From Balanoglossus misakiensis (taxonomy: Eukaryota; Animalia; Hemichordata): a stretch of 64,000 bases of DNA. Each line of letters opens with the position of its first letter. Within the stretch, counting starts at the first letter, position 1. The notes beneath the pieces are model-generated. The model saw nothing but the letters and a program-made list of their open reading frames with translations, was not told the DNA's origin and ran no database searches. Position numbers and translations under genes: made by a program. The stretch covers positions 7,765,097 to 7,829,096 of the forward strand of contig CM082598.2 in the NCBI GenBank assembly GCA_040954595.2, given 5' to 3'. Shown piece by piece: positions 1-64,000 of the stretch.

Positions 1-135
1 GGCAAAAGTATGTGACGCCCCCCCCTAAACGTTTTAAAAAAAACAGATGGCCCCCCCTTTTGGACTTCAAAATTTAAGTGAACCCCCTGGATTTTGCCAC
101 CCCCCCCCCCCCGGCCGTATAAACTGAATGGTTCC
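1..135. mobile_element. Right end of a PIF/Harbinger-type non-autonomous element (same family as 31089-32170)
   Basis: Closely matches 32034-32170. Ends ...aaactgaatggttcc followed by TAA. Confidence 0.75.
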
Positions 136-1894
136 TAACTTTGTCTAGGTTGCATGTACATAGATAGTGGTTAGGAATCAAAATCAAAATCTGTTTCAAA
201 CTTTTCATCCAATACTTGTCCTTCGGAAAGCGTTTTGATGAAGTCGCTTGAAGTGCTTTGTATTGCTCATGTTATCGATAATTTTAATCGCACCTTGATG
301 ATAGTCAGCAGTTCTATATTGATATGTTATTTTGTGTATTTTTGAACCCCCAAAATCAAAGAATAAAATGATAAAGTGAAAATAAGCTTCAAAACACCAA
401 AAGTCTTCAGGATCACAAGTTTTCTGTAAAGAGTAAGATTTCGCTTACTTCATGCTATTAAGGTGGCATTGCATGAAAAGTTGTGATTTTTGCCAAATTT
501 TACTTCTTTACATAAATCGGTAGGCCTAATACTCACCCACATCCTGACTAATACGTCTTGGCGGAAATCGTGCACAATCACCCCCAAATAGCACTTTTCT
601 GAATGAGTTCACAGCTTAACAAATAGGTGTCAACAATGCAAATGGCCGTTTTTCTCGGTTTGCATTTTCGCTGCTTTTGACAACTTCGGACTAAAATAGC
701 TTCGCCCTGCATTGGCCGAATTTGCTCAAATTTTGACAGGGAATTGTGTATGACCCATCCAACAAAACGCTAGTTTTGTTTGTCGATAAAGTGTCCCTGG
801 CGGGAATAAACTCTGATTCAATACAACTCACCGTGAATTTGATCAAATTTTCTGAAAATCTAACTTTCAAACGCTGTTACTCCTGAAGTTTTCCGTAATA
901 TCTCTTGCAAAGTCAGATCTTTACACATTGAGATATTAGAATGGAAGTATACATTCCAAGTGACTTGTTGGGAGCATTGGGCCACCTAATCCCAGAAAAT
1001 TGCAATAAGACCTGTTTTTCCACTAACCAATCTAAACGCCAACTGCTTGTATATTTAGTTGGGTTTCTATAATTAACACACATTTTTGACAATATTTATG
1101 GCATGATGGACACTATTCTCGACAAATAAAATAATGTTGTGTCCACCGGTGTAATTTTTATGAGTTTGGAATCATAGACACCATTTATCTTTTGGTCAAC
1201 TCTGTTAACAGTCGCCAAAATTGCTGGAGTCGAACTGATATATGATCTAAAGTATCAAGACATATGGTCGATTATTAACGTTTCTGCAATTCGACTTAAG
1301 TTTCTTTAATTTCCTATGGCATTTTGACAAACATCAACGCCCCGAAAAAACGTTGTCAACGCTGCGGTGGCGATTGTGGTCGAAACAAAGCCGCGTGGTT
1401 CGTTACCCGGGGTCCATTTAGATTGCATTGCGTTTGAGGCCCTATGTCTGTCGACCAATAAATGTGACGACCGCGGACTCAGTTTGGATCAACGTCTATT
1501 TCGGGCAGTGGACTCTCCTATCAAGTTGATAAGGAAATTTTACCAGTCACGAGTAAGCCAAGACCACATCCTTGTGCAATTCGAATATATCGGTGATCTG
1601 TTTATATGATAATCATTAGCTAAGGTGGTAAACTGTTGCGATTCATATGTGTAATTTACGTACTGCAAGTTAAATATCGCAATTAGCCTAATGTTTGACC
1701 ACAGGCAGTATGGTTTGATTTCTAAAGGAGCACCTATTAATCCGAGAACAAATAGTTGCGCCTTTAAATTGTTTTTTAATAACTTACTTACCCCTATAGG
1801 TAGTTTAGTAACCATAATATCATTGAAAATCATTCTTTCCACAGTTCCTTGTATCAAATATAGAAATCTAAATTTATTTTGGTGTTCACAGATG

Positions 1895-2626
1895 TTATTT
1901 GGTGGGTGAAATTATCTGTATTGGTGGCCATTTTGAAAAATTGGTTGCCATGGAAACTCATCAACAGATATTTAGTGACTCGCTATCTGAATTTGTTTAG
2001 TACACATTAACACACATCTGAGCCAAGTTTGGTGCTTTTATCACAAAATGCACAATCGCTATGAAAATTAGGGTTTGGCCGCTCCACTACACTGGGCTTT
2101 AGACGGCCATATTGAATTGTCATATCGAGGCTCTTATCTCAAAATGAACTTCACACTTGAAGTATTGTTTTTAACAAGGTTTAAGTCCTTTATTAAAATA
2201 AAGAAAAGGTAATTTTTTCCAATGGTTGTGAGTTTTCAGTACATGTACTGTTACACCTAGCTTTATTTTTATTTGGTAGCCAAAAATCAACGAATTATTC
2301 ATACAATATGCAATTTTTTGCATAATTATTGTTTTATTGTTGGTATTTTGTGTTTATACAACCAAAAAAGCTGTTTATGTAAACATGTAGTTTATTTTCA
2401 TTGTTTAAGGAGGTACGTGAACATTTCTTTAATGCTATTCATGTGAGAATTGCGATCCTTGGCGGCCATATTTGATTTGCCAAAACGAGGCTCTTATCTC
2501 AAAAAGATCTTTTGGGAACAGGCATTTTCGAAATCAGCGTAGTCGAATTGACCAAAAAACATATTTGGTTTGCTTGTACCAAAAATGCCAGAGGGGGTCA
2601 CAATTTCTCATATCTCCACCTGACTA
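1895..2626. mobile_element. Two adjacent Academ-like terminal fragments (ending ...ccacta at 2089 and ...tgacta at 2626)
   Basis: Both segments end in CTA. The second reads TAGTCA on the minus strand, like the terminus at 44995. No partner TIR was found. Confidence 0.35.
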
Positions 2627-2848
2627 TTATCAGAGAGACCAGTTACGGTCCCCTTTGGTCATAATGCCCTGAATATATCATTGATCGCCTCATGGCATCA
2701 CACAGATAAACACACTTAATTTTAATAGGTTTCCTAGGGTACTCCATTCTAAACTATTTTATTCATCATTTTTAAAGATGGCAAAACATTGACAATGGCA
2801 AAGATGCTGAAAGCCTGTTTCCAAACATTCTTTGAGAAATCTTGTTAA

Positions 2849-3247
2849 GGATGTACGATCTCTAAAATTGAAAGTATTGTCATTTCTCTTAATTGTACAT
2901 TTTTAGTTTTTCCTTAAATTATAAGCATTAAAAAAATTGTGATAACATAGGTTTCACCGCGCTTGTTTTTGAAATACAAGACTGGGAATGAGTCAGCATT
3001 TCTCACCAATGGTTTGTCTATGGGCAAAACATTTAACGAAGTTTATCTCAAAATAGAACGCGGTGACCACACAATTTTATTTGACCAATGAATTTATTTT
3101 TACTTGACTGACTATTTGAATAATTTCGTGAAAATGACAATAGTAGAATTGAGTTTTTCTAGCGATTCTCAATGAAATCATTCATGGGAGAAGACAAATA
3201 CATACTAATTTGCACATTTTACAAGTTTATGTACTGCACGTACATCC
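2849..3247 (-). mobile_element. Kolobok-type MITE with TTAA TSD
   Basis: TTAA|ggatgtacg ... cgtacatcc|TTAA. Reverse-complement similarity to 43735-44144 and 23967-24270. Confidence 0.8.
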
Positions 3248-3689
3248 TTAAGAGCGGAGTCTATAGCAACTTTGGGGAAAAATTATCATAGAGAACACAG
3301 GTATCTTTCACTCTGCCCCCCCCCCCCCCCCAAAAAAAAAAAAAACAGCTCTGATCGTACCTTCGCCTCTTGGTATCATCCAAACACAGTGACTTTTAAG
3401 TGAGACAAGAACGTGTCGGAACAAATTGTGGTTTTAGGCCAAAGCGACATCTTTGATTAATGTGCGTATAACATCACAACACCATGGCCACACCCACTCC
3501 TTTGAGTGACATCTCGCTTAACTCAAAAATCATCGCAAAATAACATTGTTGCTAACAGTAATTGGCACTCAGCTATACATAGGGATAGTAGGTCCAAGCT
3601 TAAACTTTAACGATTCATGTTGATCGATTTTATCTGTGCAGTATCGAGCGGCGACATCGACAAAACAGTCAGGGTGTTACGCCCAAAGT

Positions 3690-4290
3690 AGAACTAATCG
3701 CTTCCACGTACTAGAAGAGATACGTGCGATTATAGACGTTGTTCATGGCGGGACGAATACATGTACACAGACTGGAGCTTTATGGTAAAATGAGGCTGAC
3801 AGTTTGAATTATGTGATATTATTCCATAAATTGTTTGCATTAAATATTATGGTTTAATTGTTGCAGAAAATGACACATTTTGAGGTTCAGTGCTGTGTGT
3901 ATTTGACTGCACGCAAATAAACTTTGTGAGCATGCAAATAAAACATATCCATCGTGAGCAGTGCATCTAGCAATGAACATTGTGCCGATCAATTTGTATT
4001 TTCTATTCAATTTTTTTTTGTTTCTGTCCTCTTTTATAATTGTGTTATTCAAACCTGCCATTTAGTCTGCTGTGTAAAACATTAGCAATGGTTTATTTCC
4101 TTTGACAGGGATGGGAGCATCTTCACCCGTGCCGGTCGATGTCTCTTGCTCTTTGACACTGCAGAATGTAGTTGAGCTGACAACCTGTGCGAGCGGACGA
4201 TGTGATTGAAGTGTTGTGTATCAAATGCTTTCACAAGAGGGCTTCCTGTTTCTCATGTTGTGTTCACACAAGGCTGTAATAAAATATGGA
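3690..4290 (+). pseudogene. Possible decayed C-terminus of an Academ-type transposase (YGW motif plus Cys-rich tail)
   Basis: Frameshifted pieces: HVL..., LY(G)W across a GT-AG intron (~3785-4108), then VVELTTCASGRCD and CIKCFHKRASCFSCC. Several stops and frameshifts. Confidence 0.3.
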
Positions 4291-5876
4291 CTCACCATAA
4301 AGAAGCTTTCGATGGCAGGACTTGCATGCACAACTTGGAGTGATGAAGAGACAGGCCGAGGACGGAACAGTCTTCACATACATCAAGCAGCAACACTTCT
4401 GTCACTAGTGTCAGACCATCCCAAAGCTTTTCTATTCTTTCAAAGTCCACTATAGTCATGTGATGATCAACCAGTCAGAATCGAGACTTGCACTTCAATC
4501 AGTGAGGGCGCACATAAGGGGTGGACCATTTGATATCCTGGAGAGGGGGTCTGGAAGATTTCCTAAAACAAAAAGATTTCAAACAAATGTCAATGAAACG
4601 AAAGTAGTTTTTTTTAAACTAGAGAAAAATAAGATGGCACATGAAGGTGAAAGGTAATAAGTCCACCCAAAGTTTTCTGAACGCATTCTTTAAAAATATT
4701 TGGGTGCAACTTGTAGACTGCATCATATATATTGTTTCTTTGCCCAGATTGTGTGTGTGTGGGGGGGGGGGTGTTCCCAATGTGCCCTTCCTATGATATC
4801 TGCAATAATTGTAGCCTAGATGGGATGATTGATCAATCCCGTCAGCGATCAACCAGCCCACCAAAGCTACAATTATTGGACCTATTCCTATGATAGCTGG
4901 ATCCAAAGGGTAAACTGTACAAAACAAATCATTGTCAGTATAAAATGTGGTAACTTTTGGCTTTTGTTTCTCCCCACTGAATTTCAACATCACAATATTT
5001 ATAATAACATTGCTGCCAAGAAATATGAATGAAGTTGCACAGTTCATATTAAAAATTACACCACTGGCTACTGTACTATATCATCCCACTTTTATGACCC
5101 TTTATGACCTCTACATCCTGGCATTTTGTCGGTGTGAGTTTACAATTTCGAGTTTACACTCTGGAACATCCAACCATGCTATTGAATCAATGCAGTTTTT
5201 CTCATTGTTGAACAAAACTGCTGAACATTGCCTGTTAGAAAACATTAGCTGTTGTATTAAACGTTGGATGATGAATGATGTCATACAAACAAACCACCAG
5301 GATGTAAGGTCACACAGGTGTCATAAAAGAGGCCTGTAAGATACTCTTGTTCTCTGCCCACTTTCTAACCCTGTTGTCACTAACCAGCAGCAGGAATGGG
5401 ACAGGGGTCAAGGCTATACCTATAGGAATGTTTGCTAACATTAAGTGTGTTTTAATACTTGAGTAAGTTGGGCACTATGAAAGGAATTGTCACTATTACT
5501 GTAGGGGGAGACATGAGTCTACTTGGTTGATTTATATTTTACATGTTGTGCTTAGATTAATAGAAATAATTTGTGCATGGTTAGTTAGGAACACTTCCAT
5601 AACTAGTCTGCAGTTTTGCCTCTGCCAAACAGTAAAAAAAAATAGGCAGAGTAGAAAATAAGCTGCACTCTCCTAAATATAAAATGGTTTACCCTTAAGT
5701 CTAATGTGATGAATAGTGTTATTCAATTTTTGTCAATAAAATGGCAACCACTTCAGTGTTCAGTGCAAACAGTGTGTGACATACTTTTCCACCTGACCAA
5801 ATCTATTAGAAACACATTTTTTTAAAAATAATTTGTTTTAAAGGGGCAGCTGCTATGACATTTGGGATATTAAATA

Positions 5877-6053
5877 CAGAAAAACCTGTCTGAACCGAAC
5901 ACTGAAGGCACTGAAGAAATTGTTCAGTTTACAGACATTTCCAGTTTGTAAAGGTTCTTTTAACATGTGATTCTATGTCGAAGGGACTGAAAAGGTGTTC
6001 AGTATAGACAGGTTTCCAGATTAGACAGGGTTTGGTTTTGACAGGTTTTACTG
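5877..6053. mobile_element. pogo/Tigger-like MITE
   Basis: TA|cagaaaaacctgtc ... gacaggttttactg TIRs with internal inverted subrepeats. Right TA is degenerate. Confidence 0.6.
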
Positions 6054-6321
6054 AAGGTTGAAAATTAATTCTATGTGGCCACTGAAGTTTCTTGTGCTAC
6101 TCCCAACAATATGTTGGAACCCACAATTTATGTATAAAATACCTTCCACTAAATATTCAAATGTCACCAAAAACATTTTACTCTAAGTAAATAAATATAT
6201 TCATATATTTTGTTGACACGCATATTTGCTTGTAACAGTAGTAAAATTTGTGATAGCATTACACACCCACAGGCAATGTTGACAAGTGAAGTAATGGGTA
6301 TATTAGCATGATGTTTTGAGA

Positions 6322-6925
6322 TGTTGTTGTTGTTGTTCATTTATTCCTCCTCGAAATAAGAAGAGTTACACCAACACATTAAATTACAGAGGTACTACTA
6401 TACTAAATTATATAAGAAGGCTTCTGACAATAAGCATTTCACGGTACTAAATTCAGTTCGCAAGTCACATTTGTACAAAGTCCAGCACAATTTCTTGAAG
6501 AGTTGCTTGTTCACCAGACTCCTGGTAGTCAATCATGTAAATTCTATCTCCTAAAAACAATGAAGTCAGGATTATTTGAGTTGAAAAGTTTTGTAGAAAC
6601 AGTAATTCTCGTTTTGTCGAAAAGACAGTCCCCAAAAGAGTCCCTTGCTGTTGTTGTATGACAACAGGAAGTTAACAAATGAATTAAAACATCATCAACA
6701 GTATTTTGACACTTAAAACAGACTTCATTTCTAGGAAAAGTAGTTTCATAATACTGTTAACAGTTTCACGGCGAAAAATGTGTAAAAATGTATACAAGTG
6801 AAATGGGGCTAACTTTGTGTGTAATCGCGTTCCATTTTGACTTTTTCCCCCAGTACCTATGTAATTTAATATGTTGATGTAAATCTTCTCATTTCGAGGA
6901 GGAATAAAGTTACAACAACAACAAA
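6322..6925 (-). mobile_element. LINE 3' end (ORF2 CCHC zinc knuckle, AATAAA and (CAA)n tail) with an inverted second copy of the tail
   Basis: Minus strand reads FPRNEVCFKCQNTVDDVLIHLLTSCCHTTTARDSF. 6322-6395 is an inverted repeat of ~6852-6925. Confidence 0.6.
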
Positions 6926-7229
6926 ATCTCTCTACCCGTAAGAATTCTCACCATTAAGGCACATTACTTGCATTTGCATCGGTTGTCATCTCGTGGTGGT
7001 GCATACCACAATACCACAGTTGTGTGTACCCTTTGTATGGAGGCCGATTAAACATGCGCGACACTGTTTATTATATCTGTTGCAACATACAGCCACAATA
7101 TTGCGTCGATAAGATGTTCATGTATCAGCAACCTTTTTTCGATAGACCAATCTAAGCTGAAAAGTAAATTGGTTTAAGCTGAAAAGTAAAATCATGAAAA
7201 TAATGCAAAAAGTGGCATCTCTTGAGAAT

Positions 7230-10200
7230 TTATGCAAGGCAATTGACACATGACCCTTAACACATGTACTCATAAGGAAGGGAGTATAAGAACCACGTTG
7301 GCAAACATTTTAATGCAAACATTGACCAGTTGTCATAAAACTGTCGGCCAATTTTATTGCTATTATTAACAGAGAATGGCCTTCACCTGTATCTGGTTAC
7401 ATATTGGAGTCAGTGAGACTCCATGTGTACCAGTGTCCAGTGCGTAATTGTTATCAGCACCGCTCAAGTTCATTCATACTTATTTTATTAAAACTTAAAC
7501 GTTTACTATTGTTCTTATTAGCCAACATCGATTGAATTGTTTTTAACATCAGCGCGTTCACATTCACGCATGTACCAAGTAAAGAAGTGTAAATGACATC
7601 CCTGCCCACACAAGACTACTATAAAAGTCATACGTTTGACATTTTATTTGTGAGGTTTCTGGGACTATTCCCTAGGTATTGTTGTTATTGATAATCTGAT
7701 GATTTAGTTTGGAGTTTGTTGACGTGCTGGCTGTTCAGCTTGAAATGTACAGGTACATATCATGAGCAATTTACTATGGGTCTTACAGATTAAATACCGC
7801 TTGTTCTATCGGCTTTACGGGTATAGACTTTGACAGCAACCACTCAACACACCTAATTTATAGCTCATAATGTTTGTTTAGTCGCTAGCAAAAAACACTC
7901 CACCACAATCAAGTAACAAACAAACACTTTACAACCAGATCACGATAAAGTCAGGAATTATCGTGAGCTACAGTTTATACACCTTTTTGGCAAATATTGT
8001 CGCAACCATGGCCCCGTTACACAACAGTTTCTGAGTTGCCTTAAGAGACTGTGTTTTTTGTCACGTTTTAATTATTCATAGGGCAATTCAAGTGCTGGCG
8101 AAATGGAACCAATGAGAACGTGCGTCTCATAAATGTACGACATGTAAATTTTAAGTGTTACTTTGCCATGCCGATTGGTAATATTTTTTTCTACTGCAGA
8201 TCGCTGTCCTGTGTGGAGGAGTGTACGTGTGTAAATGCATGTGCCCGTGTCCTTTTATGATCTGGAGACTTCGGTGCAGTCGCTAAGGACTGACTGTCAA
8301 AAGGACACTGCTCGAACAAGTACACAGTAAATCATGACATATTGAGTACAATATTGTATTTCAAGGGGTAAATTGTGCCAATTTAGCCTCTGCAGGCATA
8401 ATTGTGTGTATATTGGAAAATAAAAACATTCAGACTATATTACAATTCTGAATTCAAACCCCTGTCCACGATCCTATTTGGTAATGTGACAATATTTCCA
8501 GCTGGCACAATATTGTGAAAGGCTAGCGCCATACATGCGTCACCTTGAACGAACTCATTTCGGGTCAGAGGTCATCATTCGTTTTTATTGCCATATTTAT
8601 AGACCCAATGTTAGACAAAGTATCACAGGCATGTATTTCAACAGGTGTTTATCTCAAGCTAGGACCTGCTGCTCATAAAATTTACTTTACAACTTTACAA
8701 CAAAGGTTAATTGAAAAATACAATTTCTGGCCGATTAGTGAAGAGCATCCAATCAATGTGATGGTATTTGTAAGCCAACTTATCTAACTTTGTTTTGTAC
8801 TATATACATGTCTTTTGTCAGAAGTTTACTGTCAATTTTCTGATAGGGCTTCAATTATAAACAGCGGTAGCTTGGTTTGTGAACAAAAGATGTGGTGTTT
8901 CTTGTAAATAATTGATTTTTATCATGTAAAGAGGGGTCCCGCTTTCCCCTCACAGTCCTTCTGGACACAGGATTGTCAGTCTGGGGCTTAGGTCGACAAG
9001 CTCTGCAGGGCTGCACTCATAATAAAGTCGTCAGAGTCTGAAACAATGCACACTGCTGTTACCTCTGCCGTTCTTCAACCCCCACACCACCGAAGATTAC
9101 AATTATAACATCACCATAAAAGTATGACATACAGAATCTATCCCAGTACTATGATGACGTCGTTCTAAATGTATGATTGTTTTAAAATACCAAAACGATG
9201 TTGTTGCTTTTGACAGTGTGTGCATTGGAAGGATACTGGCTTTGCTCAGGACCAATCTTTATCATTCATGCAACGCCTGTATCGACTAATATGCTATTAT
9301 TATAAAAAAAGATAGGATGAGCCATAATTTTCACTAGTGGAAAAACAGATGAACTTTCACTGTGTGACCAGAACTATTTTTGAGAAGTAACGTGGTAAAT
9401 CATCACACTAACAGTGTTGTATGATATCGAAACCAGATGCAATTTTGTTTGGTTATAGGTATTGAGGCTAGAATATTTCACAAAGACTCGAAACTCATTG
9501 ATCAGAATCACACTAACCCACAACGTGCAAGTTGTGTAGTAAACGGACAGTAAGCTTTTCAGTACGTTCAGATCCTGGTCGCTCATAAATTCCTGGCTGT
9601 ATAGTCCACAAATCTGAAGACTACGGACTTTGGTCTTATGGTTTCAAGCCTATTTCTGTAAAAAGTTCAATGCTTACTAAAAGTTGACATATCTTAGCCA
9701 GACTCCTCACGAAGCAACTCGCTACACAGCGGTGCTGACAAGGGGTGGACAACCATTCCTATATTTGTGAGCGACGCACGGACTGTATTTTTGACAGATA
9801 TTGGGTTCCATTTTGATCATGTGACAATAGTTTGACTCCTTGTTGGGCAACTGCTCCACATATGAAAAATATGCAATGCGATATTTGTAAAACTTTGTGT
9901 AATATGTCTTGAATAGACACTATAATGTAATATCGAAATGACAGGAAATAACAGGTGTTAAATAGATCTCGTTTAGGATAGTCTCAGAAACGCGACAACA
10001 CCACTTTTCAATGTAAACAAAAACATCAACAAGCACTGTGTACACATTCCTCAAAAACAAAAGTAAAGCGGACGTGCCCATCGTAAATAATGATGGTTCA
10101 TTAATTAGATGTTCAGGATATTAATTAATATTTCCTCTTGCTAACCTACGTCTTCTTTTTATAACGTGGAATAAATAAAGGAAGGCTTGTGGCATCATTT

Positions 10201-13200
10201 CAAACTTCGTACAAATGTAACAAACTAATTATTGCTATATGAGCTAAATGTAGTCACGGACTCCATACGCTAAACACTGATTTCTGAATGGCACGCCGCC
10301 AAATCCACTGGATGTCGACCTGCAAACACGGCCAGAAAACTCGCTGAATGACAAAGCAAACAACTTTAAAGGAACCGCACTAATAACATCGCCGCTTTGC
10401 ATGCCACAACTGGCTTGCACAAATGGAATTCAACCAAAACCACTCGACACCATTTATTGCAACTAGTGTTTGATTTTGGACACGCAATAAAACAGAGGCC
10501 GTCTAGAGAAAAATAAACATATAAAGATTTGTAAGTCTGATTTCCCCTCTCTATAACATACCAAGTATGAGCTTTTATTCCCATCAGTTATCTGGCAATG
10601 TTAATTGTCAATGTGTGTAGAAGTATATCTTGTGGACTGTATTATCGTAGAGGGACATGCATGAGATAACAAAAAATACGGAGACTGAGATAAAGTTATA
10701 AACTAAAAAAAATCAATATCAATATATAATTTGTAAGCCAAGACGTGTTGGAAGAGGGGCAAATGACACACGAACCATAACTCAAATACGGATTTCCATC
10801 CCTGTACTACACTTGTCCTCCCTTTTGTCGCTACCGAGTCAATCAGACTCAACCCCCTAACACATGCAATGTAGACAACCGTTTCCTTGGCAAGTGCTTG
10901 CTGTTTTTATTACCGTAGAGAATGGCCTTCATCAACACCTGCCTCTGACTACATTTGAAGTCGGTGAGACTCCACGTGTGCCAGTGTTAATTGTGGCATT
11001 TTTATGATCACCGTTCAGTCGCACTAATCCTTTACGACTAGGATTTATTAAAAACCAAGACTAGTGTTCATAAAATTGTCAGCCTATATTGATTTTATTG
11101 TTGTTATCAGCGCTCTCTCGAAAGATATTTGTACCAACACATGGACAAAATGTATTCATAAATTTGACCTTCCAGCTAGGTTGTTTGGGACGATATGTAC
11201 ATCGAGAATTGTTTTTGTGGATATTCCGATCCGTTGATTTGTTTTGGATTTAATTATCTAACATACAATATATTCAGTTTGTAATCAAAAGAAACTTATT
11301 TTGGGTCTTTAAGATTAACTACATGTTCTATTTATTGTATTGGCTTTATGGCATACCAAAACCACTCAACATATGTAATATATAGCACAGAATGTTTGTT
11401 TAGTTAGTAGAGAAATACCCCACCCGTAAAACACACAATTAAGTACAAACATTTCTCAACCAGATCGCGATAAAGTTAGGATTATCATGAGCTAGAATTC
11501 ATACGGCTTTTTGCATTCAACACATTGGGGTAAACTATTCCCCGATTCTGGCACGTCATTTTATTTCATTTCCCAACTTTTGTCAGAGTAACAGAACATT
11601 TGGTTGTCAGTATGTTTTGGAACCTCGAAAAAATTACGGAAATCTCTCGTTATCGCTAAAGTTTTCAAAATTTACTGATGCGATCTCGCGACCTCAGCTA
11701 CACCACTTATGAAATGACCCGACATGACCCTACTTTGCATAACAAAGGTCGCATAGTCTCTGGCGCATCACTATGTTGAAAATCAATACGCCGCGATCGA
11801 AACTTCGATTTTTGTCAACTCTGTGAAAACATATGCAATAAGGGACAGTCCACAATTTACTTCCGGGGGGAGGCCGGAGGATTTTCAGGGGATGACCTGG
11901 ATGACAGATGAACTCCAAAAATGTATTAAATCTTCATAAGCTGGCATTTCCGGTAATTTTTACGGTGGTTTATTTTGTATATCTACAACAGTTTCTTGTT
12001 CTACTACTCTGTGAAGCATAATAAAATGTCCAAATTATTTGGCCTGCCAGCAAAGACCATATATGTACAATGAACAGTCAGTGTTGTTACTGTTGATAAC
12101 TGAGCTCAATTCAAGTCCAGACAAGTTTTAAAGAATTAGACTCTTTTGACAATCTATTTACTTTTCTATGACAAAAGATACAAGCAGCTAGTGATAAATT
12201 AATTCTACATTTTTTTAGAATAAAGCATAGTACGCCTAAAGTATTTTGTGGAGTGACTGTGAATAAAGTAAGACATAATAAATCTCATTCATTTTACTTG
12301 CTAAAATATGGTACCCGGGTAAGAATCCAGATTTAAAGCCATACTAGCCGTAACTCTAGTTAACTCTTAAGATTTGTTGACCTCGAAGTATGTGTTGATT
12401 TCTTTTCTATTTTGTTCTAAATTGCACAATGTATGGGCAAGATTTCTGATTCCTACAAACTAAAATAATACACAATGTTTATTTTTAAAATGTCTTTTTG
12501 TTCTTCAGTCTGAATCGTGCTTGTCTACAGTTTTTGTGAGGCTCAACACAGTCGAATTTGCAATTTCCGTCTCATTGAAAATATACTAATGGCACTTTCT
12601 GGTAAAATTAAATTTAAAGAGACATTAGCTTTAACTTTTGTCAATTTTTATCTGTATGTTTTAGTCTTCTGTGTCAAGTGCACTGTCTTGGTCCACTCCT
12701 TAGAGTATGCTCATGTGTAACAGCAAATATTCTGCCAGTGATGTACCTAATGTTTTGATTATAGTACAAACACATAAAATTATATTGTTTTGTGCCAGCC
12801 AAAATTGTTTAAAAAAATTTAAAAAATCATAAAATTGTGCATGACTACATTATTTTTTTAATTTACCCATTGAAAAACAAGAAGCATTTATTTATGTTTT
12901 TGCCAAAACTTGCAACATATTTTGAAAATACTGTACAGGACACAATCTCATGTTTGATTTGAATTTTCTAAAAAAAATACTTGATTGTTGATTGTAAAAA
13001 GGAGAAAGTAAAATGTGAAATTGTTAAACAATTGATAATTGTCAATTTCCTGAAACTGTCACACATAACCCATTGAAAAATGCTGTAAAAATTAAAAACA
13101 AATACTATGTCACTCTGCTTGATAATAAGATACAACGATCATAATTGTATATTTTCCTTTGAACAACCTCTGATGCAGAAGTGCTGACGCAGCGTTTTTT

Positions 13201-16025
13201 GACATGGCTTATTTACAACTAAAGTGTTTGATGTAGTGGACATAGTGGCAGGAATTTTTGTTATAATTAACTTATTTTCAGAAAACTACAATCTTAGTTG
13301 TCCATTGCTAGGCTTCCCAAAAGTGTGCCTTTTGCAGTCCCTGCAAAAACATGATTTTTATGACCACTTAACTGTCCCCTGTAAAATTGGTTATATCAGT
13401 AAGTAAATGATCTCTTGATTGTTCTTGCAAAGGGTGATGAACTTGTCAGACTGTATGTGCCGTAGTCTGTAAGCATGCATGTATATATCGGGGGGGGCAT
13501 GGAAAAAACAGGAAATTTAAGGGGGGCCACAGATTTCCTCCACAATTTACTAGGGAGGGGGGCCATGAGAAAAAAATCACCAGAAAAATAAGAAATCCTC
13601 CAGCCCCACCCTGGAAGTAAATTCTGGACAGTCCCTAATAACAAAACTCCGTGACCTCTGCGCGCGATCTCTGCCATACAGAAGTTTTTTGAAAGATGCG
13701 GTGTATTCTGACGTAGTACTTCACGAGCGTTGCGAGTGAAAATACTGCAGAATAATTGAGTGAAAATAACTTCTCTACGGCACAGATCGAGCGCAGAAGT
13801 CATGAAGTCATGTCATATTATTTCAAATGTTTAGAATTATTCAGCCAGTTCCAGTGTTGACGAAAAGGAGCCAATCTTGTCGTGCACTATTCTATTTCTA
13901 CTGCAGATCGCTGTCTTGCATGAATGTTGCATGATTGATAATGATTTGGCTTTTTAGCTGCTCTGTTTCGGCTTTCATGAAAACCACAATCAAGAAGTGG
14001 AGACTGTGCTCTAACTAGTAGAATTCTAATTCCTAACACGTTAAGTCTTTTTGGGAGTGTGGGTACAGATGTAGGGAACAGCGACATGGGTAGTGTGAGG
14101 CGACAGCCAAAAATTGCAGTCGATAGATTATGGAACAGTACTGGAACTTTCTGTAAGAGACCACCACTTTGCAACGTAAACAAAAGTGTCGCGATGCACT
14201 GTGAACTTGTTCTTTTAAAACAAAAATAAAGCAAACACGTCCACCAATTGCAATGATCATTCATTATAATAATGTTTTAGATGTTCAGGATGTTAACTGA
14301 GATTTTCCTTTTGCCAGCCACCATCATAATTTACCTTTACGCACACAAAATATCACCGCTGTAAACAATACTGGTAAAAAGTTTAAGTCTGACGTTCTTT
14401 TCTTCTCTATAAAATACAAGTATAAAATTTATTAGCTGTCTAGTAATGCAAACTATTCATTCTTTTGTGCATATATGTGTTGGAATGTGTCAGCGTCGCG
14501 GGGGAGGGGCATCTCCGGAATTTTGAGATATTAGAAAAACAAAGGAGGGCGATAAAATTCAGAACAAAGGGGGAACTGAAGAGGCTCTCAAATCTATAGA
14601 ATTTGTGAGGTTAGACATGTTTGAAGAATGGCAATTGACACATGACCTGCAATACACGCACTGATAAGAACAGCAGGATAAGACCCACGTTGGCAAACAC
14701 TTTAAGGCAAACATGTACCAGCTGTCATAAAACTGTTGGATATTTTATTGCTATCATAGAGAATGGCGTTCACCTGCATCTGATTACATGTTGGAGTCAG
14801 TGAGACTCCATGTGTACCAGTGTCTAGTGCGTAATTGTTATCAGTATCGCTCAAATTCATTTATACTTATTGTATTAAAACTTAAACGTCTACTATTGTA
14901 ACTATTAGCCAACATCGATGGAATTGTTATTAATATCAGCGCGTTCACACTCACTCATGTACTAAATAAAGAAGTGTAAATGACATCCCTGCCAACTATA
15001 GAAGTCATAAGTTTGACCTTCCATTAATAAGGATTCTGTAACTTTTCCCTAGGTATTGTTGTTTTTGATATTCTGAAAGTTTAGTTTGAACTTTATTGAC
15101 GTGCTGGCTGTTCAGCTTGATATATAGAGGTACATATCAGAAGCAATTTACTTTGGGTCTTAAGATTAAATACTGTTTGTTATATTGGCTTTACGGGTAT
15201 AGACTTTGACAGAAACCACTCAACACACTTAATTTATAACTCAGAATGTTTGTTTAGTCGCTAGCAAAACACTCCACCACAATCAAGTAACAAACAAAAA
15301 CTTTTCAATCAGATCGCGATAAAGTCATGAATTATCGTGAGCTACAGTTTATACTGCTTTTTGGCAAATATTGCCGCAACCATGGCCCCGTTTCTGAGTT
15401 GTCATAAGAGGCTGTGGTATATTTCGCATTTTTAACTATTAATCAGGCAATTCAAGCTTTTGCGAAACGGAACCATTCAGCACATGCGTCTCATAAATGT
15501 ATCGACATGTAAATTCTAAGTGTTACTTTGTCATGCCGATAGGCATTATTTTTTCTACTGCAGATCGCTGACCTGCGTGAGTGTTGGGTGATTGATGGTG
15601 ATTCCCTGCTCCGTTTCGACTTTGGTGTAAATCACAGTCGAGGAGTTTACGTGTGTAAATGCATGTTCGCGTGTCCGCTTATTATCCAGAGACTTCAGTG
15701 GAGTCGCCTAGGTGTGACTGTCATAAGGATACCGCTCGAACAAGTATACAGTAAATCATAACATGTTGAGTAGATTTTGTATTTCAAGGGATATATTTTA
15801 GAAAATTGGCCAATGTAGCCTCTACAGGCAGAATTGTGTGTATATTGGAAAGAAAAAAATCATTCAGACTATATTACAGTTCTGTATTCAAACCCATGTC
15901 CACGATCCTATACATGCAGTGATAGGACAGGCATAAATTTTAGGCCCAGTCACGTCACTGTGTCTACAGCACTTTATATAGCTATGTCAGCCCAGCTGAC
16001 ACATATATTGTGAATGGCTAACGCC
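7230..16025 (+). repeat. Old tandem triplication of a non-coding unit (copies at ~7230-8540, ~9930-14020 and ~14150-16025)
   Basis: Collinear shared blocks, e.g. gagaatggc(c/g)ttca...gagactcca at ~7373/10918/14759, aaccactcaaca, agatc(a/g)cgataaag, and ttctactgcagatcgctg at ~8189/13896/15553. Confidence 0.85.
11842..13635. mobile_element. PIF/Harbinger-type non-autonomous element inserted in copy 2 of the triplication
   Basis: TAA|gggacagtccacaatttacttcc ... ggaagtaaattctggacagtccc|TAA. 23-bp TIR with 2 mismatches and a 3-bp TSD. Confidence 0.85.
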
Positions 16026-18159
16026 ATAACGGCATCATCCCTGTATTCTGACTACTCGTAATGGTAATAAAATAGTAAAAGTACTGAAATGACTGGTACG
16101 TCATGCAGCATTACAATGAACAAATAGTAATAATAAAATAAAAAAGTAAACAAAAAAGGACGACATTTTTAAAATACCAATAAAATTATGAAACTACTAG
16201 AAGGGGTAGCGACTGAGAAAACGGGTAGAAAGACTTGCAAATTAGACTGAGGTGGCGCAGTTCACCAGCACACGTCTTCACCCGAACGCCATTGGATTGG
16301 TAATCTCAACAAGAGTTTTTACCTCATTTCGGAAATAATCAAATTTAACAAAATAAAACAAACATAAGATGTTGTCAAGCATAAAAATGAAAAACGTGAT
16401 AGTTTCATGAAATTTGACAAAGTTGTGGTCATTTCATTTTAACAAATTTCTGCATTTTTATCTGATTGTGTTCTGAACTTCAAATCACTTGACAAGCAAC
16501 AATTATGGAAATGACGAAAACTGCTATAAGAGGTTCATTCATTCATTCATTCGTTCTTTCGTTCGTTTATTTATTTATTTATTTATTTTGGACTGGAGAC
16601 TGCTGTACAAAATTCAACTCAATTGGCCTTAATGTTAAATACATGTACACCATCAAAACTTGTGCACATGTAAAGTCGGATAGAATATTTTGACACATGA
16701 CTTATGGATATCATATGAATAAACTTGCAGCAAGTTATTTGTAATGTCAATGGAACTTGGAAGAAAGAACAGGACGAAGATACTTTAGCCATCACCCAAG
16801 AAATCTTGTCATCTTACTTTAAAATACCACATAACGAAATAGAGAATAATGTATATGTATTACATGAAAAGTTAAACTGTATTTACTAAGAGAACATCTA
16901 CAAGAAAAGTAATTGATGTTAGAAATTAGCAAATGGTTATTTCGAGTATAACACCCAACCGGCCCGGGCGACGATGCATTTCAAGGCTCAGATAGCCATA
17001 GTCTATCGCAACACAGTAAGTGCACGATGGCACTTTTTGACCATCACAATGTCGATATTTCTCTGTCAATTAATGTGCAGTTGCACTATTTGCTAACACA
17101 GAGGTCCCAAAATAGGCGTACATGACTTCAGAGATGCCACTTTATGAAATCTTTATCGAAGCTTCTCCATGCAACTGGAACACATCTTTGTTGGCCTCGT
17201 AACTGTCAGAAATCACTGGTTATGAAACAGACACTATTTGACAAAAGTGCATTTTCAGTCATTAATCTCTGTACTAAAGCTGACACAACTATCTGTAACT
17301 TGTAACTATTTTTGTCAGTATTATTGGTCTGTATGTAAACCATGGTTTCTTGTTCAGCTCCCTATATCAGGATTAGTAGTTATCTTCTCAACTTTGCCAG
17401 CATGTGTATCATCACCATTGTATTTCATTGGTTGACAAGTCCGGAGTCTTAATATTAAGAATGGTCTCCACACGTAAACACGACTTGTTGACTCATAGAC
17501 ATGTTGGGATATTACATGCAGGAGAACAAGAAAATGTGTGATGTAGTTGAAACATAAAACAAAAATTCTGAGAGAATAACCAGATGCAGATAAATGCCTG
17601 TTAATGCATTTATTTAAACCAATTTTAGTAAAAAAAATGAAACAAATAAAACAAGTGTGTTTGAACTATTAGGCTAATATTCATTTATCTCCGAGGTAAG
17701 TGTCATATGTTTATGGCTTCAGTGTGATATTTTGACATCCTGCATCGTATCATGGACAGTGATTTCAACATTGAACTGTTATGTCAGAATGAAAGTCAGG
17801 ATGAAAATTATAGTTAGGAACATTTTTAAAGAAAAACGCATGTATGATCATGAATAGAAGTGAAAGTACAATGAAATGAGTGAGTAAGAATAGAACGCCC
17901 TGTGGGTGTAACAAAGTGAATGTGACCTGTTTCAATAGAAATTTCCCATAGAATGTTTAAATGTCTTTGTCAACGAGGCCAATATCATGAGTTTTAGACT
18001 GCACAACGGATGATGATCTCTGACCATGATGATGATGATGGCGATATTCATCTTTATATTTTCGAGTAACAAACACCAAACATTCAAAAATGAATGTAAA
18101 TAATGAATGCTGAAATATATGTCAAGAACGATCGATCTACTCTGAGTTGGGGAATCATA

Positions 18160-18500
18160 CACAACCAAAGTTCACCAGGTCTGGTGCATGTCTGGTGCAT
18201 GTCTGACCAACAGGTCATGTACAGCGATAAGGCCCCAGACCTGCAGCAGTCTGCTGCATCAGACCTGCAGCAGGTCTGTCCCGTCAGACCTGCACCAGGT
18301 CAGTCCTGCAGACCTGCAGCAGGTCTGTTCTGTCAGACCTGCAGCAGACATGTCAGAACAGACCTGCACCAGACCTGTTCTGTCAGACCGTCACCAGACC
18401 TGTTAGAACAGACCTGCACCAGACCTGTCAGAAGAGACCTGCGCCATAACTGTTAGAACAGACCTGCACCCGACCTGTTCTGTCAAACCTGCTGACAGCA
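18160..18500. repeat. Minisatellite of cagacctgc(a)/caggtctg motifs in both orientations, CACTA/EnSpm-like subterminal repeats
   Basis: Many short AGACCTG/CAGGTCT repeats just after a CAC-starting putative terminus. No partner end was found. Confidence 0.55.
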
Positions 18501-19851
18501 AGGTATGTTTGTGTGTAAATGAATGTATATATTGTGTATACCCGTACAAATTATTTATCCAAAGCATTTTATTAAACAAAAAATCATTGCCCATCACAGC
18601 ACAAAACATCTACATGTAATTGCATTGTCTTAATTGACGGAGTATTTTCAGAGGAAATATATCACTGTACATAGCATTTCCTACATATTTAAATCATCTG
18701 AGAGGAAAAAATAATTTACTCTAAACAATTTATATAAAGATTCATGTTTGTATTCCCCCCCCCCCCCCCCCCCAACCAATCTACAAGCTGTATATTCAAA
18801 CTCTTCTCGAAATAATTTTCTGCAAAGGAATAAATAAAATACAATCTGATAATTTTACGACGATAGTTTTAATTGTCATATCTTCTCGGTGAACAGGGAA
18901 CCATTTGCAAAATGTCACAGACATCCTAGTGGCCTGCTGAGTCTTTGACTCTGACACTGCGGATTAGTTTTCAATAGGAAATCTAAAAAAAATGTTGGCA
19001 CCTGTACAAGTATTATTCGTTACATACTGTCAATGAGAGACATATTCAGAAGAGTCGATAATTCACAAGTCATTTGGAAAATACCTGAGAGTTAAAAAGC
19101 GTACAGAGATACAATTGAAACTTATTACATTTCAGACATTACGAAATGTTGTTCATAAGTAAAAACAAGTTTTTTTATTAATGATGCTAGCACAGAACGT
19201 CAACTGGTAATCTGTCACCTGTGACTCTTGCCATGGAGAATAGCGAGAAAATCTGCCCAAACTATTGTCATTTGAATGAAATTTAACACATAGCTGAGTC
19301 AAATAAAATAAAAATCATCAGTCAACGTATGGTCAATACTCTATTTTGAGGTAAACTTTGCTAAATATTTTAGCCATAGACAAAACCATAGGCGACAATG
19401 TAGATTTGACGTATAAGTTGTTGGTGAAATCAGAGATCCCTATCAAACTCTTTGGCCACAACTACCAAACTTGAGAAGGTAGACACCCCACACATCATCA
19501 CATCAATATGATGATCACCTTGTCCATCGCCAGCGTTTATTGTGTTGACTGCCTTGAAGAATAGAATTTCAGTATCACCTTTGTCACTGGATTTATTCCA
19601 TAATCCTGGACTCCTGTGATGGAACAGAGAACATCTTTTTGTTGTAATAGTACATTTGATTAAGACCTCATTATTCTTTCCATAGTCCATGTCCTTGAAT
19701 AATGTGAATGACACAAATACCAAGAACACATTGTGTAAGTGTAAGAACCACTAGTTGTGATTTGAAATACCTAAATAAAAAAAATCAGGATATATTAAAT
19801 CTGCCTCACCCTCTCCCCTCCCAAACAAAAAAGGGAAGAACTTTGTTCCAG

Positions 19852-21085
19852 TTTTTTAGGTCCCATTGGTATGTACCATGGGACCTTATGGGATCGGTTG
19901 CGTCTGTATGTATGGATGGATGGATGTATGGATGTATGGATGGATGGATGTATGGATGGATGTATGTATGTATGTCCGTCCACATCAAAAACTTGAAAAC
20001 CGCAGCGCGTGTGACCTCGATATTTGATGTGTAGATGCAGGCAGGGCTGTAGATGGGAGTTTGTTCAAATGAAGTTGTCATTGCCAAAAATATGCAAATT
20101 AGCTGGGAAAATGTGAAATTGGTCAAAACTCAAAAACTACTGGTCATATTGATTTGAAAATTAGTATGCATGTACCTTATGTCAACCTCATACAGTCCTG
20201 TATGTTGAGCTAATATTATCGATTTCCTATTTTTTATGCAGTTTTTTGTAATTTTCCATGTTATTGGTAAAAAGTGTTCATTTCTGAAAGTGATGGGCTT
20301 ACTTCTCTTAAATTTAGTATGAAGCTTCCTAATGGTTGTCTGAGTAACCATAGTTTTGTTCAAATTGTTGCACAATTTGCATATTTATAATTTTGAGCAA
20401 TATTTGCCATTTTGGTTTTAAAAAAATTATTTAAAACCGCATGCCAGATTGCTTTGAAATTTGGTAGGCATGTTCGTTCGTAGGGGTAACCTAAGTAATA
20501 TGTTGTAAAAAATGTGATATTTGCATAAATGTGTTATCGGGGAAACTTTTGCAATATTTGTCAAAAATTGTTTTCTCTGAAACCGCTTGTCATATTGTTT
20601 TGAACTTTGGCAGGCATGTTCCTTGTACTGATTGATGTAAGATATTGTACAATTTTGGTGATATTTGCATATTTGTGATTTTGCCACTTTTGAACAAATA
20701 TTTTCTGTAAAACTGCTAGTTGGATTGCTTTGAAATTTGTTTTTTTTTCTCTGATTGCTTTGAAATTAAGGATGTACTTTCATAACACATACGTGTATAT
20801 GTGCAACTTTTATTCAATTCTGATATCAGAAATATTCAATATTTAGCGAGTTTTTGTAAGTTTCTTTGTTTTTGGTTAGCAAATCTTCTCCTAAACCAAT
20901 TGTCCAGTTGTTTTTAAAGTTACTATTTTCAAGGAGTTGTTACCCCGAACTAAAACATGTTTACATAACTTTAATAGGCAAGCTGTTACAGAGAGTTGAA
21001 TTGAAACCCCTCCCTATGTAGACATAAGTATACTTATCTTACCTTTTCAGTATTCTGCTTTCATTTTCAGAAAACCCTGTTTTTG
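19852..21085 (+). mobile_element. Helentron-associated (DINE/HINE-like) interspersed element
   Basis: T-run, then hairpin aggtcccattggt...accatgggacct, a (GGAT/GTAT)n microsatellite and diverged internal repeats. 3' boundary approximate. Confidence 0.6.
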
Positions 21086-21642
21086 TTAACTAAAAACAGG
21101 ATAAAACCATATAAATGATACATCTGTTTGATATGTGACAGAATGTCGATTTATGTTTAGTTGTTGTAAATAACTTATTAATGCCGTATTTTTAAATCCC
21201 AAGGACAAATTACATAAACAATACGATGCATTCCCTTTAAATACCCTGCAGTCAAGCATCAAGGATATGGTAACTGTAACCTCCGACAAATGATTTGCTC
21301 AATATGACCTCGATTAACCTTCTTGAAATATCGTCCAAGATGTGCACATTTTCTCTTCCCATTAAAGTCCAGGTCCTGTCAAAATTTTACATTAATTTAA
21401 ACAGGAATAAACGATGTCATGTCCAAGCATACTATTTTTCCTGGACAAGGACAAACAAATCTTTAAAAATGTGTTTTTAAACAGAAAAAAAAACGTAATT
21501 TTTGGGTGACTTTTGTGGTATGCAGCTGATCGTGAAGTTTCGGACGTCGCGCGTCCCTAATAGGAAAATGACGTCACTAGTGGAACACTAAAGAATATCA
21601 TGATTTGCGTTTTGCATTGAACGCCGTCGTCTACTTCAAAAA

Positions 21643-21895
21643 TTGTGAAATACAGTGTTGTTGGTGGGTGTAGCAACATAAATTTAACGACGGTATATCG
21701 ATGCAGAGCTTTCCCAGTGACCCAGGAGTAGCTTTGAAACGGGTTACAAGGCGTACTGACTGGGTAAAAATGCGAGACAGGTATCATTTGTGGTGCACAC
21801 TTGCGTGCGCCAGATCACTTCGTTTGATACGTACAATGGTAAGCAGGTAATAGGACGAGGCTGGATTTAGTTCCAGGTGCCGTACTCACCTTAAA
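21643..21895 (+). pseudogene. Degenerate THAP zinc-finger domain (transposon relic)
   Basis: Frameshifted translation VKYSVVGGCSN / DGISMQSFPSDP...TDW / IICGAH...LDLVPGAVLTL fits the THAP pattern C-x-x-x-GC...FP...W...C-x-x-HF...AVPT. Confidence 0.7.
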
Positions 21896-23324
21896 ATCAC
21901 ATAACAGTAAATACCAACGATTTATTTTACCCACAAATGCCGCAACCCGCTTCCAAATTCCAAACATGGCCGTGTTTGGAAGCTAGTACTACGACGCGTC
22001 GTCGCATTCAGAAATGTCAGCTATTACGGGTGAACCCTAAACACAAGGTCAACTGCTAGCTGCTCGGAAGTTGTTCGTATTTAGGATACGTATAACAGCA
22101 ACAACAACCGTGCTAAGACATTTTATTAAATTAATTTATTAAAAACACCGATTACATGTATGTGGCTTTTGGTTCTTTGTGTTTTAATTTACCTCCTCCA
22201 TTGGTGTACGCATGGTTTACGCAAGTCGGTTGGTGAAAACGCTCGCTTCCAACAAACACCATTGAGGCCTTGGCTGTGCTATGGATGCGTTCGGTTGCTA
22301 ACGGTGCCGAATCTATGATTTTTAATTTGCCAAGCGTCACTAGATGAAATATTTGCAATATTTACACAACCATTTAATACTGTCTAGATATTTTTGGGTC
22401 TATTTACTTTTCTCTTGCAACGATTTGACTTTCACCACGTCCAACATGTCCATAATACTTCATGGCCATGGGATTGGGCGGTAAATGTTGTCAACATAAA
22501 CAAAAACGGCACGGCACGGCAAGTCACGACGGCACGATACAGTACATATCGCCAACATCCATTAAATTGCTGCTGTATAACTATCAACATTTTGCCGAGT
22601 TATTTCCATTCTAACTAAATATGCACACAATTTTAAATTTTAGCGTGTGTGCACTGTTTGATGTGACTCAATATCGTTCAACTGTGCAGCACTATAGCAC
22701 TTCGAACATAATGACGTGTCGATGTTCTAGAAAATGTGTAATGATATTGGCTAGACATTACGATAGCCTTTAAAAGTTGGTCAATATCACCACCTTCTCT
22801 GTCACTTCTGGCATCACAAGTCATGCAGCCACAGTAATCGGTTTCACCTTCAAAATCGTGAACCACCGTAGGCACCGCGCCGTACGGGCAGACATGTTTA
22901 TTTATGTATTCCACTAGTGACGTCACAGGTGTATGGGGTGAAAACGGCGCGTACTCGGCAATTTCCGGAAAATTCGCGCTGATTTTCTGCACACACTACA
23001 ACTTTTCGGGCGTTTTTTCAAGATTGGCGCAAGATATTTACATCCATATTTGATATTTAATACCAATATATATATTAGTTTGTACTGTAATATTTTATTT
23101 CTCTGTAACAATAATAAAAACAGCGATAACTCGGATACAAATGAGTAATGACAACAAAACGGAGCAAAATGTGACAGGACATGGACTCACTTTTGTACAT
23201 TTTCTTAATACAGCGGGGCCACACCTCCTAAAATAAAGCCATTCGTTAGATCAGAGATGTCTATGTATGGAATGCCTCTGAAGACAAATCTACATAACAA
23301 ACATTATAATATGAGGTCATTAAT

Positions 23325-23409
23325 AAAATACCGCAAAGTATGCACATTAGCGCAGCGCATCGCCCGACGCTCAGGCGCTTTTGTCCTCGGGCATACTTTG
23401 CGGTATTTT
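23325..23409. repeat. Hairpin with a perfect 19-bp stem
   Basis: aaaataccgcaaagtatgc ... gcatactttgcggtatttt. Confidence 0.85.
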
Positions 23410-23414
23410 CGTAA

Positions 23415-23480
23415 AACAGTATAGAAAAGATTTTCCAAATGCCAAAAAGTAGCCATTTTAAAACTTTTATTCAAGGAAAT
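23415..23480 (+). mobile_element. Solo, diverged terminus of the AACAG-TIR element family (see 54731-57331)
   Basis: aacagtatagaaaagattttccaaatgccaaaaagtagcc...ttcaaggaaatta resembles 54731-54800. Confidence 0.7.
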
Positions 23481-23966
23481 TATTACTTTACTTTTAAGGT
23501 GAATTTTATTGTCAATTACCATTTCAAATGATTTAGAATATCATGCATTATTGAGAGAGGATATACGAATTTCGGTGACACTTGAAACACCTGTTTAATC
23601 AAACAAAAAAGTTATTGATTTTTCTATTGGCAGAACAGAGACTGGCCACCCCAGTTAGTCATTGTTTGATTTTTAAAATTTTCACTCTAATTTCTCAATG
23701 TACTTTTCCTTGATAAAAATAAATAAATGTATATGTACTTCATATAATTGTTAGTATCTAAAACAGAACAAGTTATTAAATGGGCAACTTTCGATGATAC
23801 AAATCGTGGAGAATAGTGGTTAAAAATTGTACTGTAAGATCTGACATGTTATTGATCTCACTCATTTCTCTTCCATCCATATCAGGAGACAGTTCCCCAT
23901 CCCCTTCTAGATTCAACAAACCGGAAAAATACTCCTCCCAATTGACCATCTCTATATCACTTTTAA

Positions 23967-24270
23967 GGATGTACGCGCAGAACATAAACCGGAAAACTGC
24001 GCGCACCCATATTCCCATAGGATTACATTCATATTCGCTAAAAATCAAACTTGTACTATTGTCATTTTCACGAAATTTTACGCATAGCTCAGTCAAGTTA
24101 ATATATATTCATTGGTCAAATAAAATATAAGGGTCACCGAGCTCAATTTCGAGATAAATGTCGTAAAAAATGCCCATAGACAATGTGTAAAATGCTGAGT
24201 CAGCAGTTTTTTTTCTATAATCGAAGTCATAGCTCTGTATTTCATAGACAAGCACGGTGAGTTTCTCAGT
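23967..24270 (+). mobile_element. Truncated Kolobok-type MITE (family of 43735-44144)
   Basis: TTAA|ggatgtacgcgcagaacataaaccggaaa is identical to the start of the 43735 copy. Right end is missing. Confidence 0.75.
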
Positions 24271-24706
24271 CTGTTTGTTCATAAACCTGGTATATTTTTC
24301 TTTTCAGAGCTTAGAGTAATCGTTTCTCACTTGTCAGTAATGATCATGATCAGCTGGGCTCAGCGAAGCTCTGAATTTATTCAACCAATAGAATTTGAGC
24401 TTCCTTTTTACAACAGACTCATTATCATACCAATGACCATCTGTGCGTCCACATTGATTGGGCATTCCTGGCGGTTCAAACATATTACATTCTTTTCCCC
24501 GTCTCTTCAAGCACAGCTGTAAGATTATCGACTACGTCGTTTACATGTAAATTAACCAACGATAAAACATGTTGAATTTTGTCTCTGCCATACACTGTTG
24601 AAAATAAATTTCTGAAAGCTGCTCGTTCTTCTTGCTTGCACCTGTACTTTCCAATATTACCTGGCATTCTTGACTCGGACAGGACATGCGGCTGTACAAC
24701 ATTACA

Positions 24707-25063
24707 TTTAAATGGACAAAGTCTCTCTCGCTGCCTTTTTTTCCCCATTAATTATGTTTCATACAATACACAGTTTATGTTATTCTACATGTGTATATGT
24801 AGTGAATGAACGTTCAAGCACAGACAACTTCCATCCCGCTTGTAGATACGAGAGTGAAAAATCACGCCAAAATGAATAATTGGTCTCTACCATCTATTCA
24901 TATTGGGCGAGGTTCTACTCTCTTATCATACAAGCAGGATGGAAGTTGTGTGTGATTGAACTTCCATTCACTACATATTCACATGTACATTAACATAAAC
25001 GGTATCTTGTATCAAACATAATTGATGGAAAAGGGCAGCAAGAGAAAGTCTTTGTCCGTTTAA
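24707..25063. repeat. ~360-bp imperfect palindrome (foldback element)
   Basis: Arms pair throughout, e.g. acaacttccatcccgcttgta / tacaagcaggatggaagttgt and aatggacaaag / ctttgtccgtt. Centre at ~24886. Confidence 0.85.
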
Positions 25064-25624
25064 GATTACATATCAACGGAAAATTGTCAGATCCAAAAAC
25101 TGTTGGGATTTCAAACCGAGTGATATACAGAAACAATCTTGTTGAAATACAACAATAATTCACTGTACTTCTACCTCTGTTTGCTATACAAGTAAAGTTA
25201 CCATCCTCCTCTCCGGGAACTCTCTCATTTAAAAAAATGAACAGAAAGTGTACAACACAATGATTTCAAACTTAGACCGAATTTTTTTAGTTTTATCTTT
25301 TGACTGTCGTGGGATTGTATAGGGAGACTTTCCCTCTCTGAGACCTCTCGCCGCAACAGAAGTAATTTTGCATGTATGCCTTAAGTGGGATATTGTGGTA
25401 TAGGATAACGTTACATCGTACCTGAATTCGATACAATGTGCTGATGGCGTAAACATGCAACGAAACTCGATGCTTTATTCTTCTGTGCGGCACGCGAATT
25501 CTATCAGCCATCTGGTGCGTGCACAGCTCAACTCACATTCGCGTTTGGTATCTTCACTAACAACCATCCACTCCCTTGCAATTGTCACGAGATTTGCTCG
25601 ACATTTCCGCAGTTTACACGTCTC

Positions 25625-25852
25625 CCAAGATATATCTAATGCCAACATCAATAAAAGACTTGGACACACCCCTTTGTCTATATACGGGAATATACAAATT
25701 AGAAGTATTGTATTCCTTTAAATTCAGTACTACATTCTTGGTTTCCGACGATTAAACAAGCATGCTTCTTCCAAAATATATCTAATAAAAACATCAATAA
25801 AAGACTTAGACACACCTTGTTTACCATATATGGGATTATTTAAATTAGAGGT
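25625..25852 (+). repeat. Two-copy ~85-bp direct repeat
   Basis: ccaa(g/a)atatatctaat...aacatcaataaaagactt(g/a)gacacacc occurs at ~25625 and ~25771. Confidence 0.7.
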
Positions 25853-26415
25853 TGATTATTCTTTTACCCCTTTCACCACTATGGTCCAGTCCAAACCGTG
25901 GGAAGGTTGGACTTCTATAGAGGGTTCTGGGCTTGAAAGGGTTAAATTCAACACATGTAGTACTCTAGAGGCAATTGTACATAAAGTCGATCGAAAAAAC
26001 ATGACGCCTATTGTATGATGGAATAATCTTGTGCGCACATGAGAGAAGCGGTTTTAAAGGCGTGGATATACCACTTCACACACGTCACTATATTCGCTCA
26101 ACAATGGAACAACTACATCGATGGCTGTGCTACTTTAGTATTGTATCCGTGGTAATTTTCTCACATACCGAGGTGACAGTGAACGGTATTGTAGACAATT
26201 TTCATGTTTTCCACTTTAATGTATTCCTGATGGTAATCTCAGTATTAGAGTAGCAGTGTTTTACAACTTCATTATCTTGCCATAAACACGTCGTTTCGAG
26301 CAAAGTGACATTGATCACAAATCATAACAGTTTTGAATTCTGTTATTAAATGTCAAAATATACGTTCAATCTATGTACCATCAGTTGCCAACACACTATA
26401 AATACTTGAAGTTAA

Positions 26416-27560
26416 AGAGGAACGACACCCACAATTTTGGGCTTCAAAGTCCAAACCGGGTGTCAAAAACGGCACCGTTCCGATGGGTTAATTCACTTTC
26501 ACTTCCTGCGCAAGCAGAAGACGCGAGTTGAAAATACTACTGTGACGTCAGCAACTTGCGTTGCAGTCGACGCTCAGGGCTCTTACACGTTCGACGTGTC
26601 ATTTCCAATAAACAGACACATTTTGCGCGGATCTGACATGGCGAAATGTCAAGTTCATGACTTTAAAAACATATTCGGAAAATCGACGGGGATAAGTTTC
26701 TTTCAAAGGCAATGCTCTACGTGTATTGTATTTGTCGATGCGTGCAGACATAGACCCTGCAATGTCCAAGATGCCATGCATGTCGACGTTTATGAACAAA
26801 CCGTAAGGCCTATACAAAGTTGTTCTAACTGCCGCTGATAATAATAAACGTACCGTTTTAAATCCTTCCTGCACGTTTTTTGGTACACGTATTTGGGTTT
26901 AATTTCCATTTATTGACGATCGCATAGTTATCAAATGAAAGCAACTAAAAAGGGCAGTTTTAATACATTTCAAGAGACGAAACATGCATATAATAACTAT
27001 GGTATTGGCTTCCATTATACTACGGACGTACTACACCTGGAGAGCAGGACGATGCACCTTCGTTCTCTTCAACTCCATAAAAGGTGACAAAGTATTTTTG
27101 TAAGAAAAGTGGTTCGAAAAGGTGACAACGAGGGAGAGACAACAAGGGAGTTTCACCCATGGAGTGTCTATGGTTTCACTGAAACCACACCAAGTGTAAG
27201 CCTTGACAAACGGGACACATCGGAGATCAGAACTGCATGAACTTTTGTCCTCTGTAAAATTCAGTCGCTTGGTCGTAGAAGGGAATCTCTGGTTCAAAAT
27301 TGTAGCCTACTACCCGAGAATATGTTGCCATGCTAACGTCGTCGGTCGCGTGAGTGCAGGCGTGTATAAGCATAGGCTCGCTCCAACGCGTCGGCAGCGG
27401 ACAACAGTTGCTGACGTCACTCACTTCCGGGTTCGCGCAGTTTTTGGCTGGCTGTAGCTCTGTTATGCGTAAGTGAAAGTGAATGAAACCAACGTTTTTC
27501 ATAGTACTTTTTAATCGCATTTCGCCGAATTGGCTCAAAAACGGATCACAACGTTCCACT
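26416..27560 (-). mobile_element. Kolobok non-autonomous element with a decayed KolX (P2X7 C-terminal-like) gene
   Basis: TTAA|agaggaacg ... cgttccact|TTAA. Minus-strand remnants VVGYNFEPE, TWCGFSETIDTPWVKLPCC and RTTLYRPYGLF..HGIL..RRALP. Confidence 0.7.
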
Positions 27561-27671
27561 TTAATGTAGACAATACACGTTTTTAAAGTAACGTGCACAT
27601 TCTAGTTCAGATTTAGAACTGTACTGCCAACACAAGATCTTAATCATGTTTGTAAATGTCATGTGTTTCAG

Positions 27672-27866
27672 CCCAAGAGCTTATATCCCTGATCGAAAAT
27701 GAGTTGAAACTGTCCAACTATGAAACAACGTGGCTGGAAGCAAAAAGAGCATGTGAGCAGGACAGTAGGCATCTGTTGAGGTTTTACGACCAAGAGACCA
27801 TGAATATAGTTGTCAGCTTTATAGCGTTATTGGTTTGGCCAGGTGATGTCCTACCACATTCCGCCG
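27672..27866 (+). CDS. C-type lectin-like domain 1, exon a
   Basis: AG/GT bounded, phase 1-1. QELISLIENELKLSNYETTWLEAKRACEQDSRHLLRFYDQETMNIV matches the CTLD motif W..A...C....HL. Confidence 0.75.
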
Positions 27867-28036
27867 GTAAAGAGTAATAGAGTACCCAACTTTGTCATTA
27901 CTGCTTGTTCATACGAACGATGTCTTCTCACTCAGAAGTATAATTGTTGTAATAATCAACATGACTTTTAAAGTAAACAAATCTACATGTATTACTCAAC
28001 GTTCAACATGCTTTTCCTCTTTGCAATGATTTACAG

Positions 28037-28181
28037 TCTTCGTTTGGATCGACGCCAATGATAGAGAGACTAATGGTCACTTTGTTCACTCAGACGGTTC
28101 GAGTATAGATAGAAGTATCGCAGTAATGAATTTGGTGTTTGGAACAGACACCAACTACGGTGCACATTGTGGTGTAATATG
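28037..28181 (+). CDS. C-type lectin-like domain 1, exon b
   Basis: ttacag| ... |gtaatg. In-frame FVWIDANDRETNGHFVHSDGS...GAHCGVIW (WIGL-like and W.DG-like motifs). Confidence 0.8.
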
Positions 28182-28532
28182 GTAATGTTGTTTTAATTTT
28201 AAAGGGGTCTGACCTGACCTGCGTGTTGTGCGATTTATATTTGCAACGAGATCTCTATTGGCGAGGCCTTTGATGTAGAACGGCTAATATGACAGAACCC
28301 CACGACCAGATGGATCAAGCGCGGTATTTGAACGAGTGCTGGTGGTGTATTCTGTTGCAGCACGATCTCGTCATCGGGTTCTGTTATTATTACATATGAT
28401 ACTCCCATTTTAGACGAAATCATCGAAAACACCATAAGAACACTATCCGAAAATTAGAGAAACGAGATCAGGCAACGATATTGGTTGTTTCGTGGACAGG
28501 CCACACTACGATTATATCACAATTTTTTATAG

Positions 28533-28653
28533 GCTAGTTACACCACACTCCCATCTTTCATTGGACAATGTTGTTTACTAGTCATACGACTATTGGCACC
28601 CAGAAATGTATACATCGTCATGCCAGAGGAACATACATTATATAACGACATAA
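28533..28653 (+). pseudogene. Putative CTLD1 exon c with an in-frame stop
   Basis: Phase-compatible acceptor ttttatag|. Reads LVTPHSHLSLDNVVY*SYDYWHPEMYTSSCQRNIHYI with TAG at 28579-28581; the terminal Cys is missing. Confidence 0.45.
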
Positions 28654-28839
28654 CAAGATAATTGAAAAGATTCCTACAACACAACCTGAAAAACCTGTCC
28701 TAAATATCAGCAAGTAACCTAGCACAACGACTGCGACTTTCACAGATGTCGGCATCAGTGTGTCGCAAACAGGAAACTGCAAGTGTCAGATGAAGAAACG
28801 GGGTGTAAACGTAAACGGCAGCACATATGTAATATTATA

Positions 28840-29800
28840 TTATAGCTTTATCAATACCAGTGAATTTTGTGACGTCATAGCTATACATTATTACTTATAA
28901 TGTATCGTGTTTTTCGATGGACGCGCGACGCGCCCAGGACGTGTACAATTTCCGACTGAATAACGGAGGATTTCGAACAATGCGAACATTTTAAGGGGTA
29001 AAAAAAGAAATGCAAACATAAACAGAATAAATACGGCGATATTTATTAATTTCCAAACCTGACCTCGACTGGCGATTTGTTTATTTTTTTCTTCCTACTG
29101 CGTCGGTACATGTCGTCTGCTCTTGAATCACGCGCAGTCAACATGGCTCGCTCACGCACGTAAAGCAAACCTCTCGATGATGCTGGATTTGACATTCGTT
29201 CACCATACATACCGTGTACCATGTACCAAGCAGTCATGTCAACGAAGCTATACGTAAAAAAATTATGCCGCAAGTGTCACTGTCATGTTGTCTACGTGGT
29301 ACGGAAGGTCGATCGAGGGCGAGTTTGTGTATGTATTGCAACCTTCGGAGCGCCCGTATACGTGAACTTTCCTGAGAACGCAAACGAATTCAAATATTCC
29401 TCGAGTCCTCACCAAGATTACACAAAAATCGAAACTTTTTCAGATATATTTCAGCAGAACCCTTAAATGAATTTTCACATGCGTTAATAAACCTTCATTA
29501 TTTATTTCCTGATGTTTGAATATGATACTGGAAATGTACAGTACACTGATACACGGCGATCAGGTGACCTTTTGTTTACGCGTACGCCATCTGTTCTCGA
29601 TCTCCGTGTCCGAGTCTGAATTGTTCGCACTTATAGTTTTTGAAGTCTGCAAATTCACTGGCATTGACAAAACTATAAAATAATGAGAATAATGAACGCC
29701 CCAAAGACCCATAATGGACGAAAGCACACATTGTGCGTCATAATGTATGAGGCGAAGCCGAATACTTTATGGAGCACAATGTGTGCTTGACCAGTATATT
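28840..29800. mobile_element. Helentron/Helitron2-like non-autonomous element with asymmetric inverted repeats and a terminal hairpin
   Basis: tatagctttatcaataccagtgaattt (~28841) is inverted relative to aaattcactggcattgacaaaactata (~29651). It is followed by the hairpin aagcacacattgtgc...gcacaatgtgtgctt. Confidence 0.5.
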
Positions 29801-29910
29801 GATGGTGTAAATCACGCCATTTTATTGGTCGAGACACGACACATGACTGTGATATATTCGTCGCATACCACAGTCATATATCACGCAAAACTCATAGTCA
29901 AAGAAAAATG

Positions 29911-30345
29911 CTTTTTAGCTCACGTGAAAATCACGTGAGCGATGTTTAGCGATGTCTGTGTGTGTGTGTGTATGTGTGTGTGTGTGTCTGTCTGTATACC
30001 CGATATCTCAAGAACCGCTGAACCGATTTCAACCAAATTTAGTACACAGGTTCAGATATCATATGGCAAGAACTGAAAAGGTTTTGGTGGGTGTGGCTTT
30101 GATATTAATGAAGTTATTAAAGTTTTAATTTTTCTATTACATGGTTGTCTATGAGAGCTTTCGTTAATGCTGCATATATGACCAGTGGAAACGATAGTTT
30201 GAGGAGATCGACTGTTTGAGGGCGCTGTGAAATGAGACATTCCTGGCGATATTGCCGTGGTTCTGTCCATGCTCAGACGCTGTACCCGTCGTTACGAATA
30301 ACTTCCCTACGTGAATCCACAAGGAAGCTAACGTTGTTTAGTTGC
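29911..30345 (+). mobile_element. Helentron-associated (HINE-like) element
   Basis: tttttagctcacgtgaaaatcacgtgagc hairpin, (GT)n/gtct microsatellite, then the core 'gatatctcaagaaccgctgaaccgatttcaaccaaattt'. Confidence 0.6.
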
Positions 30346-31054
30346 TTCATAGAGCGTAAATTGTTAATCTACAGGACCGTCAGACGAATACTCTTTTCAA
30401 ATGAGTAAGTTAGTGGAGACAATATGGCGGATAGTTGGCGTGCAGCCGAATCCGCGTTATGACTATGACGTGACCCATTCATCAAGACAAACCGTAAATG
30501 ATTCACGCATATTGTGGTCCTCACGCAGTCAATCTCAAAATGTCACCAGGCTTTCTATTTGTCTATTGTTCAGAGAAAAATAACATGGCGGTTGATCACA
30601 CTCAACAGTAAAATCCGTTTTGTGTGTTTATAGACAGTCTGTTATCGCCAATACTATATAGCGATTGCTAGATGGCCAACCCAATATGTGATCGAGCGAG
30701 AATGATAACATTGAATGTCTGTTCAGATCTCATTCCTTACGTCATACGTCAACATTTCGATTTCGATTTAATCCATTCATAAAGAATTTAGAGAAAGTCG
30801 TCTTGAATTGTGACCCCGACTATCAATTTTACGATGATTTTTTGCGACGGAATACACGAGACGCCATTGCATAACTACGTCAGCTGGACTTCCAAGGTTA
30901 CCATTTTGTGTGTATGGAATCTTATCACAGAGACTACGTACTTTGAAAATATGCCATGCTATATCAATGACGCCCCAGAAAATTTGTCGAAAAATGAATT
31001 TGTCTTCTCATGGTGGTGCAATATATTTTAATGTCTATTTTGAGGTTGATTTTT

Positions 31055-33325
31055 GTTTTTGGCTAACATGTATATCAATGTCAGCTTAGGGACCGTTCAG
31101 TTTTTACGGCAGGGGAGGGGGCGGCAAGTTTGTGTCATCGGTTCTCAAAATCAGGCCGACCCCCCCCCCCCCTTCACCCAGGACCAAAAAATGATGACCC
31201 CCCCTTTGACAGACCCAAAAATATGATGACCCCCCCCCCTCGGCCAAAACATTTGCCGTCCTGATCCTATGTACACTGTTTGCAATAAAGGGAATGAGGC
31301 TCCTCACACCTGAATTATATATTTCTTAAAGTATTATTGAAGTATATAATAGTATATCGTTGCAATAAAGAAATCTATGAACAAATTAAAATGACAAGTC
31401 AATACAATAGTTGCTAGAATTGGTAAAACAAGAAAAGTGGCGGGGGCGGGCGTGGGATGGGGTGTCCCCCTCCCACATAAGAAAATTTTGTAAAATACGG
31501 TGCTCAAAGTTGCAATTTAATGAACTTAAAAGCAAATTAACTCAATGTTAGGGAGGACAAATTTTAATTTTGCCACTCCACTCAAAGTAAGCATCGGGGT
31601 GGGGTGGCAAGAAGTCTTCCCTGGTACACTAGACAAACCAGTGAATAAATGCAATGTGGCGAAGAATGGTTGGGGTGGATGTGGGAGGGGGTGTCCCCCT
31701 CCCACATTAGAAAATTTTGTAAAATATGTAGCACAAAGTTGCATTTTAATGAACTCAAAAGCAAATTATCTCAACGTTTGGGAGGACCAATTTTACTTTT
31801 TGCCACTCCACTCAAAGTTAGAAGATTTGGCGTAATCTTGTCATGACATCATTTATAAAACTTCTAGTATATAGAAGATGCAGCGCGAATCAGTTATGCA
31901 AAATCGTTTAAACAATTATCTTCCTTTATGTATTCACTTTGTTAAATATTATCATCGTTGGGGTTGGGGTGGCAATTTGTAAAATAAAGGGTGCAAAACT
32001 GCAATTTTGTGGACTCAAAAGCAAAAGTTCGGTGGCAAAAGTATGTGACCCCCCCCCCCTAAACGTTTAAAAAAACCAGATGACCCCCCCCCCCCTTGTG
32101 GACTTCAAAATTTAAGTGACCCCCCACCCTGGATTTTGCCGCCCCCCGGGCGTAAAAACTGAACGGTCCCTTATAGCATAAGTTGGTGTCCGTCGTCTAT
32201 GTATGTCTGTATGTGTGCCTCATACAGAATTATGTATTTTGTGAATGGATCAGTTTCGTCTAAATGTATTGATGTATGTATGTGTATGTCCATCAACATC
32301 AAAAACTTGAAACTACTGATATTTAGTGTGTACATAGAAATTGTTATTGCGAAAAAATGCATACTGGTATTAACTGGAAAAATGTTCAAATAGTCAAAAT
32401 TGAAAAACTTAATAACAGCGGATCAGATTCAGTTAAAAATTGGCGTGCATTGGTGTGCAAGTACTTTGGGAAGACCTCGTATGATTTTGTTCAGGTGGAG
32501 TCAGTATCTGGCGTTTGCTATTTTTTATGATTTTTTTGGGAATTTTCTGCAGTTTTGTTAAAAAAATTTCTTCTCTGAAATTACATGTCCAATTGATTGG
32601 AAACTTGGTATGGAGGATCATAGGGCTTACCTGAATCACATTTGTGCAAACGGTGGTGAAATTTGCAAAAATGCATTTTGGGGCAATATTTCCTGTTTTT
32701 GTCAAAAAATCAAATCCTGTGAAACTGTAAGTGCAATTGTTTTGATACTTTGTATTTGGGTTTCTAGGGGTGATCTCAGTCAGATATGATCAAATTGTAA
32801 TGAAATTTGCATAATTGTATTTTTTGGGAATTTCTGCAGGGTTTGGCCAAATAGTCTTCAGTAAAACCACAAGTCCAATTGATTGGAAACTTTGAATGGG
32901 AATTCATATATGTCATATCAGTCAGATTTTTCTGAATTTCCTGTTGTTTGCCAAAATGTCTTCCTTATTGAAACTTGTTAAAGAGGTTCTTAGGCATGAA
33001 CAGAAATCAGATTTGTTAAAATCTGGTGAAATATTCATACTTTTTGGTATATTTCTTGCCATTTTTGATCAAAGAGTTTTAGAATTCCATAGACTTATCT
33101 TTTTATGCAGTTCAGGATTGGGTACATGACTCATAACCCCTTACAAAAATTGACAAGGCAACAATTCCACAAACATGTTTACATTTCACAATGGTGCAGC
33201 ACACAACCCTTACACCATATACACTATAAACCAAAATGGTTTAACACTGGTTTTTCTAATCTTGTTATTCTGTCAACCAATCACAGTACTGCACGTGAGC
33301 ATATTCAGTTAATATCTGGTTTTTA
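31055..33325 (+). mobile_element. HINE-like element interrupted near its 5' end by a Harbinger MITE
   Basis: tttttggctaac...tcagct|insert|tagcataagttggtgtccgtcgtctatgtatg. The microsatellite and internal repeats resemble 19852-21085. Confidence 0.55.
31089..32170. mobile_element. PIF/Harbinger-type non-autonomous element
   Basis: TTA|gggaccgttcagtttttacg ... cgtaaaaactgaacggtccc|TTA. Perfect 20-bp TIR and 3-bp TSD. Internal direct repeat at ~31450/31680. Confidence 0.9.
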
Positions 33326-33366
33326 AATGTTTTATGCAAAGTTTCAATATACTGGTATAATATAAT

Positions 33367-33509
33367 AGCAATAAAACACCCCCAACCATGGTATACCACT
33401 CGATTTTGACCAGTTCAACTCCATATACGTACTCGCTATCGCTCGTGCGTATATGTCGTGAACTGGTCAAAATCTCGTGGTATACCATGGCTGGGGGTGT
33501 TTTATTGCT
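33367..33509. repeat. ~143-bp near-perfect palindromic element
   Basis: agcaataaaacacccccaaccatggtataccac...gtggtataccatggctgggggtgttttattgct. Confidence 0.9.
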
Positions 33510-34269
33510 TAAATAATAATTGCCAATAATGAGACTAACTAAAGTGTTAATGTTATTTTAGTCTCAATCTTAAATCGCTGAAGGATGCCATGTACTTGAC
33601 GAATCAGCAGACGGCTTAAAGTTGTGTTCAAAAACATCAGTTCGTACACACCTCTTTGCATTCTCCTGTATGTGTGTATAATGAGATATTCCACCTGGTT
33701 TAATGATATAGGGAATCTACTTTGTGGAGTGACTGGGATTGTGACGATAGGAAACTTTTCATGTGCCAGTATAAGAACAGACTTGCCCACTCAAGTTTAT
33801 GTAAGTGATATTATTGGACTGATAAAAGATGAAAGGCTATATTTTATATTCGTGTATACATGAATTTTATTGTTTTCTGGCATGGGCAGATATGACAGGC
33901 GTGGCATTTTGCGGGTCATTTTTTTGTTCAAAATGTTGAAACTTACATTTTGATGGCAAATGTTTATTTTGTAGAGTGTTTTAGCGTGGTGTTACCTAAA
34001 ACATCTCTCCATATTTAACACATTAAATCGAATAGCCCTGGCGCTGACATTGCCAAAGTACATTCTTTAGGCTGTAGGTGACTGCCATACGTAGCAAACT
34101 AGTAGGTCAACAGAGATCTTTGTGAACATGCACGACAACGTAGATACACAATACTCCTTTTCCGATAATACAGCAATGTGCACACTTCGCATACTGTTTT
34201 CTACTTACTATACATATTTAAAACAAAGGTGAATGAATAGTATTATTCTCCTTCTTACATCTTTGTCAG

Positions 34270-34449
34270 TGTTTCTTTATAGAGTCAATGACGAATACAA
34301 GGTATCAAGATTCATCGCAAGCTCCCAATACGCCTATGAGTACTGCTTGAATGATGGAGGGGCTTTACTACGAGTACCTGACCAACAGACATTCGAATAT
34401 GTTGCAAACGAGGTTAGCACGGTTGACAACAGTCTTGGGATACCCTTAA
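34270..34449 (+). CDS. C-type lectin-like domain 2, exon a
   Basis: tgtcag| ... |gtaagt, phase 1-1. FLYRVNDEYKVSRFIASSQYAYEYCLNDGGALLRVPDQQTFEYV. Confidence 0.8.
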
Positions 34450-34743
34450 GTAAGTATCGACAACATCATATTGTCAGACATGGCAGTTTTTAGGGGTTAT
34501 TACACTAATTTTGGTCGATAACGCGTCGTATTCGAGTGATGTCCGTATTTTGACTCGTTGCGGATTTAATTTTGAAATTCAGGAAAACGGGATTTGAAAA
34601 CAGGTAAAAAGCAACATGCTTTACTAAAAAAAACGGTTATCCATTCCAATTTTTGTTGCATCCACTATAAACTAAACCTATCACCAGCAAGAAGTCATAG
34701 TTGTCCGGCCTGACAGCAATTCTATTTTTTTACGTTAATAAAG

Positions 34744-34894
34744 GTGTTCTGTATAGAGTATTGTGGATAGATGGTATGCATTTGCATACAGAGGATAAAT
34801 GGACGCACTATGATGGGACACCACTGACTTACTTACCATGGGCGGACCACCAGCCATACGGTAGCCCTTGGAGAACTTGTATTCGAGCGGATTT
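34744..34894 (+). CDS. C-type lectin-like domain 2, exon b
   Basis: In frame VLWIDGMHLHTEDKWTHYDGTPLTYLPWADHQPYGSPWRTCIRAD. Donor gtaatt, phase 2. Confidence 0.85.
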
Positions 34895-35544
34895 GTAATT
34901 ATTTATTTGTCTTCACCAAACCATGTTTCCCTAGCAGAATATTGGTGAATGTAACACCATCACAATTAGACACTCTAACGCAATGTATCCACAGTAAAAA
35001 GTTTCGTCTGGATAAGGTGTACTGCTATGTTAACTAGAAAATGTACAGTGACTGCGCGTCCGTGATCGGTTGTCTCCATCTATAAGTAGAGCACATCTGT
35101 GCATCAAGTTAAGTAAGGATGTGTAGCTTAGGCCGACGATCATCTTATGCGCATGTGCGTACTTTCGTATGCACAAACAATACGTCCAACCCAAATGTTC
35201 TGCAAAGTTTGCCTTTGGCACATTCAAATAGTTGGCTGCATCCGCATCCTTTCTTATTGCATGGGCGCCGAATATGAGACTCTAGATTTGTCCCTTCGTT
35301 TCATCCAATTTGTTGTCTGTTCCTGATCTCCAACACAGACTAGTCTCCGCCATCTTGTCTGTTGATAGAACAGCATACTGCCCGAGTCTCTAGTTTGGCT
35401 CATGCGCATAAGGCGTTCGTCGCCCTTTAATGAAGCCTGAGGAATGTGACACAATTCAGATTCAGCTGATAACATGTTATAATGATTTTTCCTGATAATC
35501 GTATTGAACAGTATTAGTAACGATTTTTATTGTAATTTTTTTAG

Positions 35545-35606
35545 AGCCACAAAATTGTACACTTTGGATGATTGTCTACTTTATCGAAGATTTGTCTGTC
35601 GATATG
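35545..35606 (+). CDS. C-type lectin-like domain 2, exon c (copy 1)
   Basis: ttttag| ATKLYTLDDCLLYRRFVCRY |gtaggt. Contains the terminal C.....FVC motif. Confidence 0.85.
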
Positions 35607-36249
35607 GTAGGTGTATATTTTATACTTTATCAAATCTTTCAACAGTACACCAGAGACTCCCATGCAAATTTGTTAAGCAATACTTTTTGTATGAAGTAAA
35701 GACGAATGGCGACCTTTTAGGATTTTGGTCGGGTTTCTAATGTGTGCAGTTTCATTGTATTGCAAAGTTGTGGCGTAATAATTGTACCATGTTTGTTAAT
35801 ATGTTGAACTCTAAATAGATGTAACTTGAGTCACGAACGGTTGCGACATGCAAGTACTGAAATGTCGCCATCTCAGAAAAGAACTTCATCGCCACTTTTT
35901 GTATTGGTTCTCTCTTGCGTGTCTAATAAAACCTTCGTCGCGAGAACGTTACAGTATCCACATTACCGGCAGACAAAATAAGTGTAAACGTCCTCTAAAA
36001 ATAAACGGGAAACCCGTTTTACTAAAAGGTGTATCCGATCTGCACCATCGATTTATTGCACTTTGAATGAATGATGTTACCAGAAATTGCAATATTCAGC
36101 GTGGCAGTTTCTTGTCAGATATGGACCTAACAGACTTCAATGAATCACTTATACAAGCCGAAGTGAACATGGCGCCCTTTTGTGACCCAACGCCTCGTTG
36201 AATACCACTTATCCTAAACCAGTTATTTCTTGTGGGTTTTACATTACAG

Positions 36250-36702
36250 GTGAACCAGTGTCGAATACACCTGGGTATACAGACCATGTTAGCTCTGATG
36301 TTACTGACACCAGTTCTTCAAAAATGTCAACAGATGTCACAGAAGATACTGGCGCTGATGCTAAATCTGAAACTAGAATGACTGAAACAGAATCCTCGTT
36401 AGAGTTAACCGTAATGCAGCGATACGAAACGACAGATAACGAAGTTCTGACAGACATCCCTGATGACAAGGGCACTGAGAGCGTGTCTGGTTTCATCTTG
36501 AAGGAAAACCCTACTGTAACGGCTACAACTGTAGTGCATGGGACTGAACCAGACGTTGAGGGAGCCCACACTGATTCTGTCTCCATATCAACAGATACAA
36601 TCGACGCCAGCATCTTCTCTCCTCATACTGCATGTAAAGGTCCACTGTGCCAACATTTCCCAAGCATTAGTGTTGTCGATGGCGATTCGAAAGTGCCCCG
36701 CT
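36250..36702 (+). CDS. Ser/Thr/acidic mucin-like stalk exon (copy 1)
   Basis: ttacag| 453 nt open, phase 1-1 |gtaagt. EPVSNTPGYTDHVSSDVTDTSSS... Confidence 0.8.
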
Positions 36703-36762
36703 GTAAGTATAGGCTCACTGTGCTTCACAATCACAATTGTAGAAACAAAACACAATCAAATA

Positions 36763-39680
36763 TTAAAGCTGCAAGCAGCATTGTCGGGCCCAAGCGCTGA
36801 TCTTGAATTATATATGCACAGTATAAATGAGAAAAAACAGAAATTTCTATCGTATGTATTATCTGATGACATAACAAGGATGTGTGTATTTTTGCTGCTG
36901 AAATGGGGTGAAGTAGGTCAAAGGTCACCTGAGGTCACCCAACATTTGGGCAATTTTTTTTGACCCATACTGGTCCATGTCCAACAAAAAACAAAACTCT
37001 AGCTCTATTGGTTCGCCTGTAATTAGGTATGTGCATATTTAATGAGGTCAGCAGGTGTCACAGGTGACTCAAAAATATGGCTTTACATTTTGGTCCCATC
37101 CTACCAAATGCCATGGCTGTATCTGCTCTGGATGCTGAGATATGCGAAAGTAGGTCAAAGGTCACCAGAGGTCATGCAACATTTGGGCAAAAAAATTTGA
37201 TCCCATACTGGTCTGTGTCCAACAAAAACCAAACCTCTAGCTCTATTGGTTCGCCTGTAATTAGCTATGCACATAATTAATGAGGTCAGCAGAGGTCAAA
37301 GGGGTCATGAAAAGTAGCAAAATATTTTGATCACACACTAATCCACATTCATCAAAAACCAAACGTCTAGCCCTATTGGTTAGCCTGGAATTAGATATGC
37401 AGAAATAATAACGCGTGATAAGTAGGTCAAAGGTCATGTGAAAAATCGCCAAAAAATTGTAACATATTTTAGTCACATGACGATTGATATCCATAAAAAG
37501 AATTTGTATGCTATCAATTTTTAGACTAGAAAAAGGAATTTCAATTTTTCACTGCTTTTTACAAAATCCAATATGGCCGCCATAATCTTCGACCAATCAC
37601 AATGCTCTTTGCAAACTTGATAGACATCAGTGTAGTGACCATACTCCCCGAATCTTGCGACTCAGTCATCGCCCGTTCTGGAGAAGAAGATTTTTGGAGT
37701 TTAACTATGGTTTTTCTAAAATCCAATATGGCCGCCATAATCTTCGACCAATCACAATGATCTTCGCAAACTTGATAGACATCAGTTAGGTGACCACATA
37801 CCCCAAACCCCGTGTCTCGGTTATCACCGGTTCTGGAGAAGAAGATTTTTGAAATTTAAGCCAGATTTCAGAAAAAAAATTGTAGCAAAAAAACTGCAAC
37901 ATTGACAGCAAAATTTCCAATTACAAAAATGATGGGTAGAAGGTAGTCTACCTGCATGCCAAATTTGAAGTCGATCTGACTTGTAGTTTCTGAGATCTGA
38001 GATTTGAATTTTTTCAGAAAATCCAATATGGCCGCCAGGTCACGTGACTAATTAATTATTCACAAGTCACTGCACATCTACTCATTGACCTTGACCACTG
38101 TATCAAGTTTGAGAAGTGTACCTGCAGTAGTTTCAGATATCTCGTTGGCCGAAGAAATTGACACAAGAAAAAAGAAAGAAAGAATATAGCTGCAAGCAGC
38201 AATGGCGGGCCCAAGCCAACATAGCACATAGCAACATAGCAATAAGCATATCTGCTCTGGATGCCAAGATATGGAAAAGTAGGTCAAAGGTCACCTGAGG
38301 TCATGCAAAATTTGGGCGATAAATTTTGACCCTATACTGGTCCATGTTCATCAAAAACCAAACCTATAGCCCTATTGGTTAGCCTGGAATTAGGTATGCA
38401 CATAATTAATGAGGTAGGCAGGTGTCACAGGTGACCCCCCAATTTGGCTTTTCAATTTTAGTCCCAACCATCCAAACGCCAATTCTGTATCTGCTCTGGA
38501 TGCCAAGATATGGTAAAGTAGGTCAAAGGTCACCTGAGGTCATGCAAAATTTGGGCAATAAATTTTGACCCTATACTGGTCCACGTTCAACAAAAACCAA
38601 ACCTATAGCCCTATTGGTTAGCCTGGAATTAGGTATGCACATAATTAATGAGATATGCAGGTGTCACAGGTGACCCCTATTTTGGCTTTTCAACTTTAGT
38701 CCCAACCCTCCAAACGCCAAGTCTGTACCTGCTCTGGATGCCGAGATATAGGAAAGTAGGTCAAAGGTCACCTGAGGTCACCCCAAATTTGGGCAAGAAA
38801 TTTTGACCCTATACTGGTCCATGTCCCACAAGAACGAAACCTCTAGCCCTCTTAGTTAGCCCAGAATTAGGTATGCACATAATTAATGAGTTAAGCAGGT
38901 GTTACAGGTGAGCCTAAAATTTTGCCTTTTATTTTGGTGCCATTGTGCTCACTGACCAATAGACACTCACTGTACAGGACTATTGCACTGACCAGAATTC
39001 CACAATAAGACATGGACATAGAGGTATAAGTAAAGGTATAAATTTATTTAAAAAATTAATATAAAAAAATCCGTCGATTTTTCATATTATTTTTTTTCGC
39101 TTAAAATTATTGACAAATGCTAGTCTAGCTGCACACCAAAGTTGGAGATGATTGGCCTAACAGATTTTGAGATATGTATGCATATTTATCCAAAATAATA
39201 TGTGGTCATAGCTTTACTATGGAAAGTATAGGCCCATGGCTTGGTCAAAAAATATGAAAAATAATACTTAAAAATCTTCTTCTCAAAATTGGCATGGCCA
39301 ATGGCCTTGACATTTGGCAAGTAGGACACTGACCACATGGTCCGCAAAAGTTGCTAAAAGAATATTGATATCTCCATTCATATGCAAATAAGGCCGATTT
39401 GGAAATTTTGCCCATATATGGTCATCAGGTCACGTGACTAATTTAACATTCACAAGGGTACTGCACTAGCTCTCATTGGCCTGCACCATTGTGCCAAGTT
39501 TGAAATTGTTAGGTTTAGCAGTTTTCCAGATCTAGCTGGACAAAAAAACGACACAAGAAGAAGAAGAAGTAGAAGAAAAACCCCAGTAATACCAATAGGG
39601 CCCAAGCCTGCTGGGCTTGGGCCCTAAAAAACCCCAACGAAACCAATAGGGCCCAAGCGCTTGCGTGCGCTTGGGCCCTA
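36763..39680 (-). mobile_element. Two nested Helentron-type non-autonomous elements (inner copy ~38186-39628)
   Basis: Absent from duplicate copy 2 and without TSD. Each copy has agctgcaagcagc...gggcccaagc at one end and a GAA microsatellite plus a gggcccaag...cttgggccc hairpin at the other. Internal ~240-bp repeats. Confidence 0.8.
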
Positions 39681-40501
39681 AATATAAAATGAGACTGGGC
39701 GGCCTTAATAATTTGAAACACCTGCATGATATCACTTCTTTATTTTGCCAGAGGTCCGTGCATCTTTCTTTCACGGTTTTGTCTTCTGGCTGCATTTATG
39801 GTTGTCTGTGCTAGGCCACGCTGTGCTGCTGATGATGTTGCGGATTTGTAATTATTTATTTGTCTTCACCAAACCATGTTTCCCTAGCAGAATATTGGTG
39901 AATGTAACACCATCACAATTAAATAGACACTCTAACGCACAGTATCCACAGTAAAAAGTTTCGTCTGGATAAGGTGTACTGCTATGTTAACTAGAAAATG
40001 TACAGTGACTGCGCGTCCGTGATCGGTTGTCTCCATCTATAAGTAGAGCACATCTGTGCATCAAGTTAAGTAAGGATGTGTAGCTTAGGCCGACGATCAT
40101 CTTATGCGCATGTGCGTACTTTCGTATGCACAAACAATACGTCCAACCCAAATGTTCTGCAAAGTTTGCCTTTGGCACATTCAAATAGTTGGCTGCATCC
40201 GCATCCTTTCTTATTGCATGGGCGCCGAATATGAGACTCTAGATTTGTCCCTTCGTTTCATCCAATTTGTTGTCTGTTCCTGATCTCCAACACAGACTAG
40301 TCTCCGCCATCTTGTCTGTTGATAGAACAGCATACTGCCCGAGTCTCTAGTTTGGCTCATGCGCATAAGGCGTTCGTCGCCCTTTAATGAAGCCTGAGGA
40401 ATGTGACACAATTCAGATTCAGCTGATAACATGTTATAATGATTTTTCCTGATAATCGTATTGAACAGTATTAGTAACGATTTTTATTGTAATTTTTTTA
40501 G

Positions 40502-40563
40502 AGCCACAAAATTGTACACTTTGGATGATTGTCTACTTTATCGAAGATTTGTCTGTCGATATG
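40502..40563 (+). CDS. CTLD2 exon c (duplicate copy 2)
   Basis: Identical to 35545-35606 with intact splice sites. Confidence 0.6.
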
Positions 40564-41206
40564 GTAGGTGTATATTTTATACTTTATCAAATCTTTCAAC
40601 AGTACACCAGAGACTCCCATGCAAATTTGTTAAGCAATACTTTTTGTATGAAGTAAAGACGAATGGCGACCTTTTAGGATTTTGGTCGGGTTTCTAATGT
40701 GTGCAGTTTCATTGTATTGCAAAGTTGTGGCGTAATAATTGTACCATGTTTGTTAATATGTTGAACTCTAAATAGATGTAACTTGAGTCACGAACGGTTG
40801 CGACATGCAAGTACTGAAATGTCGCCATCTCAGAAAAGAACTTCATCGCCACTTTTTGTATTGGTTCTCTCTTGCGTGTCTAATAAAACCTTCGTCGCGA
40901 GAACGTTACATTATCCACATTACCGGCAGACAAAATAAGTGTAAACGTCCTCTAAAAATAAACGGGAAACCCGTTTTACTAAAAGGTGTATCCGATCTGC
41001 ACCATCGATTTATTGCACTTTGAATGAATGATGTTACCAGAAATTGCAATATTCAGCGTGGCAGTTTCTTGTCAGATATGGACCTAACAGACTTCAATGA
41101 ATCACTTATACAAGCCGAAGTGAACATGGCGCCCTTTTGTGACCCAACGCCTCGTTGAATACCACTTATCCTAAACCAGTTATTTCTTGTGGGTTTTACA
41201 TTACAG

Positions 41207-41659
41207 GTGAACCAGTGTCGAATACACCTGGGTATACAGACCATGTTAGCTCTGATGTTACTGACACCAGTTCTTCAAAAATGTCAACAGATGTCACAGA
41301 AGATACTGGCGCTGATGCTAAATCTGAAACTAGAATGACTGAAACAGAATCCTCGTTAGAGTTAACAGTAATGCAGCGATACGAAACGACAGATAACGAA
41401 GTTCTGACAGACATCCCTGATTACAAGGGCACTGAGAGCGTGTCTGGTTTCATCTTGAAGGAAAACCCTACTGTAACGGCTACAACTGTAGTGCATGGGA
41501 CTGAACCAGACGTTGAGGGAGCCCACACTGATTCTGTCTCCATATCAACAGATACAATCGACGCCAGCATCTTCTCTCCTCATACTGCATGTAAAGGTCC
41601 ACTGTGCCAACATTTCCCAAGCATTAGTGTTGTCGATGGCGATTCGAAAGTGCCCCGCT
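41207..41659 (+). CDS. Stalk exon (duplicate copy 2)
   Basis: Copy of 36250-36702 with one D>Y and one silent change. Splice sites intact. Confidence 0.7.
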
Positions 41660-42128
41660 GTAAGTATAGGCTCACTGTGCTTCACAATCACAATTGTAGA
41701 AACAAAACACAATCAAATAATATAAAATGAGACTGGGCGGCCTTAATAATTTGAAACACCTGCATGATATCACTTCTTTATTTTGCCAGAGGTCCGTGCA
41801 TCTTTCTTTCACGGTTTTGTCTTCTGGCTGCATTTATGGTTGTCTGTGCTAGGCCACGCTGTGCTGCTGATGTTGTGTGTGTGTGTGTGTGTGTGTGTGG
41901 TTTTTGATTGGCCATGTACCAGTCAATGGTAAAATATATTTGCCTAGTGATTTTATTGAATATATAGATGGTTATGCTCGCAAATATATAATACTGTATT
42001 TCATAAGTAACCTGAATGGATCCTGCCCACGTCACAAGTAACCCGAATGAATCCTGCCCACGCCTATAGCCCAAGGCCTCATATTCTGCACTTTAAGCTT
42101 TTTTGCTATCCATTTTTTTTCTTGACAG

Positions 42129-42280
42129 GTGACGAACTCGGTAACAATGACAACACTTTCATGGTTCTAGTCCTATGCTTTATCGCTGCATATCTGGCTG
42201 TGCATATTGTGTTGATCCTCGGGATTTCGCGGTTTGTAAGAAACCTAGACCCTGCTCCGAAGTTGCAAAATGACACATAG
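42129..42280 (+). CDS. Terminal exon: transmembrane helix and short cytoplasmic tail of the CTLD receptor
   Basis: ttgacag| phase 1. DELGNNDNTFMVLVLCFIAAYLAVHIVLILGISRFVRNLDPAPKLQNDT*. AATAAA at ~42417-42426. Confidence 0.8.
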
Positions 42281-43639
42281 AATACTGTTCTGGCTTTGAC
42301 CTTTATCCATGTTATTGACTCAATGATCGAATGCAAAATATTATTTATGATTGCTAGTTAGGTTTTTCTTACAGTAAGCGCAACACTTATTACACTTAAT
42401 AATTAAGATTAAGCTAAATAAATAAAGTCAGCATTTAAACCGTATTGGAATTGAATTGTAACTACATTTATTTTTGAACAAATGTGGCACAGGTGTATTA
42501 ATTATCGCAGGTTTCCAATGTCTTGAGGACATATTCACTATGGATCTAGGTAGTTATTATGTGCACATGCGTACATTCAACTACTGGAGGATATCTTTTT
42601 GGACTTACTGTAATACCTGTGCTGTATTGTGTTGTGTTTGTCTGTACAATGTGCCACATAAATGTGATAATTGATTGAATATATTTGGAATATGGATGGA
42701 TATGATCGGAATTATTTGATTATAATTAGTGTTATTTTAATAAACGTATATACTTTAGTTTGCTATGACTTCAAACCTGTGTTGTTGTTGTTTTTTCCTG
42801 GAACGGAATTCGAAATACCGCCCACGGCAGCAGTTGATGGTTGTGAGGTAATTGCAATAGTTTTGTTTGTCCCGATCGCCATGTTCCAGTGGGGCGTACA
42901 AATTTCGGTCTGTCCTTCCTTCACATGCGGAGATGAATTTCATTCAAATCTTGCAACACAAATGTCTATAGTGATGCATGTTTATCATAAATGTCAGAGT
43001 AAACACGACGGATGTTAATGAGACAGCTGTTTTGCCTGGAGATTTAACTATTGAAACAGATGTGGCGATGGTTTCATAGCCCGGCGCTCAATAGACGATG
43101 TTGATTCGGATAGTGATGAAGAATATTCCTCTCAGATTAAAAATGTGAAGCAGTTGAGTCTGAAGACGAATTTACAGAACTGCAAACTTCCTCGGATGAG
43201 AACACATTACTTAAAATAAGATGCAAAAGTAATTAATGCAACCATCAATATGAGTAAGGCTATTGACGAAAATATCTCGGTCAATGTCAATGTTATTCTT
43301 AACTCAGGTCCTAAGCACACTGAGTGGAGTGTGATTCTGATCAAAGTGTTTCCACTCATCTCAGGAACGAAATACCGAATCTGAACAAACGCCCCGGTTA
43401 CAATCTCTTAACGTACCGATATAACTGATTGCTTTTCTTCATAATATAAGGTCACTCAAAAATCTTGTCAGTATCATCGTCTGTGCATTGGAGCAAAAGA
43501 TGTCAGGCATGGAGCTGCTTGAAGAAAACCTTCTGCTGGACTCGTCCTTCCACACCAACGTCCTCTGCGAAGATACCATCCAATCAGAGAAGTACTAGAC
43601 TTATTATTTTGTGCTGCAGAAATCTGCACTTATGTCCGT

Positions 43640-44245
43640 CGAAAATAGATTTACCGAAGCGAACCAAGCAGGCATATGCTCCTAGCTCCCTGTCTAGACG
43701 CTTTTAAGGGGAAACTGCAGACTTACTTGTTTAAGGATGTACGCGCAGAACATAAACCGGAAACACTGCGCGCCCGGTCTTTTTCCCATAGGATTACATT
43801 GATAATCGCAAGAAAACAAACTTCTACTATTGTCATTTTCACGAACTGTTACACATAGCTGAAACCAGCAAATATAAATTCATTGGTCAAATAAAATATA
43901 GGGGTCACCATGCTCTATTTTGAGATAAATTGCGTTAAAAATGCCCATAGACAAACCATTGGTGAAAAATGCTGAGTCAGCAGATTTCTTCTATTATCGA
44001 CCAAATTCATGGCTCTGTATTTCAAAAACAAGCGCGGTGACCCCTATATTTTATTACGAATTTTCATTATACATACAAAGGAGAATACTAAAAATCCAAA
44101 ATTAAAAAAATGACAATACTTTAAATTTTACTGAACGTACATCCTGAAAAAAGCCTACAGTGTGTGAACAACCATCGGGCGCCACTGAACCGTACTCTGG
44201 ATATTGGCGCCATATAAATGTTTTTGATTGATTGATTGACTGATA
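43640..44245 (+). mobile_element. L2/CR1-group LINE 3' end, interrupted by a Kolobok MITE
   Basis: APCLDAFKGKLQTYLFK ORF2 terminus, then ...ggcgccatataaat and a (TGAT)n tail. Confidence 0.6.
43735..44144 (+). mobile_element. Kolobok-type MITE
   Basis: TTAA|ggatgtacg ... cgtacatcc|TGAA. Same family as 2849-3247. Confidence 0.8.
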
Positions 44246-44994
44246 GCTCCCATTATAGATATTTCAAAAAGTACACCATGTACTCCATCAGGCAGTAAGG
44301 TCAATTTGGATGAGTTTTAAGATCAACAGTATCCACATTATATATTTTCCACTAGCTGCCGATCTCAAAATAAAGTACACGTAAGGAAAATTAAATACAA
44401 TTACAATTATATAAAGTTAATTTAATTAATGACATGTTATACTACATTTACTCAATAGTTCAGTCATGCTGTGTGTTTTGGCGAAAGTTTTCTTTTTAGT
44501 TTATTGTTATGTCAAGAGATTGTCAACCTTATAAGTTTGCAAAGATTTTACTAATGAAAAGAAATCTTAAAAGCTATGGGATTCTTTCACCATCTTGTTA
44601 TTAAACATGTATATCTTATAGTAAGTAATTGTGCAGAAGTTTTGTTAGTTTGTACAATGATCGATGAAAAAAAAAACAGAACTGAATTTGGATTGAGATT
44701 GCTCGGGCACATGGATGAAATAGTAGCAGACAAAATTAATTCTTAAATCTGAAGAAATATCTGGGATGTTCTTTTATGTAGTGCAATAATTTGTGCAAAA
44801 TCAAGGCATGTAATAAGATGGCATTATATGAGTCATTCAGTGCTGGTACTGATTATCAAATGCAACAGGCACCCGAAACTCAGTGTGACCCCACTCAACA
44901 CAAACACTTTTATGGTGATGTTACTCAGGCCATGTGCAATGCATCAACAATCTGCTGTAAAAAGCAAGACCTGCAAGGCTATGCACTTATAGTC

Positions 44995-47600
44995 TAGTCA
45001 ATCTACGAGATTTGGGCACCTAACCCACCACAAATTGCAACAGAATTTTGTCTTCAGAATATTAGTCCATGGGCCAGACAGGAATTTGGTATCAGAAAGA
45101 TGGACAAAGCCTCACATTGTTTTTTGGAAAGGCCTATATCTCTAGATTATAAATTGGGGTGATAGCCCTGCCTATCGAGTAGCTTTCTGCATTTTTTCCC
45201 TCAAAAACTTATGTAAGAACCTAAAAATTTCCGATCCAAATTTTGGGGGTAGGGATACTTTAAATTGCTGTAACTCCAGCAAAACTAAAGCCAGAACAGT
45301 CATTTACCACTCAAATTGTGTGTTTTTTAGAACTCTACCAATATAATATATTTTGGTGGTAATTCGTTTTGAATTGAGGTCAATAGAGGTCAAAAGGTCA
45401 TGAAATTTGGGTCATTCTGAAAATTTGTAGTATGACTATTTCTTGAACGATTTTTTTGAACTTAAGTCTTCAAATGTCATTTACAAGATAAAATACTCTC
45501 CCAGAATCTATTTCAAACCAATAGAAAACCTTATTATTCATTTATGACCAGAAAAACACAAATAAAGAGAAACGACAGAAAGACATCCAATTTTCCACTC
45601 AGATTTAAGGGTAGGGGAAACTTAAGTTCTTGTAACTCCGGCAAAAATAACCCCAGAACAGTCATCTACCACTCAAATTGTGTGTTTTGTAGAACTCTAC
45701 CAATATAATATATTTTGGTGATAATTCGTTTTGAATTGAGGTCAATAGAGGTCAAAAGGTCATGAAATTTGGGTCATTCTGAACATTTGTAGTATGACTA
45801 TTTCTTGAACGATTTTTTTGAACTTATAAGTCTTTAAATGTCATTTAGAAGATAAAATACTCTCCCAGAATCTATTTCAAACCAATAAAAAACCCTATTA
45901 TTCAATTACGATCAGAAAAACACAAATACAGAGATACGGAAGAATGGCACAAGACTTCAGACCCTGTTATTGGGGTAGTAGTTGTAACTCCGGCAAAAAT
46001 AAAGCCAGAAAAGTCATCTACCTCTCAAATTGTGTGTTTTTTAGCACTCTAGTGATTGTATATGTATTTGTTGCAATTTTGTTTTGAATTTAGGTCAAAG
46101 AGGTCAAAAGATCACAAGATTTGGGTAATTTCGAAAAATTATGGTACGAACATTTCCGCATTAATTTTTTAAACCCAAGTCTTCAAATGTCATTTATGAG
46201 ATAAAATACTCTACACGATTTTTTTTCAGACCAATTGAAGACCTTATTATTCAATTACAATCAGAAAAAAAATTAATAGAGAAACGGGATAATAACAAAC
46301 AATTTCCCACGGATTTGGGGGTAGGTTTGGCCATCTAACAGGTAAGTATACACCCAATTGATCATGCACATATGGTGTTTAGGAGAACGGATGTGCAAAT
46401 TTGTGAACCTTTGCATGCTGCTCATGTGCACTGTACTTGTATGATGATTCCTAACAATACTACGAGAAGGGGCCATTATAGCATTGTAGCTCTGATTGTG
46501 TATTATTGTTGGATACCATCCTACAGTGTACAGGCACAGCAGATGACAAGCCAAGCAAAGGTTCAAAAATCTGCTTATTTTTCCCCTCGACACAATATGA
46601 GCATGATCTGTTTATATTCAGGTCCAGTATAATAAATAAAAAATGGCAAACCCATCTTCTATTCCACACAAGAGGGCTCGACGGGATTGTTTTCTCGACT
46701 GTCATGAATCCGACCATAAAGCAAGCCTCGTCACTCTACAAGATCACGCCTCCTGGATAACTTTGCTGAATACAGCTAACATACAAAAATACAAACCAAT
46801 TCAGGACCTCGCCATTGGTTTGGGCGAAGGTGAAATTCCTCAGGTGCAGTACCATCGGAAATGCCGAAGTCTCTTTACGATGAAAAAGGCTCTTGAATCT
46901 ATCCTTTCTAAAGAGCAGTCGTCATCAACTGAGGGAACCAATACACTGGAACGTAAAAAAGAGGTCGAGCATACAAGGGTCTCGGGTGTACAATCACATT
47001 TGCCTATTTTGCTCCACCACCAAGTACATGAAGGGAAGTAGGACAAGAGCTCCTTTAGTTCGTTGTCAGCAATTGCGTGCGGACAACACATTAAGGGAGG
47101 CAGCAACAAGAAAAAACGACAGTAAAATTCGTGCACTTCTCAGTCGTGAGTTGGTTGCTGCTGAGGGTCACTATCATAGAAAGTGTTATAGGGACTAAAC
47201 AAGGCCTGATATTCAAGCAGGTTCAAGTCATATGGAGGTTGATGAAAGTCAACATGATCAAGATACTAGTTATGAGGATGTCCTGCAAATTGCTCAAGAA
47301 GAGTTATTTTCTTTTATCAGAAATGATTTGTTCACAAACCCTGAGGTAGTTCCCCTGACTGATCTATCAAACAAGTTAGTTACCAAAATGCTCCAACTTG
47401 GTGTTAAACAGGTTAACAATTCCACCAACAAAACTTGCAGCATACGCTAAATACGGAATTCAAAGGGACAATGATGTAAATGGTAGGGTGCTTGTATATC
47501 CGTCTCACTAGATATAGGTACTGTTGACCTGAAGTACAATGCTGAAAAGAACTTCTTGCAGCAGAAAAACAATCACATGAAAGTATCATCACCACATCTG
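44995..47600 (+). mobile_element. 5' portion of an Academ-like DNA transposon
   Basis: TAGTCA terminus, three ~360-bp subterminal tandem repeats (45245-46325), then a broken transposase N-terminus. Confidence 0.55.
46643..47450 (+). pseudogene. Academ-like transposase N-terminal region (frameshift plus stop)
   Basis: QYHRKCRSLF ... ICLFC ... ELVAAEGHYHRKCY motifs. Frameshift near 46960 and stop at 47196-47198. Confidence 0.65.
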
Positions 47601-47919
47601 CTCTAATCCTGCTTACGTTATGTTTTTCAGCTTTTAATTCTTCTTGGGAAATGGAGCATCCATATGTACTGGGTGACTAATGAAAATACACCGATTGAAG
47701 TTTTAATCAAAAATGAGTTTATGTTAAGATATAAGATTTTAAAAACAGCTGGATGCAAAAGCTGTTGTACTAGAAACTTTTCAGAAAATTACGAGTATGC
47801 TGTAATTTTTAACCTCTTCAGGCCCTTGCAACAACACTGTCTTTTCTATATTTATATAAACATGTAACTGAGGTGAAGGTTTAAATAAAAGATAAAAAAA
47901 AGAGCGGCCAAATTTATTA

Positions 47920-48490
47920 CAACATGAGAACAGCTCGCGCACGTTTTAAGCATACACTTCGGTTGGCACACGGCTAGAGCCGACAGTCTGGCAGCGTGCT
48001 TGATAACTTTTGTTGATGCATTGGACAGGGCTAGATTACTGCTTGAGCATTAATGACTGTAACAGCTTTCGGAAGAAAGTTCGCACCATCAACTGCACTC
48101 CTACCATCTCATCAGGGCATTAAAATATTGCCAACATGTGGAACGACCCTAATTTATTGCTGCTGTCCTCTGTGAAAAGTAACGTCTACGAGGATTTGGT
48201 GAGAACTTGGGTCAAGACATGTGACTCAGCACATGTTGATGTTACACCTAACCGTGCAGATATTTTAAGAGCGATCAACGCACTTTCAAACGGTAAAGCT
48301 GTAGGCAGCTGACAAGCTTTCGTGTGGACATTATAAGTTTACCAGCTGGAGACTTCATGTGTTGTAAGCTCCTGCCCTTTCTTGCATGCTGTCACATGGT
48401 CATCCACCAAACACCCTTATAAAATCCATCATTGTGCGACTAGCTAAAGACAAACCTGGTGACTTGACCAACAAAGACAACTACATACCC
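47920..48490 (+). mobile_element. RTE-X-like LINE ORF2 fragment
   Basis: Broken frames MRTARARFKHTLR, ARADSLAA, NIANMW and LSHGHPPNTLIKSIIVRLAKDKPGDLTNKDNY (region just before the RT NYRPI motif). Confidence 0.7.
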
Positions 48491-49759
48491 GAATTTGCTA
48501 GCTGGCTTCTTACATATGACAAACAGAAAACATACTGCAAACAATGTCACAGTGCCTACAGTTATCTGTAAATAAGGTAGCGATTGTAAGCATATCAACA
48601 TTCATTGCAAGGGGTCCATTTGTGATTGGGTCAGAGAACTTCCATAGCCCTGTAGCTCACACTCAAAGTGAACGACACAAAGTGGCCGCGGAGCATGTGA
48701 AAAATCGCACCGCTCCATGTGTTAAGAGCAGCACAGACATAACTATGCAGTAAACTTAAACATCTCTTCAGAAACGCTCATTCCATCTGTGTACAGATCG
48801 AGCCGCTTCTAATGCATATGATGACATTATGAATCTGACCATGGATCATGACGATTCAGACTTCAATAACACTGAGAAAGATATAGGATTTTATCATTTT
48901 GAGATTGCGGATTATCTAGATGACTGATTCCTGATTCTGCAATCAATTTAAACCAAAATTTTTTATTGCAGTGTGTTGAAAAGAATTATTTACTTTCCTA
49001 CAACATTTAAAAGTGAAGGAGACTTAACCTTAAATAGTTATTGTTTACAACTGCATCTGAAGCTTAGGATTGGTGCCGGTCCTTATGACCCAAAGCTCGT
49101 TACGTAGCCATTGATGGACAACAGAAGTCATCCTTATACTTTTAGACCTAATCTGCGGCATTTGATACAATTGACCACCAAATTTTACTTTATAGATTGT
49201 AGCATCATTTTAGCAATTAGGGAAATGATGAACACTATAGAAAGTATGGGAAGAAACGAAAGGGGAACTAGTAGTCAGAAGATGCCCATTATCGCGGACA
49301 ATTCTTCTGTAAGAGTTGATGATTTTCTTCCTTGCCATTACTGCCACGATCTCTTCATTGGCAAATCAGTGTTGCGGGACTTCAAGGTATGCAGTCACCT
49401 CCAATTTACATACGCAAACGTATGGCTAAAATGGCGTATTTGAGCGTTCTAAAGGACATATGGTGGCGGTCTTTTTGTCGCGTGTGCCACCCATTGGAAA
49501 TCTGTGATTGACTAGATCTCAATTTGCCATGGTAACTATAGCTAATTTTCCATAGGTGACCGTATACCTTTTAACGTGTGTAGGCATATAACAGCATCTA
49601 GAATGGTTCAAAAAGGCAAATCCAAAACCCCAGCAGAAGCTTTGACAATGAAAATGACCAGTTAAAGGCACATAAGCTACAACTTTGGGGATAGTTACCA
49701 TAATTTTTTTTTAAAACTGTACAACCTTTAGTCCATGCAGATGCAGGCAGTGAACTATA

Positions 49760-51475
49760 CACAAGCATGATAGACTACCCTAGGAGCTAGGTGCCTTTAA
49801 TCAGAATTTTTGGTAAGGAAGGTTTGAGAAGTCCTTTATATGTAAAAATGGTGCTGATCCTAAAAAAGTCAGTCTTTTTGACCCCACTCAAGACAAAATT
49901 GCCATTTTGGCCATTTTTAACCCAAAAAGGTCATTTTTAGAAAACATTAAAAACACACTGTTTTCGTCACATTCTGAGATCTGATGACATATGATATGTT
50001 TATTATATGTAAAATTTGGTGAATATTACGATAAAAGCAGTCCGATGGACCCAAAACAACACAAAATTGCCTTTTGACCATTTTTTGCCACAAAACGTCT
50101 TTTTAGAAAAAAATTAAAACACATGGTTTTCTTCATAATGATTTATCTGGTGATATATGGAAAGTCAATTCTATGTTAAAAGTGGTGACTTTAAAAAGTA
50201 AAGCAGTTTTTTTGACCTCAATCAATACAAAAATGCCATTTTTGGCCACTTTTTGAGGTCAAAAAAGGTCATTTTTACAAAAGAACTAATTGTTTTCTTC
50301 ATATTCAGAGATCATTTGATATATGAAATGTTCATTCTATGTTTAAAATGGTGCTTATTCCAGAAATAGCAGTCTTATTGACACTACTCAAGAAAAAATT
50401 GCCATTTTTGACACTTTTTGCCCAAAATAGTCATTTTTAGAAAACACTCAAAACTTATATATTTCTTCACTTTCGGAGATCTGATAATGTATTATATGTC
50501 CACCCTATGTAAAATTTGGTGATTATTCCAAAAAGCTGATTTATTGACCCAACCTAATGCAAAAATGTCTTTTTGGAAAGTTTTTGCCCAAAAAGGCCAT
50601 TTTTAGAAAAAAAATTAAAAACAAACTTTTCTTCATAAAGTTCAGAGATCATGCGGTATATGAAATGTTCATTCTATGTAAAAATGGTGCTGATTCCAGA
50701 AATAGCAGTCTTATTGACCCTACTCAAGATAAAATTGCCATTTTTGACATTTTTTGCCCCAAAACGTCATTTCTAGAAAACACTCAAAGCTTACATATTT
50801 TCTTCACATTCGGAGATCTGATAATGTATTTCATACCCCTCTATGTGAACAATTTCCAAAAAAGCAGTTTTATGATGCCACTCAAGATAAAAGCGCCTTT
50901 TTGGCAAGTTTTTGCCCAAAAGTGTCAAAACTTTTATATTTTCTTCACTTTCGGAGATCTGATGATGTATTATTTACCCACTCAATATGAAAAAAAAAAA
51001 AACACAAAAAAAAACAGTTTTACTGGCGCCGCTTTTTTGGCAAGTTTTTGCCCAAAAAGCCACTTTTAGAAAATCATTAAAAACAAACTGTGTTCTTTTT
51101 ATTTGGAGATTCTATGATGTGTGAAAAGTACATTTTATGTAACATAGGTACTGTTTCCAGAAATGTCGTCTTATTGACCTCAACCATGATGAAATCGCCT
51201 TTTGGCTAAGTTTTGCACAACATTGTTATTTTTAAGAATATATTAATAGCATACTCTTTTCTTCATTTTCGGTGATCTTATTATAAATAAAGGCCCATTC
51301 TATATTGAAACGTGGTTACTGTTCCAAAAATTCGCGTCAAGGACACGGTGGTCCCATTGAGTTATTATACAAAAAAAAGTCTACACCGGAGTACATGGCC
51401 ATATACAGACAGACAGACACACACACACACACATAGCGAGAGATCAATGGGCAAGCACTGACTGACCCATAAGCT
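49760..51475 (-). mobile_element. HINE-like element with diverged ~150-bp tandem repeats
   Basis: Repeated aaaattgccatttt...ttttgcccaaaa...tttttagaaaa units ending in a (CAGA)n(CA)n microsatellite. Boundaries approximate. Confidence 0.6.
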
Positions 51476-51601
51476 GCAAATGGCGTATGTACTGTACATA
51501 CACTAAATATAACAGCTGGCCTCTTTAAAACTTAGCCAGTTATGTAATCATTCAGGAATTTGCTGTGTAACTCAATCACACCAGGGAACTTCCTGTCTAA
51601 T

Positions 51602-53395
51602 TAGTCCTGTTTCAAAATGACCTACATTACACGTCCTATACACATGTATTGCCTGTTCTGATTGGTTTATCCGATTCTCTAAGGTCCACTTGCGGACTAG
51701 TCCTGTTTCATAAGTCAGGTCCAAGACATAAGTACCGACATCTGTGATTGGTCGATCTGGTAATCTTAGGCCCACTTGCGGCTCGCTGATTGGAGGGACC
51801 TTGTAGGTTAGGTCTTATTACTATGTATTATTCACTAGACCTTGTAGCTTAGGTCTTATTACTATGCATTATTCACTTTAGAGCTCCCTGATTGGTTAAC
51901 GTGTTAGTCTGGTCCCCCATGTGTTCACTGCCTCATTATACAGGACTTTGTAGGTTAGGTCTTATTAATATGTATTTATTCACCATACAGCTCCCTGATT
52001 GGTTAACATGTCAGTCTGGTCCCCCAGTGTTCACTGCCTCATTGTGAAATGTCCCATGTGCTTCCTGGTAACACATTATTCGGGATGTCCGCAGATCATT
52101 CATTGATTTTCTGAGAAATAGCCTGACTGATACTATCTCCAACATAAACCGCACCCTGGAAAGATTAAAGGATTTTTAGATGGACTTTGAAAATCTGATT
52201 AACTCATCTAAGCATTTTTGCTAACAGTTGTATATTTTTTTAATCACCCTCCTACTTCTCATCATCAATATTATTATTGTTGTTTTACTATTTTAAAGTA
52301 AATATGTTTTGACGAACATGTTGTGATAAGGAGCACGTTGTCCGTTTATACATTCGTATATTGTTTTCATAAAAATGGAACTATGACGGTGCAGCTTCGT
52401 GAAAGAAGTTCAATAAAAGTAATCATACCTGTAAAGCAACTAATGAGGTATCCCAATTAAAGAAATGCAATGCTATTCTAAACATTTCTATTGTAAGATA
52501 TTTTTGGTTTGCTCGAATGAATAGCACACACTTCGTATTCAGCCAGGTGTTACACGAAGTGATGCGCTGAAAGGCATTACGTAACAAAACACTAGCCCAT
52601 TTCAACAAACCGCCACTGGAAATAAAATACGAAATTTCTCCTGACAATTTTTATTTCGAGTATCTAGTTCACAGTATCACATAAAATGCCATGAATAGTG
52701 AAGGAAAAGGTGAAATCCAATCATTATATGAGTGCCTTTCTTTATACACTGGGATCGAGCTTCGACCACGCGCAGGCAGCATGCCAGACAGTATACGACA
52801 ACTGTGTTCAGAAAGTACAAAAGACTTTGCATAACGAGGCAGTGAAAATTGGAGACCTACACATTAACCAATCAGGGAGCTGAAAATTGAATAAATGCAT
52901 GTTAATAAGACCTAACCTACAAGGTCCTGTATAATGAGGCAGTGAACACGTGGGGGACCAGACTAACACGTTAACCAATCAGGGAGCTGTATGGTGAATA
53001 AATACATATTAATAAGACCTAACCTATAAGGTCCTGTATAATGAGGCAGTGAACACATGGGGGACCAGACTAACACGTTAACCAATCAGGGAGCTGTATG
53101 GTGAATAAATACATATTAATAAGACCTAACCTATAAGGTCCTGTATAATGAGGCAGTGAACACTGGAGGACCAGACCTACACATTAACCAATCAAGGAGC
53201 TGTAAAGTGAATAATGCATAATAATAAGACCTAACCTACAAGGTCTAGTGAATAATACATAGTAATAAGACCTAACCTATAAGGTCCCTCCAATCAGCGT
53301 GCCGCAAGTGGACCTTAGAGAATCGGATAAACCAATCAGAACAGGCAATACATGTGTATAGGACGTGTAATGTAGGTCATTTTGAAACAGGACTA
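51602..53395. mobile_element. Foldback-like TIR element with TAG...CTA termini (Academ-type) and ~108-bp subterminal repeats
   Basis: tagtcctgtttcaaaatgacctacattacacg... is inverted at ...cgtgtaatgtaggtcattttgaaacaggacta (~85 bp perfect). No clean TSD. Confidence 0.8.
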
Positions 53396-53482
53396 CTACA
53401 ACTGAGTCTAAACTTATATTGTATTAACGTAAACAAATGCGTTGCCTGCATGTTTAAGATCACTTCACACTAACTTTTACAG

Positions 53483-53641
53483 GCTTTGCAGAAATTTTCA
53501 CGAATCTCCGGGGAAGAAAGTAGTTATCGAAGAAGTAATGTGCGGGGGTGACAGTATCTGCACTTCCCAAAAGGGTACAATTATACGTCAGGTGTTCCCA
53601 TCCGTCAAATGCAAAAGGATGAACATAAACGGAAAACGGTG
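53483..53641 (+). pseudogene. P-like transposase gene exon with the first half of an RFX-like winged helix
   Basis: ttttacag| LCRNFHESPGKKVVIEEV...KGTIIRQVFPSVKCKRMNINGKR, followed by the donor GTATCCTTT. Confidence 0.6.
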
Positions 53642-53947
53642 GTATCCTTTACAAATGATATATTTTCATTGTCTGTCTTTTAACGACAACAACGGGCAAG
53701 TGATTGTATTTCAACCACAGAAATGTGGAAATCATCGGCGGAGTCATCATTCTCCACAGAGCTAGATTATAGTCATGAAAGTGGAGAATGTGGGGCCGTC
53801 ATAGTGCAGTGCAGTGTCGAGTCCTGCAGCGTCTTCTGCTGCGGTCGATACTTGAACCTTGACCCGTGTGTCACGTTAGTTTGTTCGAGGTTTATATAAA
53901 TAGTTTTTCTGAAATTATGAAAAAAACCTTGACGAAATCATATCCAG
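53642..53947 (+). other. U12-type (minor spliceosome) GT-AG intron
   Basis: 5' splice site GTATCCTTT, branch-like ACCTTGAC at ~53926-53933 and AG at 53946-53947. Splicing joins the two ORFs in frame (GKR-C-NIYVNLER). Confidence 0.75.
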
Positions 53948-54570
53948 TAACATTTATGTAAACTTGGAAAGGGGACCAGGAAAGATTTTCCGTAAATACC
54001 CAGACCGGCTTTCATGGCATGATTTGTGCAAGTTTGACACAAATGACACTGACAGCGCGCTCGGGTGGATCCCACGGGGTCGGCAGAATTCCGAAGACCC
54101 ACGTCCGTATTTCGAGTGGGTGCTATTTGAAAATGGTGCTACCTGTAAAGGACATAAAGTGGTACGTGAACTGAGAATATATGAGGACTACTCATGGGAC
54201 TTGCGTGTTCTCCGTCGGCGTGCTACACAGTGCCTTGGCCTGCCTGCTGTGCTGACCGGTAAAGTAGATGAAATCTACGCACTGTTTGTAGCTGCGGCCA
54301 CTGCCAAACTTTGTCCAAGATTTGGTGTCATCTTACATCGGGATGCGAAGTCAACAGTGAACGGTGAAGAGCTTGGCAGTGCAGAAAGCTGGGTGAACAA
54401 CGAGCTACCTGAGGCATCTCTTATGCACTGATCTGTGCAGTGTGAAGTTTCGCTCTCGATGCCATATTCAGAATTCACTTGCAAACGCTGTGCGTGTTTA
54501 AAGAAAAACTGTGGCAGAGACATGTTCGCTAAACCCACAGCACCACCATCGAAGTTCAAAAGAGAGTCCG
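53948..54570 (+). pseudogene. P-like transposase gene exon (Cys-rich region), cut by an LTR insertion
   Basis: Open except for TGA at 54429 (probable CGA>TGA). Reads ...KLCPRF...H*SVQCEV...FTCKRCACL...SKFKRES. Confidence 0.7.
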
Positions 54571-55024
54571 TGTTACGGCCGGCCGTCCTTCGGACGTTTC
54601 ACCTCCTTCGAGGCTTCTGTGGGGAATCAGCCATGTCCGAAGGCTGACGGCGTAAATTCCCTCCATCTCCTTCTCCAACCAACATATTCATAGAGTCTGA
54701 GAGAGGTACCCGGCAGATCGTAAACCATTCAACAGTATAGAAAACATTTTCCAATTTCCGAAAAGTAGCCGTTTTTTAAACTTTTTTCAAGGAAATTAGT
54801 GTTTTGTTCACAGTACAATATATTTCGATATTTTTCTATGATTATTTTCAAGATGTTTGCGAGTGTGCAGAAAGTAAAGAATAAACTGTGAAATTTCCAT
54901 AGAAATAATGAAGGAGCCATCTTTAGGTTGTATGGATTTGAATATTTCATTGAAAAAAACTAATAACTAAATTATGAATTCAATTAATAGTACAATTTGC
55001 AAAAAATTGCTAGTCACTCCAGAA

Positions 55025-55370
55025 GGGTCAGTGCTTGGAAATGTGAGAGCCTGGAAATTTCCAAGCACTGACAAGGGTCAGTGGTCGGAAATGCCCAGAC
55101 ACTCAGGGAATGTGAGAGCCTTGGAAATTTCCAAGCACTGACAAGGGTCAGTGGTCGGAAATTTCCAGACACTCAGGGAATGTGAGAGCCTGGAAATTTC
55201 CAAGCACTGACAAGGGTCAGTGGTCGGAAATTTCCAGACACTCAGGGAATGTGAGAGCTTAGAAATTTCCAAGCACTGACAAGGGTTAGTGGCCGGAAAT
55301 ATCCAGTCACTCGGGGAATGTGAGAGCCTGGAAATTTCCAAGCATTGACAGGGTCAGTGCTTGGAAATCT
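55025..55370 (+). repeat. 69-bp tandem array (~5 units), left arm
   Basis: Unit cactgacaagggtcagtggtcggaaatttccagacactcagggaatgtgagagcctggaaatttccaag. Confidence 0.9.
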
Positions 55371-55820
55371 TGAGTTTCTCTATCATGTTTCAAATTATGG
55401 CCTTTAGGAAAACGATCTGTTGAGAAACTTCGCCTGTATTTATATCTTCAACCCTACGGATGAGTTTGGTCGTTTGACTGCGGTGGCCTCTTCTGCTGTT
55501 CTTCTCTCTCTCCATGCCCGACATCCTGGTCTCGGCACCAACAAATGTACCGCGTACACTTGGGAATAGGTTCGGAATGAAGAGAGAGGGGCGGGATGGC
55601 CAATACTTCTTTATATACAGTGGTTTGAACTGTGACATTTGGTAACACTGCATAATTCAAGAACAATAGCATTTGGTAGTTGTGAAGTTGTGACTTTGTA
55701 TACAGAGTAGAAAGAACAATTGTGTCAGATAAACAATACCAATTCCCAATAAACAACTAGTGTATGGGCTAACTCAGAGGAGTTGGTAGGCGAAGCCTGT
55801 CATGAACATTGGGACGCTAA

Positions 55821-56204
55821 GGCTCCTTAGACAAACCTGGTGCGTCTGCGGTCCAGATCCGTACCAGAGCTTTTCGCCGAAATTCGATTTTATCGGGAGA
55901 ATATCCTTTCCCTGTCTACTAACCGGTTATAACCGCGATTGACTTCTTCTAACATCCGAACCGCTCGCTTTCTGAAACTTTTGTGTTTACCCATTGAGAT
56001 AACCTCACTGTATTCAATATGGCGATCTCAACAGGTAAACACAAGAGAAAATCAGAAAGCGAGTGGCTCGGAAGTTAATTACATCATATTTGGAGTCATT
56101 TGTGGGTAGACGGGGGAAAGATTCCCCCCGATAAAATCCAATCTCGGCCGAAAAGCTGCTGTCCGGATCCGGATCTCAGACGAATCAGTTTTGTCCATGG
56201 AGCC
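55821..56204. mobile_element. MITE (Harbinger-like termini) nested in the AACAG element
   Basis: ggctcc..agacaaac...gattttatcggg is inverted at cccgataaaatc...tttgtccatggagcc. TSD is imperfect (TAA/TTG). Confidence 0.55.
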
Positions 56205-56274
56205 TTGCAGAGATGTGGTGGAAGCCGTGTATTAAACGCCGGGAGAACGCAGACATGTACGGAGGACTACCACG

Positions 56275-56795
56275 ACCCTGTCAGTGCTTGGAAAGTTCAA
56301 GGCTCTCACATTCCCTGAGTGTCTGGAAATTTCCGACCACTGACCCTTGTCTGTGCTTGGAAATTTCTAAGCTCTCACATTCCCTGAGTGTCTGGAAATT
56401 TCCGACCACTGACCCTTGTCAGTGCTTGGAAATTTCCAGGCTCTCACATTCCCTGAGTGTCCGGAAATTTCCGACCACTGACCCTTGTCAGTGCTCGGAT
56501 ATTTCTAAGCTCTCACATTCCCTGAGTGTCTGTGGAAATTTTCGACCACTGACCCTTGTCAGTGCTTGGAAATTTCCAGGCTCTCATATTCCCTGAGTGT
56601 CTGGAAATTTCCGACCACTGACCCTTGTCAGTGCTTGGAAATTTCCAAGGCTCTCACATTCCCTGAGTGTCTGGGCATTTCCGACCACTGACCCTTGTCA
56701 GTGCTTGGAAATTTCCAGACTCTCACATTCCCTGAGTGTCTGGAAATTTCCGACCACTGACCCTTGTCAGTACTTGGAAATTTCCAAGCTCTCAC
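56275..56795 (-). repeat. 69-bp tandem array (~7.5 units), right arm, inverted relative to the left arm
   Basis: Reverse complement of the 55025-55370 unit. Confidence 0.9.
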
Positions 56796-58605
56796 ATGCC
56801 ACTGACTCTTTCCAAGTATTTTAGCCGCAAAATATGGATTTGTCAATGAGCAGTGCTTATTTCCTAAAATTCATACGAAATCCAACGGATTTGTGTGATA
56901 CGGATATTAATCTAACAATTCTTGTAATAAATATTGGGTTTCAGATTTACTTTTTGATGCTATTGTTTTTTCTGGCGAAATTTTACAAACAATTCACACA
57001 CTTGCAAATTTTCAATAGAAATATTACTCATGATAAACATGGAGACAAAATTTCATTAGAAAAAAATCAAAAGGACTGTCATGTACGTGGCTTTGAAGGA
57101 GACTCAGTTTTTTCACAGATAAATTTTAATTTTAGTTTAAAGCCAAAATATGACAAAATGCATTTTTCCTGCTGTACAGCTGCAGGAAAGAGACTAAGAA
57201 TACCATTATGTAATTTTTTCATTAGAAATTGGCAAAGAATGGGGAATATTTTCATAAATTTCTAACTTTTTCAGCAGTAATTATGTAAAAAAGAGGTTTT
57301 TCGGAAATTGGAAAATGTTTTCTATACTGTTATTCGTAGACAGAGACTTACAACAAGTTTTCCGAGTAACACAAAGTTCTGGTTTATTACTGGTCACACG
57401 TAAGAATTACACGACTCGATCCATGCTCGTTGACTCCCATCACGGATCTCCCGTTATAATCGTGTGATCTCAAATTTCACCACACCTTATTAATACGTTA
57501 GTCAAGGATTAAGTCATAAAAGGAACACGTCATCTTAATATTTCTTAAACATGAACTTAGCGCGTGATATCTCTATCTCGTTCTGACATGTATCAATTAC
57601 ACAATCTTGTTTACTCTGGGTCAAGTACATATGTCAATTCTGGACTAAAACCATACAAGTGAATGACTTCTTACTTAATCATAAACAAGATCTATGATCG
57701 TTAAAACTCAATCGTGACACAGTTCAATGTCATTCTATCACAGTTCTTTTGCGATAGCAGACGATTCAAGAGTCTTCCCTTCTTCATTCCACGAGACCTC
57801 TTTTCTTCGTCGCCAGAACTGCTTCAACTACATGCTTCTGGATACGACGCCCCTCTGATCAAACAACAGATCCATCGTTGAAAACCCGTCCACGCATTCC
57901 ATGCAGTCAACAGTCAGCACCAACCTTTTTTCTGTTCTCGTTTCCTTCTGAAGCAGACCATTGGATCATCAGTTTCGCCAGCTTTTTCTCTTCTTACTTC
58001 TTTCTCGGTTTAGGAATCAGTTGCAACATCTCTTCCTACCCGGATTCTAACACCATGTTGTTACGGCCGCCGGCCGTCCTTCGGACGTTTACCTCCTTCG
58101 GACGCTTCTGTGGGGAATCAGCCACGTCCGAAGGCTGGGAGCGTAAATTCTCTCCATCTCCTTCTCCAACCAACATATTCATAAAGTCCGAGAGAGGTAC
58201 ACGGCAGATCGTAAACCATTCGTAGACAGAGACTTACAACAAGTTTTCCGAGTGACACAAAGTTCTGGTTTATTACTGGTCACACGTAAGAATTACACGA
58301 CTCGATCCATGCTCGTTGACTCCCATCACGGATCTCCCGTTATAATAGTGTGATCTCAAATTTCACCACACCTTATTAATACGTTAGTCAAGTATTAAGT
58401 CATAAAAGGAACACGTCATCTTAATATTTCTTAAACATGAACTTAGCGCGTGATATCTCTATCTCGTTCTGACATGTATCAATTACACAATCTTGTTTAC
58501 TCTGGGTCAAGTACCTATGTCAATACTGGACTAAAACCATACAAGTGAATGACTTCTTACTTAATCATAAACAAGATCTATGATCGTTAAAACTCAATCT
58601 TGACA

Positions 58606-58877
58606 TCGGCAATGAACAAAGAAGAACTTAAAGAAAAGCTCTCAGAAGAAAGGAGGCTGAAAATCAATACCATGAAAAGAGAAAGCAGACTTCGTGCCAA
58701 GTTGTCAGGAGAAATGCTGGAATTTTCTGCTGACAGTCATGAAGATGTCCACAATATGTTCAGCTGCACAAATGCAGAAGAAGTCTTTGGGGACAACAAA
58801 GATTTAAACATTCTATGGGACGAACAAAGAAAGGCTCTGCAGAGCAAAGGACCAACTGAAAGGCAATGGCACCCAAA
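58606..58877 (+). pseudogene. P-like transposase: coiled coil and the (R)WHP motif
   Basis: SAMNKEELKEKLSEERR...LWDEQRKALQSKGPTERQWHP, followed by the donor gtaagt. Confidence 0.8.
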
Positions 58878-59048
58878 GTAAGTCTTTAGACAGTCACTTC
58901 ACACTCTTGACCACTGTATTTATCATAAACTGAGAGCATGGTGTGATAATTCTGTGTATAAAACCAATTTTATCATGAAGTCAAAAGTGTTGTATTCAGC
59001 AAATTTTCAGTGAAATAACCAATAAAATGTTTACTTTTTATTGTACGG

Positions 59049-59142
59049 GGTTATAAAAATGTGTCTTTCGGTTTGGATGAGAAGCCAGAAAGCATATGAT
59101 GAAGTGAGCGGAATGATAACATTACCATCGGGAAGACCCTTA
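59049..59142 (+). pseudogene. P-like transposase exon, first part
   Basis: VIKMCLSVWMRSQKAYDEVSGMITLPSGRPL matches the P-transposase pattern CL....SP.AY...LPS.RTL. The acceptor reads GG instead of AG. Confidence 0.85.
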
Positions 59143-59143
59143 A

Positions 59144-60952
59144 AGTGAACCGACACCTTCCTTGTAGAGAGATTCTAATAAAATCTTTGTGAAAAACATG
59201 AGTGATTTGCGTCGTTTTTATTCACTTTCACTTATCGCGCAGCAGCGTAGCGTCGATCTCGATATGCAGTGTGACGTCACAGACTAGTCACCAGTAGCAG
59301 ACGCCACCGTGCGCACGCTAACGTACGCAGACATTTGACATGGCTGGCTGCCTCGCAAGTGGGAGCAAACACAGAGTTGGCAAAAACACGGCGAAAGGTT
59401 TTATAAAAGTTCCCGACCCTTCGGTGGACAGTCAAAATGCAAATCGAGCTGAAAAATGGGTGTCAAACATTGGCATATTATTTCGGTGCTTATTGCTCAG
59501 ACAGATGATACTTTTGCTTCGGAAATGTTCGTGTTCAACTAGGCCCTATCGTGAAGCATATTGCAAAAAAAATACTACACAGCAAAAATTGTCGAAACAG
59601 CCGGGGCCTCTGATTTCCTTTGATCACCATATGACGAAACCGAATATTTGGCACTGTAAATCAAAACTCTGATCGGAAGAAAGTAGTGTGGCGGAAATAG
59701 GCCTACTAGTGAACACTGTTTTTGTCGCGTACCCAAGCTGTGAATGCATCGCAAAACCATTTCCAAAGACAAAAACGACCACCTCTACCATCTGGAAGCA
59801 CCACAGATGTACTCGAAACATGACAATCGGAGTTTCTGCCTCCCTTTAATCAACAAAGCCGCATCTTTTCACAGCTGTTGATCAACGTAAAGGATGGTAG
59901 ACACGTGTGGTAGACATTTTCGCAAGGGTGTCAATAGGTTTACTTTCTATTCTTTTGGGAAATCACAAGGGTCCCTATTGTGACATGGGTGACTAAATGT
60001 CAAAAATTATCGCATGGCTTCGTGATATGTCGTTCAAGTCTTTATCTAACGGCCTTGTCAAGACATCTATTTCATGGCAGCACCGGCATTCCTTGACAGT
60101 AGAAATAACTTCGCATTTACCGCAGCGCAGCTACACCATGAGCATGAGCGTGATGAAAGACGAAGCCGATCACTCTTCTCGATCGTCTTTGTTGTCTACA
60201 CTTGCCTCTGTACTATTGGAATCAGTTTCACTTGAGTCGCCTACCATCTCATCGCTGCTGTATTTGGGTTCGTACAAAAATCCGACGATATCTTCGTTTG
60301 AAAACTCCATATCGCGTGGTCGTTTTTGTCCTTGGAAATGGTTTTGCGGTGCATTCACAGCTTGGGTACGCGACAAAAACAGTGTTCACTAGTAGGCCTA
60401 TTTCCGCCACACTACTTTCTTCCGATCAGAGTTTTGATTTACAGTGCCAAAAATTCGGTTTCGTCATATGGTGATCAAAGGAAATCAGGAGCCCCGGATG
60501 TTGCGACAATTTTTGCTGTGTAGTTTTTTTTTTTTGCAATATGCTTCACGATATAGGGCCTAGTTGAACACGAACATTTCCGAAGCAAAAGTATCATCTG
60601 TCTCAGCAATAAGCACCGAAATAATATGCCAATGTTTGACACCCATTTTTCAGCTCGATTTGCATTTTGACTGTCCACCGAAGGGTCGGGAACTTTTATA
60701 AAACCTTGTGTTTTGCCAACTCTGTGTTTGCTCCTACTTGCGAGGGAGCCAGCCATGTCAACTGTCTGCGTACGTTAGCGTGCGCACGGTGGCGTCTGCT
60801 ACTGGTGACTAGTCTGTGACGTCACACTGCATATCGAGATCGACGCTACGCTGCTGCGCGATAAGTGAAAGTGAATAAAAACGACGCAAATCACTCATGT
60901 TTTTCACAAAGATTTTATTAGAATCTCTCTACAAGGAAGGTGTCGGTTCACT
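59144..60952. mobile_element. Kolobok-derived palindromic element with ~640-bp inverted arms
   Basis: TTAA|agtgaaccgacacc ... ggtgtcggttcact|TTAG. Arms at 59144-59782 and 60316-60952 each start a THAP-like ORF. The spacer encodes KolX-like GFLYEP...CGKCEVISTVKECRCCHEID on the minus strand. Confidence 0.85.
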
Positions 60953-60955
60953 TTA

Positions 60956-61091
60956 GGTATGTATGTCAATTGTGTTGATCACAGCCCTTAACGACAACTT
61001 TCTAGAATGGATGGTGGAAGCAGCTGAAAAAATGAAACTTTCATCTGAGGGTGGAAATGGTGGCATAATACTAGATGAAATGGCAATACAG
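60956..61091 (+). pseudogene. P-like transposase exon, second part with the first catalytic Asp (DEM motif)
   Basis: GMYVNCVDHSP / frameshift / NDNFLEWMVEAAEKMKLSSEGGNGGIILDEMAIQ, then the donor gtttgt. Confidence 0.85.
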
Positions 61092-61154
61092 GTTTGTATG
61101 CTTTCTTCTCCAAACTGAACAAATTAAGGATAAAGTGAAAAAAGAAGAAAAAGA

Positions 61155-64000
61155 ATATTTAAAATTCGCAAAGTCGAAAAATTGTCATTTTTGGATGATT
61201 CTCATGAGCTATAACCCATGATTTTTATCAAAAAATGGATAAGTATTGAAATTTCGCAAAGTCGAAAAAATTGTAATTTTAGGATGATTTTCATGAGCTA
61301 TAACCCATGATTTTTATCAAAAATGGATAAGTATTGAAATTTCACAAAGTCGAAAAATTGTCATTTTTGGGGTGATTTTCGTGAGCTGTAACCCATGATT
61401 TTTATCAAAAAATGGATAAACATTGAAATTTCGCAAAGTAAAAAAATTGTCATTTTTGGGTGATTTTCATGAGCTATAAGCCATGATTTTTATCAAAAAT
61501 GGATAAATATTGAAATTTCGCAAAGTCGAAAAAATTGTAATTTTAGGATGATTTTCATGAGCTATAACCCATGATTTTTATTACAAAAAAATGGATAAAT
61601 ATTGAAATTTCGCAAAGTCGAAAAAATTGTAATTTTTGGATGATTTTCATGAGCTATAACCCATGATTTTTATCACACAATGAATAAATATTGAAATTTC
61701 GCAAAGTCGAAAAAATTGTCATTTTTGGATGATTTTCATGAGCTATAACCCATGATTCTAATCAAAAAATGGATAATTATTGAAATTTCGCAAAGTCGAA
61801 AATTGTCATTTTTGGGTGATTTTCATGAGCTATAAACCATGATTTTTATCATAAAATGGATAAACATTGAAATAACGTTGAAATTTCGCAAAGTCGAAAA
61901 ATTGTCATTTTTGGGTGATTTTCATGAGCTATATTAACCCATGATTTTTATCACAAAATGGATAAATATTGAAATTTCGCAAAGTCGAAAAAATTGTTAT
62001 TTTTGGATGATTTTCATGAGTTATAACCCATGATTTTTATCACAAAATGGATAAATATTGAAATTTCGCAAAGTCGAAAAAATTGTCATTTTTGGATGAT
62101 TTTCATGAGCTATAACCCATGATTCTAATCAAAAAATGGATAATTATTGAAATTTCGCAAAGTCGAAAATTGTCATTTTTGGGTTATTTTCATGAGCTAT
62201 AAACCATGATTTTTATCAAAAAATGGATAAACATTGAAATTTCGCAAAGTCGAAAAATTGTCATTTTTGGGTGATTTTCATGAGCTATAAGCCATGATTT
62301 TTATCAAAAATGGATAAATATTGAAATTTCGCAAAGTCGAAAAAATTGTAATTTTAGGATGATTTTCATGAGCTATAACCCATGATTTTTATTACAAAAA
62401 AATGGATAAATATTGAAATTTCGCAAAGTCGAAAAAATTGTCATTTTTGGATGAATTTCATGAGCTATAAGCCATGATTTTTATCAAAAATGGATAAATA
62501 TTGAAATTTCGCAAAGTCGAAAAAATTGTAATTTTAGGATGATTTTCATGAGCTATAACCCATGATTTTTATTACAAAAAAATGGATAAATATTGAAATT
62601 TCGCAAAGTCGAAAAAATTGTCATTTTTGGATGATTTTCATGAGCTATAACCCATGATTTTTATCACACAATGAATAAATATTGAAATTTCGCAAAGTCG
62701 AAAAAATTGTCATTTTTGGATGATTTTCATGAGCTATAACCCATGATTCTAATCAAAAAATGGATAATTATTGAAATTTCGCAAAGTCGAAAATTGTCAT
62801 TTTTGGGTGATTTTCATGAGCTATAAACCATGATTTTTATCATAAAATGGATAAACATTGAAATAACATTGAAATTTCGCAAAGTCGAAAAATTGTCATT
62901 TTTGGGTGATTTTCATGAGCTATATTAACCCATGATTTTTATCACAAAATGGATAAATATTGAAATTTCGCAAAGTCGAAAAAATTGTAATTTTTGGATG
63001 ATTTTCATGAGTTATAACCCATGATTTTTATCACAAAATGGATAAATATTGAAATTTCGCAAAGTCGAAAAAATTGTCATTTTTGGATGAATTTCATGAG
63101 CTATAACCCATGATTCTAATCAAAAAATGGATAATTATTGAAATTTCGCAAAGTCGAAAATTGTCATTTTTGGGTTATTTTCATGAGCTATAAACCATGA
63201 TTTTTATCAAAAAATGGATAAACATTGAAATTTCGCAAAGTCGAAAAATTGTCATTTTTGGGTGATTTTCATGAGCTATATTAACCCATGATTTTTATCA
63301 CAAAATGGATAAATATTTAAAATTCGCAAAGTCGAAACATTGTCATTTTTGGATGATTTTCATGAGCTATAACCCATGATTTTTATCAAAAAAATGGATA
63401 AATATTGAAATTTCGCAAAGTCGAAAAATTGTCATTTTTGGATGATTTTTATGAGCTATAACCCATGATTTTTATCAAAAAATGGATAAATATTGAAATT
63501 TCGCAAAGTCGAAAAATTGTCATTTTGGGTGTTTTTCATGAGCTATAACCCATGATTTTTATCAAAAAATGGATAAATATTGAAATTTCGCAAAGTCGAA
63601 AAATTGTCATTTTTGGGTTATTTTCATGAGCTATAACCCATGATTTTTATCAAAAAATGGAAAAATATTGAATATCGAAAGGTCGAAAAATTGTCATTTT
63701 TGGGTGATTTTCAAGAGCTATAACCCATGATTTTTATCACAAAATGGATAAATATTGAAATTTCGCAAAGTCGAAAAATTTTCATTTTTGGGTGATGTTC
63801 ATGAGCTATAACCCATGATTTTTATCAAAAAATGGATAAATATTGAAATTTCGCAAAGTCAAAAAATTGTCATTTTTGGATGATTTTCATTCGGTATAAC
63901 CCATGATTTTTATCAACAATGGATAAATATTGAAATTTCGCAAAGTCGAAAAATTGTAATTTTTGGATGATTTTCATGAGCTATAACCCATGATTTTTAT
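61155..64000. repeat. ~88-bp satellite array (~32 monomers, runs off the window)
   Basis: Unit ttgaaatttcgcaaagtcgaaaaattgtcatttttggatgattttcatgagctataacccatgatttttatcaaaaaatggataaata. Confidence 0.97.

Follow-up and report, generated by a model that had tools for sequence, protein, structure and literature searches.

A U12-type intron in a broken P-type transposase gene of Balanoglossus misakiensis, at the codon and phase of the RFX5/RFX7 minor intron and likely inherited with a captured RFX5/7 domain

Minor introns are regarded as ancient, almost never newly acquired and restricted to long-established cellular genes, and IVS3, the regulated intron of the Drosophila P element, belongs to the major class. 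When IVS3 is retained a 66-kDa repressor is made, and catalysis by the P transposase uses residues D230, D303 and E531 (PMC7776569, available text). The U12 branch site has been defined as TTCCTTRAC lying no more than about 45 nt from the 3' end of the intron (bioRxiv 10.1101/2020.10.12.336362, available text), and de novo creation of minor introns has very little support outside Physarum (PMC10639083, available text). Among host genes, the relevant introns are those of human and mouse RFX5 (CAA/GTATCCTTG) and mouse Rfx7 (TAA/ATATCCTTT), which are catalogued as minor introns in the available parts of PMC10810330, PMC6717393 and PMC11347168. According to the supplements of those papers, as far as they were available, U6atac knock-down affects the human RFX5 intron in 2 of 9 data sets, U11 loss affects those of mouse Rfx5 and Rfx7 in 3 of 6 each, and rnpc3 loss affects those of zebrafish rfx7a and rfx7b in 1 and 2 of 2, respectively.

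The intron and the gene that carries it

The DNA analysed here (the window) is a stretch of 64,000 nucleotides from B. misakiensis, and all coordinates below are positions within it. The features of the transposase gene are listed first; P0001 and P0002 are protein models from Ptychodera flava, and X1 and X2 are DNA runs of one public sample.

51602..53395 (no strand): inserted foldback element, a long inverted repeat, adjacent to exon A on its upstream side
53483..53641 (+): exon A, 159 nt, encoding the greater part of an RFX-type winged helix; tblastn match to P0001 residues 28-80, 58%
53642..53947 (+): U12-type GT-AG intron, 306 nt, phase 2, in the codon homologous to that of the RFX5/7 minor intron
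53642..53650 (+): U12 donor GTATCCTTT, without variant in the sample contigs that cover it
53857..53879 (+): second CCTTGAC with an AG at 53878-53879, whose use would give a frameshift and an early stop; chance expectation about 2.5%
53927..53933 (+): core of the U12 branch site, CCTTGAC, ending 12 nt before the AG; a minor variant of X1, at about 19x, has C>G at 53928
53948..54566 (+): exon B, first part, comprising the last wing strand and a family-specific beta-rich domain that has Cys pairs; interrupted by a nonsense codon at 54429-54431
54571..58605 (no strand): LTR-like insertion in exon B, TG...CA ends and direct repeats; joint 54566-58606
58606..58877 (+): exon B, second part, coiled coil to WHPK motif; GTAAGT (U2) donor at 58878
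59049..61091 (+): exon C, from the helix-turn-helix region as far as DEM, a motif of the RNase H domain; GT donor at 61092
61154..64000 (no strand): array of an 89-bp satellite, within the intron that follows exon C

A preliminary description of this DNA had reported a U12 donor, a CCTTGAC motif 12 nt before the AG and an in-frame join of the flanking reading frames; all three are confirmed to the nucleotide, and P0001 fixes the ends. By tblastn, P0001 residues 28-80 correspond to exon A and those from 82 onward to exon B (52% identity over 82-299), and the match to this gene model is ungapped across the join, with exactly one split codon left between the exons. The second P. flava model, P0002, likewise spans the intron site, and when 10 frame-keeping GT-AG pairs were tested only the 53642/53947 pair reproduced the spacing of P0001. 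The intron AG is at 53946-53947, the split codon is TG/T (Cys), and the joined frame is free of stops until the nonsense codon at 54429.

The donor GTATCCTTT at 53642 conforms to the RTATCCTT form of the U12 5' splice site. The CCTTGAC core conforms to the branch-site definition, with the two leading T replaced by A, so that the core is preceded by an A run rather than the consensus TT. A donor and branch pair is not significant by itself, since such a pair is present in 23% of 60 Markov-simulated 64-kb windows; it is significant here nonetheless because homology fixes both ends of the intron. As a background rate, GTATCCTT is found at 3 of 7628 GTs, CCTTRAY is found 6-16 nt upstream of 23 of 6501 AGs, and the joint chance of both signals at a site fixed beforehand is about 1e-6. 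By its sequence, then, the intron at 53642-53947 is confirmed as real and U12-type. The remaining three splice sites in view are major-class-looking or damaged; the exon A acceptor, at 53481-53482, is U2-type, and exon A ends in the wing hairpin after two nucleotides of the Cys codon. Rfam gave no match within the window. A CCTTAAC at 60986 was considered as a second U12 branch site and rejected, as it is coding and matches P0001 at the frameshift. The second CCTTGAC and its out-of-frame AG inside the intron, absent from the preliminary description, may have arisen by chance.

The transposase copy in the window is dead: it has a nonsense codon, two exonic insertions, a frameshift and a GG acceptor, as well as a foldback upstream and a satellite downstream. 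The 4.0-kb insertion in exon B has a near-identical 4-bp flanking repeat, contains a nested inverted-repeat element and is absent from one X1 contig. Its internal part is short, and the nested element (55037-56805) has 69-bp repeats in its inverted arms. Exon C is split by a 1.8-kb inverted-repeat insertion at 59144-60956 (or 59141-60955; joint 59143-60957), is frameshifted near 60986 and is preceded by GG at 59047-59048 instead of the expected acceptor AG. The inverted arms of this second insertion are several hundred bases long and 96-99% identical, and it is absent from contigs of both X1 and X2. The rest of the transposase gene, after the satellite, is beyond the window or lost. The first exon was sought upstream of exon A within the window and was not found. 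Terminal repeats and an 8-bp target duplication were likewise not detected in the window, where the 5' and 3' ends of the gene are both out of view. Elsewhere in the window, broken ORFs with Cys/His motifs at 46640-47450 look like the remnant of another DNA transposon and have no Pfam match, and two near-identical Thr/Ser-rich ORFs of about 200 codons (36186-36800 and 41143-41730) lie 4957 bp apart in a local duplication.

Other versions of the gene were compared in one public sample (three DNA runs from one study, X1 and X2 among them); contig assembly drops rare variants, and read depth is not equal to copy number. The sample has contigs that carry neither the stop codon nor either of the exonic insertions, and one contig continues from exon C into the same satellite. 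Gene depth in X1 is 52-62, against thousands for the flanking repeats, and assembly bubbles are split about 19:40; depth and bubbles therefore point to few copies or alleles, not many. All five exonic differences fixed between sample and window alter the protein, and in all five the sample residue is that of P0001 (compared by eye). The major version, the only one in X2, retains the U12 donor and branch core, and its frame is open as far as the contigs reach. The version at about 19x in X1 combines the branch-core C>G with two changes at residues that are conserved in P0001. Intron depth equals exon depth in both runs, and the many near-identical intron copies at unrelated sites that characterize introners were not seen. 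Part of what, according to the preliminary description, would refute its proposal is observed: distant copies are intronless, and the branch site is mutated in one minor variant. The donor is invariant in the sample contigs that cover it.

Protein domains and the consequences of splicing

The downstream ORF has a single match among longer proteins, P0001 (52% identity), and its closest named relatives are from hemichordates. P0001 scores 39.4 bits with PF21787 (cut-off 24.6), which indicates a P-type RNase H core, and its C-terminal half resembles P-transposase/THAP9 clusters in the ESM Atlas (features 0.97, TM 0.89-0.90). The model of the P0001 core is of low confidence, and a fold search with that model matched no P transposase. 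Candidate acidic motifs in P0001 are D462, D562 and E813, assigned by eye and independently of any alignment to the P transposase.

No THAP domain was matched in P0001 or P0002, and an RFX-type wing is found instead. The window exon matches the Pfam RFX_DNA_binding family (PF02257) with E 0.00083 and 20.4 bits, below the gathering score of 27; P0001 scores 14.4 bits, also below 27, and relatives with two wings pass. The N-terminal winged helix of P0001 is predicted with pLDDT 78-96 over residues 21-90, and the solved structure that best fits the AlphaFold model is that of human RFX5, with Z 10.6 and an rmsd of 2.6 A across 75 residues, followed by RFX1 at Z 9.3. A family profile searched against the PDB likewise gave human RFX5 as best match (E 7e-5; RFX1 0.02), ungapped through the wing; single-sequence PDB searches returned noise or nothing. 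The intron falls at residue 81 of the model, within strand 79-89, the second strand of the wing. Judged from these matches, the gene encodes a transposase of the P-element type in which an RFX-type winged helix takes the place of THAP, and the preliminary description was right to see in it a transposase gene whose RFX-like domain is split by the intron.

The domain that follows the wing (window 53949-54566, P0001 95-283) matches no Pfam family. Its predicted fold is of good quality and rich in beta strands, Cys pairs are conserved in it, and its look-alikes in the ESM Atlas are THAP-bearing and echinoderm P-type clusters. Four proteins of about 900-1040 aa (the tunicate P0006 and P0008, with P0010 and P0032; tunicate or unnamed) have two RFX-like wings and this second domain and no transposase core. 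They are possible domesticated derivatives, or the possible donor of this region.

Read-through of the intron ends at 53765, 41 codons into it, so that the product would have only half of the wing and lack the enzyme. With the wing hairpin interrupted by the intron and translation ending so soon, splicing would be obligatory, and an intact copy would make transposase only where minor splicing works. We infer that this dependence is passive and not a regulatory switch. Retention cuts the DNA-binding wing and therefore would give no repressor product like the 66-kDa form of P; the product of the second branch site and AG would be frameshifted.

Host introns, relatives and the origin of the intron

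Comparison of the intron position with host RFX genes, which the preliminary description had pointed to, places it in an unambiguous alignment at the codon and in the phase of the RFX5/7 minor intron. The split Cys of the window aligns ungapped with the Lys of the RFX5 S-K-Y, three codons before the conserved Tyr, and the end of the structural alignment range (92 -> 169) agrees with this assignment. The exon ends CAA and TAA of RFX5 and Rfx7 fit a Ser-Lys split in phase 2; the vertebrate intron is placed at S-K by these letters and by non-human loci, rather than by a gene map. When metagenome contigs were scanned for an RFX wing motif with RTATCC directly behind it, 18 loci (L001-L018) were retrieved, 15 of which have an RFX5/7-type exon (8 distinct types) with RTATCC in the Lys codon in phase 2. 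The scan pattern demanded the donor, and the loci therefore show its presence and not the share of RFX genes that have the intron. RTATCCTTT, the TTT of which lay outside the search pattern, is present at 15 of 15 RFX5/7-type loci and at none of the 3 chance loci. One locus, L006, contains the complete intron (1009 nt, CCTTAAC 9 nt before the AG) and continues correctly; the other 14 RFX5/7-type loci gave no matching acceptor within the contig DNA examined. The subtypes at the 15 loci (11 AT- versus 4 GT-), like mouse Rfx7 versus RFX5, point to repeated subtype switching at one site.

The host exons are 117-120 nt long with a major-class acceptor, and the neighbouring upstream intron that this implies is absent from the transposase gene; the transposase's own upstream intron is absent from the three host loci that could be checked. 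Since the upstream introns differ, one intron site is shared and not a whole exon. Mouse Rfx6, a catalogued minor-intron gene, was set aside as a comparison for its weak scores and different exon end. ARID2, THAP, ZBED and PGBD have no rows in two minor-intron lists, and HARBI has none in one.

The N-terminal 283 residues of P0001 were searched against 1.84 billion representatives and gave 39 matches. In 18 of these a single unannotated ORF runs through the wing and past the intron site; 8 of the 18 end at the WHP[KM] motif, the point at which a GT intron begins in the window, 6 lie on contigs longer than 10 kb, and 11 in all are clearly genomic. A further 14 start downstream of the site and are uninformative, as an intron-bearing copy would look the same, and the remaining 7 are five named gene models and two long two-wing ORFs (models or possible transcripts). 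Two clusters of relatives, with 19 and 9 members, show varied truncations as in mobile families. P. flava has five models (XP_070552284, XP_070556109, XP_070573886, XP_070578680 and XP_070550148, the last from a distant subfamily) on scaffolds of five different lengths. Three of the five are truncated and lack the part upstream of the site, and P0004 begins in unrelated sequence just before the intron site; this hints at an intron there. No family loci were found in viral contigs or in prokaryote genomes. A profile search for longer members of the family was uninformative, as it recovered nothing, P0001 included. The intron itself was observed in the DNA of one species only. A KEN sequence in the loop before the recognition helix is present in 12 of the 18 intronless relatives (P0005, P0007, P0009, P0012 and others), and this stretch is deleted in P0001, P0002 and the window. 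It resembles the KEN-box degron, through which the transposase might be linked to the cell cycle.

Trees were quick searches with hand-chosen rows (an N-terminal tree of 25 proteins plus the window, and a wing tree of 32 rows). In the former the window groups with P0001-P0003 (support 100) and P0004 (93); in the latter (73 columns, 9 host rows) the intron-bearing branch falls inside a group of intronless ORFs, a placement that is weakly supported. Because the quick trees nest it in this way, they suggest three or more intron losses, and a one-loss tree that joins the intron-bearing branch to the hosts is not rejected (p-AU 0.37). The window wing is no closer to RFX5/7 than are those of the intronless relatives P0021 and P0040, which favours one old capture over a fresh one. 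A recent separate recapture from RFX5/7 was considered and finds no support in wing similarity or in the wing tree.

It is likely, in our judgement, that the intron was inherited with a captured RFX5/7 domain, because the fold is RFX5-like, the codon and phase are the same, and host genes have U12 donors there. An ancestral element would have captured the RFX5/7 DNA-binding domain as genomic DNA, intron included; the intron would later have been lost in other branches, in one to several losses, would have been retained in the branch that holds the window copy, and would be removed by the minor spliceosome. Given the intronless relatives, the intron must have been lost elsewhere if it was inherited. 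Of the capture from a host gene that the preliminary description had offered as an alternative, the host origin has become the best-supported reading on account of the RFX5/7 site, and the intact exon pair has been given up, with only one intron site shared. Against inheritance stand the 18 of 39 read-through relatives, the upstream introns of host and transposase that are not shared, the nesting on the quick trees, and a window wing no nearer to RFX5/7 than those of two intronless relatives. The read-through relatives and the unshared introns would suit an independent gain in this branch, by insertion or U2-to-U12 conversion, that fell on the RFX5/7 site by coincidence or through proto-splice context: intronless relatives are the majority of the informative ones and surround the branch on both quick trees, and no other host intron is shared. 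Such a gain would nevertheless have to produce the rare class at the same codon and with an identical phase, a chance of about 1 in 2600 given the number of coding positions in a gene of 879 codons; minor-intron gain is rare besides, and the tree order is weak, as the p-AU of the one-loss tree indicates. We consider it distinctly improbable. A different reading leaves the origin of the intron as in the inheritance account and sees in the gene a resident, domesticated or fixed, host-transposase fusion of which the window is a null allele. The depth of the gene in X1 beside that of its neighbouring repeats, the sample contig that enters the same satellite from exon C as an allele of one locus would, the lack of terminal repeats and target duplication in a gene whose ends are out of view, and the tunicate non-transposase genes with the same two domains all fit this reading. 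It accords poorly with three versions that have private, mostly damaging changes (5 of 5 window-specific exonic changes alter the protein), with the truncated and scattered P. flava models, and with the multi-copy clusters of the relatives, and on balance it seems to us rather unlikely.

The intron might also be a selected brake on the transposase, slow or tissue-limited in its removal and perhaps with a poison acceptor, like IVS3 of Drosophila P, that spreads minor introns. The donor is perfect although the family wing has only 5-12 of 33 identities to host RFX5/7 (9 in the window), a second, out-of-frame branch and AG are present in the intron, minor introns are described as slowly spliced in the available text of bioRxiv 10.1101/2020.10.12.336362, and P is limited by intron retention (PMC7776569, available text). 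However, conserved signals are expected of any intron that needs removal, the second site has the chance expectation listed above, and retention would destroy the DNA-binding wing and yield no repressor. The intron is dispensable in multi-copy relatives, the gene is present in few copies, the branch site is mutated in one variant, and there is no sign of intron movement. We hold a selected brake to be improbable. The same grade applies to the larger proposal of a still-mobile P-type family with RFX5/7 in place of THAP, in which the host intron acts as brake and poison outlet and insertions and domestications copy working U12 introns; if true, this would mean minor-intron gain by transposition in animals and would date the RFX5/7 capture early in animal evolution. 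Neither P-like control by splicing nor the spread of U12 introns through the genome, both raised in the preliminary description, is supported, given the lack of the intron in most informative relatives, the low copy number and the decay of the copies, and for the former also the cutting of the wing on retention. Finally, the letters may be U12-like and the intron be removed by the major spliceosome, or no longer be removed. The TT expected before the branch core is missing, there is an in-frame GT 3 nt ahead of the U12 donor, the window copy is dead, and minor-like introns can use either machine (PMC11347168, available text). This last reading is nevertheless very unlikely in view of the full 9-nt U12 donor, the CC-containing branch core at the canonical distance, the mere 55% pyrimidines in the last 20 nt of the intron, and the major sample version that retains both signals and an open frame over the covered stretch.

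Comparison with known systems

No description of a transposase or transposon that carries a U12 intron was found in the full-text literature (most subscription papers and the minor-intron databases lay outside the scope), nor was one of an RFX-bearing P transposase (with Repbase and most subscription papers outside the scope). The gene points to a P-type transposase family, for which no description was found, in which an RFX-type DNA-binding domain replaces THAP. If the intron was inherited as we propose, a minor intron in a transposase would be a tag that names the donor of the captured domain, here the RFX5/7 subgroup, and a minor intron can reach a new gene without being created. With its intron-bearing and intronless branches, the family would offer a natural experiment on whether a slow intron is lost or retained in mobile DNA.

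The intron of vertebrate RFX5/RFX7 and of the scanned loci is like the one described here in donor class, phase and wing codon, and that of L006 also in its GT-AG subtype and in a branch site at a similar distance. In contrast to the host genes, the intron here lies in a transposase gene and is followed by an exon for a transposon-specific domain; the exon before it measures 159 nt rather than 117-120 nt and has a different 5' boundary, and the wing is only about 27% identical. The tunicate genes LOC120340607 (Styela clava) and LOC108949782-like (Phallusia mammillata) have RFX-like wings and the same downstream domain in common with the window gene, but unlike it they have two wings and no transposase core. 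With Drosophila P and THAP9, as described in the available text of PMC7776569, the gene has in common the PF21787 RNase H region, a predicted core fold and several introns, and with Drosophila P the dependence of transposase output on intron removal (the acidic motifs in P0001 and P0002 being candidates). P and THAP9 have THAP, whereas the window gene has an RFX-type winged helix and a new beta-rich domain (PMC7776569, available text); and retention in Drosophila P gives a repressor, whereas the intron here cuts the DNA-binding domain and would give none (same source). The transposon-made U12 introns of Physarum polycephalum (bioRxiv 10.1101/2020.10.12.336362) and the introners (PMC12130899) likewise link DNA transposons with introns, in the former case U12 introns, in the text available from each source. 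There the element is proposed to become an intron on insertion; here, without the inverted ends and the extra copies of those elements, an old host intron would ride in the gene of an element.
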